DNA from: Squalus acanthias
Taxonomy: Eukaryota
Reading direction: 5' to 3'
Assembly: GCA_030390025.1 (NCBI GenBank)
Contig: CM059432.1
Coordinates: 36,334,001-36,398,000, forward strand
Length of the DNA stretch: 64,000 nt
Shown here: positions 1 to 64,000 of the stretch, piece after piece
How positions within the stretch are numbered: the stretch's first letter is position 1
Layout: each line of letters begins with the position of its first letter
Translations under genes and position numbers: made by a program
The notes under the pieces: model-generated
What the model was told of the DNA's origin: nothing
Database searches by the model: none
Seen by the model: the letters and a program-made list of their open reading frames with translations, nothing else

Positions 1-1205
1 CCCTGGACAGTGGGAAGAGGGGAGGTATAAGGGCATGTGTTGCATCTCCTGCGCTTGCACGGGAAGGTGCCGGGCGAAGGGGAAGGGGTGCTGGGGGGTG
101 GTAGAGGAGTGGACTAGGGTGTCGCGGAGGGAGCGGTCCCTGCGGAATGCTGAAAGGGGAGGTGAGGGGAAGATGCGTTTGGTGGTGGGATCACGCTGGA
201 GGTGGCGGAGGATGATCCGTTGAATGTGGAGGCTGGTGGGGTGAAAGGTGAGGACAAGGGGAACTCTATCGTGGTTCCGGGAGGGAGGGCAGAAGTGCGG
301 GAGATAGAACGGACACGGTCGAGGGCCGTGTCGACCACGGTAGAGGGGAATCCTCAGTTGAGGAAAAAGGAAGACATGTCGGAAGCACTGGTATGGAAGG
401 TGGCATCATCAGAGCAGATGCGGCGGAGACGGAGAAACTGGGAGAATGGAATAGAGTCCTTACAGGAGGCGGGGTGGGAGGAAGTGTAGTCCAGGTAGTT
501 GTGGGAGTCAGTAGGCTTGTAGTGACTGTTAGTCAATAACCTATCCCCAGAGATGGAGACGGAAAAGTTGAGGAAGGGAAGAGTCGGAGATGGACCATGT
601 GAAGGTGAGGGAAGGGTGGAAATTGGAAGCATAGTGAATTAAATGTTCTAGTTCAGGGCGAGAGCAGGAGATGGCACCGATACAGTCATCAATGTACCGG
701 AAAAAGAGGTGAGGGAGGGGACCCGAGTAGGACTGGAACAAAGAGTGTTCCACATATCCCACGAAAAGGCAGGCATAGCTAGGACCCATGCGGGTACCCA
801 TAGCAACACCTTTAATTTGGAGGAAATGGATGGAGTCAAAGGAGAAGTTGTTCAATGTGAGAACAAGTTCAGCCAGGCGGAGGAGGGTGGTGGTGGATGG
901 GGACTGGTTGGGCCTCTGTTCAAGGAAGAAGCGGAGCGCCCTCAGGCCATCCTGGTGGGGAATGGAGGTGTAGAGGGATTGTACGTCCATAGTGAAAAGG
1001 AGGAGGTTGGGGCCAGGAAACTGGAAACTGTTAAAATGGCGGAGGGCGTCGGAAGAGTCGCGGATGTAGGTGGGAAGAGACTGGACAAGGGGAGAAAAAA
1101 TAGAGTTGAGATAGGAAGAGATAAGTTCCGTGGGGCAAGAACAGGCTGAAACGATGGGTCTACCGGGGCAGTCCTGTTTGTGGATCTTGGGAAGGAGGTA
1201 GAAGC
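1..1205 (-). mobile_element. Penelope-like retroelement fragment (RT domain plus Cys-rich linker toward GIY-YIG), frameshifted
   Basis: ORF 541-1233(-) has Penelope RT motifs FYLLPKIHK...PGRPIVS, TMDVQSLYTSIP, GVAMGTRMGPSYA, FFRYIDD. It continues in another frame (YKPTDSHNYLDYTSSHP..KDSIPFSQFLRLRRICS). Reverse complement of 1-65 reads FPCKRRRCNTCPYTS. Runs off the left edge. Confidence 0.92.
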
Positions 1206-1370
1206 TAATTCTGTGTTTCCTGTACGAGGACACCTAAATCTCTCAACACCAATATTTAATAGTTTCTCGCCATTTAAAAATATTCTTCCTACCAAAATGA
1301 ATAACCTCACATTTCCCCACGTTATACTCCATCAGCCACCTTATTGCCCACTCACTTAACCTGTTTATAT
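1206..1370 (-). mobile_element. CR1 LINE ORF2 fragment
   Basis: Matches the WQMEYNVGKCEVIHFGRKN region seen in 41150-41330; joined directly to the Penelope piece. Confidence 0.8.
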
Positions 1371-1409
1371 CCCTTTTCAAAATCGTGCTATTATAGTATA
1401 CTGTCTTTC

Positions 1410-2345
1410 CATATTAGTCTTCCCAAAGTGTATCACTTCACACTTCTCTGCATTGAACTCCATCTGCTATGCTTCTGCCAATTTCACAATCCTGTCTGTC
1501 ATCCTGAAGTCTACAACTTTCCTCATCACTATCTACTATGCTACCAAGTTTCGTATCATTTTTTAAAAATTCAGTCAAGGGAAGCCAACATTTATTGCCC
1601 ATCCCTAATTGCCCTCGAGAAGGTGGTGGTGAGCCGCCTTATACAACTGATTTGCTTGCTAGGCCATTTCAGAGGGCAGTTAAGAGTCAACCACATTGCT
1701 GTGGCTCTGAAGTCACATATAGGCCAGACCGTGTAAGGGCAGCAGATTTCCTTTCCTAAAGGACATTAGTGAACCAGATGAGTTTTTACGACAATCCAGT
1801 AGTTTCATGGTTGCCATTACTGATACTAGCTTTTTATTGCAGATTTATTTAATTAACTGAATTTAAATTCCCCAGCTTGTGGTGAGATTTGAACTCATAT
1901 CTCCGGATCATTAGTCCATCTGCAAACTTTATAATGATGCTTCCTACACCTGAGTCTAGGTCGTTTATAAAAATTGAAAAGAGTAACGGACCCAAAACTG
2001 ACCCTTGGGGGAACACCACTGCAAACCACCTCCCAGTCTGAAAAACATCCATCCTCCACTTTGCTTCCAGTCAGTGAGCCAATTCTGTATCCATACTGCC
2101 ACTTCCCCCTTAATTCCATTGGTTGCCATCGTCTTAACAAGCCTCCTGTGTGCCACTTTGTCTAATGCCTTCTGAAAGTCCATATATACAACATCTACTG
2201 CACTACCTTGATCAACCTCTCTGTTACCTCATCAAGGAATTCAATCAACAATCAAGACACGATTTGCCTTTAACAAATTCATGCTTGCTCTTCTTGATTA
2301 ACCTATGCCTTTCCAAATGAAATTTATTTTGTCCCGGATAATTAT
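1410..2345 (-). mobile_element. Degraded CR1 LINE RT fragment, interrupted by a SINE at ~1560-1916
   Basis: Fragments [27 protein letters not shown]. Flanks rejoin as accaagtttcgtatcat|ctgcaaactt. Confidence 0.8.
1560..1916 (-). mobile_element. Meta-domain tRNA-derived SINE (5'-truncated) with the 3' tail of the 11507-14772 LINE family
   Basis: 1650-1916 matches 14455-14722; 1575-1640 matches the LINE 3' tail (gccagcatttattgcccatccctagttgcccttgagaagg); B box GTTCAAATC on the minus strand. Confidence 0.85.
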
Positions 2346-3014
2346 TACTTGATTGAGATTCTTTCTGCCGAATGATGTGTGTGCTAAGCAATAGCTGCTG
2401 GTTTAGATTTTTTTGTTGAAAAAAGGCTGATGGTTTAGTCAAATGGTAAAAGGCAAGATAAGTGCAACCTCTCTTTGGAGCCTGCGAGAGTGTACGGGAA
2501 GTGGTTTTGTATTTTAAAAGTGCTTGAAGCGGACTTTCTGTAAGATCTAGCCAAGAATTTCATTCTGTAGTGGTGGTGAAGGCGGTTATTTTTGATGGGG
2601 TTGCTTGCCTTATTTTCAGCTTCTGGGTTGAATAGACCGTGACACAACCTTTTTACTATATTAAAATGTTCCAAGGTGCTGCACAGGAGAAAAGGAGCAG
2701 GGGCTGAGCATTTGTGGGAAGATTAGGAGAGGTGACTGAGACTAATTTTTGTGAAGTGGGGGTTGTAATTTCACAGTGGAAGTAACTTTTTTTAAATCAC
2801 TGGTTATGTATGAAGACTGTTTTCTGGATTTATGCTTGGCAGGTGGCCAGAGTTTATGCTGGAGAATCCTCCCTCCTATTTAGTTTTTGCTTCCCTCGAA
2901 GCTCTCATGACTCAATCACTGCCAATTCTTTGCTGAGCACAGTGGAAGTGGGTGGGGATTTCCTGAGGTTTTTCCCAAGCTGTGAATGGTGGGGTTCTTG
3001 ACATGAATTTGGTA

Positions 3015-3275
3015 AAAGAAAGGAAGACTTTGCATTTATATATAGCACCTTTCACAACCTCAGGACATCCCAAAGTGCTTTACACTCCCCCCAAAAAATA
3101 CTTCAATGGCTGTAGTCACTCTTGTAGGAAATGTGGCAACCAATTTGCACACAGTAAGATCCCTAAAGCAGCAATGTGATAACGACCAGATAATTATTGT
3201 GCTCAAGTCTTTGGTGTAGGACTTTAACCCACAACTTTCTGACTCTGGTGAGAGTGCTACCACTGAGCCACGGCT
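3015..3275 (-). mobile_element. Internally deleted SacSINE1-like (DeuSINE) copy
   Basis: Shares its L2-type tail and tRNA-like head with the complete copy at 17745-18205 but lacks the central domain. Confidence 0.75.
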
Positions 3276-4461
3276 AACGAGTGGCAGCAGGTTATAATTT
3301 AATTTATGCAGTAGTTATCTGAATTGTCAGTGGCACTACAAGTGGTCCTTGTGCTAGGAAAGGATACCCTCACATTTGAATAACCTGCTAACCCTAGATT
3401 TTTCTTTTGTCTTGAGAAGCCAAGGTCTTTAGTGCTGGACATCATTAGGATTGAAAAGTGATTGTGATGCTTGGGATTTTAAAAAAAATTCAAGATTGTA
3501 AGAAGAAGTGAAGATAAAGATTTTGACAGTTTTGAGGTCCCTAAAGAATGAGAAGAGCTGCAGAGCATGTAGATGAGACTTCTTGTCATTGCAGGGAGGG
3601 TGAAGGGTGTTGGCTGGAGTATTTGAATCTTGGGAAGTACAAGAGAAAAAATTTCAGAGAAGCATTGACTATAGTGTCACTGACTTAGTCACCTGACCGA
3701 GGTATCTAAATGTGGTGGGTACATGTGGAACAGCTCCCCAGCAGCAGTCCACGCCTTCAACCAGTGAAGGGAGAAAATTAAAAATGTTAAAGTTAAAATT
3801 CTAAATAAATTTCGAAGTGTCAGCCCGTGTCCGAGGGCTCATGTGTGCAACTATACTCGAGTCTGCATTGAGGGAAGCAGGGAGAAAATCTGATCGGAAA
3901 ACTGGATGGAGTGTAACCTTCAGCTGAAAAATGTCTACTTGTTCAGTGCTGTTGTATACAATGAGATAAACATTAACACTAATTCCAATGGAGAAACTGT
4001 TCAGGAGCCTATCTGGAGTTGCCCCACAGTTAATTTTTACATAGAAACATGGAATTCATAAACTTATGACCCTGTTCCCTCCACCTTACTTTGTAGAGTG
4101 TTCTTTAATGGATACCACACTTTTAGCTACTGTGCAAGTCTGTGATATCTCAATTGTATAGGAGGGTGACCAACAGGAGACTGTACTTGCCTCTTTCACA
4201 AAATGATAGCAGAAGGACCATTTGTCCTATTTAAATTATCCTTGCATAGTTTTAAAAAATTTACCAGTGACTCAAGTTATGAAAGAATGACTGTGATATA
4301 ATTTCAGACCTCTTTAAACTGGGCGGAGATTACTTTGGTTGTAGTGTCTGTAGAGGGAAAGTCGAAGGAAGTGATTGTAAACCACAGTTGTGATATTTCA
4401 ACAGACTGGTTACACTAGTTTTTTTCCCCCTCTTCTCCCATTGCAGTTACACTGTGACATT

Positions 4462-5204
4462 GGCCCAAAAATTAGTGAGTGAGCCTTCGTGCGAGGGTAA
4501 GGCCTTCCCGCGATCTCTCACTGCGCGCTGGCTTTTTCAGTCCGAGCTCGCACGAACTTGATGTTCTGGACAGCAGCTGTGCAGTGCTTTCGTATCCCAC
4601 AGGCGTAGTTAATTCGTGCGAGCTGTGGGATCACGTGACTCAGTTAGAGCCAATGGCAGCACACCATCTTTCATTCATAGCTTTCACAGCACGGCTGTGA
4701 AAGCTATGAATACTATACCCCCCCAAAAGAACAGCTAAACCTCAATTAAATTTAAAAAAAAACCATCAGATTAATAAAATAAGTATAGTTAAATAAATTA
4801 ACCATTTTAAACAAAAAATTAAATTTTTGAAAAAATTTAAAATCTTTTAAAAAGTTATAAAAATAAACTTACCTGTCTTTAAAGTCTCTAAAAAAGATAT
4901 ACCTGTTAAAAAAAATTCAAAATAATACTTAATTAAGTACTTACCTTGTTAAAAGAGGGTCTTACGCCTCCTTTCTTTATGTCTAAAATCTTCCATGCTT
5001 ACCTGCGCGTCCAAAGCACTAAGTGCACAGCGTGCGCGCAGCCTGTAGCGCGCACGTGGTTCACCTAGGAACCGCCCCCTTTTGAATTCACCAAGTGCCG
5101 GTTTTCAGCGCATGCGCAGTGCATGCAGAAAACCGGCAATTGGAGACAGAATACGCGAGAGTACACAGTGCGTACTCTCGCGTAGCGGCACTAATTTTTG
5201 GGCC
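4462..5204. mobile_element. Non-autonomous DNA transposon (MITE), PIF/Harbinger (PHIS)-like
   Basis: Perfect inverted termini GGCCCAAAAATTAGTG (4462-4477) / CACTAATTTTTGGGCC (5189-5204), flanked by ATT (4459-4461, 5205-5207). CpG-rich ends, AT-rich core, internal hairpins. Confidence 0.85.
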
Positions 5205-5228
5205 ATTGTGTCTCCCTCTTTTCTTGCC

Positions 5229-5497
5229 TCATAGAATGGTTACAGCACAGAAGGAGGCCATTTGGCCCGTCAAGCCCGTGCCAGCTCTCTGCAAGAGCAC
5301 TTCAGCTAGTCCCACTCCCCCCGCCCTTTCCCTGTAGCCCTGCAAATATTTTTCCTTCGGGTATTTATCCAATTCCATTTTGAAAGCCACAATTGAGTCT
5401 GCCTCCACCACCCTTTCAGGCAGTGCATTCCAGAAGCTAACCACTCGCTGTGTAAAAAAGTTTTTCCTGATGTCGCCTTTGGTTCTTTTGCCATTGA
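5229..5497 (-). mobile_element. CR1 LINE 3' end
   Basis: RKNFFTQRVVSFWNALPERVVEA C-terminus and ATTCTATG-type tail. Confidence 0.9.
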
Positions 5498-6779
5498 ACA
5501 TAGTATCAACATCATCTTGCTCCCCAAACTTGAGCTATATCTTGAACAACTCATTGAGCATGACAGCTCAGTAGGTGTTCTAAGAGCAATTTGTGTCATT
5601 TCAAAGTGACTCATCTGGATCCTTGCCTGGACTGAGTTTGATGCTCATTTTGTTTTTGTGCTACTGAACCTTCAAATGAATGGAAGCCTATCTGTAAATA
5701 TTGCCAGTCTACTCAGTTGGGCTGTTGATAAACTCTTTGATTTGTTGAATATGGCTTTTTTTTTCTCCCTTTCAATTTGTACTGCTGCCATTTAAAGAAT
5801 GCCAAATAGATTTAGTATCTCTGCTTCTCTAAAATAGCTTTGTTGGTACTTTGTAAGAACAGATGGCAGAATAGTGGGCACTGGAGATCAAATATTGACA
5901 TTTGACCAGCTTGGTAACAATTTATCCCCTAGTTAAAGGAGTGGAATTCCTTAATACAATATTATTCTAATGCCAGTGTTATGCCAATTAGAATGTGCTT
6001 CTTGTGTTGTGGTACCATATTAAAGCCTCTTCCTCTCTCCTAAATGAGAGGGGAGGAACGGGCTACTTTTTATTCCAGAAAGTACCTGCATTCCATTCAG
6101 TGTCTTCTTGTAGACTAGGCTAAGTTTGGGGAAATCATGGATGCAGGCTTATGTCCTACTGAGCTGTGGCACAGCATTACTTTTCAAAAAGTGACTTTCA
6201 GCAGAGTTGAGTATCTGTGCTTTCCTGGTTTTAATCTGGATAATCTTTGTCTGCGTGTCTTTATTCAGTTGCAATCCTTGGACACTACCTTTGTAGGGCA
6301 GTGATTATATACCATGAGGTGGCTATTACTACTTTATCTGTAGATGAACTGGAGGGAGATAGGAATGAAGAGGTTAAGAGTGTCCATTTTTTATCTCCTA
6401 AATATTTCTTGAGGTTATAGCCATCAACCCCAGCTGAGGGCATCTAATCTTCTGCAGTTGACTGGTGGGAGTTGCATGGGGTGGTTCTAGGCTAAGGAGA
6501 AAGGAGTGACTGAAGAAGGTAAGGAGTTCTACTGTTTTGAGAACTTGGAAAAGAATGAATTTGGAGTAGGAAACTGCCATAATTCTTGATTTCATCACTT
6601 GGAACTAAAGAAGAAGAGCAGGTGATGGTGTATTTTAGAAGAAATACTGGCCATGGGTGTTGCAAAAACATAGCGGAAGACAGAGCTTATGAGAGAAGAG
6701 CGTTAGAGGCTCTATTTTGTTTGGGCCAATGGAGTGACATTGGGTTAGCCCAGTGCCACCAAGACAAATATCTCTACAA

Positions 6780-7640
6780 TATCTCACCACTACCTCTCTC
6801 AACCCTTAACTGCCTCTGTGTTGTCAGACTAGTCTTGGATGAGACAAACTTTCCTCCAATTAAACATTGGGAAAACCAAAGCCATTGTCTTCGGCCCCTG
6901 CCACAAACTCTGTTCCCTAGCCACTGATTCCATCCTCCTTTCAGGCCAGTGTCTCGGGTTGAACCAGACTCTGACGCTTTCTCGCAACCTCTGTGTCCTA
7001 TTTGTCCCGAAGCTGAGTTTCCGACCCCATTTCTTCTCCATTACAAAGGCTGCCTACTTCCACCTTGGTAATATCGTCTGCTTTTGTTTCCTTTAGACTT
7101 GACTGCCAATGCTCTCTTGACTGGCCTTCCATTTTCCACCCTCCATAAACTTAAGCTCATCCAAAACTCTGCTGCCTGTGTCCTAGCCTGCACCAAATCC
7201 TGTTCACCCATCACCCCTGTGCTCGCTGACCTACATTTGCTTCCGTTCCACCAATGACGCAATTTAAAAATTCTCACCCTCATGTTCAAATCCATCTAAT
7301 GCCTCTATCTCTGTAGCCTTCTCCAATCATACAGCCCTCTGCATTCCTCCAATTCTGGCCTCTTGTTCATTCCTTACTTCCTTTGCTTCACCGCTGGCAG
7401 CTGTGCCTTCAGCCGTCTAGGCCCTAAGCTCTGGAATTCCCTCCCCAAAGGTCTTCGCCTCTCCACCTCTCCTCCTTTTAAGATGCTGCTTAAAATCCAT
7501 CTCTTTGACCAAACGATTTGTCACCTCTCCTAATGTTCCCCTTCTTTGGCTCGGTGTCTGTTTTTATCAGATTATGCTTTAGTGAAGTGCCTTGGCACTT
7601 TTTACTGTGCTAAAGGCACTATATAAATGCAAGTTATTGC
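6780..7640 (+). mobile_element. L2 LINE 3' fragment
   Basis: FLQLNIGKTKAIVFG motif, ctctggaattccctccc (WNSLP) and L2 tail ...ggcactatataaatgcaagttattg. Confidence 0.85.
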
Positions 7641-9274
7641 GCTTTGGGAGGAGAGCACCACTAAAACAAAACGAATGGCCAAATCAACTAAAAGTGAGTG
7701 ATAGGGATTGGAGCTGAGAATCAACAACATCTTGTATCCTGTCCAGCAGTGCGAGAGCTGTTGGAAGAGGCTTCTTGGATATGGCAACAATATTTAGTCT
7801 TGTACGCACTAAGGATTTATAGAGTTGAGGCTGTTGAGAGGGAAAAAAAAATTCTTGGAAGCAGTTTAAGCGGTGGTGTAGTTGTGGGAGTTCCATTTGA
7901 GGTCGGAGGAGATAGTGAAGCAAAGAATGTAGATAGCTGAAGGAGGACTAAGTGTGGAGCAGGATACAAGAAAAAAAATTGCCTGATGTTCAGCTCTAGC
8001 CTCCAGTCCCTCATCACTACTACTCATGCACTTTTAGTTGATTGGGCCACATGTTTTATTTTAGTGGTGCTCTCCTCCCAGGGGGCACTTGTAAAGGTAG
8101 CTGTTTGAGATGTGAAGAAACCAGATTTCAGTACTACATCGAAAGACATGGCGATCAAGATGTATGCACTCAGCCAGAGGACTGGAGATGTTGTGCAGGA
8201 GTTCGTCTAGCTCATTGGGCACAGCTGATTAAATAGTTGAGGCAGTACAATTACTCTCGGTGCCTCCGGTCTAGGGAGGGGAAAAACAAGCAGTGGTTCC
8301 CACTAATGATTTGCTATCCAATGACTTCTGTTGGAAAGAACGCAAGAGTGCACCACAGTGTACCTTTGGGGGAAGAGGGAGAAACGAGGAGCCTTCAGAG
8401 CTTACTGTAAAGGGAAGATTTACAGCTCCTCTTCCCCAAACCATCAGGGGTGCTTCAGTGTTCAAATGCAAACTTTCTATTTACAACATAATTCAGAATT
8501 GAGAAAAGGAAATTTTATTCAGCCAGGTGCTTTTTGGGACCTGATATGGCTGTTTTTAGATAGGTTTTTCTAAACCCGTATCTTGTTTGTTTACAGTAAT
8601 TATTCATTGCTGTTATCTGTAAACTCCAGTTAAATGTGTTTTGGTGTTTTTACTCAAATTACACAGTTTGCTTTTGTGTCAGGTCATGTGTAGCAGATCA
8701 TGGTAGCTACCATGTCATAATGTGCACTGACAAGATGCTGGGTAGCTCTGTAAACCTGATGCCTACTGCAAGCTCACTGCCTTGGTTTGCTCCAGTATGA
8801 GTCACTTAATTTGGTGCCTTTTGTAGTAATACTACCTTAATTACACTGTTGACTGCTGACTAATGAGCAGTTAAATAAAAGTTTTAAAAAAAATGGCAGA
8901 TGATGTTCTGCTGGATATCACCAACAGTATCACATCATCTCAAGAGACTTCTCCAAACCAGCAAACATATCTGATTGTCTTTTGGCTGCAACTACTCCAA
9001 ACTGGAAGACATGGTCATTGGCCCAGACGTCCCAGAATAAATACAGGAGGCTTACCTCATTGTGTGAACAAAGCTGGGCATTAAATACCAAGGCATGATT
9101 TATAATTTGTAGCTGTCTTACCTCTATGGTACAGTAGTGACTTCCTGGAGGCACTTGATGTAAGTGGCTTTAGCGCCTGGCTTGAGAAGGGCCTGAATAT
9201 TTGCTTTGAGCAAGTTTCACATCATGCAATATAATTTCTTCAGATATTATATGACACAGATATAATGGGCCAAA

Positions 9275-9279
<5 letters not shown>

Positions 9280-9311
<32 letters not shown>
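9280..9311. repeat. (CT)n microsatellite
   Basis: Direct reading. Confidence 0.95.
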
Positions 9312-9315
<4 letters not shown>

Positions 9316-9404
9316 AAATATCTATGATTCTTTATCCAGAACTGACTACTTCCAGGACGCTACTGTTGGCACACTTGAGTGCTAACATTGCTGTCGGCTG
9401 TATG

Positions 9405-9610
9405 GTGAGTGCTGCATTGTTGGGGGTGTCGTCCTTTGAAGGAAATGTTAAAAATGTCCTATTCTGATGATTCAGTATGATCCCATGGTGCTATTCAAAG
9501 AAGAACAGGGAGTTCTTCCAGTGTCCTGGCCAAATTTCTCCCTCAACTGATACCATCGCATGCAAATTAACTGGTCAATGCTGTTGGTGGAATCATGCTG
9601 TGTGTAAAAT
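9405..9610 (+). mobile_element. Degraded Deu-domain SINE fragment
   Basis: gtgctgcattgttgggggtgtcgtcctttg...gctattcaaagaagaacagggagttcttccagtgtcctggccaa resembles the reverse complement of 17950-18090. Confidence 0.65.
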
Positions 9611-9611
9611 A

Positions 9612-9992
9612 GTGGGTACAGTAGCGTAGTGGTTATGTTACTGGACTAGTAATCCAGAGCACGCGAGTTCAAATTCAAACATTGGAAGTTTGAGAATTTG
9701 AATTCCGAAATAAAAGCTGTAACAGACCATGAAGCTGTTGGATTGTCATAAAAACCCAACTGGTTCACTAATGTCCTTTAGTGAAGGAAATCTGCCGTCC
9801 TTACCCGGTCTGGCCTATATGTGACTCCAGTCTCTCACCGTTGTTGACTTCCCTCTGAAGTGACCTAACAAGTCACTCCGTTGTATCAAACCACTACAAT
9901 GCAGCAATTCAAGAAGGCCTACCACTACATATTTAAGGGCAATAAATGCGGCATTGCCAGCAACTCCCACATCCAGAGAATGATTTTTTAAA
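9612..9992 (+). mobile_element. Meta-domain tRNA-derived SINE, near full length
   Basis: A box TAGCGTAGTGG, B box GTTCAAAT, central aaaaacccaactggttcactaatgtcctttag...gtgactccag, LINE-type tail gcaataaatgc...cccacatcc. Confidence 0.85.
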
Positions 9993-10203
9993 AATAATTC
10001 TATATCTCTGACCCTCCCCATTAGCGACCTGCCATTTTGGGTCTCTGCTTCCTTCATGAGCCTACTCTGGGGCTGATCGGATATAAGGATGACTAGTACC
10101 TCCTCATAAGCCAGTGTTTTAGATCTGGGGCCCTGATAGAGCCTTTTTTTTGTGAATATTAAGAAGGGGAAGGGTATACTTTGTATAGGAAGCACTTGCA
10201 CTT

Positions 10204-10430
10204 CCCTGGCGGCTCAGTTTGGTAAGGCAGTGTGAGTAAGCTATACAGACCAGAAGATGCCAGGTTTAATTCCCTGTCTGTGCTGTGTTAGCTGTTCTCC
10301 GAGTGCTATAATTGGCTTCAGTGACCCTGGGTTAGGGAGGGGAAGAATCAGCTAGGGTTCCTTGTCCTGAGTGTTATCCAGTGAGTCCTGCTGTGATGTG
10401 TTGATGTCAAGTGAGAACAAGATCAGATCC
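10204..10430 (+). mobile_element. Ancient tRNA-derived SINE (unnamed family)
   Basis: Head tggcggctcagtttggt; shared blocks aattggcctcagtgcccctgggctaggg and gggttcc..tcctgattgctatccagtgac recur near 14773, 20520, 33050, 53805, 57140 and 59490. Confidence 0.6.
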
Positions 10431-11506
10431 TTCCTCTTTTTCCCACCCCCTCACCTGAACGTCAATTTGGGTCAGAGATTGGAGGCTCTCTGGTGACCCT
10501 GGCGTATATCCCACAATGAGTCGCTGCCTTCAGGAGAGGTGGGGAGATTTTTTTTAAATTGGAGAAGTTCCTTGAGATTTTCCTGCTTTTAATGTGCCAG
10601 TGACAGCACATTAATGCTGCACTTTGTACCTATTCTAGTGACCAGCTGTCGAGTTTCGAGAACACTTGATAGTTTCTGTATGTGATTGGAATATTAACTG
10701 CTGGGATGACTGCTCAGACTCCATGTATCTCATTATAAATATTGGGTTCATAGACTCGAAAGAGCATTTGTGCTACCAACTTTTTTGAAATGTCCAAGGT
10801 TTTGGACATATATTTAGGTCGAAGGCTGGTCTCGAGAGGAAAACATTTGAGGAATACAACGTGTAGGTGGAGTTGCGATCTGGTAGAGAGTGACATTTTG
10901 GGCTTAATGCTCTTTTCCTTGGGAGCATTCTGCTACCATACAAGATGTGGAGCATCCTGAGTTTCAAGAGTCTTATCCAAGTACTCCTTTTTAAAAGTAG
11001 TATTATACTTGTGTTTTTAATAACACAGTAACTGCTGGTGACCTCAGGGGAGTTGACATGAAACTTTTGTGAAGGAAGCTGAATGCGCAGAGCCTGTTGA
11101 AATGATGAGATAAGTAAAGCATGGTGCGTAAAGACTGATGAAATAATTCGGCTCCCTCACACTTGGCAAATATTCTAGGTTGGGTGCCATGACACCAAAA
11201 TTACAGTGTTACTGATTTTAACGTACGGACTGTTGAGCATTATATCTCCATCACTACAGATCATCCCCTAAATAACCAGTAAAAACCATTGCCGGACTTT
11301 GGCATCGGGGAAGGGTGCACATGTTAGAGATTTTTTCAGTTGTAAAATTCCTGAAATGATCAACTAAATAGAATAATGGATCCTGGTTGGATTAGACTGG
11401 TATCATCTGCATGTGTTTTTGCTCATTTTGAAAGCTGGATAGTGTATTTTTCTACTGCCCCGAGCATAGTACAAAACTGCTTCCTAATGGCAGTTGTTAA
11501 ATGCAG

Positions 11507-14500
11507 TTTTTTTTAATATTCGTTCATGGTATGTGGGCGTCGCTGGCAAGGCCAGCATTTATTGCCCATCCCTAGTTGCCCTTGAGAAGGTGGTGGTGAC
11601 GTCTTCTTGAACCGCTGCAGTCCGTGTGGCGAAGGTACTCCCACAGTGCTGTTAGGGAGGGAGTTCCAGGATTTTGATCCAGCGACGATGAAGGAACGGC
11701 GATATACTTCCGAGTCAGGATGGGGTGTGTGACTTGGAGGGGAACTTGGAGGTGGTGGCGTTCCCATGCGCCTGCTGCCCTTGTCCTTCTAGGTGGTAGA
11801 GGAGGTGCTGCCAAAGAAGCCTTGGCGAATTGCTGCAGTGCATCTATTGAAGATGGTACACACTGCAGCCACAGTACGCCTGTGGTGGAGGGAGTGAATG
11901 TTTAAGGTGGTTGATGGGGTGCCAATCAAGCGGGCTGCTTTGTCCTGGATGGTGTCGAGCTTCTTGAGTGTTGTTGGAGCTGCACTCATCCAGGCAAGTG
12001 GAGAGTATTCCATCACACTCCTTACTTGTGCCTTGTAGATGGTGGAAAGGCTTTGGGGAGTCAGAAGGTGAGACACTTGCTGCAGAATACCTAGCCTCTG
12101 ACCTGCTCTTGTTGCCACAGTGTTTATGTGGCTGGTCCAGTTAAGTTTCTGGTAAATGGTGACCCCCCAGGATGTTGATGGTGGTGGATTCGGCGATGGT
12201 AATGCCGTTGAATGTCATGGGGCAGTGGTTGGACTCTCACTTGTTGGAGATAGTCATTGCCTGGCACTTGTGTGGTGCAATTGTTACCTGCCACTTATCA
12301 GCCCAAGCCTGCAAGTCGTCCAGGTCTTGTTGCATGTGGGCATAGACTGCTTTATTATCTGAGGAGTTGTGAATGGCGCTGAACACTGCAGTCATCAGCG
12401 AACAGTCCCATTTCTGACCTTATGTTGGAGGGAAGGTCATTGATGAAGCAGCTGAAGATGGTTGGGCCTAGGACACTGCCCTTGAGGAGCTCCTGCAGCG
12501 ATGTCCTGGGGCTGAGATGATTGACCTTCAACCACCACAGCCATCTTCCTTTGTCCTAGGTATGACTCCAGCCAGTGGAGAGTTTTCCCCTGATTCCCAT
12601 TGACTTCAATTTTACTAGGGCTCCTTGATGCCACACTCGGTCAAATGCTGCCCTGATGTCAAGGGCAGTCACTCTCACCTCACCTCTGGAATTCAGCTCC
12701 TTTGTCCATGTTTAGACCAAGGCTGAAATGAAGCCTGGAGCCGAGTGGTCCTGACTGAACCCAAACTGGGCATCAGTGAGCAGGTTATTGGTGAGAAAGT
12801 GCTGCTTGATATCACTGTCGACGACACCTTCCATCACTTTGCTGATGATTGAGAGTAGACTAATGGGGCGGTAATTGGCCGGATTGAATTTGTCCTGCTT
12901 TTTGTGGACAGGACATACCTGGGCAGTTTTCCACATTGTCTGATAGATGCCAGTGTTGTAGCTGTACTGGAATAGCTTGGCTAGAGGTGCGGCTAGTTCT
13001 GGAGCGCAAGTCTTCAGCATGACAGCCGGGATATTGTCGGGGCCCATAGCCTTTGCTGTATCCAGTGCGCTCAACCGTTTCTTGATATCACGTGGAGTGA
13101 ATGGAATTGGCTGAAGACTGGCTTGTGTGATGGTGGGGACCTCGAGAGGAGGCCGATATGGATCATCTACTCAGCACTTCTGGCTGAAGATGGTTGCAAA
13201 TGCGTCAGCCTTGTCTTTTGCACTCACGTGCTGGGCTCCGCCATCATTGAGGTTGGGGCTATTCATGGAGCCTCCTCCTCCTGTTGTTTAATGGTCCACC
13301 ACCAATCACGACTGGATGTGGCAGGAATGCAGAGCTTTGATCTGATCCGTTGATTGTGGGATTGCTTAGCCCTGTCTATAGCATGCTGCTTCCGCTTTTT
13401 AACATGCATGTAGTCCTGTGTTGCAGCTTCCCCAGGTTGGCACCTAATTTTTAGGTACGCCTGGTGCTGCTCCTGGCATGCTCTTGTACACTCCTTATTG
13501 AACCAGGGTTGGTCCCCTGGCTTGATGGTAATGGTCGAGTGAGGGATATGCTGGGCCATGAGGTTACAGATTGTGATGGAATACAATTCTGCAGCTGATG
13601 GCCCACAGCGCCTCATGGATGCCCAGTTTTGAGCTGCTGAATTTGTCCCATTTAGCACGGTGGTAGTGCCACACAACACGATGGAGGGTGTCCTCAGTGT
13701 GAAGACGGGACTTCGTCTCCACAATGACTGACTGTGCGGTGGTCACTGCTGCCAATGCATCTGCGACAGGTAGATTGGTGAGGATGCAGGTCAAATAGGT
13801 TTTCCCCCTCGTGTTGGTTCTCTCACCACCTGTGGCAGGCCCAGACTGGCAGCTATGTCCTTAAGGACTCGGCCAACTTGGTCAGTAGTGGTGCTACCGA
13901 GCCACTCCTAGTGATGGACGTTGAAGTCCCCCACCCAGAGTACATTCTGTGCCCTTGCTACTCTCAGTGCTTCTTCCAAATGGTGTTCAACATGGAGGAG
14001 TACTGATTCATCAGCTGAGGGAGGGCGGTAAGTGGTAATCAGCAGGAGGTTTCCTTGTGTGTGTTTGACCTGAAGCCATGAGACTTCATGGGGTCAATGT
14101 TGAGGACTCCCAGGGTCGCCACTCCTTCACGACTCTATACCACTGCCGCCACCCCTGGTGGGTCTGTCCTGCCGGTGGGACAGGACATACCCAGGGATGG
14201 TGATGGTGTAGTTTGGGACATTGGCTGAAAGGTATGATTCTGTGAGTATGACTATGTCAGGCTGTTGCTTGACTAGTCTGTGGGACAGCTCTCCCAATTT
14301 TGGCACAAGTCCCCAGATGTTGGTGAGGAGGACTTTGCAGGGTCGGCTGGGTGTGCCGTTGTCGTGTCTGTAGCTGGTGCCGAGGTCGATGCCGGGTGGT
14401 CTGTCCATTTTTTTTTATTCTTACTGCTTTTCGTAGCTTTTTTTTTACCACTAGTGGCTTGCTAGGCTATTTCAGAGGGCAGTTAAGTGTTGACCACATT

Positions 14501-14772
14501 GCTTTGGGTCTGGAGTCACACATAGGCCAGACCAGGTAAGGACGGCAGATTTCTTTCCCTAAAGGACATTAGTGAACCAGATGGGTTTTTATGTCAATCC
14601 GATAGTTTCATGGTCACCATTACTGATACTAGCTTTTTATTCCAGATTTATTTAATTAACTGAATTTAAATTCCCCAGCTGTCGTGGTGGGATTTGATCT
14701 CGCGTCTCCGGATCATTAGTCCAGGCCTCTGGATTACTAGTCCAGTAACATAACCACTATGCTGCCGTTCCC
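11507..14772 (-). mobile_element. Full-length single-ORF non-LTR retrotransposon (APE + RT, CR1-group) with tRNA-derived SINE head and Meta domain as its 5' UTR; ORF disrupted
   Basis: EN N-terminus (LLTNIWGL..PDIVILTESYL..RQDRPTRGGG, 14127-14408), GDFN at ~13919-13931, RT motifs (GPDNIP, NYRPISLL, QFGF, FADD ~12390), C-terminal WNSLP, poly(A) at 11507-11514. TSD ttaaatgca (11497-11505) / ttaaacgca (14773-14781). Confidence 0.9.
14690..14764 (-). promoter_or_regulatory. Type-2 RNA polymerase III internal promoter (A and B boxes) at the 5' end of the LINE
   Basis: A box CAGCATAGTGG (14754-14764) and B box GATCAAATCC (14690-14699), each one mismatch from consensus; sister SINE copies carry TAGCGTAGTGG and GTTCAAAT. 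Confidence 0.7.
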
Positions 14773-15010
14773 TTAAACGCACTGCCCAATGTGATACTGA
14801 ACTATATAGACCAGGAAGATCCGAGTTGAATCCTCATTCTCTGCTGAGCTAGCTGATCTCAACTGAGGCAGTGGTACGGGAAATGCAATTGGCATCCACT
14901 CCCCTGGGCTAGGGAAAAGAAAAACAACCAGGGTACCCCTCCTGATTGCAACCAGTAACCATACATGTATTTGGACATTGGAAGAGGTAGGATTGAGTTC
15001 TGTGACTTTT
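14773..15010 (+). mobile_element. Ancient SINE body that served as the insertion target of the 11507-14772 LINE
   Basis: Same family as 10204-10430; its head appears to continue from ~11485-11505 on the other side of the LINE. Confidence 0.6.
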
Positions 15011-15769
15011 CTCCCATTTTCCACCATTTGCTGATGCTTATCTGCAGAGCTGTTTCCCCATTGTCTTGAGAGGTGAAAAATAAGAATGAACAAATATTCA
15101 TCGTAGTGGAGGTACATAACCTGTCAGATCTATCTGTCTGATCTCTCTTCTCCTGATCGTCTAGCCTTGTATGCACATGAGCAAGAAACATCGAAAAATA
15201 ATTGCACACTCAGTCTGAGGTAAATTTGTATTTAACTACTGGATGTTTGAAAATAGCTTTCCCATTGATTTATAATGTTTCAACTTGCTGGCTGCTGGCT
15301 TATATTTAATAGGCCTTGCAGTCAGACTACCTCCTAGAGATTATCTGTCGAACTACATTTCTGTTATCTTGTCTGTTTATAACTGGAATATTTTACAAGT
15401 TTGCTTTTGCAGATCTTTTTCCACCTAATCATATGCTTTGTGAGTTCGAAGATTATTCCCCCCCTCAAAATATGAGGTATGCTGTTAAATGGCACAGTGG
15501 GCCTGGGCATGCTCTTTACCTTCCTCCATTTATGCTCCTAGGCTGTACTTCGAAAAATTTAATGGGTGAAATGTTCAATATCTGGAAGTGCACCTTTGAG
15601 CAGTGGAGCAAGCTTTTTATCCTTTAAGCAGCTTGTTAATTCATTGCAACTGCTAGCTAGAGGAACTAGCTGGTGCAGTGGACTTGTGAACATGCACATA
15701 GAATGCATGCATTCAGAGGCATGCATTAACACCTGAGCTTGAATCCAATTCGAGATGGAATTGAGGTCT

Positions 15770-16680
15770 GAGGTGAAAATACTTGTAAAAGTAGTAAACA
15801 GTGAGGAGGATAGCAGTAGACTTCAGGAGGGCATACACAGTCTGGTGAAATGGGCAGAGACATGGCAGATGAAATTTAACAGAGAAATGTGTAGTGATGG
15901 ATTTTGGAAGGAAGAATGAGGAGAGGCAATATAAACGAAATGGTGTACTTTTAAAGTGGGTGCAGGAACAGAGACCTGGGGTTTACATACAGAAATCTTT
16001 TGAAGGTGGCAGGACAAGTTGAGAAGGCTATTTAAAAAAGCATACTGGGTCCTCAGGTTTATAAATAGAGGAATAAGAGTACAAAAGCAAGTTATGCTAA
16101 ACCTTTTTTTAAAAAAAAAATCACTAGTTAAACCTCAGCTGGAGTATTGTCCAATTCTGGGCACCACACTTTAGGAAGGATGTCAAGGCATTGGAGAGGG
16201 TGTAGAGCAGATTTACTAATAATGGTATGAGGGACTTCAGTTACATGGAGAGACTGGAGAAGCTTGGATTGCTCTCCTTGGAGCAGAGAAGGTTAAGGGA
16301 GATTTAATAGAGGCATTCCAAATCATGAACGGTTTTGATAATGTAAATAAGGAGAAACCGTTTCCACTGGCAGAAAAATTGGTAACCAGAGGACACAGAT
16401 TTAAGGTAATTGGCAAAAAAGCCAAAGGTGAGATGAGAATTTTTTTAATTTTTTTTTTACACAGTGAGTTATGATCTTGGAATGCACTGCCTGAAAGAGT
16501 GGTGGAAGCAGATTCAATAGTAACTTTCAAAAGGGGATTGGATAAATACTTGAAAAGGAAAAATTTGCAGGGCTATGGGGAAAGAGCAGGGGAGTGGGAC
16601 TAATTGGATAGCTCTTTCAAAGAGCTGACACAGGCATGATGGGCCAAATGGCCTCCTTTGGTGCTGTAAGATTCTGTGAT
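15770..16680 (+). mobile_element. CR1 LINE 3' fragment, degraded
   Basis: Collinear with 50230-51147 (DSSRLQE..WADTWQMKFN..WNALPE). Confidence 0.9.
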
Positions 16681-17744
16681 CAGGATGCTGAACAACACTT
16701 GAAATGGACTTCTAGGCAGATAGGTGGAAGTGAAAACTTGGAATTATTTAGGAACCAATTATATGCAGCAGTTGGGGGGGCGGTAGGGGGAGTGTTGGGT
16801 TACTCCGGATGTATGAATCTAGATGGGCCAACGACCTACCTCATTAATGAGTAGCTTTTGATCGGTATATTCTGCACTAAATTCAGTGGTAAGCTGTGCA
16901 ACGGCTAGCAACACACAAGATGTCATACTGTAGCCATCTGATTATGCAGCGAAATATCTAAATCTCCAAGTTATCTTGCAGTTTATAGATCTTGTTGCTT
17001 ACCAATTACATCTGTTGTAAATATTGTATTTTATATTTGAGAAAGACAGCCAACCTTGTGTTGCAAGGTGCAGCAAGTTCAGTAATTCAAATGACAGTTT
17101 ACTATTGTATGACTTATTTGGAAATATAATCCCCTGATTTCTAGACCATAGGTTTGAAATGGACAGAAGCTGCTTAGACTTGGGCTTTTGCACAGCTGTA
17201 TTGCTTATTGAAGAACTGACCTAAGACTCCATTTCATTGACTTTGCTTGTAGTCTGTGTACAATATATACAGAAGTATTTATAATCCATTGAATGTTTTA
17301 TTTTTCAATAATGAGCTCCTTGTGCCAGCTGATTTCTTACAAAAATCCAGCATCAACTTATGTTTTTTCGCAATTAAAACTCTGCCCTGGAACACGAAGC
17401 CTCAAGCAAAACTTTATAATCCTTAATGCGTGCTTGTTAAAGGCTTTTTTTTTGAAGGGGGCAAGGGAGAGAAGGGGAGGAAAGAACAAGTATTAGCGAA
17501 ATGTTTGGCAGCATGCATCAAAGGGTGAGGATTCCGTTCATTGTGGGAAACTGTGTTTCACTCCCGTGGTTATTGGCATCCCCGCGATCCCAACCTGCTA
17601 ATTATATCCTTGTCCGTGTTGTCACTGGATTTCAGTGAAGTGTAATGTGGGGGGCTGTGAAGTTTTCGTACTGTCTCCACGAACTGTGAAAAACAAACGT
17701 CAGTAATAGAAGTTATCCGTATAAGCTTAGGGTTGTGTTTGGAA

Positions 17745-18205
17745 AAAGAAAGACTTGCATTTATATAGCATCTTTCACAACCACTGGACATCTCGAAGTG
17801 CTTTACAGCCAATGAAGCACTTTTTGGCGTGTAGTCACTGTTGTAATGTAGGAAATATGGCAGCCAATTTGCGCACAGCAAGCTCCCACAAACAGCAATG
17901 TGATAATGACCAGATAACCTGTTTTTGTTATGTTGATTGAGGGATAAATATTGGCCAGGACACTGGGGATAACTCCCCTGCTCTTCTTTGAAATAGTGCT
18001 GTGGGATCTTTTACATCCACCTGAGAGCAGACGGGGTTTCGGTTTAACGTCTCATCCGAAAGACGGCACCTCCGACAGTGTAGCACTCTCTCCGTACTGC
18101 ACTGGAGTGTCAGCTTAGATTTTTGTGCTCAAGTCCCTGGAGTGGGACTTGAACCCACAACCTTCTGACTCGGGCGAGAGTGCTACCCACTGAGCCACAG
18201 TCACA
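17745..18205 (-). mobile_element. SacSINE1-like DeuSINE, full length (tRNA head + Deu domain + L2 tail)
   Basis: Minus strand: TGGCTCAGTGG A box, GGTTCAAGTCC B box, Deu-like core (gaagagcaggggagttatccccagtgtcctggccaatatt), tail gctatataaatgcaagtctttcttt. Confidence 0.85.
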
Positions 18206-18411
18206 CTGAAGGGAACATTTTGAGCTGTAAAACACTGGGTGATGTAATGGAGGTTACTGGTGGTAGTGCTGGGAACAATGTGAGGGGGTGGATTAAGAGC
18301 ATCAGACAAGACACCTATTGAGATTTTTTTATATTCTTATAGTATATTCGTGCCAATATGCTAAATAAGTCTGGTGACTACTGTTTCTAATGAAGTGCTT
18401 TAGATGTCCTG

Positions 18412-18510
18412 AAAGAAAGACTTGCATTTATATAGCACCTTTCACGACATCAGGACATCCTAAAGTGCTTTACAGTCAATGAAGTACTTTTGAAGTGTAG
18501 TTACTGTCAT
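18412..18510 (-). mobile_element. SacSINE1/L2-type 3' tail fragment
   Basis: aaagaaagacttgcatttatatagcacctttcacgac matches 17745-17850. Confidence 0.75.
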
Positions 18511-19114
18511 CATACAAGTATCAAAGTAGCATGCAGTATTGGAACTGTTGTTGACTCACCCAAATTAAAAAAAAACACTGGCAGCCTTCTAGCTGTTGTG
18601 GAAGTTTTCCAACCTTGGTCACACATCAATGCAATGATCTATTGAATGCTATTTAGTGTGAGTGGAGGCATCTTTTATCCACTGATGAATTAAAAGGATC
18701 TCCAGAGGATGGTCAGAATTTTATTTTTAACCCAACAGTATATGATGCTCCTTTCTGCTGAAATACATTTACAAGAAAGTAGGAATCAAAAGGCTGTCCG
18801 CCAAGTCTAATTGTGCATTCAGGGGCCCCCACAGGCCAGTTTCCCCTCGCTTAGATGTGATATCTTAGAGAAGCTATGAGGGAGATTGGAAACCAACTGG
18901 AGGACAGGTGAAGGAATGTAGTTGTCTTGTACTCAGGGCAAATCACTGAAGTTGAACAATTAAAAGCTGATTTTAGTGTAATAACGTAAGAAATAGGAGC
19001 AGGTATAGGTACTTTTTTTTTGCTTTACTAAAAGTGTTAAGCAATCTGAGTGCAAGGGTGCTGGCTTTAACTGGGGTAAATTAAAACTGAAATATCATGC
19101 AAGTTTTATAAGAT

Positions 19115-20490
19115 CAGGAGTGGGCCTGTTTGCTGATAATTCTAGTCGTTCAGTTCCATTCACGATGACTCCAATAATGAAGCAACCCATGCCAATCTAC
19201 AGTGGGGCCTGGACAACTCCCAGGCTTGGGCTGACAAGTGACAGGTAACATTCATGCCACTTGATTACCAGGCAATGACCATCTCCAACAAAAAAAACAA
19301 ATACATCCCCCTGACCTTTAACACCACCACCATCACTAAATCCCCTACCATCAACATCTTGAAGGTCACCACTGACCAGAAGCTTAACTGGACCAGTCAT
19401 ATCAACATAGTGGCTCACATCCTGACCCCTCAAATCCCATCTACCATCGAGAAGACCCAAGTAAGGATTGTGTTGAAATACTCACCAGTCACCACTCGCC
19501 TGGTTGGGTGCAGTTGCACCAAAACTGAAGAATCTTGACATTATCCAGAACACAAGTCCACCTGATCTGGGCATTTGACACTGAACTTAATATCTGCCTC
19601 CTCCACCTGTTGTGCACCATGGCTACAGTCTGTACTACAGGAAACTCTTTGGTATCCGGGACCGGCGTGGTGCCGGTTGATCGAAAGTTCCGGATAACAG
19701 AGAGCTATATCTACCGAGGCTATTTTTAACAAAGAAAAATAAAAAAATCAAGAAATGTGCAGTATACAGTATTTGGGTATTCACCTACAGAATGTTGTGT
19801 TAAATGGATGGTGGAAGATGCTTGATTAAGTACAGTACTGCCAGTTGAGAGTAATCCATAACTCTTTAATTACTTAACAGTAAGTGAGACTCCCGGCAGC
19901 GCGGGAGAATCAACTCCTGCTACTGCAGTGTTTCGGAATTCCGACTGCGCCAGGAGGCCGAGTAGTGGCACTTTTGAAAACTACCCCTACTGACTAAATC
20001 GGCGTTCGCGGACTCTGGATCGGCAACATTGCCGGTTATTTGAGAGGAGTTTTCGGAGTACTCGGCGTTCGCGGAGACTCGGACTGCGACTCGGCAACAT
20101 TGCCGGTTATTTGAGAGGAGTTTTCGGAGGATGATTTTTGCCGGTTAAGCGAGAATTCCGGATATTTGGGTGCCGGATAAACAAGAGTTTCCTGTATCTA
20201 AAGGATGCACTGCAGCAACTTACCAAGGTTATTCTCTCCCTGAGACCTCTACCACGGAGAAGAAAGCAGCAGTGTTGTGGGAATGGCATTGCCTCCAAGT
20301 CACGCACCATCTGCGACTTACTGCTGTTCCTTCACTGTCGCTGGCTCAATATCTAGAAACTCCCTACCGAACATCATGAGCAGAATCGGCACAAGGACTG
20401 TAGCAATTCGGAGAGAAGGCCTACCATGTTCTCGGCAGCCAGAGACGGACAGCAAATTTGGCATTGCCAGTGTTGCCCACATCCCATGTA
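19115..20490 (+). mobile_element. Degraded 3' copy of the 11507-14772 LINE family, interrupted by a MITE
   Basis: QAMTISNK..PLTFN..DQKLNWTSHIN peptide; tail ggcattgccagtgttgcccacatccc. Confidence 0.8.
19638..20194. mobile_element. Tc1/mariner (pogo/Tigger-like) MITE
   Basis: TIR CAGGAAACTCTT / AAGAGTTTCCTG; TA TSD at 19636-19637 and 20195-20196; internal ~60-bp direct duplication (~20000-20128). Confidence 0.9.
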
Positions 20491-22507
20491 GTTCGAGTGC
20501 TACAGTTAACTCTGTACCTCTCTAGGGTTTCTCCTCCTGATTGCTATCCAGTGACTCCAGTTTTTGTGTGTTTATGTATGTGTTGGCTGAGAATACAATT
20601 AGGCTTGGTTGTGTTGTCCTCCATATTCAAACAGCCTGTCACACTCTGCTATTGTTTGTAAATCTAGATGTCAGGGTACCAAAGGAATAACATCTGTGGA
20701 TGTGCAGTCAGTAATTTCCAAAGAGGAATGGAGAACAACTGAGGTTGAGTGGGAGAAGTGAAGTGCAAGCAGCTCAACAGACTGCTGTCTTTTTCTTTGG
20801 TCTTTTCCATTTGGTTAAGCAATTGTCCTGCTTCTGATGACAGGTCAGGAATGGCAGGTATGGCTTTAGGACAGCATGAAACACCATGGTGTCATCACTA
20901 ATAAAACCTCCTTTGAAAAAGAGATAAATAGAGCAGATCAACGACAGTGGGACCTGTCTCGCACTGATTAGAGCGACATGCAAACAAGAGTAGGAACCTA
21001 ATCCTTTTTTAGTTTTGAAATTCATCTGTGAGAATCCCTGCAAATATGCACATTCTGGATAACTCCCCTCTCCCATTCTTACTTCTGAACACGTCAGTAT
21101 TTATCACTGCAGAAAAGTTTTTTGATTACAGCTCCAGAAATAACACTACAAAAACAACAAATATAGAAAGATACAGAAAACTGATATATGGACAGAAATT
21201 TGACCTTTGGATCTTACGGTATCCCTTTGGGGACCCCAGTTTGAAAATGTTTTCTTCATTGCTGTTTAACATTCATGATCAACTCTAACTAAACTACGAG
21301 TCAATCCCCCATGGTGCTGCACACAGCGAATCAAGACCAAGTTTCATAGTCAAGTGAAGCAAAGTTAGAGGGCCAGGGAGGCAGAGTAATTCACTCACCG
21401 ATTTAATTCACGCATTCTGTCTTTTCTATAGTTAAATGGAAAAACATGCGGTAATTTGGGAAGCAGAGATGTAGATTTGTTTAGAGGGTGGGAGTTTTGT
21501 TGCATTGTAGGTTGAGGAACTGGTAGAGACAAAACTTAGGCGCTACAGCGCCGCCACTGGCAAGGGGATATACTTTCAGTGTGACAGGTTTACATGGGTA
21601 GTTTTCATTATAAATGTAGACGCAAGAGTTCATCATGGAAAAAGTTGCTGGGGAATACGTGCAGATGTAACATTTTTAATATAAAATGGCTGTCAGTAAA
21701 GGTTGCAGGTAACTGAACTGTACAGATTGAAAGTTCTAAAGTTTGATCCAGTTCTGTACTGAATTAATTGGTCTCAGCCAGGATAGCAGTATGGGTGCCA
21801 CAACTGGCTTTTGATTCTGGATCTAAAAGGGATCTGCCAATGTTTGCACTCCTGATTGCTGTCCAGTAACTCATACTGGACAGCGTGGCTACATTGACAT
21901 TATGGATGCATCCTGTCCTCATCCAAGGGCTTAAGCTATTACTTGTTGTGCAGCTCACATATGGAAGGATGGCACTCTTGCAATGTACTGGTGATGCTAC
22001 CAACACCTCTGAGCTGTACATCAAGAATTGGTGGCTTTAGGAAAGGTGGAATAAAACTTTGATGTGCGGATCAGTATTTTTCTTGTGGGAATTGAAATTA
22101 TAGTTTCAAAAATTGCTGCCGTTGCTATCTGTCTTTTTTGAGATGCAGAATGTTTGAATTAGTTGATTCTTTTTTTCCCTGATCTCCCTTTGGGAAGTCA
22201 CTGTGAGACTTTGATTTTGTAAGGCTTGGTTGTAATTTGGAATGGAGTGACCGTTCTTTTTTTCCCTCTGTCTCCCTTGGAGGAAATTTTTGTATAAATC
22301 TTGCTACACTGTTCTAGAGTATTGTGCCACAAATGTGTGAATTAGCATGACTCATTTTAAAAACAGAATAAAGGAGAACAGTGTTTTACACTGTTGTGAT
22401 ACTAGATCTGTGTTGTGAGCTTGTGCTCAGAGTAAGTTTCTCAGCAGCTTTAACCTGTGGTATTATTATAGATTTAGGAGACAGCCTTCGTTTTAGTGTC
22501 TTATCCA

Positions 22508-23404
22508 GTTTTTTTTTTTAATTAATTTTTTTATTCGCTTATGGGATCTGGGCATTGCTGGCAAGGCCAGCATTTATTGCCCATCCCTAGTTGCCCTTGA
22601 GAAGATGGTGGTGAGCCACCTTCTTGAACCGCTGCAGTCCGTGTGGCGATGGTATTCCCATGGTGATGTTAGGTAGGGAGTTCCAGGATTTTGACCCAGC
22701 GACGATTAAGGATCGACGATATACTTCTAAGTCAGGATGGTGTGTGACTTGGAGGTGAACTTGGAGGTGGTGGTGTTCCCATGCACCTGCTGCCCTTGTC
22801 CTTCTAGTTGGAAGAGGTCACGGGTTTGGGAGGTGCTGCCGAAGAAGCCTTGGCGAGTTGCTGCATTACATCTTGTAGATGGTATACACTGCAGCCACGG
22901 TAAGCCGGTGGTGGAGTGTGTGAATGTTTAAGTTGGTGGATGGGGTGCCAATCAAGTGGGCTGCTTTGTCCTGGATGGTGTCGAGCTTCTTGAGTGTTGT
23001 TGGAGCTGCACTCATCCAGGCAAGTGGAGAGTATTCCATCACACTCCTTACTTGTGCCTTGTAGATGGTGGAAAGGCTTTGGGGAGTCAGGAGGTGAGAC
23101 ACTCGCTGCAGAATACCTAGCCTCTGACCTGCTCTTGTTGCCACAGTATTTATGTGGCTGGTCCAGTTAAGTTTCTGGTTAATGGTGACCCCCAGGATGT
23201 TGACAGTGGGGGATTCGGCGATGGTAATGCCATTGAATGTCAAGGGGAAGTGATTAGACTCTCGCTTGTTGGAGATAGTCATTGCCTGGCACTTCTGTGG
23301 CGTGAATGTTACCTGCCACTTTTCAGCCCAAGCCTGACCGTCGCCCAGGTCTTGTTGCATGTGGGCATGGACTGTTTCATTATCTGAGGAGTTGTGAATG
23401 GCGC
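22508..23404 (-). mobile_element. 5'-truncated copy of the 11507-14772 LINE family
   Basis: Collinear with 11507-12380; poly(A) tail at 22508-22533. Confidence 0.92.
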
Positions 23405-23967
23405 ATCTGACAATGCAGCACACCCTCAGTACTGCACTGGAGTGGTAGCCGAGATTATATATTCCTCTTTTAACTGGATTGCTTTTACAATTTTGCTGGA
23501 CGCAAGGCCTGTGCTATGTGTAGCTGTATATATCTATGCATATTGTATCCATAGTTGTACACGTTTACACTCTTCTATCTTTCCTCCCTTCCTGCCTCAA
23601 AAAAAAAAATGCCCTAAAAATGTAAATGGTCATAACACTACTTCAAATGCTGTAGCTGTTTTCAAAGCAAGCTGCTTTAGGTAAAAGTTAATTCTTCAAA
23701 TTGTATTCAGGTCTGTGCCTCCGTGAAGGATCCTGATACTCTGACATTTGTGTACCTTCAGGTTGACCGACTTTGAAATGCTGCCGGCTAGGTTTCTGAT
23801 TTAGTTTAGGTTTATGCCTGAACAAAATCGAGATGTATCTGCCTTCCTTAAAGTAACATTGCTCCCACAATCGTCTTCATTCCAAGATACTTTCTAAGTT
23901 AGCCCTTTATAATGTGTTAAAGTCTGCCAGCGATGCACAGTGGCAGCTGTTGCATCGTGGGCATTAG

Positions 23968-24835
23968 ACAACGCCTCAGATAATGAAGCAGTCCATGCCT
24001 GCATGCAGCAAGACCTGGACAACATTCAGGCTTGGGCTGGTAAGTGGCAAGTAACATTCGTGCCACACAAATGCCAGACAATGACCTTCTCCGACAAGAG
24101 AGAGTCTAACCACTGCCCCATGACATTCAACGGCATTACCATCGTCTAGTCCCCCACCATCAACATCCTGGGAGTCACCATTGACCAGAAACTTAACCGG
24201 ACCAGCCGCATAAATACTGTGGCTACAAGAGCGGGTCAGAGGCTAGGTATTCTGTGGCGAGTACCTCGCCTCCCTGACTCTCCAAAGCTTTTCTACCATC
24301 TACAAGGCACAAGTAAGAGTGTGATGGAATACTCTACACTTGCCTGGATGAGTGCAGCTCAAACAACTCAAGAAGTTCGACACCATCCAGGGCAAAGCAG
24401 CCTGCTTGATTGGCACCCCATCCACCACCTTAAACATTCACTCCCTCCCCCACCGGCGCATCGTGGCTACAGTGTGTACCATCTACACAATACACTGCAG
24501 CAACTCGCCAAGGCTTCTTCGACAGCATCTCTTACACCCGTGACCTCTACCACCTAGAAGGACAAGGCCAGCAGGCGCATGGGAACACCATCACCTGCAA
24601 GTTCCCCTCCAAGTCACACACTATCTTGACTTGGAAATATATTGCAGTTCCTTCATTGTCGCTGGGTCAAAATCCTGGAACTCCTCCTTAACAGCACTGT
24701 TGGGAGTACCTTCACCACTCGGACTGCAGTGGTTCAAGAAGGCGGCTCACCACCACCTTCTCTAGGGTAATTAGGGATGGGGCAGTAAGTGCTGGCCTGG
24801 CCAGCGACGCCCACATCCCATGAACGAATAAAAGA
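23968..24835 (+). mobile_element. 5'-truncated copy of the 11507-14772 LINE family
   Basis: QQDLDNIQAWA..WQVTF, ATRAGQRLGIL; tail cccacatcccatgaacgaataaaag. Confidence 0.92.
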
Positions 24836-25701
24836 AACCACAGGTGAGCAGTTTATCTGACAGCAGTCTATGAACATCACAGGACCTGGTTTGCCGAATG
24901 TTGTAGGGTCAAAAACAACAAGCATTATATCTTTGTATTTGTTATAATCTTCATTCCTGTTCCAAATGGTCATCTGACACATTTTTAAAAGTATGTAAAA
25001 ACAACATTAAAAACATTTTTTCTGGGTGTCTATTCCACATAGCTTTTGGAGGGGAAGTAGAAAAAACAGAAGAGATTCTATCTGGTTTTAAGTTTTTTGT
25101 TTGTATCTTAATTTTATACACTGGTCCTCCTAGTTCTATTGAATACATCAGATATTGGACAGACGGATCTTAACACGGGGTCAAAACGGGAGAATAATTT
25201 GTAGGGAAGGAAGTGTTATCACAATCTAAAAACTTCTCAAAGCGCTTCACCACTATAGAGAAAGAGCAGGGTAGTGGGACAAATTGGATAGCTCTTTCAA
25301 AGAGCTCGCACAGGCAAAATGGGTGGAAGAGCTGCCTTCTGTGCTATGAGTCTATGAGTTACTCTGAAATGCAGTCACTGTTGTACAGAGAAATCTGACG
25401 GCTATTTTATGCACAAGATCGCAAAAAGTAAATGGCAACTGTAAACAATGGAGGGATGTAGTCAGGAAACCTCCCATCAAATAGTGCCATGGATTCTTCA
25501 ATCTCTACTAGAACAGAAAGATATGTCTTTCATTTAACTACTCATATTGGAAGGATGGCACCTCTGACAATGCAGAATGCCCTCTAAATTATGGGCAGCG
25601 GGGGGGGGGGGGAATTCTACCAATTGAGTAAAGCTTACACTTGCTTAGCTGGAGGTATTTAACACTCCTCTCCCAGCAAGTGAGCAAATGCCAAATGCAT
25701 G

Positions 25702-26088
25702 GGTTTTTAAAATTCATTTTCAGGGTGTGGACATCGCTGGCAATGCTGGAATTTATTGCCCATTCCTACTTTCCTTGTGAAGGTGATGATGCAATTGAGT
25801 GTCTTGCTAGGCCACTTCAAAGAGCAGTTAAGAATCAACCACATTGGTGTGGGACTGGAGTCACATATAGGCCAGACAGGTAAGAAAAGCAGGCTTCCTT
25901 CCCTAAAGGAATTTAATGAACCATTTGGGTTTTTAACGACAATTCGACAGCTTCATGGTCACTTTTACTGATATCAGCTTTTTATTTCCGTATTTTTCCA
26001 AAAATTCTCAAACTGCCATGGTGGTATTTGAACTAGAGTTCTCTGAATTATTAGTCCGGGCCTCTGGATTCCTAGTCCAATAACATGC
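25702..26088 (-). mobile_element. Meta-domain SINE
   Basis: Collinear with 1560-1916 and 14455-14760. Confidence 0.8.
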
Positions 26089-26089
26089 T

Positions 26090-26370
26090 ATTGAAATCTC
26101 ACAATGGCAAATTGTGAAATTGAATTCAATAAATATGGTAATTTGTGAGAAATTAGCCTTGAAAGCTGCCAGGTTATCATTAAAAACCCAACTAGTTCAG
26201 TAATGTTCTTCAGGGAAGGGAACCTGTACATGTGACTAGTTCACACTGACTCATTTTTATCTGAGTGGCCTAGCAAGCTGCTCAATAATAGCTTCAATAA
26301 AGGCCCTCCACTGGGAACCTCGGGATAAGCAATAAATACTAACGTCGCCCACGACCCAGGAACAAATTTA
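26090..26370 (+). mobile_element. Degraded Meta-domain SINE, head-to-head with the previous copy
   Basis: taaaaacccaactagttcagtaatgttcttcagggaagg and tail gcaataaatac..gtcgcccac. Confidence 0.65.
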
Positions 26371-27049
26371 AAAAAATTTAAAAGTGTAATGTTTTAGGGA
26401 TGTATTGGGACAAAGAATGCATTTATATATGCCATTTGAAAGATTATCAAAATGATTAACTGTGGACGTTGAAGGAAAGCCAGCCATGTGTGTTTAATGA
26501 AATGAGAAATTTGGATAGAAACAGAAGTCATTTTTAAAATTGCTTTTAAAAAGTTAATTCTGTATTGGGAGAAAATTGGAAAGAAAGAAGCAACAGACTG
26601 GAAATATGGGAGAGACGCGTGGGAGAAGAAAAAATGGCAGAAATGTGAAATGTTTTTATGAGCGCTGGCATTCCTTTGTTACTTGTATGGGTAGGAGATG
26701 CATTTGAATTTAGAGATTTAAAAAAATCTTTTCATTGAGTTTGTTAATAGGAAGCAGCAGGACCAGATGAAATGTATCCAGAGGTGCTTTTATATTGTCC
26801 TTAATTTAATCTGGATTAATTAATCAGGGAAACCATGAGTTGACTCTGCTGAACCTGGCTCCCTTGTCCTGGTGGCAGGTTCTGCGAGCCTCCCACTAGG
26901 TTAAGGGAGCTGGATTTATTAACATAAATTTTGAAAGTCAGCTCACAAGACACCAGTCTTCTGGAATATGGATTAAAACAAAGCCAATATAAAAGCTGCT
27001 TATAGAGATGGGAGTAGGAAGAGGGGAAGTTCTAAGCTTCAACTCATTG

Positions 27050-27400
27050 AATACAGCGGCAGTACCAGGCAATTGGAAAAATATCTTGTGTTCCAATTCT
27101 TAAAAAGGTCAGAAGCATGATCTACAAAATTATAGAGCTGTTAGCTTGACATCAATTGCAAGAAAAACATTGGAGTCTGTTTATAGAGGAAGCAATTCAA
27201 AATTATTAAGAGGAAATATGATTCCAAGCCAACACAGGTTTATAAAAGGCAGGTCATGCACAAGTTTATTGGAATCTTTTTAGGATATGATGCTGTTGGA
27301 TGTTTTGACTTTCAGATGCTATTTGCTGTCAAATGACTTGAGACTAAAGAAAGCTCCAATAAATGCTGAAATTGCCAAAGTAATAGGAAACCAAGAGTAG
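27050..27400 (+). mobile_element. Old CR1 RT fragment
   Basis: Degenerate VPxNWK..VPILKK..NYRAVSLTS..QHRFIKGRSC motifs. Confidence 0.6.
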
Positions 27401-28445
27401 TGATTGTAAAATTTTAACACTTTACAAATAAAAATCAAGCAACACAATAGGAACCAACATTAGCGATGGAGCTTTTAACCAATTTAAAAAAAAAAAAAAA
27501 AAATTGCTCTTAGGATGTAGGTGACATGGGTAAAGCCGCATTTAGTTGCCCTGAGTGGTGGTGGGCCTTCTTGAACCGCAGCAGTCCTTGAGGTGCTGGT
27601 GCTCCCACAGTGGTGTTGGGTAGGGAATTCCAGGATTCTGGCATATTGAGAATGAACAACAAAAGGGAAACCTTGTACAACAAAACCAAAAGTGTCTCAA
27701 AGTCTCCAGGCATTCTGGCACCAATATCCAAAACCCTCCCATGAGGACTTAAAACAGAAGATGTCCAATCTGTGAACTGAAAGCCACATGTGGTGTGCAA
27801 ACCTAGGGAACCCGCTCCATAAAGCCCATGCAACTGTATTCTGCTTGTATTTCTTGCTGTTTTGTCCAGTCTTGAATGCGTTGCAATTTCCTCCAGCTAA
27901 ACATTGATGAGACCAAAGCCATCGTCTTGAATTCCCGCCACAAACTCTGGCCATGGATTCCATCTCCATCACCGGCCACTATCTTGGGCTGAACCAGAAA
28001 GTTCACAACCTTGGTGCTCTATTTATCACTGAGCTGAGTTTCCGACCCCCTATCTACTCCATCACAAGAACGGTTCCAGCAGATTGGAGGGTGGCAAATG
28101 TAACCCCACTATTTAAAAAAGGAGGGAGAGAGAAAACAGGAAACTACAGACCGGTTAGCCTAACATCAGTAGTAGGGAAAATGTTAGAGTCTATTATAAA
28201 GGATGTGATAACAGAACACTTGGAAAATATCAACGAGATTAGACAAAGTCAACATGGATTTATGAAAGGGAAATCGTGTTTGACAAACCTACTGGAGTTT
28301 TTTGAGGATGTAACTGGTAGAATAGATAAGGGAGAACCAGTGGATGTGGTGTATTTGGATTTTCAGAAGGCCTTTGATAAAGTCCCACATAAGAGGTTAA
28401 TGTGCAAAATTAAAGCACATGGAATTGCGGGTAATCTACTGGCAT

Positions 28446-29676
28446 TGTAGGTGGTTTGTGTCAGCTTCACTTCTGAGCGGTTCGAATCGCTCCCACTCCC
28501 TTGGTTCTAGACCTTGGACTTATTTGGGGGTTGTGATAAAAAGTGCAGCAGACAACTGAGTTTGATGCAAGAACTTTGATCTTTATTTAATAAAGTAAAA
28601 CACAACACAAACGCTCTTAACACTCAAAGTGGGGAACACTTCGGTACAAGCGAGGGAAATAACATTCGAAGAATACTTCACCCCTCCCAATCCCACTTCT
28701 CTAGCTAGATTGGACTCCAGAGGACCAGGGATAATGCTCACCAAACGAATCCTTGACAGTTGAGAGTTGGGGTTTAGAGTCTTTTGAGTAAAAAGTTTCG
28801 TAAGGCCCTTGTTGCCGCGAGGTGTCCGATGGTCACTGAGGCGGTCGCTCTGGTCTCTTCTTGCGTGTCGGCCTACTTCTGGAGCTGCTGGCCTTCTTTG
28901 TTTAACTTCTTCTTTCTGTTGCCCCCTTGCCTTGTTGAACTGTCTTCAGAGCTGTGGAACTGCCTTCTTGCAGAACTGTGGAACTGCCTTCTGCCGGACT
29001 GCTTGCTGAACTCCCTGCTGCTTGCTGTAACTGCTGTCCTGTCTGTGCTTGAACTTGAGAAAAGCAGGCCTTCAATTATACTAATTGAAGCCTCCTTTGT
29101 TGCGCGCCAAATCAAATCCCGGTCATTGTATGATTTTGGAGGGCTCGTTAACAGTAACTGGTTTGTAAATGTGTGAAGTGGTTTCGGGATAGACTCCATC
29201 CTGTCGATTTGCTACTTAATCGGAGTTTGATTGTTCTTATGTTTTGGGTTTTCTTGGCTGGGCCTATGAATTCTATAGAGCGGGTCCAAGTGATTTGTTT
29301 TATGCGTGTTTTTGATGAGTCCTGTGATGGTTTTGATGGGGCCTGTAATTTTGGGTGGGACTGCTCTTTCCCTGGGTTTATTGTTAAAATGTTAATGTCT
29401 GCTGGGGCTTGAGTGAGGTCATCCCGGTTCCCCAGACAGTGTAATTAACTCCAATATCCAAAACTGCTTTTACAGAGGTCGAGCCCACCTCCTTGTCCTT
29501 TTACAGGCCCAGACATGTCTTTTAAAATCCCAAATCTCGGTTTTTGCACTAAAATGTCCTTCGGTTAAGCCCAATGCACTTCACCACCCTGTAATAGTTA
29601 GGAAAGAGTCCAAAGTCTTTTTCCTTAGGGGTTTTCTTAGAGTTAAGGGGGATCTGTGAATTTTGAGAATCTTACA
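28446..29676 (-). mobile_element. Solo LTR (ERV or Gypsy), 1231 bp
   Basis: Starts TGTAG, ends TTACA, flanked by 4-bp TSD GCAT (28442-28445, 29677-29680); removal restores the CR1 sequence aatctactggcatggattgaaaattgg. Orientation inferred from minus-strand TATAA (~29076-29081) and AATAAA (~28582-28587). Confidence 0.8.
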
Positions 29677-30500
29677 GCATGGATTGAAAATTGGTTAACA
29701 GACAGGAAACGGAGAGTAGGAATAAATGGGTCTATTTTGGGGTGGCAGGTGGTGACTAGTGCGGTACCGCAGGGATCAGTGCTTGGGCCCCAGCTATTCA
29801 CAATATATATCAATGATTTTGGATGAGGGAACCAAATGTAATATTTCCAAGTTTGCTGATGACACGAAACTAGGTGAGATTGTGAGTTGTGAGGAGGATG
29901 CAAAGAGGCTTCAAGGCGATTTAGACAAGCTGGGTGAGTGGGCAAATACATGGCAGATGCAGTATAACGTGGATAAATGTGAAGTTATCCACTTCGGTAG
30001 GAAAAACAGAAAGGCAGAGTATTATTTAAATGGTGATAGATTGGGAAATGTTGATGTACAGAGGGACCTGGGTGTCCTTGTACACCAGTCACTGAAAGCA
30101 AGCATGCAGGTGCAGCAAGCAGATAGGAAGGCAAATGGTATGTTGGCCTTCATTGCAAGAGGATTTGAGTACAGGAGCAAGGATGTCTTACTACAGTTAT
30201 ACAGGGCCTTGGTGAGACCACACCTGGAGTACTGTGTGCCGTTTTGGCCTCCTTACCTAAGAAAGGATATACTTGCCATAGAGGGAGTGCAGCAAAGGTT
30301 CACCAGACTGATTCCTGGGATGGCAGAACTGTCGCATGAGGAGAGATTGGGTCGACCAGGCCTGTATTCACTAGAGTTTAGAAGAATGAGAGGGGATCTC
30401 ATTGAAACGTATAAAATTCTGACAGGGCTAGACAGACTGGATGCAGGGAGGATGTTTCCCCTGGCTGGGGGGTCTAGAACGAGGTGTCACAGTCTAAGGA

Positions 30501-31598
30501 TACATGGATCGAGAATTGGCTAACAAACAGAAAGCAGAGAGTCGGGATAAATGGTTCATTTTCCGGTTGGCAAATGGTAACTAGTGGGGTGCCACAGGGA
30601 TCAGTGCTGGGGCCTCAACTATTTACAATCTACATTAATAACTTGGTTGAAGGGACCGAGTGTAATGTAGCCTAGTTTGCGGATGATACAAAGATGGGTG
30701 GGAAAGCAAGTTGTGCAGAGGACTCAAAGAATCTGCAAAGGGAGATAGACAGGCTAAGTAAGTGGGCAAACATTTGGCAGATGGAGTATAATGTGGGAAA
30801 GTGAGGGGTTATCCACTTCGGCAGGAAAAATAAAAAAGCAAATTATTATTTAAATGGAGAGAGATTACAAAATGCTACAGTTCAGAGGGACCTAGGGGTC
30901 CTTGTGCATGAAACACAAAGTTAGCATGCAGGTACAGCAAGTAATCAAAGGAAAATGGAATGTTGGCCTTTATTTCAAAGGGGTAGGAGTATAAAAGCAG
31001 GGAAGTCCTGCTACAACTGTACAGGGTATTGGTGAGACCACACCTGGAGTACTGCGTACAGTTTTGGTCTCCTTTATTTAAGGAAGGATATACTTGCATT
31101 GGAGGCAGTTCAGAGACGATTCACTAGGTTAATTCCAGAGATGAGGGGGTTGACTTATGAAGAAAGGTTGAGCAGGCTGGGCCTATACTCATTGGAATTT
31201 AGAAGAATGAGAGGTGATCTTATTGAAACATACAAGATACTGAGGGAGCTCGACAAGGTAAATGCAGAGAGGATGTTTCCCCTTGTGGGGAAATCTAGAA
31301 CGCGGGGGCACAGTTTTAGAATAAAGGGTCGCCCTTTTAGAACTGAGATGAGGAGGAATTTCTTCTGAGGGTCGTAAATCTGTGGAATTCTCTGCCCCAG
31401 AGAGCTGTGGAGGTTGGGTCATTAAATACATTTAAGGTGGAGATGGACAGATTTTTGCAAGATATGGGAGTGAAGGGTTATGGGGAGCGGGCGGGGAAGT
31501 GGCTTTGAGCCCAAGATCAGCCATGATCTTATTGAATGGCGGAGCAGGCTCGAGGGGCCAAGTTGCCTATTCCTGCTCCTATTTCTTATGTTCTTATG
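30501..31598 (+). mobile_element. Second CR1 3' fragment nested in the 3' end of the first
   Basis: Restarts at [19 protein letters not shown] and ends with a GTTCTTAT-type tail; host resumes at taagacattgaggactgagatgagg. Confidence 0.88.
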
Positions 31599-33339
31599 TA
31601 AGACATTGAGGACTGAGATGAGGCTGTGGAGGCCAAGTCACTGAATATATTTAAGAAGGAGATAGATATATAGACGCAAAAGGCGTCAAGGGTTATGGGG
31701 AGAGAGCGGGAATATGGTATTGAGATAGAGGATCAGCCATGATATTGAATGGCGGAGCAGGGCCGAATGGCCTACTCCTGCTCCTATTTTTCTATGTTTC
31801 TTCTATTGCCCACGTCTGCTGCTGAAACTCTGATCCATGCTTTTGTCACCTCCAGACTTGACTATTCCAATGCTCTTCCGTCCAGCCTCCCATCCCCCAC
31901 CCTCCGCAAACTTCACCTCATCCAAAACTCTGTCTGTATCCTATCACCCATGTGCCCACTGACCTACATTGGCTCCTACTCCCTTAACGCCTGAAATTTA
32001 AAATTCTTATCCTAGTGTTTAAATTCACGGCCCCACCCCCAACAAAATCTCTGCTTCTGGCCTCCTGTGCATTCTCCCCCTCCCTTCATCACACCATTGA
32101 TTGCTGCGCCAGCAGCCGTCTAGGTCCATGCTCTGGAATTCCCTCCCTAAAACCCTCTGCCTTTCCACCTCCCTCTTCTTTAAAACCCACCACTTTGACC
32201 AAACTTTTGGTCATTCCTCTTAATACCATTTTCTTTGGCTCGGCGCTCTCTTTTTCTTGCACCTCTGTGAAACGCCTTGGGATGCTTTATTTTTCTATAC
32301 TGAAGGCACTATATAAATGCGAGCTGATATTTTTTATTTTCTGGGGTCTAGTGGCTCGGAACGGGCTGCCCTTAGTGCAGCTGCTTTGTTGGTGGATAAA
32401 TGCTAAATCAGAGCACCAAGATCTGTTGGTATCAGCAGTTTAAGATCTGCAAATTAATGGAGAAGTGGAGTGGCCAGGAGACTAAAGTTTGGATATGCCT
32501 GCAGTAAGGGATTAAAAGGCTAGGTGAGCTCCCTGAGTAATCACTTATGTGGGAGAGGATCATTGGCTCTCCAGACTTCCTGAGAAGACCCCAGGTTTTT
32601 CTCGTCAGAGAAATATACATCTTTTGGCAGTGATGAAAGTCCCTGAAATATGATCAGACTGCAGTGGTCACCCCTTCGGGTGGTTTCTACATTCTGATTG
32701 TTTTTTGTTATAAGAATCTATTTTTTGAGCCCTATTTCAAATCTTCTGGGAACCTGAGAACAGATGGATAGCTAAATCAATAGTGGCTAATCAAGAATCC
32801 TACATCGTCCAAAAACTAAAATCTTGGGACCCAGTGGTCTTTTCCTGTTGTACTGAAACCTGATCATACAATCCAGGTTCAGTACATAGAATTAGTGAAT
32901 GTGGATTGGGTGTGACACTTTTTTAACACACACCCTCCTAGACAATTTTTTTTCTTCAAAATCTAGTGAGAGGAGCTGCCTTGATTTTGCTAAAGCCTCC
33001 CCCATGTAGTATTAAGCCATACCAGCTGAAATACCTGTTGAGGCCCTACAATTGGCCTCAGCACACTTGTACTGGGGAGGGGGGAAATTAGCTGGAGCAT
33101 TTGCTTCTAATTGTTATCCAGTGACTCCTGATGAAAAATATGCATGTGTAGACATCAGGTCACCCATTTGTAGTGATCTGTACAGACCTAGTCAAGTTAC
33201 CTCCAGTTATCCATATCTCATCTGGGTGACTCAGTAACCTCTCTAGATCATATCTAGGTGTCTTAGTAATCTTTCTTGATCTTGCCTGAATGTCTCTAAT
33301 ATCTGTAGATCTGATCCAGGTGTCTGTAATCTGGAATAA

Positions 33340-33660
33340 CAACCGAAAACGCTGGAAAAACTCAGCAGGCCAGGCAGCACCCGTGGAGAGAGAAACAGAG
33401 TTAACGTTTCAGGTCAAAGACCGTTCGTCAGAACTAGAAAAAAGCAGGAAATGAAATAGATTTTAAAGCAAGTATAATGCTGGGAAAAAGGGGAGGGGAT
33501 GAAAGAACAAAAGGGAAGGTCAGTGGTAGGATAGAAAGCAGGAGAGATTGAGAGACATTAAGAGATATTCAAGGCAAGAGGAGGTGGTAATGTGACAGGT
33601 TGAGGAACAAAGGATGGCTCTAGATGAAGTGTGAAATGCGCTGGCAGAATGAAGCATCCG
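33340..33660 (-). mobile_element. Penelope-like terminal (pseudo-LTR) fragment
   Basis: aacgctggaaaaactcagcaggccaggcagcacccgtggagagagaaacagagttaacgtttcaggtc recognised as a fish/shark Penelope terminal sequence; contains a hammerhead core. Confidence 0.7.
33399..33435 (-). ncRNA. Minimal type I hammerhead ribozyme motif
   Basis: Minus strand AGUU-CUGACGA-aC-GGUC-uuu-GACC-u-GAAA-CGUU-AACU: conserved core CUGANGA/GAAA/UH, stem I AGUU:AACU, stem II GGUC:GACC, palindromic AACGUU in place of stem III. Confidence 0.7.
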
Positions 33661-34150
33661 CAGTATTTTGCTATCGTCTGTAATCTGGATCTGGGCAGGC
33701 TAGATAGTGCGCAGAGAAGTGGAAGATGAAGCTCAACATATAAAATTGTGAACATGTCAACATTAGAAGTAGCACCAATGTGATATACACATTAAATGGA
33801 AATATGCTCGCAGTATCAGAGCAGGAAAGAGATCTAGCAGTGGATGGGTTATTAAAAATCATAAATTCGGTGTTCACAGGCAGTGAAGAAAGCAAATAAA
33901 AGGTTGGGATGTATAGCTGGGGATGAGTTATAGCTGGGGGTGAGTTATAATTCTAAGGGGGTGATGTTGAATTTTCATCAGTCCTTGCTTTTAGGGCACA
34001 GCTGGTGTATGTTCAGTATTGCAGGAAAGATGTAGAAATATTGGAGGGGGTTCATAGGAGGTCTACAAGGCTAATTCCTGAATTTCAATGGACTGAGTTA
34101 TGAAAAGATTTCTTACCCTGGGACTTTACTCTCTGGGGAAAGAGGAGGAG
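33660..34150 (+). mobile_element. Old CR1 3' fragment
   Basis: Degenerate DLGRLD..KWKMKLNI..YTLNG..ERDL..RKDVEILEGVHRR..RLIPE. Confidence 0.6.
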
Positions 34151-34169
34151 GGAGAACTTCATGGGTATG

Positions 34170-34445
34170 GAGTTCGCTTGCTCAGCATCCCATTCACTAG
34201 CCTGAACATCATCTCCTTCCACTACCAGCATACTGTGGCTGCAGTGTGTAGCTACAGAAGCACTGCAGAAACTCAGTAAGACTTCTGTGGCAGCATCTCC
34301 CAAACCTTCAACCTCCACCACTTAGAAGGACAAGGGCAGCAGCTGCAGGTGAATACCATCACCTCCGAGTTCCCCTCCAAGTCATACACCACCCTGACTG
34401 AACATATATTGCCATTCTTTCATCGTTGCTGGGTCAAAATCCTGA
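34170..34445 (+). mobile_element. Degraded 3' fragment of the 11507-14772 LINE family
   Basis: ccaccacttagaaggacaagggcagcag...ttcccctccaagtcatacacc...gctgggtcaaaatcctg. Confidence 0.7.
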
Positions 34446-34570
34446 CACTCGAGAGTCATCTGTCAGGCACAGGATTCGAAAACCTGGGTGGGGAAATTTT
34501 AAAATTAAGGGTGACAAAAATGTTGGGGGCTTTAGCCAATTAAAAATTTTTTTTTTAAAGAGGGTGTTGG

Positions 34571-35002
34571 AAAGAAAGACTTGTATTTATATAGCACCTT
34601 TCACGACCTCAGGACGTCCTAAAGCTTTTATAGCCAATGAAGTACTTTTGAATTGTAGGCATTGTTGTAATGTAGGCAATGCAGCAGCCAATTTGCACAC
34701 GGCAAGCTCCCACAAAAAGCAATGAAATAAATGACCAGATATCCGTTTTAGGTGTGGGTTGAATAATAAATGTTGGCAAGAACATCGGGAGAATTCCCCT
34801 GCTCTTCGAATATTGCCATGGGATCTTTTACATCTGCCTGAGAGGGCAGTAACGTTTCATCTGAAATACGGCACCTCCGACAGTGCAGCATTCCCTCAGC
34901 ACTGCACTGGAGCGTCAACGTAGATTATGTTCTCGAGTGGGACTTGAACCCCACAACCTTCTGACTCGAGGAAGAGTGCTACCATTGAGCCAGAGCTGAC
35001 AC
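34571..35002 (-). mobile_element. SacSINE1-like DeuSINE
   Basis: Collinear with 17745-18205. Confidence 0.85.
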
Positions 35003-35820
35003 CTCAAATTGATAGCATTGTGGAACACATTGCCAGTAGGGTAGGTGGAACAGAAAATTATGGCAGGGTTTTATATAAAAAGGACTGGATCAATTCCTAT
35101 AGGTTCTGGAATCTTGGTAAGGAAACTGCTGAAGGATTATAAGGGTAGGTGAGGTGGATCAATGGTTTTGTGAAGTGTTAGTGTTAATATTCAGAATCTC
35201 TATTTGGGTGAGGTACAGGAGGGTGGCTGGTGCCTACGAAACTGCAGCAAAACAGCATTTGGCACCTTCAGCAGAGGACTAAATGTAACGAATCTAACAG
35301 ATGGCTGTGGTGAAGACAAATGATTCTGTGCATTGTCTAGTGCTGAGTATTATGTGAATCTGGATAGGTGCTGGCCTGGCACAGTCCTGAGAACAGAGGG
35401 GATGTGCTGCACATCAGATCTACAAATGGTGGTTGGGTTTGGAGCCAATGTAGCTCATGCAAATAGCTTCCTTGCTGGTGTTGATTCAAACTGAAGTGCA
35501 GGGTACTGTTTCTAACCTCCTATTAGCACTGTTCTTTTTCTCTCCTCTCACCCTCAGCCCAGGCTACTGGCATTCCACAAAGTAAGTTACAATTATGTCT
35601 ACTTTCATCTACTGGAACAACATTTATGTAGTGTCTTTAATGTTTTTTTAAAAAAAAGACCCAAGGCACTTCATAGAATCATAGAAATTTGTGGCAGAGA
35701 AGGAGGCCATTCGGTCAATCGTGTCTGTGTTGGCTGAAAGAGCTATCCAGCCTAATCCTAATTTTCAACTCTTGGTCCGTAGCCCCGTAGGTTACGGCAC
35801 TTCAAGTGCATATCCAAGTA

Positions 35821-36184
35821 CAGGAAACTCTTTATTAACCGGCACCGACTGGACCAGCGGGGTGCCGGTTAATCAAAAAGTCCGGATAATGGAGAGTTAT
35901 ATCTCCCAACGTACGAGAGCCCCGTACACACTGACATGCGCCTGCATTCGGAGCTCCGTCTCCCCGGGGACCGCCAGCTGACCATCTGTCGTGTCTGCTG
36001 CCTACCCGGGCTGCACATTCCCCTCCCAATCTACATGCTCCGATACAAGGCAAACGCCTCGGGGTTTTAAAAAAAGTTATTTTTAAAGGAGAGATGAAGG
36101 AAAACCCCGGTTACCTACTCAAGAATTTTGCCGGTTAAGAGAGATTTCCGGTTATTTGGGTGCCGGTTAAAAGAGAGTTTCCTG
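35821..36184. mobile_element. Tc1/mariner (pogo/Tigger-like) MITE with the same termini as 19638-20194
   Basis: CAGGAAACTCT / AGAGTTTCCTG; TA TSD (35819-35820, 36185-36186); the empty site catatccaagtactttttaaa is present in the paralogous CR1 at ~47056-47076. Confidence 0.92.
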
Positions 36185-36342
36185 TACTTTTTAAATGTGA
36201 TTAGGGTTTCTGCCTCTACCACCCTTCAGGCAATGAGTTCCAGACTCCCACCACCCTCGGTGGAAAAAGGTTCTCCTCAACTCCCCTCTAATCCTTCTAC
36301 CAATTACTTTAAATCTATGCCGCCTGGTTATTGACCTCTTTG

Positions 36343-36423
36343 CAAAAATACTTCATTGGCTGTAAAGCGCTTTGAGATGTCTGGTGGTCGTGAAAGGCGC
36401 TATAGAAATGCAAGTCTTTCTTT
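36343..36423 (+). mobile_element. SacSINE1/L2-type 3' tail inserted in CR1
   Basis: cttcattggctgtaaagcgctttgagatg...aaatgcaagtctttcttt; host rejoins as gacctctttgc|aaggggaatagg. Confidence 0.8.
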
Positions 36424-39400
36424 AAGGGGAATAGGTTCTTCCTATCCACTCTATCTAGGCCCCTTATCATTTTATACACCTTAATTAAATCTCCCCTCAG
36501 CCTCCTCTGTTCCAAAGAAAACAACCCTAACCTATCCAATCTTTCCTTGTAGCTAATATTCTCCAGTCCTGGCAGCATCCTCGTAAATCTCCTCTGTACC
36601 CTCTCTAGTGTAATCATATCTTTCCTGTAATGTGGTGACCAGAACTGTGTTCAATACTCTAGCTGTGGTTTTATCCAGTTCTAGCATAACTTCCCTGCAC
36701 TTGTATTCTGTGCCTTGGTTAAGAAAATAAAGTATCCCATATGCCACCATAACTACCTTATCTACCTGTCCTGCTACCTACAGGGCTCTGTGGACATGCA
36801 CTCCAAGGTCCCTCTGTTCCTCTACACTTTTCAGTATCCTACCATTTTATTGTGTATTCCCTTGCCTTGTTGGCCCTCCCCAAATGCATTACCTCACACT
36901 TAACCGGATTGAATTCCATTTGCCACATTCCTGCCCACCTGAACAGTCCATTGATATCTTCCTGCAGTCTACAGCTTTCTTCCTCAATATCAACCACACA
37001 ACCAATTTTTGTATCATCTGTAAACTTCTTAATCATGGTACCTACATTGAACTCTGAATCATTGATATATACCACAAAAAGCAAAGGACCCAGTACTGAG
37101 CCCTGTGGAACCCCACTGGAAACAGCCTTCCAGTCACAAAAACACATGTCGACTATTACCCTTTGCTTCCTGCCACGGAGCCAATTTTGGATTCTACTTG
37201 CCACTTTCCCTTGTATCCCATGAGTTTTTACTTTTGTGACCAGTCTGCCATGTGAGACCTTGTCAAAAGCCTTGCTAAAATCCATGTAGACTACATCAAA
37301 TGCGCAACCCTAATCGACCCTCCTTGTTACCTCCTCGAAAAATTCAATTAAGTTAGTCAGATACCACCTTCAATTAACAAATCCATGCTGACTGTCCTTG
37401 ATTAATTCATGCCTTTCTAAATGACGATTAATACTCTCCATCAGAATTTTTTCCAATAATTTTCCCACCACCGAGGTTAGGCTGACTGGCCTGTAATTAC
37501 TCAGTCTATCCCTTTCTCCCTTTTTATACAACGGTACAATGTTAACAGTCCTCCGGCACCACACCTGTAGCCAGTGCGGATTGGAAAATGATGGTCGGAG
37601 CCTCCCTTGCTTCTCTTAACAGCCTGGGATACATTTCATCTGGACCTGACGACTTATCTACTTTCAAAGATGCTAAACTCCTTAATACTTCCCCCCTCAA
37701 TATGTTTATCTCATCTAATATTTCACACTCCTCCTTAACTACAATGTCTGCATTGTCCCTCAATTTTGTGAAGACAGTCGCAAAGTATTCATTAAGAACC
37801 ATACCCACGTCTTCCGTCTCAACACACCGGTTACCTTTATTGGTCTCTGATAGGCCCAACTCTTTCTTTAGTTATTCTCTTGCTCTTTATATATTTATAA
37901 AATATCTTTGGGTTTTCCTTGATGTTACTTGCCACTATTTTTTCATGCCCTCTCTTTGCTTTCCTAATTTTCTTTTTAATTTCACCCCTGCATTTTCTAT
38001 ACTCAAGGCTTTCTGAAGTATTTAGTTCTTGGTATCTGACATAAGTTTCCCTTGTCCTACCCTGTATACCCCTTGACATCCAGGGGACTCTAGATTTGGG
38101 AGTCCCACCCTTTTTTCTTTGTGGGTACATATTTGCTCTGAACCCTCACTATCTCCTCCTTTAATGCCTCCTACTGCTCTGACACTGATTTACCTTCAAC
38201 AAGCTATTTCCAGTCCATTTTTGCTAAATCACACTCAGCTTAGTAAAATCAGCATTTCCCCAACTGGGAACTTTTGCTCCTGGTCTACCTTTGTCCTTTT
38301 CCATAACTATGCTAAATCTGACTGAATTATGATCACTACCACCAAATTGCTCTCTCACTGATGGCCCTTCCACCTGCCCAGCTTCATTCCCTAAAACAAA
38401 GTCCAGAAGCGCCCCCTCTCTTGTTGGGCTTGCTATGTACTAGCTAAAAAAGTTCTCTTGAATGCATTTTAAGAATTCTGCACCCTCTATACCTTCTAAA
38501 CGGATTCTATCCCAGTTAATATTTGGAGTTGAAATCCCCTACTATTGCTGCTCTATTGTTTTTGTACTTCTCAGAAATTTGCCTACATAGTTGCTCTTCT
38601 ATCTCCCTCTGACTATTTGGGAGTCTTTAGTATGCTCCCAGCAGTGTGGTTGGCCCTTTTTTGTTCTTCAGTTCAACCCATATGGCCTCATTTGATGATC
38701 GTTCTAAGATATCCTCCCTCCTCACAGCTGTAATTGTTTCTTTAACCAATATTGCGAGCCACGCACCTTTTTTATCCATCTCTGTATCTCGTCTGAAAAC
38801 CCTGTAACCAGGAATGTTGAGCTGCCATTCCTGCCCTTCTTTCAGCCATGTTTCAGTAATAGCTATGATAATCATACTTCAGAACTGAATAGCAGTTAGA
38901 GAGCAAGATACACTTGGGGGACTCCTGCACCACCAGCCTGCTCCTCGTCTATCTGGCAAAGAGTAGTGGAGAATGCGGCCATCAATCCGACTACTTCTCG
39001 CGTGCTAACGCTTCTGGAAGTGTTCTACTCTTTTATTTTAAGACGTTTCAATACAAATTGGGTCCCCCACCCTTAACTTTTGGCTTCAGGGACTGTAGTG
39101 ACGAGGAATGCAATCAGAAGTGAGTACAATTACTTTTGTTGAGTGCTGCGGGATAACTGCTTCCTTTACAACAAGAGTGATTCTACCTGAAGCAGTAGTG
39201 GGGAAAGAGACTGATTAGGAAAGCCAAGTAAGAAAGAAAATAAAAGGGTGAAAGGAAGTATTTAACCTAATGGATGGGAGTGCCCTCCATTAGGTTTGTC
39301 AAACACCTAGTGATTGCCATCCAACTTGTGTGCTTGCTAAGTGGATGCATTACCAAATATTTACATAGTGACCATCACGTTCAATCATCCAGTTTCCATA

Positions 39401-39466
39401 ATGTACCAATTCATAGAATGTTAAACCTTTTATTTTGGCTTCTTTCAGGACACGGCTGTGCTTACG

Positions 39467-39731
39467 ATGGCTGACTTCAATCTGATTGATGCACTACACG
39501 AAAGTACACCCAGTGTTGAATCGGAAGTTAAGAGAGATTTCATTGCTTCTCTGGAGGCAGAGAAATACGATGATGTTGTTGGAGAAAGTGTGACGAAAGA
39601 AAGTTATGTTCCACTGCTGGATGACGATGAGACGAAACCGCCTCCTTCCGAGGCTAAAGAGAATGCGGTGGTGCACTTGTACGGAGAGGCAGCACCTGAA
39701 CAAGAAACTGATCGGGGACAATTGACAGAAC
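39467..39731 (+). CDS. MAP4: Microtubule-associated protein 4, first coding exon (exon 39449-39731 including 18 nt of 5' UTR)
   Basis: [55 protein letters not shown] matches the recalled vertebrate MAP4 N-terminus ([46 protein letters not shown]). Acceptor ttggcttctttcag|G at 39448, Kozak acgATGG, donor C|gtgagt at 39731 (88 codons + 1 nt, phase 1). Confidence 0.93.
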
Positions 39732-40069
39732 GTGAGTGTGTGCATAATATGAGCTTTAGATCAGAGTAGTGAGTGGAAGCCTCACTGACTGGTATGACAG
39801 TAGGGCTTGTCTGTTGAACCTTGGGTTTTCTTGAGCAGTAGAGTGCCATGTAGCACTGGGCTCTCTGTTTAAACCATTCCTAGGTGTTTGTCTAGCATGG
39901 CTGCATGAGGGTTTGAAGATAGAGCTTGGAATGAGGAACGGCCATTCAGCCTATTATGTCTGTTCCTCCTATCAACTATATACATCTCATTTGGCTGCAC
40001 AAGGTACTGGTGAAACTAATTTCATTTTGAGTAATTTCAGCTGTTAAAGATGATCAACAAAGGCGATCA

Positions 40070-40325
40070 ACATAGGAACAGGAAGTAGGCCATTCAGCCC
40101 CTTGACTCTGTTCGGCCATTCAGTTAGATCATGGCTGATTTGTACCTCAACTCCATGTACCCGCCTTTCTTTCTTTCTTATCCCTTGAGACCCTTGCTTA
40201 ACAAAAATCCATCTATCTCGAAAATGTCAATTGACCCAGCATCCACAGCCTTTTGGGGGAGAGAGTTCCATATTTCCACAACCCTTTGTGTGAAAAAGTG
40301 CTTCCTGATTTCACTCCTGAATGGC
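40070..40325 (-). mobile_element. CR1 3' tail fragment
   Basis: aacataggaacaggaagtaggccattcagccc...ccacaaccctttgtgtgaaaaagtgcttcc. Confidence 0.75.
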
Positions 40326-40480
40326 CTACATCTCCTCCAGTCTGAATTGAATTGAATTGAAAGCGGGTGCCAATTGGTGTACAGACAGTGCTCTAATCCA
40401 TGGCTGCCTACACTATATATATTTTTCTTAAACTCCTCCCTATATTTCTTCTCTTTTCTCTTCTTTATACTATCGCCAAT

Positions 40481-41708
40481 TTAAGAACATAAGAGCAGGA
40501 TTAGGCCATTCGGCCCCTGGAGCCTGCTCTGCCATTCAATAAGATCATGGCTGATCATTGACCTCAACTCCACTTTTCCCGCCCGATCTCCATATCCCTT
40601 GATTCCCCTAGAGTCCAAAAATCTATCTATCTCAGCCTTGAATATACTCAAAGACTCAGCATTCACAGCCCTCTGGGGCAGAGAATTCCAAAGATTCACA
40701 ACCCTCTGAGTGAAGAAATTCCTCCTCATCTCAGTCTTAAATGGCCGACCCCTTATCCTGAGACTATGCCCCCTGGTTCTAGACACTCCAGCCAGGGGAA
40801 ACAACCTCTCAGCATCTACCCTGTCAATCCCCTTCAGAATCTTGTATGTTTCAATGAGATCACCTCTCATTCTTCTAAACTCCAGAGAGTATAGGCCCAT
40901 TCTACACAATCTCTCATCATAGGACAACCCTCTCATTCCAGGAATCAATCTAGTGAACCTTCGTTGCACCGCCTCTAAGGCAAGTATGTCCTTCCTTGGA
41001 TAAGGAGACCAAAACTGTGCACAGTACTCCAGGTGTGGTTTCACCAAGGCTCTGTACAATTGTAGCAAGACTTCCTTACTCTTATACTCCAACCCCCTTG
41101 CAATAAAGGCCAACATGCCATTTGCCTTCCTTATTGCTTGCTGTACTTGCATGCTAGCTTTGTGTTTCTTGCACGAGGACACCCAAATCTTCTGAACACC
41201 AACATTTGAAAGTTTCTCACCATCTAAAAAATATTCTGTTTTTCTATTCTTCCTACCAAAGTGAATAACCTCACATTTCCCTACATTATACTCCATCTGC
41301 CACCTTAATGCCCACTCACTTAGTCTATCTATATCCCTTTGCAGACTCTTTGTGTTCTCCTCACAGCTTACTGTCCCACCTAGCTTTGTATCATCAGCAA
41401 ACTTGGATACATTACACTCGGTCCCTTCATCTAGGTCATTAATATAAATTGTAAATAGCTGAGGCCCCAACACTGATCCTTGCAGCACCCCACTAGTTAC
41501 AGCCTGCCAACCTGAAAAAAATCTGTTTATCCCTACTCCCTGTTTTCTGTCCGTTAACCAATCCTCTATCCATGCTACTATATTACCCCCAACCCCGTGA
41601 GCCCTACTCTTGTGTAATAACCTTTTATGTGGCACGTTATCGAATGCCTTTTGGAAATCCAAATATACTACATCCACTGGTTCCCCTTTATCTACCCTGC
41701 TAGTTACA
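40481..41708 (-). mobile_element. CR1 LINE RT/3' region
   Basis: ORF 40481-41677: [44 protein letters not shown]-type tail. Confidence 0.95.
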
Positions 41709-42494
41709 TTCTTTTACTTGGGAGGACACAACCATCTATAAACGCTACTCCAAAACTGGCGCTTTTTTGTGGTTGTCTACCCTTCAATAATGGGCACAAA
41801 CCTGAGTTTTCTTCCTTTGCACCCTCCAACCCTCTTCTCTCCCAAACGTCTTAATTTCTTGGTGGAGTAAGATTTCATGATTGCGGTGTGCCCTCAAGCA
41901 GCTTGTCCTACTGGCCATTAACAGCACTTTCCAGCTGCACAACCTCTATTATTGAGCAGGACAAAAGCATGAATACCATGAGGACATATATGGCCGTTCC
42001 TTTATCGCTGTTGGGTCAAAATCCTGGAATTCCCTACCTAACACCATTGTGGGGCACCATCACCACAAGGACTGCAGTAGTTTGAGAACATGGCAATCTG
42101 GCACCTTATGGCAGCCATTCTTTCATTACCCACCAATAATTGTTTGTGCATTAGCCATAAATTCAACTGGGCATTGGTTGACCTCGCACCTAAACCGAAT
42201 CCTTTGTTCACCTGTACATTTTGTTCGGCAGGGGTCTCTGGATATGATGAATAGGAACCTCAACCTATTTTTTGTCCCTCTCTAGCACAGGAGCACTGAA
42301 GCCAACATAAAATAGTTTAGAAGTTGGATATTTTTTTTTTTAAATCGTGATAAAGGTGACAATTTGCACTTTTATGGGAAAACCGGCAGAGTCACAGAAT
42401 GGTAACCTGTAAAAATTCTAGAAACCCAGGTAACAAAAACTGAATTCGACTTATTCAGCCACCATAAATTAGTGACTGTGATGATGGTTCTTCA

Positions 42495-44670
42495 GAGTCA
42501 TACAGCACAGAAAGAGGCCCTTCGGCCCATCGTGTCCGCGCCAGCCATCAAGCCCTGTCTATACTAATCCCATTTTCCAGCACTTGATCCGTAGCCTTGT
42601 ATGCTATGGCGTTTCAAGTGCTCATCTAAATGCTTCTTGAATGTTGAGGGTTCCTGCCTCTACCACCCTTTCAGGCAGTGAGTTCCAGATTCCAACCACC
42701 CTATGGGTGAAAAAGTTTTTCCTCAAATCCCCTCTAAACTTCCTGCCCCTTACCTTGAAACTATGCCCCCTGGTTATTGACCCCTCTACTAAGGGGGAAA
42801 AGTTCCTTTCTATCTACCCTATCTATGCCCCTCAATTTTGTGCACCTCAATCAGGTCCCCCCTCAGCCTTCTCTGCTCTAAGGAAAACAACCCCAGCCTG
42901 TCCAGTCTCCCTTCATAGCTGAAGCGCTGCAGCCCAGGTAACATCCTGCTGAATCTCCTCTGCACATTCTCCAATGCAATCACATCCTTCCTATAGTGTG
43001 GTGACCAGAACTGCACACAGTATTCCAGCTGTGGCCTAAGTAGCGTTTTGTACAGCTCCATCATAACCTCCCTGCTCTTGCCTTCATTAGCCGAGGCATA
43101 GAATATAAGTATCCCATATGCCTTTTTAACCACCTTATCTACCTGTCCTGCTGCCTTCAGGGATCTGTGTACATGCACACCAAGGTTCCTCTGTCCTTCC
43201 TAGGGTCCTACCATTCATTGTGTATTCCCTTGCCTTGTTAGTCCTCCCAAAATGCATCACCTCTCACTTTTCAGGGTTAAATTCCATTTGTCACTGTTCT
43301 GCCCATCTGACCAACCCGTCTATATCGTCCTGTAGCCTGAGGCTTCCCTCCTCGCTATTTACCACCCCACCAATTTTCATGTCATCTGCGAACTTACTGA
43401 TCATACCTCCTACATTCATATCTAAATCATTAATGTACACTAAAACAGCAAAGGACCCAGCACCGATCCCTGCGGTACACCACTGGACACAGGCTTCCAG
43501 TCACAAAAACAACCTTCGACCATCACCCTCTGCCTCCTGCCACTAAGCCAATTTTGGATCCAATGTGCCAAGTTGCCCTGGATCCCATGGGCTTTTATCT
43601 TCTTGACCAGTCTCCCATGCGGGACTTTGTCAAAAGCCTTACTGAAGTCCATGTAGACCACATCAACTGCACTACCCTCATCCACACACTTAGTCACCCC
43701 CTCGCAAAATTCAATCAAATTGGTCAGACATGATCTCCCCCTGACAAAGCCATGCTGACTATCCTTGATTAATCCTTGCCTCTCCAAGTGGAGACTAATT
43801 CTGTCCCTCAGAATTTTTTCCAATAATTTCCTTACCACTGATGTTGGGCTCACTGGCCTGTAATTCCCTGGTTTATCCCTACTACCCTTCTTGAATAATG
43901 GTACTATGTTAGCTGTTCTCCAGTCCTCTGGCACCTCCCCTGTGGCCAGAGAGGTTCTGAAAATTTGTGTCAGAGCCCCTGCAATCTCCTCCCTTGCTTC
44001 ACACGGCAGCCTGGGATACATCTCGTCTGGGCCTGGGGATTTATCCACTTTTAAGCCCGCTAAAACCGCTAGTACCTCCTCCCTCTCAATACTAATTTGT
44101 TCAAGTATATCACAATCCCCCTGCCTGATTTCTATGCCTACATCGTCCTTCTCCATAGTGAACACAGATGCAAAATATTCATTTAAAACCCCACCTACAT
44201 CTTCTGGCTCTACACACAGATTGCCACTTTGGTCCCTAATGGGCCCTACTCTTTCCCTGGTTATCCTCTTGCCCTTAATATACTTATAAAACAGCTTGGG
44301 ATTTTCCTTTATTTTGCCCGCCAGTGTTATTTCATGCCCCCTCTTCGCTCTCCTAATTTCTTTTTTAAGTACCCCCCCTGCACTTTCTATACTCCTAGGG
44401 CTTCCACTGTTTTTAGTCCTTTGTATCTGCCAAAAGCCTCCCTTTTTTTTCCTAATCCATTCTCGTATATCCCTTGACATCCAGGGTTCCCTGGGCTTGT
44501 TAGTCCCACCCTTGACCTTTACGGGAACATGTTGGCGTTGTACTCTCTCTATTTCCTTTCTGAAAGACTCCCACTGCTCTGATGTGGATTTTTCTACAAG
44601 TAGCTGATCCCCGTCCACTTTGGCCAGATCCTGCCTTATCATATTAAAATCGTCCTTCCCCCAATTTAGA
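42495..44670 (-). mobile_element. CR1 LINE ORF2 (linker + RT + 3' end), frameshifted
   Basis: ORF 43440-44642 ([41 protein letters not shown]) and downstream fragments. Confidence 0.95.
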
Positions 44671-44975
44671 GTTAATCATTCAGGGCCCACTTACTAGTTG
44701 TGACACACTGATCCAGCGCACAACTTCAAAAACACTGGCCACGGAATCATCGGAGGAGCTGTGCACTGCTCTTAGTTGCTCTGTAGGGTAATCTGACCTT
44801 GAACGCATAGCACTTTCCAGAAACAGTAATAGTCTGTGTTGTTTTTCTTTCTTCCTCTATCCTAGACAGGCAGATGGTCGTGTGATTATTTTGAGCCCTG
44901 GAGCTTAGAGTATTGTGCATCGTGCCAGTCATGTTTTGCAGTGTCTGACTGTCTGCTGTGTATGAACTTCTACAG

Positions 44976-45050
44976 GTTCTGGAGCGAGTGAGCAGGGACC
45001 AGGGGAGCTGCCCAATGGGGAGCATGGTGTAGGACAAGCTGATGGCACAG
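44976..45050 (+). CDS. MAP4: MAP4 second coding exon (75 nt, phase 1-1)
   Basis: Acceptor ttctacag|G, donor cag|gtaagg. Spliced to 39731 it reads (R)SGASEQGPGELPNGEHGVGQADGT, resembling recalled mammalian MAP4 TPSSKPTLLANGGHGVEGSDTTG; no stops. Confidence 0.82.
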
Positions 45051-45652
45051 GTAAGGTTGAAACAGGGGCTTCTATATTCTTGCGGGAATCCAACTGGGAA
45101 TCTTTGGTAGAAGCCGTGCTTATTTTTTGGGGGGATTTTGGATGCGCGGTCTCCTCTGTCTAGGTAAGGAGTTTATTTTTTTTTTAAATGAATTCCTTTT
45201 TCTACCAATTTTCTCCTGACGGTGTTGATTCTCATCAGGATAAGATTCACCAGGTGCCCTCACCCCCTCCCAATAGGCCATTCTTAATGTGTGAACCTAG
45301 GTAATGAATTACATGAATGGTAAATAAGGTTGGTGAGCTGCAGGCGCAAATAGCCACATGGGAATTTGATGTTGTGGTGATAACGGAGACCTGGCTCAAA
45401 AGGGCAGGATTGGGTTTTAAATATCCCTGGATATGAGGTGTTCAGGAAAGAAAGGAGGTGGGGTGGCAGTATTGGTTAAGGAGAATGTTACAGTGCTGGA
45501 GAGAGAGAGCATGTCCTGGAGGGGTCAAGGATAGAATCTATTTGGTTAGAGTTAAGAAATAATAGAGGTGCCATTACACTACTAGGTGTGTTCTATAGGC
45601 CACCAACTAGTGGGAAAGATAGAGGAGCAAATTTGCAGGGAAATTAGAGAGA

Positions 45653-46730
45653 ATCATAGAATCATAGAAAGTTACAGCACGGAAGGAGGCCATTTTGGCC
45701 CATCGTGTCCGCGCCGGCCAACAAAATGCTATCCAGCCTAATCCCACTTCCCAGCTCTTGGTCCATAGCCCTGCAGGTTACAGCATCCCAAGTGCACATC
45801 CAAGTACTTTTTAAACGTGGTTAGGGTTCCTGCCTCTACCACCCTTTCAGGCAGTGAGTTCCAGACCCCCACAACCCTCTGGGTGAAGAAATTTCCCCTC
45901 AAATCCCCTCTAAACCTTCCACCAATTACTTCAAATCTGTGCCCCCTGGTTTTTGACCCCTCTGCTAAAGGAAATAGGTCCTTTCTATCCACTTTATCTA
46001 TGCCCTTCATAATTTTATGCACCTCAATAAGGTCTCCCCTCAGCCTCCTCTGTTCCAAGGAAAACAGACCCAGCCTATCCAGTCTTTCCTCATAGCTAAG
46101 ATTCTCTACTCCCGGCAACATCCTTGTAAATCTCCTCTGTACCCTCTCTAGTGCAGTCACATCTTTCCTGTAATGTGACCAGAACTGCACGCAGTACTCT
46201 AGCTGAGGCCTAACTAGTGTTTTATACAGTTGAAGCATAACCCCCCCTGCTCTTGTATTCTATGCCACGGCTAATAAAGGCAAGCATTCCTTATGCCTTC
46301 TTAACCACCTTATCTACTTGGCCTACTACCTTCAGGGATCTGTGGACATGCACTCTAAGGTCCCTTTGTTCCTCTACACTACTCCGTGTCCTACCATTTA
46401 ATGTGTATTCCCTTTCCTTTTTAGCCCTCCCCAAATGCATTACCTCACACTTTTCTCCGGATTGAATTCCATTTGCCACTGTTCTGCCCACCTGACCAAT
46501 TTATTGATATCTTCCTGCAGTCTACAGCTTCCTTCTTCAGTATCAACCACACAGCTGATTTTAGTATCATCTGCAAACTTCTTAATCATACCCCCTATAT
46601 TCAAGTCAAGATCGTTGATATATACCACAAAAAGAAAGGGACCTAGTACTGAGCCCTGTGGAACCCCACTGGAAACAGCCTTCCAGTCACAAAAACACCC
46701 ATCAACCATTACCCTCTGCTTCCTGTCTCC
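45653..46730 (-). mobile_element. CR1 3' fragment nested in CR1
   Basis: ORFs 45738-46238 and 46440-46772; tail atcatagaatcatag; possible TSD gaga. Confidence 0.9.
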
Positions 46731-46917
46731 TGAGATGCAAGAACTATAGATACTAATAATGGGGGACTTCAATTATCCTAATATTGACTGGGATAATAGT
46801 GTACAGGGCATAGATGGGGAAGAATTTCTGAAGTGTGTTCAGGAGAACTTTCTTGATAGTACGTTTCCGGCCCAACGAGGAAGGAGGCATTGCTGCATCT
46901 GGTTCTGGAGAATAAGG

Positions 46918-48248
46918 TCATAGAATCATAGAAATTTACAGCACAGAAGGAGGTCATTCGGTCCATCCTGTCCGTGCCGGCTGACAGAGCTAGCCACCCT
47001 AATCCCACTTTTCAGCACTTGTCCGTAGCCTTGTAGGTTACGGCACTTCAAGTGCATATCCAAGTACTTTTTAAATATGATGAGGGTCTCTGCCTCTACC
47101 GCCCTTTCAGGCAGTGAGTTCCAGACCCCCACCACCCTCTGGGTGAAAATATTTCTCCTCAACTCCCCTCTAAACCTCCGACCAATTACTTTAAATCTAT
47201 GCCCCCGGTTATTGACCCTTCTGCTCAGAGAAATAGGTCCTTCCTATCCACTCTATCTAGGCCCCTCATAATTTTATACACCTCAATTAGGTCTCCCCTC
47301 AGCCTCCTCTTCCAAAGAAAACAACTGCAGCCTATCCAATCTTTCCTCAAAACTAAAATTCCCAAGCCCAGGCAACATCCTCGTAAATCTCCTCTGCACC
47401 CACTCTAGTGCAGTCACATCCTTCCTGTAATGTGGTGACCAGAACTGCACACCGTATTCTAGCTGCGGCCTAACTAGTGTTTTATACAGTTCGAGCATAA
47501 CCTCCCTGCTCTTATATTCTATGCCTTGGCTAATAAAGGCAAGTATCCCGTATGCTTTCTGAACCACCTTATCTACCTGTCCTGCTACCTTCAGGGATCT
47601 GTGGACATGCACTCTAAGGTTCCACTTCTCGGTGTCCTACCATTTCTAGTGCATTCCCTTGCCTTGTTGGCCCTCCCCAAATGCATTACCTCACAATTCT
47701 CTGGATTGAATTCCATTTGCCACTGTTCTGCCCACCTGACTAGTCCATTGATATCTTTCTGCAGTCTGCAGCCGCCTTCTTCATTATCAACCACACGGCC
47801 AATTTTTGTATCATCTGCAAACTTCTTAATCATACTTCCTACATTCAAGTCCAAATCAGTGATATATACCACAAAAAGCAGAGGACCCAGTACTGAGCCC
47901 TGCGGAACCCCATTAGAAACCGCCTTCCAGTCACAAAAACACCCTTCGACCATTACCCTTTGTTTCCTGCCTCTGAGCCAATTTTGGATCCAACTTGCCA
48001 CTTTGCCTTGGATCCTATGGGCTTTTACTTTTGTGACCAGTCTGCCATGTGGGACCTTATCAAAAGTCTTGCTAAAATCCATATAGACTACATCAAACGC
48101 ACTACCCTCATCGACCCTCCTTGTTGCCTCCTCAAAAAATTCAATCAAGTTAGTCAGACACGACCTTCCCTTGACAAATCCATGCTGACTGTCCCTGATT
48201 AATCCGTGTCTTTCTAAATGAAGATTTATAGTGTCCCTCAGAATTTTT
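46918..48248 (-). mobile_element. CR1 RT/3' fragment nested in CR1
   Basis: ORFs 47591-48148 and 47283-47612; tail tcatagaatcatagaa. Confidence 0.9.
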
Positions 48249-48504
48249 GTGGCACTTGATCAAACACCATTTGGAAGTCCATATACACCACGTCAAACGC
48301 ATTGCCCTCATCAACCCTCTCTGTTAACTCATCAGAAAACTCGATCAAGTTAAACACGATTTGCCTTTAACAAATCCGTGCTGGCTTTCCTTAATTAATC
48401 CACACTTGTCCAAGTGACAGTTAACTTTGTCCCTGATTATCGTTTCCAAAAGCTTCCCCACTACCGAGGTTAAACTGACTGGCCTGTAGTTGCTGGGTTT
48501 ATCC
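48249..48504 (-). mobile_element. Inverted internal CR1 RT fragment
   Basis: DKPSNYRPVSLTSVVGKLLETIIRDK..QHGFVKGKSCLT; homologous to + strand 48858-49052 and 49965-50012. Confidence 0.85.
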
Positions 48505-49052
48505 GGGTAGTAAGAGGAGGGGTGGGGCCGATTAGGGACCAAAAAGGAGACCTACATATGGAGGCAGAGGGTATGGTTGAGGAGCTAAATGAGTACTTTG
48601 CATCTGTCTTCACCAAGGAAGAAGATGCTGCCATAGACCTAGTGAAGGAGGAGGTTAGAGGAGATACTGGATGGGTTAAAAATTGATAAAGTGGTACTAG
48701 AAAGGCCAGATGGGATGCATCCTAGGACACTGAGGGAAGTGAAAGAAAAAATCGCGGACGTACTGGCCATAATCTTCCAATCCTCCTTAGAAACGGGGGT
48801 GGTGCCAGAGGACTGGAGAATTGCAAATGTTCCACCCTTGTTCAAAAAAGGGTGTAAAGATAAACCCAGCAACTACAGGTCAGTCAGTTTATCCTCGGTA
48901 GTGGGGAAGCTTTTAGAAACATTAATCAGGGACAAAATTAGCAATCACTTGGACAAGTGTGGAATAATTAAGGAAAGGCAAATCATGTTCAACCAACTTG
49001 ATCGAGTTTTTTGATGAGGTAACAGAGGGTTGATGAGGGCAATGCGGTTGAC

Positions 49053-49964
49053 AACAACAACAACTTGTACTTATATAGCGCCTTTAACGTAATAAAATGT
49101 CCCAAGGCACTTCACAGGAGTATTAAAAGACAAAAAATTTGACACCGAGCCACATAAGGATAAATTAGGGCAGGTGACCAAAAGCTTGGTCAAAGAGGTA
49201 GGTTTTAAGGAGTGTCTTAAAGGAGGAAAGAGAGGTAGCGAGGTGGAGAGGTTTAGGCAGGGAATTCCAGAGCTTAGGGCCACGGCAACAGAAGGCACGG
49301 CCACCAATGATTGAGCGATTATAATCAGGGATGCTCAAGAGGCCAGAATTAGAGGAGCGCAGATATCTCTGGGTTGTGGGGCTGAAGGAGATTCCAGAGA
49401 TAGGGAGGGGCGAGGCTATGGAGGGATTTGAAAACCAGGATGAGAATTTTGAAATCGAGGCGTTGCTTAACCGGGAGCCAGTGTAGGTCAGCAAGCACGG
49501 GTGATGAGTGAACAGGACTTGATGCGAGTTAGGACACTGGCAGCGTACATGTGGAAACTGACGCTGTGTTTCCGGATGATGTCGACAAGGGGCAACAAGT
49601 AGATGAGAAATAGGAGGGGACCAAGGATAGATCCTTGGGGGATACCAGAGGTAACGATGCAGGAGCGGGAAGAGAAGCCGTTGCAGGTGATTCTCTGGCT
49701 ACGATTAGATAGATCAGAATGGAACCAGGCGAGTGCAGTCCCACCCAGCTGGACGACGGTGGACAGGCGTTGAAGGATGGAGGGGTCAGCCGTGTCAAAG
49801 GATGCAGACAAGTCAAGAAAGACAAGGAGGGATGGTTTACCTTTGTCACAGTCACAAAGGATGTCATTTATTACTTTGATGAGAGCCGCTTTGGCATTGT
49901 GGCAAGGGTGGAAACCTGATTGGAGGGATTCAAACATGGAATTGCGGGAAAGATGGGCACGGAT
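49053..49964 (-). mobile_element. L2 LINE fragment with (TTG)n tail, nested in CR1
   Basis: MFESLQSGF..LVFLDLSASFDT..GIPQGSILGPLLF..FHMYA; WNSLP; TSD TTGAC (49048-49052, 49965-49969). Confidence 0.92.
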
Positions 49965-51744
49965 TTGACGTGGCGTACATGGATTTCCAAAAGGTGTTCA
50001 ACAAAGTGCCACTTAATAGGCTTGCCGGCAAAGTTTAAGCCCATGGAATAAAAGGGACAGTGGCAGCATGGATACGAAATTGGATAAGTGACAAGAAACC
50101 GAGAGTAATGGTGAACGGTTGTTTTTCGGACTGGAGGAAGGTTCCCCAGGGGTCAGTACTAGGACCACTGCTTTTCTTGATATATATTAATGACTTGGAC
50201 TTGGCAGTACAGGGCACAATTTCAAAATTTGTAGATGACACAAAACTTGGAAGTATAGTGAACAGTGAGGAGGATAGTGATAGACTTCAAGAGGACATAG
50301 ACAGGCTGGTGAAATGGGCGGACACGTGGCAGATGAAATTTAACGCAGAAAAGGGCGAAGTGATACATTTTGGTAGGAAGAACGAGGAGAGGAACTATAA
50401 ACTAAAGGGTACAATCCTAAAGGGGGTGCATGAACAGAGAGACCTGGGGGTATATATGCACATATCGTTGAAGGTGGCAGGGCAGGTTGAGAAAGCGGTT
50501 AAAAAAGCATACGGGATACTGGGCTTCATAAATAGAGGCATAGAGTACAAAAGCAAGGAAGTTATGATGATCCTTTATAAAACACTGGTTTGGCCTCAAC
50601 TGGAGTATTGTGTCCAATTCTGGGCACCGCACTTTAGGAAGGATGTAAAGGCCTTAGAGAGGGTGCAGAAAAGATTTGAGTGGTTCCAGGGATGAGGGAC
50701 TTCAGTTATGTGGATAGACTGGAGAAGCTGGGATTATTCTCCTTACAGCAGAGAAGGTTGAGAGGAGTTTTGATAGAGGTGTTCAAAATCATGAGGGATC
50801 TAGACAGAGTAGATAGAGAAAAACTGTTCCCATTGGCGGAAGGGTCGAGAACCAGAGGAGACAGATTTAAGGTGATTGGCAGAAGAACCAAAGGCGACGT
50901 GAAGAAAAACTTTTTTACGCAGCGAGTGGTTAGGATCTGGAATGCACTGCCTGAAAGGGTGGTGGAGGCAGATTCAATCGTGGCTTTCAAAAGGGAATTG
51001 GAAAAGTACCTGAAAGGAAAAAAACTTGCAGGGCTACGAGGAAAGGGCGAGGGAGTGGGACTAGCTGAAGTGCCTTTGCAGAGAGCCGGCACGGGGTTGA
51101 CCGGCCGAATGGCCTCCTTCTGTGCTGTAACCATTCTATGATTCTATCTTTGATTCTTTCACTTTCTGGGCCTCACCGTAGAGTGTGATCCTGTCCTTGC
51201 CTGTGTCTACATGTGCACTTCCAGCTAAGGTCTCTGGATAATAATTGGGTCCAGGAGCCTTCACCATTTTCCCCCCCCTCTAACCCAAGTGCTTTGAGGC
51301 TATTTGCAGTGCTCCTACTGTTGCATTGGCGAGTTCTTACAATTCAGCATAGATTGGTGATCAAGCCTGCCAATTTACTAATCTGTGTATCTGTTACACT
51401 GCTTTAATTAACTGAACCATTGGATATGTTCAAGAATGCTCTTTAAAAATGAATCAAGAGAGTGACTTTGCAGACCAGATTAAAATTTTTCAAAGCTGTC
51501 TGATGTACATGTTTAAAATTTGCAATACAAACCTCTTCCCTTGTAGTTTCTTTCCAAATTCTGCTTTTTAAGAAAATGGGGAACTTGAGACTGAAATAGA
51601 TCACAAAACAGCCCTGGTAGTTTCATAATGATCACTACATTTAGTTGGGGGTGGGCAGGTGAATAATATGTCAGTGTAGCAGTTATGGTATTAGCAACAT
51701 AAGAGGTTAAGAGTTGATGTTCCACCATCTGATAATTTAAGAAC

Positions 51745-52490
51745 TAACATAAGTACATACAAAAATGATGGACATGAAAAGACCAACTGGTCCATTTAGC
51801 CTGTCCCATACAGTCGTGGTGCCTTATGCATCACGATACAGACACTCCCTACCCACCTGGAGCCATGTAATTTCCTGGGAGAGGCTAAAAACCCTAGCCA
51901 ATTAAGGGAAGTGGGGGGGGGGGGGGGGGCAACCTTGAATTCCTTTCCAACCCCTTTAGGTGATTGAAACTAGTCCAGGAGATCACATTGACCCTGATTT
52001 ATATTACAGGGTACCTAGCTTTTGTAGAAGGTGATCTTTGTCCCTGCCATTAACAGATCCAGCTCTTGAAGCAATACGATGAATAAATGCTAACCACATG
52101 AGCTGGCAACCTGTTCCACAGATGCACTATTCTCTGGGAAAAGAGCAACCTCCTAACATCCAACCTAGTTCTGCCCTTGCATAACTTGTAAGCGTGACCC
52201 CATGTCCTCCCTAACCTATCCAGTTAAAATAATTTGTCTAAATAACCACAATCTAGCCCCTTCATTATTTTATAAATCAAGTTTGTGCTTTTCTAAAGTA
52301 TACAGACTCAACTCTTTGAGCCTATCTGGGTAACAAAGATGTTTTAAACCTGGAATTCATTTTGTGCCCTTTCTCTGCTCCCTTTCCAATGCCTCAATGT
52401 CCCCCACCGTATGAAGAGACCAAAATTGGACAGCGTATTCTAACTGAGGCCTAACCAAAGTCTTGTACAAGGACAAAATGGCATGCTTTG
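51745..52490 (-). mobile_element. Older CR1-like 3' fragment
   Basis: Tail aacataagtacatac..gaccaactggtccatttagcc; accaaaattggacagcgtattctaactgaggcctaaccaaagtcttgtac (LVRPQLEYAVQFW). Confidence 0.7.
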
Positions 52491-52494
52491 TTTG

Positions 52495-52750
52495 TAGTGA
52501 ACTAAAAAATAACAGTAAAGACTGCCGGATTGTCTTGGAGCCAACTGGTTTGCTAATGTCCTTCAGGAAGGGAACTTGCCACCCCTACCTGGTCGGCCTA
52601 TATGTGACTCCAGTCTCACTGTGGTTGATGCACAATGCCTCTAAAGTAATCTAGCACACCACTTGGGTGCAAAAACAATTGCTTTAAGACAAAAGCCCAC
52701 TATCGCCTTCTCAGCATCATGGGATGGGCAATAAATACCAAATTGCCAGG
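52495..52750 (+). mobile_element. Degraded Meta-domain SINE
   Basis: ccaactggtttgctaatgtccttcaggaagg...gcctatatgtgactccag...gggcaataaat. Confidence 0.7.
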
Positions 52751-55700
52751 ATTCTTCTCTTCTTTCTCTTCCGTGCCTAGCATTACCTGAGACAACCCGT
52801 TTCTTCCCCTGCTTTTACATCCAGCAGATTATTTTTGTAACAAAGACCCTTTTTATATGGACTGGTTCTTAACCTGACTCTCAATCCCCTACCAAGAGGA
52901 CCACCTAGTTGCAATGGGAGGTCGCCACTCTGCTCCCATCGGAAGTGAGTACCCCGCTGGCTGTAAACCCAGTACTCAGAGGCTAGAATTCTCATTTCCG
53001 CTTGCTGGGGTGATGCCAAAGTTGCACACGTCCCAGATATATTTTTTAAGATGAGAGTGGAATAATTGCTGGAACTCTCAACTGTGACAAACAGATTTGC
53101 CGGATGGGTGTCAAACTTGCAGCTTTTCTGAGCAGGAAATGCTTGCTACATGGCTACTTCGTGAACATAACTAAATTATAATAGAATCATATATTGTGCT
53201 GAGTGCTGCCTGCCCCCTGCATCACAATTTAGCAGTAACTTTTCCAGGGTGCAAAGTGGAACTGGAGAGTTCTGCAGGAGAGCCACCCTTCTCTTTTAAC
53301 TTTGGTATGGAATCTTGTATCCTCCAGTGAGGGAAATCGCGATCACTCATCCCACTGTGGCTTTTTTTCCTCTATACAAGATTTGCGCGATGCTAGTACT
53401 TATTCACATTTACCACAACTTAGTGTATATCATCTGCACGTAACCTGGCATTCAGTTATGTGGTTGGGGGGGGCAGATGAATTGGTGAAATATTTTTCTC
53501 CTTGTTTTATTATCTGGCGAAGGTAGTAGTAGTTGAGGCAGCTAAATCACTGTGATTAGCAAGTGAGCTCTACTGCAGCAAACCTTAAAGCACTTGGAGG
53601 GGGTTGGGGGGAGGGCGGCAAGATATTAATTTGGAACTCTGTCATTCATATTTAAATGTGTGATCTGTGACACAAGAGTTTAGAGTTATTAAACTGAGTG
53701 TTTTAAGAATGCATTTTTTTTTTTTGACCGGGTGTACGATTTGAAAATTCCTTTTAAGACATAAAAAAACTTCCTACTTTCTAGTTCTGTTTCAGTCTCT
53801 ATCTCACCTGGTGGGTAAATACACTGACCTGGTGTAGTACCGAGTCATGCTGATCAAAAAGGTGCCCAGACTTGATCCCTGGTCTTTGCTGTTATCTCAT
53901 GTCAGGGCAGCAGTTGGGGGTGTTGGGATTGCACTGAGCTAGAGAAGAGGAACAAGGCAAATCAGTCCGGTTTCTCAAACCAATACAGCGACCTAGCTGG
54001 TTTGGATATTGGATGAGTACATGATTTGAGCCTTGGTTCTTTTTCTCTTTCCTCCTCTTCTCTCTCTCTTTTACCCCCCCGCCCCCCCCAATAGTTAAAT
54101 GGGGAGGGGAGCAGGTTACTTGAGAGTTGCTGTGCCCGCAGTGAGAGACTGCCTTCAAGAAAGTTTGTGTGGTGGGGAGGCTGTGGCGTGGTGAAACTAT
54201 TCGATTTGCATAAATTAACTTTTGAACTATAATCCTTCAGAATGTGCTGTGGGCAGTAGGTGGAGTCTGGACAGCAATGCAACCTCTCGTAACACTTGCT
54301 GGTAGCTGTTAACAATTTCTATTCATTAAGTAACGAGACCACGTGCCAAACTTGGCCCACAAGCACTTGCAATCTGTTTCTCCTGTAATCTCTTGGATTT
54401 TAATATAATTTTACCAGATGTCTGATGTTTAGGAAACTTAGCTTACCTACTAATTAGTGTAATGTAAATTAGATACAGAAGTGTTGAAACGTGCCACCCT
54501 CCCACTGCATCATGTTCTAAACTAATACAGAAAAGTGCTGATCTGTTGGTCCTCCCTCTATTGTTAATTAATGACAGTCGCCTGTTATGGTCTTTGTGAA
54601 ATTGCTACTTCTGTGTTAACCCCTTGAGGATACTTCACGATCGCAAGTTGGATACTGATGAGGAATGTTTCCCCCACCTTGGCTTCAGGGACAAAATCCT
54701 GCAGACTCCCTTGAATGTTGAACTTTGTGATATCAGTCCAAAATTTAACCCCCTTAGAAAAGAATAACTTGAAAAGAGAACCCGCTGCGAATGAGGTGGC
54801 AGGGAGGAGGAGGTGTGGAAGGCAGCAATTAGTGGTCCTGTGTGTCCATCTAATGGCAATCTGCTGTGACTCAATGCTGGTAAATGCAGATGCAGATAGA
54901 CCAGCATTAGCCAAATCATATCCCTGAAACTTGTGGGATTTTCTTGTTTTAAAGTAGATTCTAATTGCTTTTAGTGCAGCTGCTGTGCATGTTGTTGTTG
55001 TTCAATTTGTTGCTAAAGTCAGCTGCTTAACGATGACCGATGGAAATGGAATCTAAGACCGTGGCCCATCCCACATGGTAGTTGATTGGGTGGCAGTCAG
55101 ACTGGAGTAGTAACAATAGAAATGACACTTTTTCAAATGCCCCTCCCCCAATATTGCAAAGAGGAGGAATGGAGGCTATCTATTGTTGAAAGGAAAAGTC
55201 TTTATAAATGACCTTCATTCCATCCCTCCTTCCTGAAAATATTTCTATTAGTACTAGCAGTGAAGGGACTGAAGAGAAACTTGACTCTTTGAAGTTGTGT
55301 ATATTGTACAGCTGATGTTGCACATTGGTGCAGAGTGCTGATTAATTGGATGCTTCTACTGATTTGCTTCTCGCATGGAAATTTAGCTTTAAACTGCATA
55401 CTTTCATGCTCGAGTTTTGTGAAATCAGGTGGTGTTTGTGTGTTTTGGTATTAACTGTTGCTGTGCAGACTTTTTGTTTGCATCTGAAAAGCTGGAAGTT
55501 TATCCTGAAATTTGGTAATTGCTGAATTATCAAGGGAAGTGAGTTGTGTCAGAAGTGGAAAACTGTTTTGCATAAATATTAAACATTAAGAGATAATCCC
55601 TCCGAGGAGCTTATGATTAGAAACTGAGGAATCTGCTCTTTGTTCTGCCACTTAAATGGAGAGTAGCAAATAAGATTGTTTAATTTTGATTTTAAAGAAG

Positions 55701-56229
55701 TATGGTGCCTACTTGTCTGTTCCTTGTATTAAAAAAAAGTTATAACCAAGGATTTGGCTGGGTGTTATGGGGAGTGGGTGGGTGGTGGTGAGTGGTTACA
55801 TGCTCTATCCTTGCTATTGAATGTTCCCTCTGTTTGATAAAGACAGCAACAAAAGTTTCTCTCCCCCCACACCCCCCCCCCCCCCCCCCCTCCAACCTCT
55901 CATGAAGGTATTGACTCAAGGTACTATTGCAGGGGTGCCAGCAGCCATCCAGTATCTTGTCTCAGTGGCCATTTGTGTGTGACTCTACATATGTAACTGG
56001 CTGGGATATTTGATTGTGAGGGAATAGCCATTGACAAGTGCAGTTCCCAGCAGGAGTTGCTGGGTAGTGATGAGGGTGGAATCTTGCCTGACCTTTTCTT
56101 TCTTTATCCATCAAACCTCTGATTATGGAGCAAAACTGTAGGCACCACACCTTTTTATTACAGCCATGAAAGTGTTAGACTCATCTTTACCAAAATATAT
56201 TTTAAATAAATGCACAGTGACATGGTGTT

Positions 56230-56540
56230 AAGTCTGTGGCGAGTTAACTGATCTGCAGTTAGCAGTAGGGACATTGCAGTTAACCTCTGTGTCCAGACTA
56301 GAGGGTGGTAAGGAATGGTGAAAAGCAGCTCGTGTCCTTGGGACAAAGTGACACTTGTTCAAACTAGTAAAAGGTAAATTTAGGACTTGTATCAGAAAAT
56401 TCTTCTCATACACCATGATCACTGTATGGAATGGATATGGAGCAGACTTAGATACAGTACTGGACATGAAAGCCCTGAAACTGTTTTTAGAAACAGTTGG
56501 ATGCTGAAATAGAAGGACTTTAAAGTATTTCTGGATGGAT
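56230..56540 (+). mobile_element. Old CR1-like 3' remnant
   Basis: ttcaaactagtaaaaggtaaatttaggact..agaaaattcttctc..tggaatgg resembles the CR1 C-terminus. Confidence 0.5.
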
Positions 56541-59500
56541 GAATTAAAATGGCCTGCCTCATCAGTAATGACCTGTGTAATGCTGGACTGTGTAAGCAAG
56601 TGGATCTTGTGTGAGGATTGGATGGGTTCGGCTATGACACTTGCCCAGTGAAATAGTTTGGTGCTCACTGCCTTGACGTATGTGAATGGAATGGCCACTT
56701 TGGCAAAGTGCAGAGGGCTGCTGTGGAACTGTACCCCAGCAGCAGCCAATCCCTTCAGCAGAAGATGACAAATGTGTGCGTGTTTTCTTTAAAGAGCAGT
56801 AAATGGTGAGTCATAGTCAGTATTTATACTGTACGTAACAACTCGAGGATGATAAACCGAGTCTGCAGACGACAGTGATTCAGGCAGCTGACCGAATTAA
56901 GTAGCGTTGAGTCACTGGTTTTAAAATATAGCAAACTTTTCTTTTTGGCTGCAAGCAAGAGATTAAGTACATAGGTGAAATTTAAATTGACTACCTGGAT
57001 TGATCCAAGTAGTCTTTAATGTAATGTGCTGGCCCTATAAGTAAATATTCCAGTTCATTTTATATTTGGATAGTCATCCTATTCAATGATCTGTGTAATG
57101 CAGAGGTTGGGATTTGTATAGAAGAGAGTTTTGCCTTAGAGGTAAAGTTACTCTGTCTGAGCCATACTGACCACAAAGCTCGATTGCCAAGTATGTGTTG
57201 AGTTGGTAAAGGCAGATGAGCTGCATTTGGCCTCTGCCCCAATGGCTAGGGTTCCTCTTCCTGATTGTGATTAGCTGGAAGTGCATGTGTGAATGCCGGA
57301 TTAAACTCAGCAGTGATCTCCTCCATAGTTGGAGAGCCTGCTGACCCTGTCAAGGCTCACGCATGAATAATGGGCTTTTGGGTGAAGTACCAAATGGCAG
57401 CTGCTACCCATATAATTGAGTCAAAGACTTCAGGGAGGAGGGAGAAAATCAGAAAGAATATTGTGTGGTTTGTGATCTAACGTTTTCTGGAGAGCTTGTA
57501 TGTTTAAAATATCTGCTTTCTACCTCTTTATACTAACTTCCTGTGCTTTTTTGCTTCCTTTCTCCTTTCCCCATTTCTCTCCTCCCTTCCGAATATCTAT
57601 CTAGCAGCGTAGAATGGAGCTTTTTATCACTCTGGTCACTCTGCACCACACACAAGAGCAGCTCCAGTGATTAAATGTTTGCAAAACTCGACTCTACAGC
57701 TCTGAAAGTGTCATCTTGAAAAAGTTTTTGCCAATTATTTGCAGTTCCACTTTTGGCGAGTATCAAAGGTCCAAAGAGCATCTTTACGCTTGTGGCCACT
57801 TCTGCTTTATTTTCATAATCTTTTGGAATCTGACTGGTTAGACTGGTGTGAAAAATGGGTGATGTTCAGCAAAAAAAAATCACATAAATTTACTCAGACT
57901 TTATTCATGTAACACTTTTAAAAATAACTTATTGAATTGTTTACCCGACCACTGCAAACCTGCTAGTTTCTATTAGGGTTGTAACTTCATTTGTGTACCT
58001 GGTTGGGGGGCTTGGGTGGGATGGAATCTGGTGGTATTCTGTACCACAGTTTTCATCTTTTGGACTCCGAAGGACTGATGACAGTGCTGGTGAAGGAACT
58101 GTTGGGTTGAGGAAGCAACAGTAAGGCAGCTTCTAACCAAATCTTAGTTAATCCATCAAAGCACTCGAAGTACTAAGTTTATTTTGTTACAGCACTAATC
58201 TGAAGGGCTATCAATGCTGCAATCACTGCTTGCAATGACTGAGGTAGTCCCAACTCTTTTTTTATTACGTGTGATTCCAAAATTTTTACCTGCATTTTGG
58301 GGATAGCATCCTGCAATTTTTGTCTGCATTTTACTCTAGATGTAGCCAGCCATTGGCCTAGAAAGCCTGTCTTTTTTTGCAGCAGCAGTTTAACTGTATT
58401 TATTTACAAACTTAAACCTTTATTGCATGGCCATTTAATAAAAGAACTGGAAGGGGAGGAGAAAACAGGTGTAAATTCAGAATTGGCCATCACTAATTAA
58501 CACACATGTCGCATTGTGAGACCGTATTCACAGAACAGTGGGATCTTAGTAATGTCACTCAACCCTAGCAAAGATTGTGATCAGACTTTTTTGGAAAGTA
58601 CAGCTGTCGAGGATGCTGTTAGCACATTGAAAGTCCTGTCGTATACATGTAAGATTTCTGTAATGAGATTTGAGTAGTCTCAATCAATGGCTCGAGACCT
58701 GCCTCAGTTTGTGAACTCAGTGCCCATCTTGCTTTGCCTCCCTGGTGCAGAAACGTTCAGGAGTTGAGAGATCAACTCTGCTTCTGGCTGCTGCACTCAA
58801 GTTGTATAAAAGAAAAGCTTCTAGCCTTGGTCGTCCCTGACTTGAGAACACTTTCATATAAACCTGGTGGTTTATTGTGGGCTTGCGAATGCAGGCCTTG
58901 TGCTTCACTTGCAGTCAATTCTTAAAAACCGCCTCATGACTCCTATTTATAAAAGGGTTTGTGCTGTGAGTATTGAAGTATTGGCATTATATTTCCGAGG
59001 GGTTTAAAATCTGCCACTGCCTGTTGCTGTCTGAAATATTCCTGTAAGTATGTCCTGATATCGCTGTCTAGCGGCCTATACATGTAAGATTTCCTTACCA
59101 CTGTGCCAGGGCTTGGATGCTGAGTGACAGGCAGGCCTGTTGCTGGAAGTCAAGTCTTATCTATTCAGCAAGCTTCCATTGTAAGCTGAATGTTTCCCAT
59201 GGTCTCATTGGTGATGTCAGTTGCACAAATCTTCTCACTAGTGCATGTGGCATTTCTCTCCCTTTTTCTCACTCTTTTCTATTTTATCCTCTTTTACTGA
59301 AACAAAACTTATGCTTAATTATTTTTAATGCACATCTATATGTAAATTGCTGATAATGGTTTGGTTGAAATTTCTTTCTAGATGCACTTTCTTTAACATT
59401 TTTTATATTTTAACTTATTTTGTAAGGAGTTTTAATTTCAGCTACAGTTGCTTGTGTAGCCATTAAAGCTTTGTGACCACTTCCCCTGCAGCCTAGTGCT

Positions 59501-61198
59501 GATCTAGGTATCGGCTATTACAGCACTTGTGCTGCAGTTGGCCTCAGTGCCCCTGGGCTAGGAACAAGAAAACTCAGTCAGGGGTCCAGCTTCTGATTGC
59601 TATGCAGTCACCCTGGCTATAGTGCTTTTCATATTTGGGTAGCATAACCTATCTAGGCTCCTTGGCTGAAGTACCAGAGAGCTGCTGGTGCCTGACAAAC
59701 CATAACCTGTCAGGCGCCAACATCTTCTGGAGAAGAGGGAAGACATTTGGCAAAAAAATACTGACCAAATACTTTGAGAATCTACAGATCTCTGCCATCT
59801 GTGCTCCATTCTGAAGTTAACAAACCTGAAACTTCCCCCTTTTTTAAAATCCCTACCTGTTTCACTTTCCTTTTCAATGATTAAACTAACCCAGTACAAA
59901 TTATTTCCTGGAGCCAACAAACCTACTGACATCCACTTTGAGGACAGCATTTCCGATCCAGTCCAAGAAGTTGTCCTGGTCTTGGCTTCAGGAACACGTT
60001 ATGCTCTTGTGATGCATGTTGAACTCTTCATTTCCTTATTTTTGGATTTGGAGTCTCGTGCGCACTGAGGAAGTGGTTTCCTGTCTTGAGAATGCTTTCC
60101 TTCTATTGGTTGTAAGAAATGCATATCAGTAGCCTTCTAGTACCTGCTTACTCTGTATTCAGATAGGCTTCAAAAACTCACTTCATTCTTCCAGTACCAG
60201 CCCAGTCACAATTCTGTAAGTTGTCCTTGTGGTGTATTGACTACACAGCCAAAGAGGAGTGAGTGGAAAGATGACTTTCCAGGTGCCTTGTTAAATTGTT
60301 CTAGAGAAAGTGAGCAGTTTACATACCCCCTTTTGTAGTTTGTCTCTTGCCCTGCTTCTTAACTTCTCCAATTTGTGGGGAGTTGAAGGGGAGGAGCCTC
60401 ACCCCCATCACTTCACCAAAAGTTGGTGCAATATTAAGTCAATAATTTAAGGTTTAATATCAGTGCTGTTACATGTGACTTCTCAGTCAGCCCCCCCCCC
60501 ACCCACCCTCTCATCCCAACTTTCCAATATTTTCATTGATTGAAACTTTAGCTGTGCTGTTTGCTTCCTTTGTTCAACTCCCATTACATCATTTAGTTGA
60601 ATAACTGGGAACAGTGGGAGCAGCATTTTAAACTTGTATTGCCAAAGCACATTCATGATTTTGAGCACTTCAAATGGGACGGATTCACTATTGGAATATA
60701 AATTATGCTACTCGGTTGGAAGGGGTTTTAATTTTTGGTAAAGTTTGTTCTGTTAGAACGGTGGTGTGATGCAACTTGCTGAGACACTGGACGTTCAGTC
60801 ACTCTCTTTGCTAGTCACTGACTCTAAATTCATCCCTAGATGCTCTGGATTTAAATGTTGGACTTCACAGCAACTGGCTGAATCTTGGTAAATTCATAGT
60901 TACTCCCCTGTCCCCTTGAAGTTTAGTCATTCCCTGTCCTGCCACTGCTGGCAGGAGGGTGTAATTACAGTGTGACAAGTTTGCACAGGCAGTTTCCATT
61001 ATAAGTTCCTATGTTCACATTTCTAATAGAAATATAAAAATAAGAGCAGAATATATGACTTTTTAAAAAGGAAACTGGAAGACAGAGTTACATTTGTATA
61101 TCCCCACCCTCTAAACATATATTTCACCTAAATACTGCACTTGGTCTTGACTCCTCGTGTGCAATATCAAGGAGATCGATGAGTAGGGGAAGAAAAAT

Positions 61199-61199
<1 letters not shown>

Positions 61200-61229
<30 letters not shown>
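61200..61229. repeat. Poly(C) homopolymer (30 nt); other G/C runs near 25599, 51913 and 55863
   Basis: Direct reading. Confidence 0.9.
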
Positions 61230-61703
61230 AGAAGAGCACATTTTGTAGAACCAGCCTCATTCACCAGTTGACCAGCTTGGTTTGTTCTGAATTAGTTCTA
61301 AAAATTCCTAGCCAGAGAGGAGGTATTTATAAATTTCCCTGGAGTTAAAGATTGATGCTTTTTTTAAAAAAAGAAGAAAATTGTACATGTTACTTTTAAT
61401 CTTATTTTAACACTTTTTTTAAACTGACATGGAGCTGCCTTTAACTTGTGTAACTGATGTAGCATTCAGGTTAATTGTGTGTGTGTGTGTGATATTTTAC
61501 ATTGTAACCTGGACTAATCTTGTCTTGTAAACCTCCTCTAATTCTTAACACTTTGTAACGCGTGCAGTTTCTCATCTTCAATGTACTAATGATACTAATA
61601 AACATGATTCACTAATAAGCTGAATAACTGGCACCTGTCTCTGTCATTTCATGTACCAGTGTCTGAATCTAACATGTATGATATAGAAAGATACCACTTA
61701 AAT

Positions 61704-62078
61704 CAGTGTTGTCCAATAAAAATTGCTGAATAGTCATAGGTGTGGCTACAGCAACACCGTTTTAGCCACATGCTCTAATTTTAGTACACACAATGCAGGT
61801 AAATGTACTTAATAAATATCTACCACCATTCAGTAGCCAAAGAAGCAAAGCACCAACCATCAAAAAACACTCTCTCTATGCTTTTCGACTTCCCGTTTAA
61901 CCAACAAATACACAAAAAGGTTAAAGTACATATCCATACACCATGCGAAGATGAGGATAATGATCACATGCCCAATGACTGTGTCTATTACTTGTTTTTT
62001 ATTTACTAATCAGAAATGCAATCGGCCACATCTGGATTCCCAATTAGCCACATGTGGCTAAGGTATTGGACAACACGG
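61704..62078. mobile_element. hAT-Charlie-like MITE (MER3/MER33-type architecture)
   Basis: TIR CAGTGTTGTCCAATA / TATTGGACAACACGG (1 mismatch); 8-bp TSD acttaaat (61696-61703) / acttaatt (62079-62086); subterminal palindrome TAGCCACATGTGGCTA (62045-62060). Confidence 0.85.
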
Positions 62079-62285
62079 ACTTAATTCCTATATGTTGCTG
62101 TACATTTAACATCATTCCTGTACCACTACCCATCATAGTAATGAGTAATGTCATCACTGTAATTATTTATATATAACACCTAAAATTTAGAAAACATCCC
62201 ATAGTGCTTTAGAAGAGAAAATGGAGACTGAGCTTCAGTAGGAGAAGTTGGGAGTGAGCTGACCACAAGCAAAATTGAAAAGGTA

Positions 62286-64000
62286 TTTTTTTAAAATATT
62301 CGTTCATGGGATATGGGCGTTGCTGGCAAGGCCAGCATCTATTGCCTATCCCTAGTTGCCCTTGAGAAGGTGGTGGTGAGCTGCCTTCTTGAACCGCTAC
62401 AGTCCGTGTGGCGAAGGTACTCCCACAGTGCTGTTGGGGAGGGAGTTCCAGGATTTTGACCCAGCGATGATGAAGGAACGGCGATATACTTCCAAGTCAG
62501 GATGGTGTGCGACTTGGAGGGGTACTTGGAGGTGGTGGTGTTCCCATGCGCCTGCTGCCCTTGTCCTTCTAGGTGGAAGAGTTCATGGGTTAGGGAGGTG
62601 CTGCCGAAGAAGCCTTGGCGAGTTGCTGCAGTGCATCTTGTAGATTGTACACACTGCAGCCATGGTATGCCTGTGGTGGAGGGAGTGATTTTTTTTTTAA
62701 GGTGGTGGATGGGGTGCCAATCAAGCTGGCTGCTTTGTCCTGGATGGTGTCGAGCTTCTTGTGTTGTTCGAGCTGCACTTATCCAGGCAAGTGGAGAGTA
62801 TTCCATCACACTCTTTACTTCTGCCTTGTAGATGGTGGAAAGGCTTTGGTGAGTCAGGAGGTGAGACACTCGCCACAGAATACCCAGCCTCTGACCTGCT
62901 CTTGTTGCCACAGTATTTCTGTGGCTGGTCCAGTTAAGTTTCTGGTCATTGGTGACCCCCCAGGATATTGACGGTGGGGGATTCGGTGATGGTAATGCCG
63001 TTGAATGTCATGGGGCGGTGGTTAGACGCTCGCTTGTTGGAGATAGTCATTGCCTGGCACTTGTGTGGCACGAATGTTTCCTGCCACTTATCAGCCCAAG
63101 CCTGAATGTCGTCCAGGTCTTGCTGCATGCGGGCATGGACTGCTTCATTATCTGAGGAGTTGCGAATGGAACTGAACACTGTGCAGTCATCAGCGAACAT
63201 CCCCACTTCTGATGTTATGATGGAAGGAAGGTCTTTGATGAAGCAGCTGAAGATGGTTGGGCCGAGGACACTGCCCTGAGGAACTCCTGCAGCGATGTTC
63301 TGGGGCTGTGATGATTGACCTCCAATCACCACAACCATCTTCCTTTGTGCTAGGTACGACTCCAACAAGTGGAGAGTTTTCCCCCCCGATTCCCATTGAC
63401 TTCGGTTTTACTAGTTCTCCTTGATTCCACACTCGGTCATATGCTGTCTTGATGTTGAGGGCATTCACTCTGACCTCACTTCTGGAATTCAGCTCTTTTG
63501 TCCGTGTTTGGACCAAGGCTGTAATGAGGTCTGGAGCCGAGTGGTCCTGACGGAACCCAAACTGGGCATCCGTGACCAGGTTATTGGTGAGTAAGTGCCA
63601 CTTGATGGAAGGTGTCGTCGACACCTTCCATCACTTTGCTGATGATTGAGAGTAGGCTGATGGGGTGGTAAATGGCTGGATTGGATTTGTCCTGCTTTTT
63701 GTGGACAGGACATACCTGGCCAGTTTTCCACATTGTCAGATAGATGCCAGTGTTATAACTGTACTGGAACAGCTTGGCTAGAGGCGTAGCTAGTTCTGGA
63801 GTACAAGTCTTCAGCACGACAGCCGGGATGTTGCCGGGGCCCACAGCCTTTGCTGTATCCAGTGCGCTCAGCCGTTTCTTGATATCACGTGGAGTGAATC
63901 GAATTGGCTGAAGACTAGCTTCTGTGGTGGTGGGGATCTCAGGAGAAGGCCGATATGGATCATCCACTCGGCATTTCTGGCTGAAGATGGTTGCAAATGC
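62286..64000 (-). mobile_element. Copy of the 11507-14772 LINE family (RT + 3' end), continuing beyond the window
   Basis: Collinear with 11507-13203; [19 protein letters not shown]. Confidence 0.93.

What the first reader, a model, noticed from the sequence alone, without database searches (positions are those of the whole stretch)
11497..14781. Candidate Pol III-driven autonomous LINE: tRNA/SINE head fused directly to an EN-RT ORF and mobilised as one unit
Seen (minus strand): tRNA-like head with A and B boxes (14690-14772), Meta-type SINE domain (~14455-14690), short A-rich linker, then an APE endonuclease + RT ORF with no room for an ORF1, a 3' tail and poly(A). A single 9-bp TSD (ttaaatgca / ttaaacgca, differing by a CpG-type transition) brackets head and LINE together, and the flanks rejoin into one ancient SINE. 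So this is not simply a SINE inserted next to a LINE. Established: LINEs normally use Pol II promoters, and SINEs borrow LINE 3' tails. Inference: the family may be an autonomous retrotransposon that uses a tRNA-derived Pol III promoter. I cannot tell whether it has already been catalogued.
Basis: partly seen in the sequence, partly recalled or inferred. Interest (0 to 1): 0.85.

Follow-up and report, generated by a model that had tools for sequence, protein, structure and literature searches.

The report
Shark LINE with built-in tRNA head
This is a worn copy of a very abundant shark jumping gene that encodes its own copying enzyme yet starts with the tRNA-like promoter piece normally seen only on small non-coding SINEs, and it likely uses RNA polymerase III, an enzyme not known to drive such protein-coding elements.

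Summary
The fusion is real and family-wide. The window copy (11506-14772, minus strand) is a dead member of the elasmobranch Zenon LINE family (CR1 group, one 973-codon ORF, no ORF1).

Copies picked by the ORF alone run into the same tRNA-like head or stop short; none has another 5' UTR. Head variants are linked to ORF variants up to 3.2 kb away, and the ORF was under purifying selection. Published Zenon consensuses of four sharks and a ray start with this head; the paper does not mention it.

Pol III use is inferred, not shown. For it: A and B boxes, 5' ends piling up at the head's first base, no TTTT in 3.3 kb, and no AUG before the endonuclease.

Corrections: the body is not a Meta domain, TSDs are rare in the family, and the window's ATG is private. 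A free SINE is this LINE minus its middle. This scan noted the same family twice before in this genome and once in another.

The parts
11506..14772 (-). Full-length but dead copy of the tRNA-headed Zenon LINE (4.3% non-CpG divergence from the family majority)
14685..14772 (-). tRNA-derived head with two hairpins between the A and B boxes; the family 5' end is 14772
14754..14764 (-). A box (CAGCATAGTGG here; most copies TAGC[A/G]TAGTGG)
14690..14701 (-). B box (GAGATCAAATCC here; most copies GAGTTCAAATCC)
14446..14684 (-). Non-coding body shared with the free SINE; not a Meta domain; holds several upstream AUGs
14334..14443 (-). A-rich linker and Arg-rich N-terminal codons; the family reading frame opens here after a TAA, with no conserved in-frame AUG
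14406..14408 (-). ATG private to this copy, not a family start codon
11572..14443 (-). Single ORF of the family (973 codons: APE endonuclease about 14333-13740, RT about 12900-12150; stop TAG 11574-11572), broken in this copy
11506..11612 (-). 3' end shared with the SINE: last codons, a 3' UTR of about 65 nt with AATAAA (11563-11558) and a predicted stem-loop, and an A8 tail
11497..11505 (+). Target-site duplication, copy at the element's 3' end
14773..14781 (+). Target-site duplication, copy at the element's 5' end (one transition)
14782..14950 (+). Older repeat (SINE-like by eye) into which the element inserted; about 15 nt of it lie on the other side, near 11491-11505

Best explanation
This is a dead copy of an autonomous Zenon-type LINE of sharks and rays whose native 5' end is a tRNA-derived head, and source elements were likely transcribed from that head's A and B boxes by RNA polymerase III.

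Shown: head, body, one endonuclease-RT ORF and tail moved as one 3.3-kb unit, and the ORF was under purifying selection in source elements.

Inferred: TFIIIC would bind the boxes and start Pol III at the first base. The sense strand has no oligo-T stop, so the polymerase would run through to a T-run in the flank or at the tail. The AATAAA may allow polyadenylation. The uncapped RNA would be translated without an in-frame AUG, by a near-cognate start or re-initiation after upstream mini-ORFs; the codon is unresolved. The protein would copy its own RNA by target-primed reverse transcription, which regenerates the internal promoter in each full-length copy. The 430-nt SINE is likely an internal-deletion derivative riding on the same enzyme.
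For: One unit:
- 29 of 29 loci cross the junction.
- Of 29 copies picked by the ORF 5' end alone, 25 enter the SINE-like part and 4 stop at the junction in unrelated DNA.
- Of 20 copies picked with a protein only 40% identical, 13 enter it (5 start at base 1) and 7 are truncated.
- 28 of 40 copies are head-to-tail.
- Three head variants are linked to 14, 22 and 12 of 55 downstream variants at p<0.01.

Autonomy: variants shared by 5 or more copies have N:S 26:36 and no stops; private variants have 1019:351 and 52 stops.

Promoter:
- A box matches in 36 of 54 and B box in 57 of 67 LINE-linked heads.
- Consensuses of five elasmobranchs start with the head, three with canonical GGTTCGAATCC; hagfish and coelacanth Zenons do not (first 400 nt, read by eye).

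T-runs:
- No TTTT in 3316 majority columns.
- 16 observed against 120 expected in 84.8 kb of copies.
- Canonical CR1 pieces in the same genome have 55 in 12.3 kb.
- TTT ratio is 0.34-0.50 in 5 copies, below all 79 other LINE ORFs (minimum 0.57, median 1.09).

Translation: the first in-frame Met is residue 287, after the endonuclease. The linker keeps frame in 56 of 57 copies.
Against: - No transcript, cap or polymerase data.
- The family is one ancestral sequence, so the TTTT test is modest: P about 0.05 against a codon-preserving shuffle, 0.12 for the ORF alone.
- The TTT:TTC bias (0.24) equals CAT:CAC, so it is not Phe-specific.
- A close invertebrate-type relative is also low in TTTT (1 against 3.7, L282), and 1 of 79 outgroups has none. 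Most outgroups are far more T-rich.
- No shared variant creates TTTT, but only about 1.2 were expected.
- The Pol III transcriptome is described as short non-coding RNA (PMC10498592 abstract), and no start codon could be pinned down.
- No intact copy was found: the longest stop-free frame among 131 RT hits was 821 aa, and the best full frames carry 1-2 stops.
Confidence: 0.57

Rival explanations
1. The head is a fixed part of the autonomous LINE, but Pol II makes the coding RNA, either from a Pol II promoter within head and body or by read-through from host genes. The tRNA-like hairpins serve translation or RNA stability, and the Pol III boxes matter mainly for the SINE.
For: LINEs are taken to be Pol II transcripts (PMC5786205 section 23). 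The T-run signal is only P about 0.05 under the codon-preserving null, and a relative not shown to carry a head is also low in TTTT. SINE and LINE heads are interleaved on the tree, so exchange could keep the boxes intact. AATAAA plus an A tail suits Pol II.
Against: 5' ends pile up at the first base of the head, with the A box starting at base 9 as in tRNA genes and SINEs. Boxes are kept in five lineages. Head variants stay linked to ORF variants, so the head evolved on the LINE. A capped mRNA would not be expected to lack an AUG for the endonuclease.
Confidence: 0.33
2. The tRNA-like head is a processing signal. RNase P or a similar activity cuts the element RNA out of longer host transcripts, giving a precise uncapped 5' end, much as 5' ribozymes do for R2 and RTE elements.
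For: It explains the sharp 5' end and the missing AUG without Pol III. Conserved hairpins lie between the boxes. 5' self-cleaving ribozymes are known in six LINE clades.
Against: No acceptor stem is evident: the Rfam match covers model positions 7-64 only, and I saw none in the folds. It does not predict T-run avoidance.
Confidence: 0.08
3. One-off or repeated template-switch chimeras of a SINE and an ordinary LINE that has its own 5' UTR elsewhere.
For: A free SINE with the same head exists at similar age.
Against: The junction is the same in nearly all LINE-type copies. No alternative 5' UTR was seen in 49 ORF-selected copies. Head and ORF variants are linked. The structure is the same in five species.
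Confidence: 0.02

Closest known systems
Elasmobranch Zenon LINEs (SquAca_Zenon-1/2/3, CarCar_, RhiTyp_, ScyCan_, HypSab_Zenon-1; PMC13343379 and its bioRxiv preprint)
   Same: CR1 group, no ORF1, poly(A) tail, about 3.3 kb. The first 400 nt of SquAca_Zenon-1 are near-identical to this family by eye, and all five species' consensuses begin with the head.
   Different: The paper's main text has no occurrence of tRNA, promoter or polymerase. The head, the missing AUG, the T-run avoidance and the derived SINE were not found in the passages I searched.
tRNA-derived SINEs (SINE2) and their LINE partners, e.g. SacSINE1/CmiSINE with L2-2_CM, MetaSINEs, bivalve SINEs with CR1-Zenon tails
   Same: tRNA head with A and B boxes, a body and a LINE-derived tail. 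Zenon LINEs are known SINE partners.
   Different: Those SINEs are non-coding and share only the 3' tail with the LINE. Here the LINE carries head and body too. The body is not Meta. By eye it does not resemble the Deu alignment shown; CORE and V were not tested.
Bipartite / internally deleted LINE derivatives (Persaeus from lepidopteran Zenon, PMC6740152; model in PMC5786205)
   Same: A short element made of the LINE's 5' and 3' ends.
   Different: Persaeus has no tRNA homology or Pol III promoter, and the model adds the tRNA head after the deletion. Here the full-length parent already has the head, so a deletion alone would yield a SINE.
R2 and other LINEs with non-Pol II or uncapped RNA (R2 co-transcription and ribozymes; lack of an AUG in R2 recalled)
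   Same: Single ORF, and an RNA that is likely uncapped and translated without a standard start.
   Different: R2 borrows the host rRNA promoter by site-specific insertion. This element carries the putative promoter and is dispersed.

Membership tests
Zenon (CR1 group) | Single APE+RT ORF, no ORF1 | tested here: met
   973-codon ORF from base 330, no other long ORF; Pfam Exo_endo_phos and RVT_1
Zenon (CR1 group) | Poly(A) tail rather than a microsatellite tail | tested here: met
   A-rich tails on the 3' ends listed
Zenon (CR1 group) | RT groups apart from canonical CR1, with invertebrate single-ORF elements | tested here: met
   In a 59-member clade (FastTree support 0.965) with lancelet and unnamed proteins of about 950 aa, away from this genome's CR1; 28% identity to canonical CR1. 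No named Zenon RT was in the tree.
Zenon (CR1 group) | Identity to published elasmobranch Zenon consensus | tested here: met
   Motif hits and by-eye match over the first 400 nt; the rest of each cell was cut
MetaSINE | 66-bp Meta domain | tested here: not met
   Consensus; three motifs match no better than shuffles
Pol III type 2 transcription unit | Internal A and B boxes near the 5' end | tested here: met
   the spacing is longer than in a standard tRNA because of an extra hairpin
Pol III type 2 transcription unit | No internal oligo-T terminator (threshold of 4 T in vertebrates is recalled; oligo-dT termination) | tested here: met
   0 TTTT in 3316 majority columns, P about 0.05; no T3VT2/T2VT3 in 5 of 5 copies
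Pol III type 2 transcription unit | Uncapped RNA made by Pol III, with TFIIIC/POLR3 occupancy | not testable with these tools
   Only assembled contigs were available
Autonomous retrotransposon | ORF under purifying selection in source elements that carry the head | tested here: met
   Shared N:S 26:36 against private 1019:351; head-ORF linkage
Autonomous retrotransposon | Intact, currently active copy | tested here: inconclusive
   None among 131 + 47 scored hits, but only the best of over 500,000 first-look candidates were scored

The most novel reading that the evidence does not exclude
An autonomous LINE that carries its own Pol III promoter: a 3.3-kb uncapped Pol III RNA translated without an AUG into a 970-aa retrotransposase. 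It has been kept since the common ancestor of sharks and rays, ranks among their abundant repeats, and gives rise to SINEs by simple internal deletion.
Probability: 0.55. Interest if true: 0.88.

Novelty: new variant of a known kind. Interest (0 to 1): 0.72.

Why it matters
The usual split is that LINEs are Pol II mRNAs and SINEs are Pol III non-coding RNAs that share only a tail. A successful LINE with a built-in tRNA promoter would break that split. It would be a natural case of a long protein-coding Pol III transcript with non-AUG translation, and it offers a one-step route from LINE to SINE. The claim is easy to test: a B-box mutant or an inserted T5 in a reporter, and 5'-end chemistry in shark tissue. 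Even without Pol III, the shared 5' end matters for repeat annotation in elasmobranchs, because SINE and LINE 5' ends are the same sequence.

Tried and rejected
- Meta domain: rejected.
- TSDs as a family-wide proof: rejected; they are rare.
- The window's ATG as the start: rejected as private.
- A second AUG at majority base 358 with a frameshift: it is in another frame, 26 of 57 copies lack it, and I saw no slippery site by eye.
- ACG as a universal start: present in 34 of 57 copies here, but the other four species have ACA or AAA there.
- Two copies sharing upstream DNA (L083, L094) lie in a duplicated block and are not an alternative 5' UTR.
- Direction SINE-to-LINE or LINE-to-SINE by tree: unresolved star.
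- tRNA heads on invertebrate relatives: none evident in the few contigs with upstream DNA. ARAGORN at a relaxed score gave only noise.
The viral-contig scan found nothing.
- Expression: no RNA holder on record was listed, and the contigs laid show neither starts nor levels. Loose ends at 14453 in four coded organisms fit either the LINE linker or a SINE variant.
- My early note that the ORF runs to the A tail was wrong; it came from one copy. The family stop is at 11574-11572.
- Literature: ten searches found no description of a tRNA-headed autonomous LINE. Repbase, Dfam and most subscription papers were not searchable. Two wanted papers were not held, the supplement of PMC5499810 was unavailable, and bioRxiv supplements are closed.
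Full report
OBSERVATION. On the minus strand the element spans 14772-11506: a tRNA-like head, about 240 nt of non-coding body, an A-rich linker, a broken endonuclease-RT frame and an A8 tail. The 9-bp TSD lies exactly at both ends. With the element removed, the flanks align across the junction in 4 of 11 paralogs of an older repeat; the other 7 alignments begin beyond the junction. So this copy went in as one piece. It is dead, with 21 indels and 4.3% non-CpG divergence from the family majority.

IS THE FUSION GENERAL? Yes. A head-plus-ORF query gave 40 scored hits at 90-100%, and all 29 other loci examined cross the junction. That set is biased, so I selected copies three other ways. By ORF 5' end only: of 29, 6 reach the head start, 19 are 5'-truncated within the SINE-like part and 4 stop at the junction in unrelated DNA. 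By a protein only 40% identical: of 20, 13 enter the SINE-like part, 5 of them starting at base 1, and 7 are truncated at bases 328-444. By head only: 26 of 29 run into the ORF and 3 go straight to the tail (this set partly overlaps). No alternative 5' UTR appeared. Of 40 copies extended, 28 are head-to-tail. The RT query had 523,663 first-look candidates, which is not a copy number but shows abundance.

ONE EVOLVING UNIT. In 55 aligned copies, three non-CpG head variants are linked at p<0.01 to 14, 22 and 12 of 55 downstream variants, out to the tail. Variants shared by 5 or more copies show N:S 26:36 and no stops, against 1019:351 and 52 stops for private ones. Head-bearing source elements therefore kept a working protein.

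IDENTITY. Majority columns give 3316 nt and one 973-codon ORF with endonuclease and RT domains. The RT falls among single-ORF proteins of about 950 aa from a lancelet and unnamed sources, apart from this genome's canonical CR1. A piece at 86% identity sits in a protein model of another shark. PMC13343379 (passages and supplement rows read) and its preprint (passages) describe ORF1-less, poly(A)-tailed Zenon LINEs in five elasmobranchs. Its supplementary consensuses, visible for the first 400 nt only, show this same head in four sharks and a ray, three with the canonical B box GGTTCGAATCC; by eye none of the five has TTTT in that stretch. The hagfish and coelacanth Zenons start differently and carry T-runs. 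The main text never uses tRNA, promoter or polymerase. Contigs from four coded organisms end their match at 14772 with unrelated flanks, the same boundary.

CORRECTIONS. The body is not Meta. TSDs are uncommon: 5 of 28 against 16 of 84 controls, and 2 of 21 against 1.7%. The window's ATG is private. In the family the first in-frame Met is residue 287, after the endonuclease, and 7 of the 14 near-intact natural copies printed show the same late Met (241-244 residues past the endonuclease start); the others have earlier Mets at varying positions.

THE SINE. A free SINE of about 430 nt joins bases 1-327 to the last ~106 nt of the LINE, with several junction variants. One older variant keeps part of the LINE linker and joins the tail further upstream (L058). 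SINE and LINE heads are nearly the same sequence, 5.5% and 4.1% from the majority, and interleave on an unresolved tree. Multiple breakpoints favour internal deletion from the headed LINE, but direction is not proven.

POL III. Type 2 promoters use internal A and B boxes and stop at oligo-dT (PMC10498592, passages). Alu bodies lack internal terminators and their RNAs are uncapped (PMC6724667, passages). A 3.3-kb Pol III unit must therefore avoid T-runs. The family has no TTTT and only 7 TTT in its majority columns. Copies show 16 TTTT against 120 expected. In one search the 12 internal sites seen among 37 copies were each in a single copy, and 4 copies had one at the tail. Thirteen canonical CR1 pieces of the same genome have 55 in 12.3 kb against about 31 expected (two pieces are one young subfamily). 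The TTT ratio of five copies is below that of all 79 other LINE ORFs. Against this: the copies are not independent, the codon-preserving null gives only P about 0.05, the Phe bias is not unique, and relative L282 is also low. The missing AUG fits an uncapped RNA but does not prove one. The linker keeps frame in 56 of 57 copies, though its repeat unit is itself 3 nt. No expression data could be had.

VERDICT. The tRNA-headed autonomous LINE is shown. Pol III transcription is my best explanation at about 0.57; Pol II with a retained head is the main rival at about 0.33. The family is known, and ten searches of open literature found no description of its head (see Tried and rejected); Repbase and Dfam were not checked. 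Other papers seen: PMC5499810 (parts 1-2 of 6), PMC4824008 (passages, supplement part 1), PMC5786205 (passages, section 23), PMC7245038 (passages, supplement hits), PMC6740152, PMC11481361 and bioRxiv 10.1101/443036 (passages). Three earlier scan notes report the same family. They are not independent evidence; one gave me the published version of the preprint.

Noticed in passing
window 1584-1918 (-) and 25704-26086 (-): Two free copies of the SINE that shares head, body and tail with the LINE (88% and 77% to the window copy's head).
   Followed up: partly
window 62287-64000, 22526-23404, 23968-24830: Three further pieces of the same LINE family at 87-90%. The pair at 22.5-24.8 kb is inverted, tails pointing outward.
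   Followed up: no
window 19108-19552, 34175-34450, 9614-9830: Much older relatives (67-74%) of the ORF and of the head, suggesting earlier waves of the family.
   Followed up: no
3' ends of family copies: 11 of 59 ends have a T4-T10 run directly before the A tail. It could be a trace of oligo-U termination followed by polyadenylation, but a roughly constant T+A length suggests decay of the tail.
   Followed up: partly
head, window 14735-14705: Two hairpins lie between the boxes. The second has a different stem sequence in other elasmobranchs yet still pairs (by eye). The layout recalls tRNA-Leu/Ser with a long variable arm (recalled, untested).
   Followed up: partly
L055:1-2800 and L061:2200-4650: A young canonical CR1 subfamily (the two copies are near-identical, with an open RT frame) inserted into older Zenon copies; probably recently active.
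   Followed up: partly
P0036: A shark aldo-keto reductase gene model contains about 210 residues of this LINE's ORF in frame, likely a mis-annotation or an exonisation.
   Followed up: no
L282-L345: Many bacterial MAG contigs in the genome collection are eukaryotic LINEs, i.e. host contamination.
   Followed up: no

Follow-up and report, generated by a model that had tools for sequence, protein, structure and literature searches.

The window analysed here, a stretch of 64,000 nucleotides from Squalus acanthias, carries on its minus strand a decayed copy of a LINE that opens with a tRNA-like head and closes with an A tail. The features of this copy and its flanks are listed below in the sense direction of the element. 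T4 denotes a run of four T residues on the sense strand of an element, and the majority is the majority sequence of the family described further on.

11507-14772, minus strand: decayed full-length elasmobranch CR1-Zenon LINE with no sense T4 (sequence and family comparison)
14773-14781, minus strand: likely 5′ target-site duplication, TGCGTTTAA (by eye)
14676-14772, minus strand: tRNA-Thr(AGT)-like head with an apparently duplicated anticodon arm (alignment to host tRNA-Thr(AGT))
14754-14764, minus strand: A-box-like motif, TAGCATAGTGG in the majority, its first T changed to C in this copy (sequence)
14691-14699, minus strand: B-box-like motif, GATCAAATC in this copy and GTTCAAATC in the majority (sequence)
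14447-14675, minus strand: SINE-type body acting as 5′ UTR (common to short head-plus-tail copies)
11572-14336, minus strand: single coding region for APE endonuclease and reverse transcriptase, broken here (972-codon frame in the majority)
11558-11563, minus strand: AATAAA in the 3′ UTR (sequence)
11507-11514, minus strand: A8 tail (sequence)
11497-11505, minus strand: likely 3′ target-site duplication, TGCATTTAA, with one CpG mismatch (by eye)
11473-11476, minus strand: first T4 3′ of the element, 31 nt after its tail and within the flanking DNA (sequence)

Related copies lie elsewhere in the window.

1584-1918, minus strand: SINE-form relative, head and body fused directly to the LINE 3′ tail (sequence)
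22526-23404, minus strand: 5′-truncated sister copy with no T4 (sequence)
23968-24830, plus strand: 5′-truncated sister copy with one T4 at 24289-24292, missing from the majority
62287-64000, minus strand: sister copy running past the window end, with T4 at the tail junction only

A preliminary description of this DNA had claimed that the element has no TTTT on its sense strand between 11515 and 14772 and that sense A4 runs are frequent there, and both counts over 11507-14772 agree: no T4 (with 13 TTT and 20.0% T) and 17 runs of four or more A. The interval 11477-14914 is the longest A4-free stretch of plus strand in the whole window. The copy diverges 4.5% from the majority, is flanked by what is likely a 9-nt target-site duplication (by eye), and has a head matching the first 400 nt of the published SquAca_Zenon-1 consensus, again by eye. 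The description had also held that the sister copies lack TTTT, and no T4 was found in 22526-23404 or 62297-64000; the single tail-junction T4 of the latter copy lies just below 62297, and its 2111 nt beyond the window contain none. The T4 at 24289-24292, which had been taken for a post-insertion change, reads GCTTTTC in this copy and GCCTTTC in the family majority. CR1 pieces of the same window, said to be rich in sense T runs, indeed carry 2-11 T4 each, with a T6 near 28298. A second short head-plus-tail copy lies at 25704-26086.

With mononucleotide shuffles of the copy at 11507-14772, 4.2 T4 are expected and the probability of finding none is 0.012; first- and second-order Markov models, which keep the TT deficit, give P=0.10 and P=0.22. 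Two weak TVTTT terminators (TATTT and TCTTT) are present in this copy, and the majority has neither. The absence of T4 from one copy alone is suggestive but weak evidence; significance comes from the family.

A search with the head as query yielded 8786 candidates; 40 of them were scored, and 39 copies other than that in the window were retrieved. The majority was built from 34 copies (the window copy and 33 others that each hold over 1.5 kb of the element) and is 3311 nt long, with one 972-codon open frame encoding an APE endonuclease and reverse transcriptase and no ORF1; Pfam matches on a sister copy (L152) were PF03372, PF14529 and PF00078. Copies diverge 3-6% from the majority. The 39 copies contain 22 T4 in 95.6 kb, at scattered positions, and a larger de-duplicated set contains 40 in 244 kb with tails left out; among 15 near-full-length copies, seven are free of T4. 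Such a distribution matches source elements that lacked T4 and copies that acquired private ones after insertion. Variants outside CpG that are shared among copies are 54 synonymous to 39 non-synonymous, the rare variants being 1201 to 3166 (P 1e-9), and the source elements therefore kept their protein under purifying selection. Older copies at 65-78% gave no clean sister family, had 13 T4 in 11.0 kb, and were left out as a control.

The tails fit a T(n) followed by A4 or more in 77 of 104 cases, the other 27 being mostly A-rich. T-runs before the A tail were considered as terminator remnants and seemed enriched relative to short internal T-A motifs, an idea rejected after comparison with the genomic background: T3 or longer precedes 25 of 78 family tails and 115 of 323 genomic A6-12 runs (P 0.6). 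No built-in terminator was found between AATAAA and the tail, where the majority has one T.

By eye, the element agrees with a published elasmobranch CR1-Zenon consensus in its first 400 nt and in overall length, a match that places it in this family. Lepidopteran, beetle and brittle-star proteins, 33-41% identical, are among the nearest named homologues. A reverse transcriptase tree (FastTree) places the family in a clade of 25 with five lepidopteran proteins (support 0.975), apart from canonical CR1 and L2; we infer that these five proteins are Zenon-type, their records carrying other names. All 30 bins of the element are covered by contigs of four further runs, which are guessed to be RNA and carry the codes of four organisms; head-to-tail joints occur in all four, and the contigs show the family and these joints, and nothing on polymerase or start site.

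The origin of the 5′ end was investigated by comparison with host tRNA genes. The alignment of the majority head begins at its second base and at the very first of a host tRNA-Thr(AGT) gene, and contains an insertion of roughly 20 nt resembling a duplicated anticodon arm. Its scores against tRNA genes were equalled by 0 of 1000 shuffles for L351 and L353 and by two of 1000 for L360; for the head of the window copy against L351, a tRNA-Thr(AGT) gene, five of 1000 shuffles scored as high. Rfam gave a tRNA match of 20.6 bits in a sister copy (L329), under the 29-bit cut-off, and none in the head of the window copy, while ARAGORN called tRNAs neither in the family nor in 24 relatives and is hence uninformative on heads. 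Folding of the head is no more stable than that of shuffles (z -0.78), and five short motifs of the body had no match in the MetaSINE supplements searched. Conservation of the A box among copies is no better than that of the body (non-CpG differences of 8.3% and 3.1%), in part through a subfamily difference.

Because copies found through the head are selected for having one, 5′ ends were surveyed at 30 loci, one of them the query locus, found through the endonuclease region. Fifteen of these extend to within the first 20 positions of the element, 11 of the 30 starting exactly at position 1, and the remaining 15 are truncated inside the same head or UTR, so that no alternative 5′ end appeared among the 30. 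All seven published consensuses from five sharks and rays, compared over their first 400 nt, begin with the same head, and the B box reads GGGTTCGAATCCC in three other shark consensuses. Short head-plus-tail SINE forms occur both in the window and in the run contigs.

T4 and TVTTT are the shortest Pol III terminators (Vassetzky et al. 2021, PMC8466645). The majority has no T4, compared with 3.9 expected from shuffles (P 0.016), and seven runs of three or more T (T3+), compared with 20.1 expected, a count as low being reached in none of 3000 shuffles. T4 and TVTTT taken together are likewise missing from its sense strand (7.0 expected), compared with 23 on the antisense strand. Since the preliminary description had proposed counting against codon-preserving shuffles, a strict null was applied to the ORF, in which the protein and its own codon counts are kept. 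Under this null T3+ (5 vs 11.2 expected, P=0.005) and T4 or TVTTT (0 vs 3.4 expected, P=0.011) both fall below expectation; T4 alone is not significant (0 vs 1.8 expected, P=0.11), and runs of A4, C4 and G4 are not depleted. Phenylalanine codons in the majority ORF are 15 TTC to three TTT, and none of the 18 is preceded by a codon ending in T. Phe makes up 1.9% of the family protein; over aligned parts the family has 2.5% and 120 homologues a mean of 4.2%, with eight of the 120 as low over the aligned part. Taken together, these counts establish T-run depletion at the family level as a real feature.

Equal depletion in related LINEs, which would speak against a special explanation for this family, was looked for in the same genome and in related LINEs of invertebrate type. 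From the same genome, 25 loci were taken for each of three control families, two of them CR1 and the third L2; these have 4.06, 5.49 and 3.65 T4 per kb in their copies, compared with 0.16-0.23 in the Zenon family, and TTT observed/expected ratios of 1.31, 1.72 and 0.71, compared with 0.25; none of the three is depleted under the codon shuffle. The invertebrate-type relatives were the best 80 of 545 loci, from eukaryote-like contigs in prokaryotic bins, and gave 79 usable frames, many from few hosts and hence not independent. In these 79 frames (best 80 of 545) TTT observed/expected ranges from 0.72 to 1.87 with a median of 1.09, and there are 1263 T4 in 202 kb, a single frame of the 79 being free of them; six members of the clade of the family for which DNA was available, also among the best 80 of 545, have 4.0-9.5 T4 per kb. 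The 79 frames (best 80 of 545) contain 22-36% T, compared with 19.0% in the family, and none is matched to it in composition. Comparable depletion was thus seen neither in the three same-genome families nor in the 79 frames from the best 80 of 545 loci. Counted by eye, the first 400 nt of seven elasmobranch Zenon consensuses hold no T4, and those of two hagfish and one coelacanth Zenon hold 7, 1 and 5. Tests for a head in the relatives were weak: six clade relatives, not all of them complete at the 5′ end, gave no tRNA match in Rfam, and a simple A-plus-B motif occurred in none of 34 relatives but in just seven of 30 family loci. Searches of metagenome, viral and plasmid sequences gave no usable relatives.

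The preliminary description had concluded that the coding sequence was selected to be read through by Pol III. Neither of the two outcomes named there as refuting this was seen, T-runs being below shuffled expectation at family level and the related LINEs not comparably depleted; Pol III as the cause we infer, and judging from sequence it is probably, though by no means securely, the best explanation of the depletion. In the proposed mechanism, a Zenon LINE most likely acquired a tRNA-Thr SINE head in the ancestor of sharks and rays and would then have depended on this internal promoter. Pol III would start at the head, transcribe the whole 3.3-kb element and stop at the first T-run of the flanking DNA, 31 nt past the tail for the copy at 11507-14772, and the encoded reverse transcriptase/endonuclease would prime on the A tail. 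An internal T-run in a source element would end its RNA short of the 3′ tail, so that no copies would be left behind, and selection on source elements would have acted via synonymous codons, probably also through low Phe use. The same uncapped RNA would be translated by a non-standard start, which is the least certain step because no in-frame AUG precedes the endonuclease. The length of 3.3 kb counts against the Pol III reading, far exceeding that of SINEs, which is 100-700 bp, a limit ascribed to weak Pol III processivity (PMC10886601). Also weighing against it are the ordinary conservation of the A box, the Rfam score of the head below the tRNA cut-off, the non-significant T4 count under the strict null, the lack of a control with matching T content and the homologues with equally little Phe.

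An alternative, which we consider unlikely, is a Pol II transcript that either starts through promoter activity within the SINE-derived 5′ end or results from read-through of host transcription, the head being an inherited 5′ UTR and U-runs being shunned through cryptic splicing, premature 3′ processing, decay or slippage of the reverse transcriptase. The AATAAA about 40 nt 5′ of the poly(A) tail suits such a transcript, and the signal and tail together are equally compatible with Pol II; according to PMC13343379, poly(A) tails occur in all Zenons, with or without a head. Capped RNA would also ease translation, and an ATG at majority position 355 is found in 25 of 46 copies and in published consensuses of all five species. 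However, this ATG is in frame with the endonuclease in none of the 25 copies, 24 being in the -1 relation, and pressures of the kind proposed should also act on other LINEs, whereas CR1, L2 and the 79 relatives (best 80 of 545) show no comparable depletion. Runs of A, as slippery as those of T, are moreover tolerated, the majority having 18 of four or more.

It is also quite unlikely, in our judgement, that there has been no selection on T-runs at all, the depletion reflecting instead a bias of the element's reverse transcriptase from sense T to C, stronger beside T, together with a Phe-poor protein. The T content of the family is the lowest among all frames examined (relatives being the best 80 of 545), C is favoured over T at two-fold pyrimidine sites throughout (111:55), 1.8 T4 are expected when the element's own codons are kept, the first-order Markov test of the single copy does not reach significance, and shared variants that would create T3+ number 0 of 234 sites as against 31 of 2189, which gives a P of only 0.07. 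Against a bias of this kind, depletion steepens with run length, from P(T)=0.19 through P(T|T)=0.134 to P(T|TT)=0.068, the last compared with 0.22-0.33 in controls, and it survives fixed codon counts (P 0.005-0.011). The L2 control, which is C-biased too, has a TTT observed/expected of 0.71 and five T4; the three among the 79 relatives (best 80 of 545) that have less than 23% T show ratios of 1.35, 0.72 and 1.0; and the 5′ UTR of the family, at 26% T, is T4-free as well.

Under the favoured reading of Pol III read-through, translation of the frame is what most needs explaining. Translation of Pol III transcripts is possible, though inefficient. The first in-frame Met of the 972-codon frame is codon 286, 3′ of the endonuclease, and no canonical slippery heptamer was found in the interval from the upstream ATG to where the endonuclease begins; in one relative from the clade (L241), a Met lies in frame close to the start of its endonuclease. 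A division of labour, in which Pol III RNA is reverse-transcribed and protein is supplied in trans by separate Pol II transcripts of some copies, so that the element is a giant SINE carrying its partner's gene, accounts equally for the T-run counts and for a tRNA 5′ end that is fixed, relieves the uncapped RNA of any need to be translated and fits the head-plus-tail SINE forms, which show the machinery acting in trans, but it is very unlikely, since purifying selection on the source frame most simply reflects action in cis and a Pol II transcript would likewise have no in-frame AUG 5′ of the endonuclease. Extending Pol III read-through to the whole life cycle of Zenon is a more tentative proposal, and one to which we would give somewhat less than an even chance: a 3.3-kb uncapped RNA, made from a captured tRNA-Thr SINE promoter and with T-runs rewritten out, would serve as both template and mRNA, and a 930-residue endonuclease-reverse transcriptase would be produced by frameshift from an upstream frame or by a cap-independent non-AUG start.

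The family itself has already been published. Stuart et al. 2026 (PMC13343379) reported Zenon LINEs in five sharks and rays, and their elasmobranch Zenon-1 consensuses (SquAca, CarCar, RhiTyp, ScyCan and HypSab), compared by eye over their first 400 nt, represent the same family as the element described here; SquAca_Zenon-1 is 3314 nt long and the majority 3311 nt, both with a single APE-RT frame, no ORF1 and poly(A). A whale shark preprint (10.1101/443036) names a "CR1-Zenon like LINE". The terms "tRNA" and "polymerase III" have no matches in the main text of PMC13343379, where the head and T-run depletion are undescribed, and were not found in the accessible text of the preprint. No description of the tRNA head, T-run avoidance or missing AUG was found in the literature covered, including the accessible parts of PMC4824008, PMC3747384, PMC4494074, PMC6740152, PMC11481361 and PMC5499810. 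In openly accessible literature, titles and the starts of abstracts likewise gave no Pol III-transcribed coding LINE.

Several known elements combine parts of this architecture. In tRNA-derived SINEs (SINE2, with the shark elements SacSINE1 (Deu) and HE1 (V-SINE) and MetaSINEs with tRNA-Thr heads), a tRNA-like head with A and B boxes is likewise followed by a body and a LINE-type tail, that of SacSINE1 being L2-type (PMC5499810); the Zenon head and tail, in contrast, enclose a complete 2.9-kb coding frame, and the element is neither short nor non-coding. Bov-tA and SINE2-1_ACar (Kojima 2015, PMC4494074) join a tRNA head to LINE-derived 5′ and 3′ parts but are non-coding and non-autonomous, and in the same paper an internal oligo-T excludes Pol III for SINEU, the converse of the T-run test used here. 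RTE-1_DAn and elements related to it (Kojima 2018, PMC5786205) are LINEs with a tRNA-like sequence, but of the RTE clade. T+ SINEs such as B2, Dip and Ves (PMC8466645) are likewise retroposons of Pol III that carry AATAAA as well as an A tail; unlike these, the Zenon majority has no built-in terminator. Pol III ordinarily produces nothing but short non-coding RNAs. At the level of sequence, the T-run signal would record the polymerase that produced an RNA, and it is cheap to test. If the Pol III reading is true, a LINE is able to capture a SINE promoter, and the family would offer a direct test of the translation of uncapped RNA. In the standard division LINEs use Pol II and SINEs Pol III (PMC10886601), a rule that would be broken by a natural Pol III transcript several kilobases long that codes for protein, is maintained across sharks and rays and is present in thousands of copies.

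No in-frame AUG precedes the endonuclease frame of the Zenon element, either at window 14336-14420 on the minus strand or at positions 330-500 of the majority sequence built from 34 copies. A start-like triplet lies 85 nt upstream of the endonuclease and reads ATG, or ATA in about half of the element copies; in these same intervals, the frame that begins at the ATG is 48 codons long and runs into that of the endonuclease, to which it stands in the -1 relation. Genome-wide (loci L001-L350), T3 or longer stands directly 5′ of about one-third of T-preceded A6-12 runs and is a general T/A-junction pattern of the genome.

Three other repeats were mapped within the window, two of them SINE-form relatives.

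Other repeats within the window
1-1233, minus strand: RT frame of a presumed Penelope-like element, labelled by its motifs
9614-9830, plus strand: older SINE-form relative with a diverged head, without the duplicated anticodon arm
25704-26086, minus strand: older SINE-form relative with a diverged head

The Penelope-like RT frame carries six TTTT runs in 693 nt.

Pieces of the Zenon element were also found fused into shark gene models in public databases (P0001, P0008 and P0011; 76-90% identity), probably as annotation artefacts or through exonisation. At locus L151, where an element fragment adjoins a long tandem repeat, an 874-codon open frame is a spurious product of that repeat. Intact LINE frames occur on contigs of many GTDB bins labelled bacteria or archaea (L241-L320; at least 545 matching stretches in GTDB bins), and these contigs probably represent DNA of the host or of a co-sampled eukaryote.

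In Dataset S1 of the PMC6740152 supplement, several lepidopteran Zenon 5′ ends carry, as read by eye, AGTGGTAGAGC and after it a motif similar to GGCTCGACC, an arrangement that faintly resembles a tRNA D-loop and B box, although for the derived element Persaeus the authors report no homology to tRNA.
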